Positions 1 to 8,797 of a stretch of DNA of 8,797 bases are shown in pieces. A program made the position numbers and the translations under genes. Origin of the DNA: a virus (lineage: Duplodnaviria > Heunggongvirae > Uroviricota > Caudoviricetes); the IMG/VR virus record IMGVR_UViG_2740892212_000011; one strand, 5' to 3'. Under the pieces are notes generated by a model. The model searched no databases. It was not told where the DNA came from and saw only the letters and a program-made list of their open reading frames with translations. Within the stretch, counting starts at the first letter, position 1; every line of letters starts with the position of its first letter.

Positions 1-65
1 TGCATGACAAAGTCATCGGGCATTATCTGAACATAAAACACTATCAATAAGTTGGAGTCATTACC
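1..65 (+). mobile_element. IS1 right end: 3' end of insB (frame 3 reads ...HDKVIGHYLNIKHYQ*, stop 48-50) plus terminal inverted repeat ending ...GTTGGAGTCATTACC at 65; element body lies left of the window
   Basis: Sequence matches the IS1 terminus as I recall it; the same 65 bp recur reverse-complemented at 8726-8790. No search run. Confidence 0.88.
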
Positions 66-685
66 TGAACGTTCATTACGGCCCACAGAACAAATGGAAT
101 GAAGATGCCAAAAAAAATGCAGATATCTTGTTTGGCGCATCAGAACAATCTGCTCTGGCTATCATTCGGGACCATAAAGACAGCTTCAGTGAAAAAGATA
201 TTCAGCCTCTTTATCTGCGAAAAAGTATTTTACTGGTAAAGAAAGGTAATCCTAAAAATATCCGGAGTATTGACGACCTGACCAGACCCGGGATTGGCGT
301 AATTGTTAATGATGGTGGTGGTACCAGTAATACATCAGGCACTGGCGTCTGGGAAGATATTGCCGGACGTAAAGGGAATATAGAAACTGTCGCCGCAATC
401 CGAAAAAATATTATTTTATATGCGCCCAATAGCGGAACTGCACGTAAGGCTCTTGAGAATCAGCCTGAAGCAGATGTCTGGATAACCTGGGCTGACTGGG
501 CAGCCAGTAATCCAGAAATTGGTGATGTCGTGGAAATAGCGCCAGACTACGTGATATGGCGTGATATGAACATTACAGTACGTCAGGATGCAAATGATGA
601 AACCCGTCGATTTGCAGAATGGCTACAAACCGATGAAGCGGCGCCTGCATTCAAAAAATATGGCTGGACCAGGAAAGGCACTTGA
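66..685 (+). pseudogene. C-terminal ~206 codons of a periplasmic solute-binding protein (PBP2-type ABC-transporter substrate-binding fold), N-terminus removed by the IS1 insertion
   Basis: Reading frame is open from the IS1 junction to TGA 683-685 with no signal peptide or plausible start. Family call is from general sequence character only and is tentative. Confidence 0.55.
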
Positions 686-690
686 CATCC

Positions 691-720
691 TCCACGTCCT
701 TCAGAACGTGGATTCTTTTT
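691..720 (+). terminator. Rho-independent terminator of the substrate-binding protein gene
   Basis: Stem CCACGT (692-697) / ACGTGG (706-711), 8-nt loop, then ATTCTTTTT (712-720), starting 6 nt after the stop codon. Confidence 0.6.
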
Positions 721-806
721 CCGGATGCCGCGCCAGCGGCATGTAGGGGCAGCTCACAAAACGGAAAAAATTGTACGCTAAGCCTCGCCAGGTGAACTGA
801 ATTCAT

Positions 807-832
807 TCCGATATGGGAATTCCCATATCGGA
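807..832. repeat. Perfect 26-bp palindrome TCCGATATGGGAATTCCCATATCGGA
   Basis: Reverse complement is identical to the sequence itself; no T-run on either side, so not a terminator. Confidence 0.8.
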
Positions 833-1023
833 CGAAAACGGCTTGCTGTAACGGCAGAGTTAAGTAGAATTGCTGCGGGTGCTTGAGGCTATCTGCCTTG
901 GGCATGAACACCAACGGCAGATAGATAAAAGCCCCACCCGACTATAAATCGAAGTGAGGCCCCTATATGCTCGTCACATATAGATTGCCTCTTACGGACC
1001 GAAAGGTCAAGGAGAAGCAGGCT

Positions 1024-1179
1024 ATGAAGCAGCAAAAGGCGATGTTAATCGCCCTGATCGTCATCTGTTTAACCGTCATAGTGACGGCACTGGTAACGAG
1101 GAAAGACCTCTGCGAGGTACGAATCCGAACCGGCCAGACGGAGGTCGCTGTCTTCACAGCTTACGAACCTGAGGAGTAA
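1024..1179 (+). CDS. hokD: Hok/Gef-family type I toxin (51 aa, single transmembrane helix)
   Basis: Translation MKQQKAMLIALIVICLTVIVTALVTRKDLCEVRIRTGQTEVAVFTAYEPEE matches HokD/RelF as recalled (HokC is very similar, so the symbol is not certain). SD AAGGAG 10 nt upstream; the downstream Rem-like/YdfU-like/Q gene order resembles Qin prophage. Confidence 0.8.
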   Translation: MKQQKAMLIALIVICLTVIVTALVTRKDLCEVRIRTGQTEVAVFTAYEPEE

Positions 1180-1247
1180 GAGACCAGGCGGGGGAGAAAT
1201 CCCTCGCCACCTCTGATGTGTCAGGCATCCTCAACGCACCCGCACTT

Positions 1248-1279
1248 AACCCGCTTCGGCGGGTTTTTGTTTTTATTTT
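1248..1279 (+). terminator. Rho-independent terminator at the 3' end of the hok transcript
   Basis: 7-bp stem AACCCGC / GCGGGTT with UUCG tetraloop, followed by TTTTTGTTTTTATTTT. Confidence 0.8.
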
Positions 1280-1287
1280 CAACGCGT

Positions 1288-1317
1288 TTGAAGTTCCGGA
1301 CGGCGCCGGAATAGAAT
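1288..1317 (+). promoter_or_regulatory. Candidate sigma70 promoter with an inverted repeat in the spacer
   Basis: TTGAAG (1288-1293), 18-bp spacer, TAGAAT (1312-1317); spacer contains TTCCGG (1294-1299) ... CCGGAA (1306-1311). Motif reading only. Confidence 0.3.
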
Positions 1318-1399
1318 CAAAAATACTTAAGTAGCGCGCAGGGAGAAGAGGGATGGACCCCGAACAGGGGAGTGCTATTTATCTGGAAGGATTCTGTTG

Positions 1400-1660
1400 A
1401 TGAAAATCGAAGAATTACGTGAAATTTTTAGTGAAGATGGCCTCTATACTGTGCGCGTTGAGAATGGCGCTATTGTCAGCCACTGCCGTATTAAATGTTT
1501 ACAGTCTCAACAAAGGAAGAGTGGAGCTGCGTTAATTCATTTTGTGGATGGGCTTGTGACGGGTGGTTTTATTCTGCGTGAAAATGAATTTGTCACATCA
1601 TTGCCGTCTCTGAAAGAAGCTGAGCTTAAGGCTGGTTTTTCTGCTTTTGAAGATGAGTGA
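1400..1660 (+). CDS. Small prophage protein (86 aa), possibly the Rem equivalent of Qin prophage
   Basis: ATG 1400 preceded by GGAAGGA; position between hok and the YdfU-like gene matches Qin order hokD-rem-ydfU. Identity by synteny and size only. Confidence 0.55.
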   Translation: MKIEELREIFSEDGLYTVRVENGAIVSHCRIKCLQSQQRKSGAALIHFVDGLVTGGFILRENEFVTSLPSLKEAELKAGFSAFEDE

Positions 1661-1726
1661 ATTCATCTACAATTTAGCGCAGGGCTGAACCCCTGTTGAG
1701 TAACACTGTGCCACCGGAGAAAGCCG

Positions 1727-2005
1727 ATGGCGCACGATACCAAATTACACAATTCTGATGATTCTGCCGTCTTTGCCAGCTGGCACGGGCGGCGCTCCCG
1801 CACTTTCAAATCTGACTGGTTCCAGCATGACCCATGCACTGAAGAACAGGCCGAATGGCTGATTCAGAACTACCGCAGACGTGGTTACGAGTTTCAGAAA
1901 GACCTCAGCCTTGACTCCCGACACTGGATAATCTCCGTCAGGCTTCCTTACTCCGAACGCCCACCGCGTTCATCCCGCACATACCAGCAACGGATCTGGA
2001 GGTAA
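1727..2005 (+). CDS. Hypothetical prophage protein (92 aa)
   Basis: ATG 1727 with SD GGAGA 6 nt upstream; stop TAA 2003-2005 lies 1 nt before the next gene's GTG start. Confidence 0.5.
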   Translation: MAHDTKLHNSDDSAVFASWHGRRSRTFKSDWFQHDPCTEEQAEWLIQNYRRRGYEFQKDLSLDSRHWIISVRLPYSERPPRSSRTYQQRIWR

Positions 2006-2006
2006 C

Positions 2007-3053
2007 GTGCGGGTATTACTTAGACCTGTTCTGGTGCCAGAACTCGGGCTGGTGGTCCTTAAGCCAGGCCGTGAATCCATGCAGGTATTTCATAACCTTC
2101 GAGTGCTGGTGGAGCCTGAACCGAAAAGGATGCGTAATCTGCCGTCCGGGGTCGTTCCTGCCGTTCTCCAGCCGCTGGCGGAGGATAAATCATTACTGCC
2201 ATTTTTCAGCAATGAGCGTGTGATTCGTGCTGCTGGCGGCGCTGGTGCACTGTCTGACTGGCTGTTGCGTCATGTCAAATCCTGCCAGTGGCCTCATGGT
2301 GACTATCATCACAGTGAAATCGTCATACATCGTTATGGTACCGGCGCGATGGTGTTGTGCTGGCACTGCGACAACCAGTTGCGTGACCAGACCTCCGAAT
2401 CACTCGAGCAACTTGCTCACCAAAACTTGTCAGCATGGGTGATTGACGTCATACGCCATGCAATGAATGGCACGCAGGAGCGGGAATTATCGCTGGCTGA
2501 ATTATCCTGGTGGGCGGTCTGCAATCAAGTGGCGGACGCGCTTCCAGAGGCAGTATTACGTCGTTCTCTGGGGTTACGTGCGGAAAAAATCCGCTCGGTG
2601 TACCGCGAAAGCGACATCGTACCGGGAGAGCAGACCGCCACCAGCATACTGAAACAGCGCACAAAAAATCTTGCGCCGCTGCCTCACGCCCACCAGCAAA
2701 ACCCGCCACAGGAAAAGACGGTGGTCAGCATTGCCGTTGATCCGGAGTCACCGGAATCTTTCATGAAACGACCTAAACGTCGCCGCTGGGTTAACGAGAA
2801 ATACACGCGCTGGGTAAAGACACAGCCGTGTGCGTGTTGTGGTAAGCCAGCCGACGATCCCCATCACCTGATTGGTCATGGTCAGGGCGGAATGGGAACA
2901 AAATCCCACGATATTTTCACGCTACCGTTGTGCCGGGAACATCACAATGAACTTCATGCGGATCTGCTGGCGTTCGAAGAAAAGCATGGTTCCCAGGTTG
3001 ATTTAATTTTTCGTTTTCTTGATCACGCCTTTGCAACCGGCGTGCTCGGGTAA
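2007..3053 (+). CDS. DUF968-family prophage protein (YdfU-like, 348 aa) with C-terminal Cys/His motif
   Basis: GTG 2007 preceded by GGAGG; C-terminus has CACCG...HHLIGHGQGG...CREHHNELH. Start codon uncertain (first internal ATG at 2079). Confidence 0.65.
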   Translation: MRVLLRPVLVPELGLVVLKPGRESMQVFHNLRVLVEPEPKRMRNLPSGVVPAVLQPLAEDKSLLPFFSNERVIRAAGGAGALSDWLLRHVKSCQWPHGDYHHSEIVIHRYGTGAMVLCWHCDNQLRDQTSESLEQLAHQNLSAWVIDVIRHAMNGTQERELSLAELSWWAVCNQVADALPEAVLRRSLGLRAEKIRSVYRESDIVPGEQTATSILKQRTKNLAPLPHAHQQNPPQEKTVVSIAVDPESPESFMKRPKRRRWVNEKYTRWVKTQPCACCGKPADDPHHLIGHGQGGMGTKSHDIFTLPLCREHHNELHADLLAFEEKHGSQVDLIFRFLDHAFATGVLG

Positions 3054-3065
3054 AAGAGGTTACTG

Positions 3066-3440
3066 ATGCGTATAGAGTTTGTTTTGCCTTACCCGCCGAC
3101 GGTGAACACCTACTGGCGACGTCGTGGCAGCACATATTTTGTATCAAAATCCGGTGAGCGTTATCGCCGTGATGTGGCGCTCATTGTTCGCCAGAAGCGG
3201 TTGAAATTAAACCTGTCCGGAAGGCTGGCGATAAAGATTATTGCAGAGCCACCGGATAAGCGCCGTCGTGACCTGGACAATATCCTGAAAGCACCACTGG
3301 ATGCGCTGACGCATGCCGGACTACTCATAGACGACGAGCAGTTTGATGAAATTAATATTGTGCGCGGTCTGCCTGTTCCTGGTGGTCGGTTGGGCGTGAA
3401 AATTTACGAAATAATGCATGACGGGCAGGTCAAAAAATGA
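3066..3440 (+). CDS. rusA: RusA Holliday-junction resolvase (124 aa)
   Basis: Translation MRIEFVLPYPPTVNTYWRRRG...RRDLDNILKAPLDALTHAGLLIDDEQF is characteristic of RusA; SD AAGAGG 6 nt upstream; stop overlaps the Q start (ATGA). Confidence 0.9.
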   Translation: MRIEFVLPYPPTVNTYWRRRGSTYFVSKSGERYRRDVALIVRQKRLKLNLSGRLAIKIIAEPPDKRRRDLDNILKAPLDALTHAGLLIDDEQFDEINIVRGLPVPGGRLGVKIYEIMHDGQVKK

Positions 3441-4258
3441 AACTGGAAGATTTACCGAAATACTATTCCCCGAAATCGCCAGGCCTGACTGATGCATCCG
3501 CCTCGACATCAAAAGATGCACTGAGTATCACTGATGTGATGGCTGCACAGGGCATGACACAGAACCGGGCTGAGATGGGATTTTCTGCGTTCCTGGGGAA
3601 AATGGGCATTAGTATGAACGACAGGGTGCGGGCAACAGAATTACTGGCAGATTATGCATTAAGTCAGTGCGATCGCGTGGCGGCGTTAAGAAAACTTCCG
3701 GCAGAAATAAAACCGGCAGTGATGCGCATTATGGCTTCGTATGCTTTTGAGGATTATGCCCGCAGTGCAGCGAGTAAAAAGCAGTGTTCTTGTTGCCGTG
3801 GGGAAAAATTTATTGAAAGCGAAGTTTTTACAAACAAGGTTCAGTATCCGGATGGTAAGCCGCCAGTATGGGCAAAGTGCACAAAAGGCGTGTATCCGTC
3901 TTATTGGGAAGAATGGAAAAAAATCCGGGAGGTGGTGAAAGTTTCCTGTCCAGAATGTAAAGGGAAGGGAGAGATCTCCACTGCCTGTAAAGACTGCCGT
4001 GGGCGTGGTGTTGCCATTCATCGTGAAGAGTCAGAAAAACGGGGTATGCCTGTTATCAGGGACTGCCGGTGTTGTGGCGGTCGTGGCTATGAAAGACTGC
4101 CATCAACGGAGGCATTTAATGCCATATGCAAAGTGACGAGTGCTATCACGCTTGATACATGGAAAAAATCAGTGAAACGCTTTTACGATACGTTGGTGGT
4201 TCGGTTTGACATTGAAGAGGCATGGGCGGAGCGGCAGTTAAAGAGGGTAACGCGATAG
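3437..4258 (+). CDS. Late-gene antiterminator Q (Qin/QuuQ-type, 273 aa) with Cys-rich CxxCxGxG zinc-finger-like repeats
   Basis: Sits directly upstream of a promoter plus intrinsic terminator, as Q does in lambdoid phages; four CxxC motifs (CSCC, CPECKGKG, CKDCRGRG, CRCCGGRG). Family assignment from recalled resemblance. Confidence 0.7.
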   Translation: MKLEDLPKYYSPKSPGLTDASASTSKDALSITDVMAAQGMTQNRAEMGFSAFLGKMGISMNDRVRATELLADYALSQCDRVAALRKLPAEIKPAVMRIMASYAFEDYARSAASKKQCSCCRGEKFIESEVFTNKVQYPDGKPPVWAKCTKGVYPSYWEEWKKIREVVKVSCPECKGKGEISTACKDCRGRGVAIHREESEKRGMPVIRDCRCCGGRGYERLPSTEAFNAICKVTSAITLDTWKKSVKRFYDTLVVRFDIEEAWAERQLKRVTR

Positions 4259-4263
4259 TGTTG

Positions 4264-4291
4264 TTGATTTTTCCCGAATCTGTGGTAAATT
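4264..4291 (+). promoter_or_regulatory. Candidate late promoter pR' (Q engagement site expected to overlap)
   Basis: TTGATT (4264-4269), 16-bp spacer, extended -10 TGgTAAATT (4283-4291), 5 nt after the Q stop and ~50 nt upstream of a strong terminator. Confidence 0.45.
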
Positions 4292-4338
4292 CACCCTGAT
4301 GATGGGCGTTTTATGCCTGACGTTAGAAGAATTTTTAC

Positions 4339-4365
4339 AACCCGCCACCGAGCGGGTTTTTTATT
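4339..4365 (+). terminator. tR'-like rho-independent terminator downstream of Q
   Basis: 7-bp stem AACCCGC (4339-4345) / GCGGGTT (4352-4358), 6-nt loop, T-run to 4362. Confidence 0.75.
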
Positions 4366-4485
4366 GCCTGAAAAACGGCACAGGACGTTAAACGCGCTGG
4401 TGGTTGCGAATACCGGTCTTTCAACTTGCTGGCTTTTTCGACAAGAGTTATTGGTATGTCACGTTAACCAAAAGGGAAAAAAGAC

Positions 4486-4683
4486 ATGCTAAAACAGCAG
4501 GATATGACAGAAACCGCCAGAGTGGTGTTTAATGAATTAAGCGTTACCGACCCGGCGACAGTCGGGGAGATTGCGCAGAATACTTACCTTTCACGCGAAC
4601 GCTGCCAGTTAATACTGACCCAGCTTGTTATGGCGGGTCTGGCAGATTATCAGTTCGGTTGTTACAGACGCCTTCAGCCCTGA
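4486..4683 (+). CDS. Small hypothetical protein (65 aa), possibly winged-helix-like
   Basis: ATG 4486 with SD AAGGGA; its own terminator overlaps the stop codon. Fold guess from sequence character only. Confidence 0.5.
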   Translation: MLKQQDMTETARVVFNELSVTDPATVGEIAQNTYLSRERCQLILTQLVMAGLADYQFGCYRRLQP

Positions 4684-4697
4684 AGGCTTTTTTATTT
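4670..4697 (+). terminator. Rho-independent terminator after the 65-aa gene
   Basis: Stem GCCTTCA (4670-4676) / TGAAGGC (4681-4687), loop GCCC, then TTTTTTATTT. Confidence 0.65.
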
Positions 4698-4833
4698 GTG
4701 GTAATGGGCGGCTGGTGGGTGTTAGCGGCACCTGCCAGCCATCTGCTCATGCGTTGGGGTCACAAGCAAACCTCAGGCCCATCTGCTTTGCGCAAAAGCA
4801 GAATGAGCCTATCAGAGAAGTGCTTATTGATCT

Positions 4834-5892
4834 ATGACTAACACTGTAAAAATATCCAGCTGTGAGTTAATCAACGCTGATTGCCTGAAATTTATCCAGA
4901 CCTTACCGGAAAACTCTGTCGATCTGATAGTCACAGACCCGCCATACTTTAAAGTGAAACCCGAAGGCTGGGATAACCAGTGGAAGGGGGACGCTGATTA
5001 CCTGAAATGGCTGGACCAGTGCCTTGCGCAGTTCTGGCGGGTATTAAAACCTGCCGGAAGTCTTTACCTGTTCTGTGGTCATCGTCTGGCATCTGATACC
5101 GAAATCATGATGCGTGAACGCTTTAATGTGCTGAACCACATTATCTGGGCGAAGCCGTCCGGACGCTGGAACGGATGCAACAAGGAAAGCCTGCGGGCGT
5201 ATTTCCCGGCAACAGAACGCATTCTGTTTGCAGAACATTATCAGGGGCCATACCAGCCCAAAAATGACGGCTATGCGGCAAAGGGGCGCGAGCTAAAACA
5301 GCACGTCATGGCCCCGCTGATTTCTTACTTTCGTGATGCGCGTGAATCACTGGGAATAACGTCAAAACAGATAGCGGAAGCCACCGGAAAGAAAAACATG
5401 GTTTCGCACTGGTTTGGTATCAGTCAGTGGCAGTTGCCGAACGAAGGCGATTATCTGAAATTACAGGCGTTGTTTGCGCGTGTTGCAGCAGAAAAACATC
5501 AACGCTGTGAACTGGAAAAGCCACACCACCAGCTGGTCAGCACATACAGTGAACTGAACCGGCAGTATACGGAACTGCAGAGTGAATATAAGCATCTGCG
5601 GCGGTATTTCGGTGTGACGGTGCAGGTGCCGTACACCGATGTGTGGACGCATAAACCGATGCATTACTATCCCGGGAAACATCCGTGCGAAAAACCGGCA
5701 GAAATGTTGCAGCAGATAATCAGCGCAAGCAGTCGTCCGGGAGACCTGGTTGCAGATTTCTTCATGGGGTCGGGTTCGACAGTCAAAGCAGCGATGGCGC
5801 TGGGACGTCGTGCAACTGGTGTTGAACTGGAGACTGAACGTTTTGAGCAGACGGTTCGGGAAGTACAGGATTTAGTCAGCCAGAACGGATGA
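4834..5892 (+). CDS. Beta-class DNA methyltransferase (N6-adenine or N4-cytosine), no adjacent restriction enzyme
   Basis: DPPY motif near the N-terminus (LIVTDPPYF) and AdoMet-binding motif near the C-terminus (DFFMGSGST); this motif order is the beta-class arrangement. No nuclease ORF nearby. Confidence 0.85.
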   Translation: MTNTVKISSCELINADCLKFIQTLPENSVDLIVTDPPYFKVKPEGWDNQWKGDADYLKWLDQCLAQFWRVLKPAGSLYLFCGHRLASDTEIMMRERFNVLNHIIWAKPSGRWNGCNKESLRAYFPATERILFAEHYQGPYQPKNDGYAAKGRELKQHVMAPLISYFRDARESLGITSKQIAEATGKKNMVSHWFGISQWQLPNEGDYLKLQALFARVAAEKHQRCELEKPHHQLVSTYSELNRQYTELQSEYKHLRRYFGVTVQVPYTDVWTHKPMHYYPGKHPCEKPAEMLQQIISASSRPGDLVADFFMGSGSTVKAAMALGRRATGVELETERFEQTVREVQDLVSQNG

Positions 5893-5932
5893 TATTGAAG
5901 AATTAATTATGCACCGTTATTATTCTGCTCCC

Positions 5933-6008
5933 GGCCCTTTAGCTCAGTGGTGAGAGCGAGCGACTCATAATCGCCAGGTCGCTGGTTCAAATCCAGCAAG
6001 GGCCACCA
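5933..6008 (+). tRNA. ileZ: tRNA-Ile2 type (anticodon CAU, 5966-5968); Met cannot be excluded from the anticodon alone
   Basis: Manual cloverleaf: acceptor GGCCCTT/AAGGGCC, D-arm GCTC...GAGC, T-arm GCTGG-TTCAAAT-CCAGC, encoded CCA; close to E. coli ileX as recalled. One A:C mismatch in the anticodon stem. Confidence 0.8.
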
Positions 6009-6009
6009 A

Positions 6010-6086
6010 CCGCCATTAGCTCATCGGGATAGAACGCCAGCCTTCGAAGCTGGTTTCGCGGGGTTCGAGTCTCCGATGGCGGTCCA
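6010..6086 (+). tRNA. tRNA-Arg (anticodon UCG, 6044-6046)
   Basis: Manual cloverleaf: acceptor CCGCCAT/ATGGCGG, anticodon stem CCAGC/GCTGG, T-arm CGGGG-TTCGAGT-CTCCG, encoded CCA 6084-6086. Starts with C and has one D-stem mismatch, so the exact 5' end is uncertain. Confidence 0.65.
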
Positions 6087-6099
6087 TTATCGGTATTCT

Positions 6100-6176
6100 G
6101 CGTTGTTAGCTCAGCCGGACAGAGCAATTGCCTTCTAAGCAATCGGTCACTGGTTCGAACCCAGTACAACGCACCA
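6100..6176 (+). tRNA. tRNA-Arg (anticodon UCU, 6134-6136)
   Basis: Manual cloverleaf: acceptor GCGTTGT/ACAACGC, D-arm GCTC...GAGC, anticodon stem ATTGC/GCAAT, T-arm ACTGG-TTCGAAC-CCAGT, encoded CCA. Confidence 0.8.
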
Positions 6177-6316
6177 CACTTATTTTCCCTCGCTCGCTTT
6201 TGCGGACCTTTTTTGTATCCGCACCACGCCCGGCGCATACCAACCACAGAGCCTTTCGGGGGGAGCTTATGGAGTGGTCAGTGTGACTTTCTCTGTGGGC
6301 AGATCGCTCCCGGGCG

Positions 6317-6778
6317 TTGGCTCACCCACCCAAAGGAACGTCACGATGTTTGGTATTTTTGGTAAAAAAAGCCCGCAGAGCGGCAACGGAAATTAAAAAG
6401 TTTGAAAAACGCGATCTGGCACAGGCGGTGATTAACGCCGCATACCTGGTGGCCTGTGCAGATGGTGAATGTGAGGCTTCCGAGAAAGCGAAGATCGAAC
6501 AGGTACTGCGTAATCAGCCAGCGCTGTCCGCGTTTACGTCAGAAATTAATGCGATGAGCGCAACCATTATCGGTCAGCTGGATACGAACTTTAAAATTGG
6601 TCGTCGTGCGGCGTTACGTGAGATCGAGGATGTGAAACACGATACGCGTGAAGCGGAAGATGTGCTGGATGTGGCGGTGGCCATTGCGGAGGCAGACGGC
6701 GAAATTGAGCCGGAAGAGCGCAAGGTGCTGGAAGAGATTGCCGGTGTTCTGGGTCTTCGTCTGGAGAATCACCTGTGA
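6317..6778 (+). CDS. TerB-family protein (two ADG-containing helical repeats); 5' end ambiguous because the SD-preceded ATG at 6346 is in a different frame, separated by an A7 tract (6364-6370)
   Basis: Repeats ...AAYLVACADGECEASEKAKIEQVL... and ...VAVAIAEADGEIEPEERKVLEEIAG... are typical of TerB domains. The long frame has only a TTG start with no SD; ATG 6346 has SD AAGGA 8 nt upstream but stops after 16 codons. Confidence 0.6.
   Translation: MAHPPKGTSRCLVFLVKKARRAATEIKKFEKRDLAQAVINAAYLVACADGECEASEKAKIEQVLRNQPALSAFTSEINAMSATIIGQLDTNFKIGRRAALREIEDVKHDTREAEDVLDVAVAIAEADGEIEPEERKVLEEIAGVLGLRLENHL

Positions 6779-8797: not shown

Follow-up and report, generated by a model that had tools for sequence, protein, structure and literature searches.

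A seven-adenine allele of the prophage gene tciA in Escherichia coli, a natural indel polymorphism near the gene start

TerB-domain proteins and the phage tciA-tciB module

In the phages P1 and P7, the gene of the TerB-domain protein TciA is followed by that of a small DUF3927 membrane protein. A CRISPRi screen has shown that tciA/B/C of P1 are non-essential (PMC10695390). The same tciA-tciB pair is present in the lambdoid phage JLK-2012. The TerB domain is furthermore found in TerB of the Klebsiella/IncHI2 ter operon (2JXU; PF05099). Searches of the literature on tciA/tciB in prophages and on TerB with DUF3927 yielded no study of the allele described below, or of the function of the module in lambdoid prophages.

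Here, a stretch of 8,797 nucleotides from the Caudoviricetes record IMGVR_UViG_2740892212_000011 of IMG/VR was analysed, which is called the window throughout. It carries a TerB-like gene directly followed by a DUF3927/TciB-like gene, which is the order of the tciA-tciB module. The product of the first gene matches Pfam PF05099 with 56.3-56.4 bits, above the gathering threshold of 24.4, and the match covers residues 25-137 of the protein read from a TTG codon or residues 26-138 of the fused form introduced below. A match to PHROG 632 ("tellurite resistance") has an E-value of 2e-66, and the 143 positions of this profile equal the length of the fused protein. In a phmmer comparison with the TerB structure 2JXU_A (E = 2.9e-8), residues 14-137 of the query were aligned to chain residues 20-144. 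Both ADGE...E acidic motifs of TerB are visible in the window protein, whereas its first 13 residues do not align to TerB. In contrast to TerB of the terZABCDE operon, the gene stands alone in a prophage together with tciB. At the DNA level, the pair of JLK-2012 is 94% identical to the window, and the match between P1/P7 and the window locus is weak (68% identity, 30% coverage).

The gene is a member of the TerB/TciA family and of the phage tciA-tciB module, and its N-terminal reading is the only departure from the family. Unlike tciA of P1/P7 and JLK-2012, the window allele contains an extra A and is modelled with a TTG start and a non-ancestral N-terminus. The ancestral start M-F-G-x-F-x-K-K does not lead from the ATG into the domain in this allele, and only TTG 6350 gives access to the domain. 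As a whole, tciA is an accessory, "moron"-type gene.

The window represents the late region of a lambdoid prophage with Q, methylase, a tRNA trio, tciAB and lysis genes; the complete order is hok/sok, DUF968, RusA, antiterminator Q, DNA methylase, three tRNAs, tciAB, holin, DUF1327 and lysozyme. At its left edge, an ORF at 128-685 (+) matches PF13531 (periplasmic solute-binding protein domain) only over the C-terminal two-thirds of the profile (70-226 of 227) and looks like a truncated gene. The hok/sok-type toxin-antitoxin locus follows at 877-1179 (+), where Rfam sok is matched at 877-1026 with 104.6 bits and an ORF resembling Hok ends at 1179 (MKQQKAMLIALIVICLTVIV...). Three tRNA genes lie between the methylase gene and tciA at 5933-6176 (+). 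The first of these is called Met (anticodon CAT) by ARAGORN and tRNA-Ile by PGAP in identical loci, and the second and third are Arg(TCG) and Arg(TCT). The middle one is absent or called "tRNA-OTHER" in some relatives.

On the other side of tciA, the GTG start of tciB at 6775 overlaps the TGA stop of tciA (GTGA), and tciB has a GGAG of its own at 6763-6766. Directly after the tciB stop, the sRNA STnc100 is strongly matched at 6948-7128 (+) with 116.8 bits (Rfam gathering score 47), followed at 7156-7184 by a terminator-like GC-rich hairpin with eight T. The tciAB genes may be co-transcribed with this prophage sRNA or simply be followed by it. In the identical locus of E. coli EC12, the PGAP annotation has, at about 7150-7445 (-) between tciB and the holin gene, a pseudogene for an incomplete, frameshifted "hypothetical protein", and this remnant shares the intergenic stretch with STnc100.

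The start of tciA and its ancestral frame

The features at and behind the start of tciA are collected in Table 1. A preliminary description of this DNA had assigned a good Shine-Dalgarno sequence to ATG 6346, a stop after 16 codons to its frame and a +1 position to the long TerB frame, and it had predicted that removal of one A from the homopolymer would fuse both frames. All of this is borne out by direct reading. The AAGGA motif, which is also conserved 5' of in-frame alleles, ends 8 nt before the ATG at 6346-6348 (+). The frame of this ATG encodes MFGIFGKKSPQSGNGN and ends at TAA 6394-6396, and the homopolymer consists of exactly seven A. The TerB frame (ORF 6317..6778) is +1 relative to the ATG, and with one A removed a protein of 143 aa results (MFGIFGKKARRAATEIKKF...). 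Proteins of this fused form with 143 aa are present in the databases (P0001, 98% identical).

The same description had the TerB frame begin only at a TTG without Shine-Dalgarno sequence, and here it needs correction. TTG 6317 lies in the TerB frame and indeed lacks such a sequence, but a second in-frame TTG at 6350 had been overlooked. It begins 4 nt after the ATG, overlaps it (ATGTTTG) and is 12 nt away from AAGGA. PGAP models the A7 alleles as 429 nt from TTG 6350 (MVFLVKK...) and the in-frame alleles as 432 nt from ATG; the identical EC12 locus is annotated as WP_001382054.1.

Table 1. Features at the start of tciA and downstream of it (positions in the window)
Feature	Position	Strand	Remark
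Shine-Dalgarno AAGGA	6333..6337	+	8 nt to ATG 6346, 12 nt to TTG 6350; read from sequence
Ancestral tciA start codon and remnant ORF	6346..6396	+	16 codons (MFGIFGKKSPQSGNGN, then stop) left by the frameshift
TerB-family/TciA-like CDS	6350..6778	+	RefSeq model from TTG 6350, 142 aa, MVFLVKKARRAAT...
A7 homopolymer	6364..6370	+	one base more than ancestral A6 (Lys-Lys codons AAA AAA)
GAG codon	6482..6484	+	intact in the window; TAG (nonsense) in most other A7 copies
tciB-like DUF3927 gene	6775..6933	+	Pfam PF13064, E = 1.4e-17; PHROG 1470 "TciB-like", E = 6e-28; PGAP

Since four A-runs of at least seven bases are present in the window, an A7 is not rare per se, and what makes this one significant is its location 18 nt behind a start codon conserved in homologues. 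A search with the fused protein returned 164 relatives. An alignment was made of 51 full-length homologues, which are 51-79% identical and come from Pantoea, Klebsiella, Enterobacter, Salmonella, Erwinia jumbo phages and others. Phenylalanine occupies position 2 in 46 and glycine position 3 in 45 of them, and nearly all read MFG.F.KK. Lys-Lys/Arg follows MFG throughout these distant homologues and is always in frame with the TerB domain. This speaks for the MFGIFGKK segment, whose lack of conservation had been named beforehand as an observation that would count against a broken frame. In-frame A6 alleles with flanks identical to those of the window exist as well (L004-L007), so that A7 does break the ancestral frame, as had been proposed. 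Because the distant homologues are in frame from MFG and the PHROG 632 profile is as long as the fused protein, ATG 6346 can be identified as the ancestral start, and the run was originally A6.

Distribution and inheritance of the A7 allele

A 551-nt region around the run is 100% identical to the chromosome of E. coli EC12, which is a complete genome. Of 5,426 complete E. coli genomes, 805 contain relatives of this region with 88-99% identity, at 2,778 places in all and with a median of 4 copies each. Direct reading showed A7 in EC12, at loci of two EDL933 assemblies, in the O157:H7 strain Gim1-1, in the seawater isolate MB06102 and in an O111:H11 strain. A 39-mer query with A6 returned 619 E. 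coli records, of which 116 had an exact A6 as best match. For the other 503, the best match was 97.5% identical, and the examples listed span 40 nt, that is one extra base. From this query, the prevalence of A7 in E. coli is estimated at about 500 of the 619 records that carry this type of head. A total of 184 contigs carry the exact 142-aa product, which is listed as multispecies Escherichia.

The check recommended in the preliminary description, a count of the run length at homologous loci, was performed by a pattern scan of IMG/VR that allowed 4-10 bases between exact flanks. The best 80 loci from the fused-protein query are biased to in-frame alleles and were left out of these counts. Among 96 contigs, 47 carry A7, 45 carry A6, 2 carry A5 and two have interrupted runs; no A8 was present. 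The two A5 contigs (L116, L155) have the same tciA head with unrelated sequence after about 10 codons, and their gene is replaced or truncated by rearrangement. Within EHEC and related E. coli, A7 is a frequent allele that hundreds of genomes of pathogenic strains carry, and it keeps a stable run length.

Haplotypes were defined over the 408 nt downstream of the run, which gave 16 A7, 14 A6 and 18 "K-type" haplotypes. The K-type head is TTCAAAAAGAAAACC and reads MFGIFKKKT. An A10 run as the basis of these MFGIFKKK alleles is ruled out by the DNA, which reads AAAAAGAAAA. The 5' background (AGA...ACG, "RRAAT") is the same in all 16 A7 haplotypes, and 12 of the 14 A6 haplotypes have another (CGA...GTG, "RRAAV"). 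Furthermore, the A7 allele is found behind at least three different upstream gene sets. This pattern fits a single insertion event followed by recombination among prophages. One A6 haplotype (L007/L159) has a backbone like that of A7 and could represent the ancestor as well as a revertant. The length scatter expected of a hypermutable tract is absent from the IMG/VR contigs and haplotypes.

Rarer frameshift alleles seem to be present in the same A-rich N-terminal region, as judged from protein sequences. A second A-run, the A5 at 6395-6399, overlaps the stop TAA of the ATG frame. The proteins P0032 and P0041 (MESSKRKPAERLRKLKKFEKR...) would be explained by an extra A in the A5 run and a reading from the +1 TTG. 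P0015 and P0103 (..NLQKKTRR..) fit the loss of a G in the AAAAAGAAAA head.

Some decay is suggested for the A7 lineage. The GAG-to-TAG change in tciA is carried by 30 of the 47 A7 contigs (6 of 16 haplotypes), in comparison to 2 of 45 A6 and 1 of 44 K-type contigs, and copies with TAG are flagged by PGAP as "internal stop" pseudogenes (loci L181, L182, L183). Within the classes, nonsynonymous and synonymous changes amount to 12:19 for A7, 14:40 for A6 and 10:66 for K-type. The comparison of A7 (12:19) with the in-frame classes (24:106) gives p = 0.03 in a Fisher test, in which the contigs are non-independent and O157:H7 is heavily sampled. This is a weak signal, and it is no more than suggestive of decay.

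Many IMG/VR loci share the nonsense codon (e.g., L092, L095, L100), and it occurs in a few in-frame copies, too. The substitutions A19V, Y29C and I76T are typical of A7 alleles and were considered as effects of relaxed selection. This was rejected, since the same residues are present on in-frame alleles (L007, L019). They therefore either predate the insertion or were exchanged by recombination.

Probable consequences for expression in the light of related systems

Translation initiation is optimal at a spacing of 5-9 nt from the Shine-Dalgarno sequence, UUG is a less efficient start codon and an overlapping AUG competes with it. We consider it probable that A7 is a stably inherited A6-to-A7 insertion in the Lys-Lys codons 7-8 of a prophage tciA, most likely a hypomorph that is tolerated or slowly decaying, and that it is neither an error nor a switch nor a recoding site. 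The ancestral gene starts at ATG 6346 and encodes MFGIFGKK-ARRAAT... with 143 aa, a frame that ends after 16 codons in the A7 allele. Ribosomes recruited by AAGGA would mostly start at the optimally spaced ATG and yield a 16-residue peptide. The only source of TerB protein would be the weaker start at TTG 6350, a non-ATG codon with 12-nt spacing that overlaps the ATG. Due to the non-optimal spacing, the lower efficiency of UUG and the competing AUG, a reduced synthesis of TerB is likely, a view that is based on spacing and codon identity. The codon TTG 6350 results from the overlap of the Phe-Gly codons (ATG TTT GG) and is also present in in-frame alleles; as such a by-product, it has not evolved as a start.

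The A7 product would carry MVFLVKK in place of MFGIFGKK. Some function is plausible for it, as the hydrophobic-then-Lys-Lys character of the N-terminus is kept and the Pfam domain is unaffected. The inactivating mutation that had been offered as one of three explanations therefore holds in part only. The ancestral start is uncoupled and a nonsense codon is enriched in A7 copies, but TTG 6350 preserves an ORF of 142 codons, which RefSeq calls intact.

A second explanation is a neutral start shift. In this case, the gene would be fully functional from TTG 6350, with adequate amounts of the MVFLVKK-TerB protein, and maintained by selection, and merely seven N-terminal residues would have been replaced. 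The full 142-codon ORF is kept in 10 of the 16 A7 haplotypes, including that of the window, and in three upstream prophage contexts, the allele is very common, and RefSeq annotates an intact 142-aa protein. Chemically, the new N-terminus resembles the former one, and the TerB domain, which begins at residue 25, is untouched. The protein could thus be fully functional, which, like the intact ORFs, also counts against a hypomorph. Homologues that keep A7 and start at the TTG, which had been named in advance as evidence against a broken frame, do exist by annotation. This reflects a choice of gene model and does not attest use of the TTG. Against the neutral shift, the optimally spaced ATG competes with the overlapping TTG, and the strong conservation of MFG in homologues suggests that the N-terminus matters. 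Moreover, the spread of the nonsense codon has mainly involved A7 alleles, and the N:S ratio is raised in A7 alleles. A neutral start shift thus appears unlikely, and reduced expression of a tolerated or slowly decaying gene is preferred.

A more elaborate idea combines the A7 run with the A5 run at 6395-6399 into a mutational or recoding "dimmer" in EHEC prophages. Rare reversion from A7 to A6, or else +1 decoding at a low level, would tune or switch the expression of TciA and TciB, and the ATG together with its Shine-Dalgarno sequence would be kept by selection for this purpose. We regard this idea as highly unlikely.

A further explanation is phase variation, the slipped-strand on/off switching that had also been put forward, in which mispairing would switch tciA and the coupled tciB between on (A6) and off (A7) at high frequency. 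A6 and A7 both occur in E. coli populations with about equal counts in IMG/VR, the A6 allele of L007/L159 on an otherwise A7-typical backbone could be a reversion, and other rare indel alleles are present in the same A-rich N-terminal region. Nevertheless, the run length follows linked SNP haplotypes and is not scattered. In a contingency locus, the length would vary independently of the haplotype and take several values. Here, intact genes have only A6 or A7, each of which is tied to its haplotypes; A8 is missing and A5 is restricted to disrupted genes among the 96 contigs, and for this reason phase variation is unsupported. All loci read from several O157:H7 complete genomes, including the two EDL933 assemblies, have A7, and tciB possesses its own Shine-Dalgarno sequence. 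The haplotype and run-length data contain no evidence of switching at this run. Seven A are short for a contingency tract, and mismatch-repair-proficient E. coli strains are not known to employ phase variation by homopolymers. Switching is therefore considered very improbable.

A similarly low probability is given to recoding, in which a +1 ribosomal frameshift or the transcriptional loss of one A would restore MFGIFGKK-ARRAAT from A7. On A AAA AAA, perfect re-pairing of tRNA-Lys in the +1 frame is possible, homopolymeric A-runs are known slippage sites (PMC1088944, PMC5009743), and the ancestral ATG and its Shine-Dalgarno sequence are fully kept in all A7 alleles. However, the distant homologues are all in frame, so the arrangement is not conserved and does not represent a programmed trait of this family. 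Behind the run, the 0-frame codon in the A site is AGC, which is neither a stop nor rare, and the sequence has no Shine-Dalgarno-like stimulator 3 nt upstream of the run, unlike prfB. For these three reasons, a programmed +1 frameshift of the prfB type seems unlikely.

Concerning transcriptional slippage, E. coli RNA polymerase requires a minimum of 7 T according to PMC6260861, and the number is still higher for A, with more than seven A for a measurable effect. Selection against slippery runs is typically evident at 9 nt (PMC1088944). A7 is below the thresholds of about 9 or more that result from both sources. A minus-1 frameshift on the A-run was rejected as well, as it leads away from the TerB frame.

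Finally, a sequencing or assembly error confined to the window, which had been offered as another of the three explanations, can be dismissed: homopolymers are the commonest sites of indel errors in long-read and 454 assemblies, but the identity to EC12 over 551 nt and the presence of A7 in many independently sequenced complete genomes and 47 IMG/VR contigs leave practically no room for it.

A7 is an ordinary natural indel polymorphism, a fixed frameshift or start shift, in a known accessory gene, whose sequence and gene model are already contained in RefSeq. It raises no broader question, and its relevance lies in annotation. RefSeq models WP_001382054.1 and WP_001303509.1 as intact proteins of the TerB family with a TTG start. 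The seven residues at their beginning are a frameshifted ancestral N-terminus, and the respective copies may be poorly expressed. Studies on the function of tciA-tciB in EHEC should use an in-frame allele (A6 or the MFGIFKKK type) as reference. The A7 copies, including the many that also contain the TAG nonsense codon, should be treated as possible hypomorphs or pseudogenes.

In comparison to known systems, tciA shares with the contingency loci of Neisseria, Haemophilus and Campylobacter a mononucleotide run near the 5' end that sets the frame. In contrast to these, the tract of tciA is short (7), its length is fixed within each allele lineage and only two states are found on intact genes. A frameshift inside an A-run of a gene that annotation would call broken is also known from tssM of Citrobacter rodentium (PMC4256274) and from the examples in PMC1088944. 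These slippage-rescued genes have runs of A9-A11, whereas the seven A of tciA remain below appreciable slippage of E. coli RNA polymerase (PMC6260861). Unlike the slippage-rescued genes, the ORF of tciA is kept open by an alternative start.
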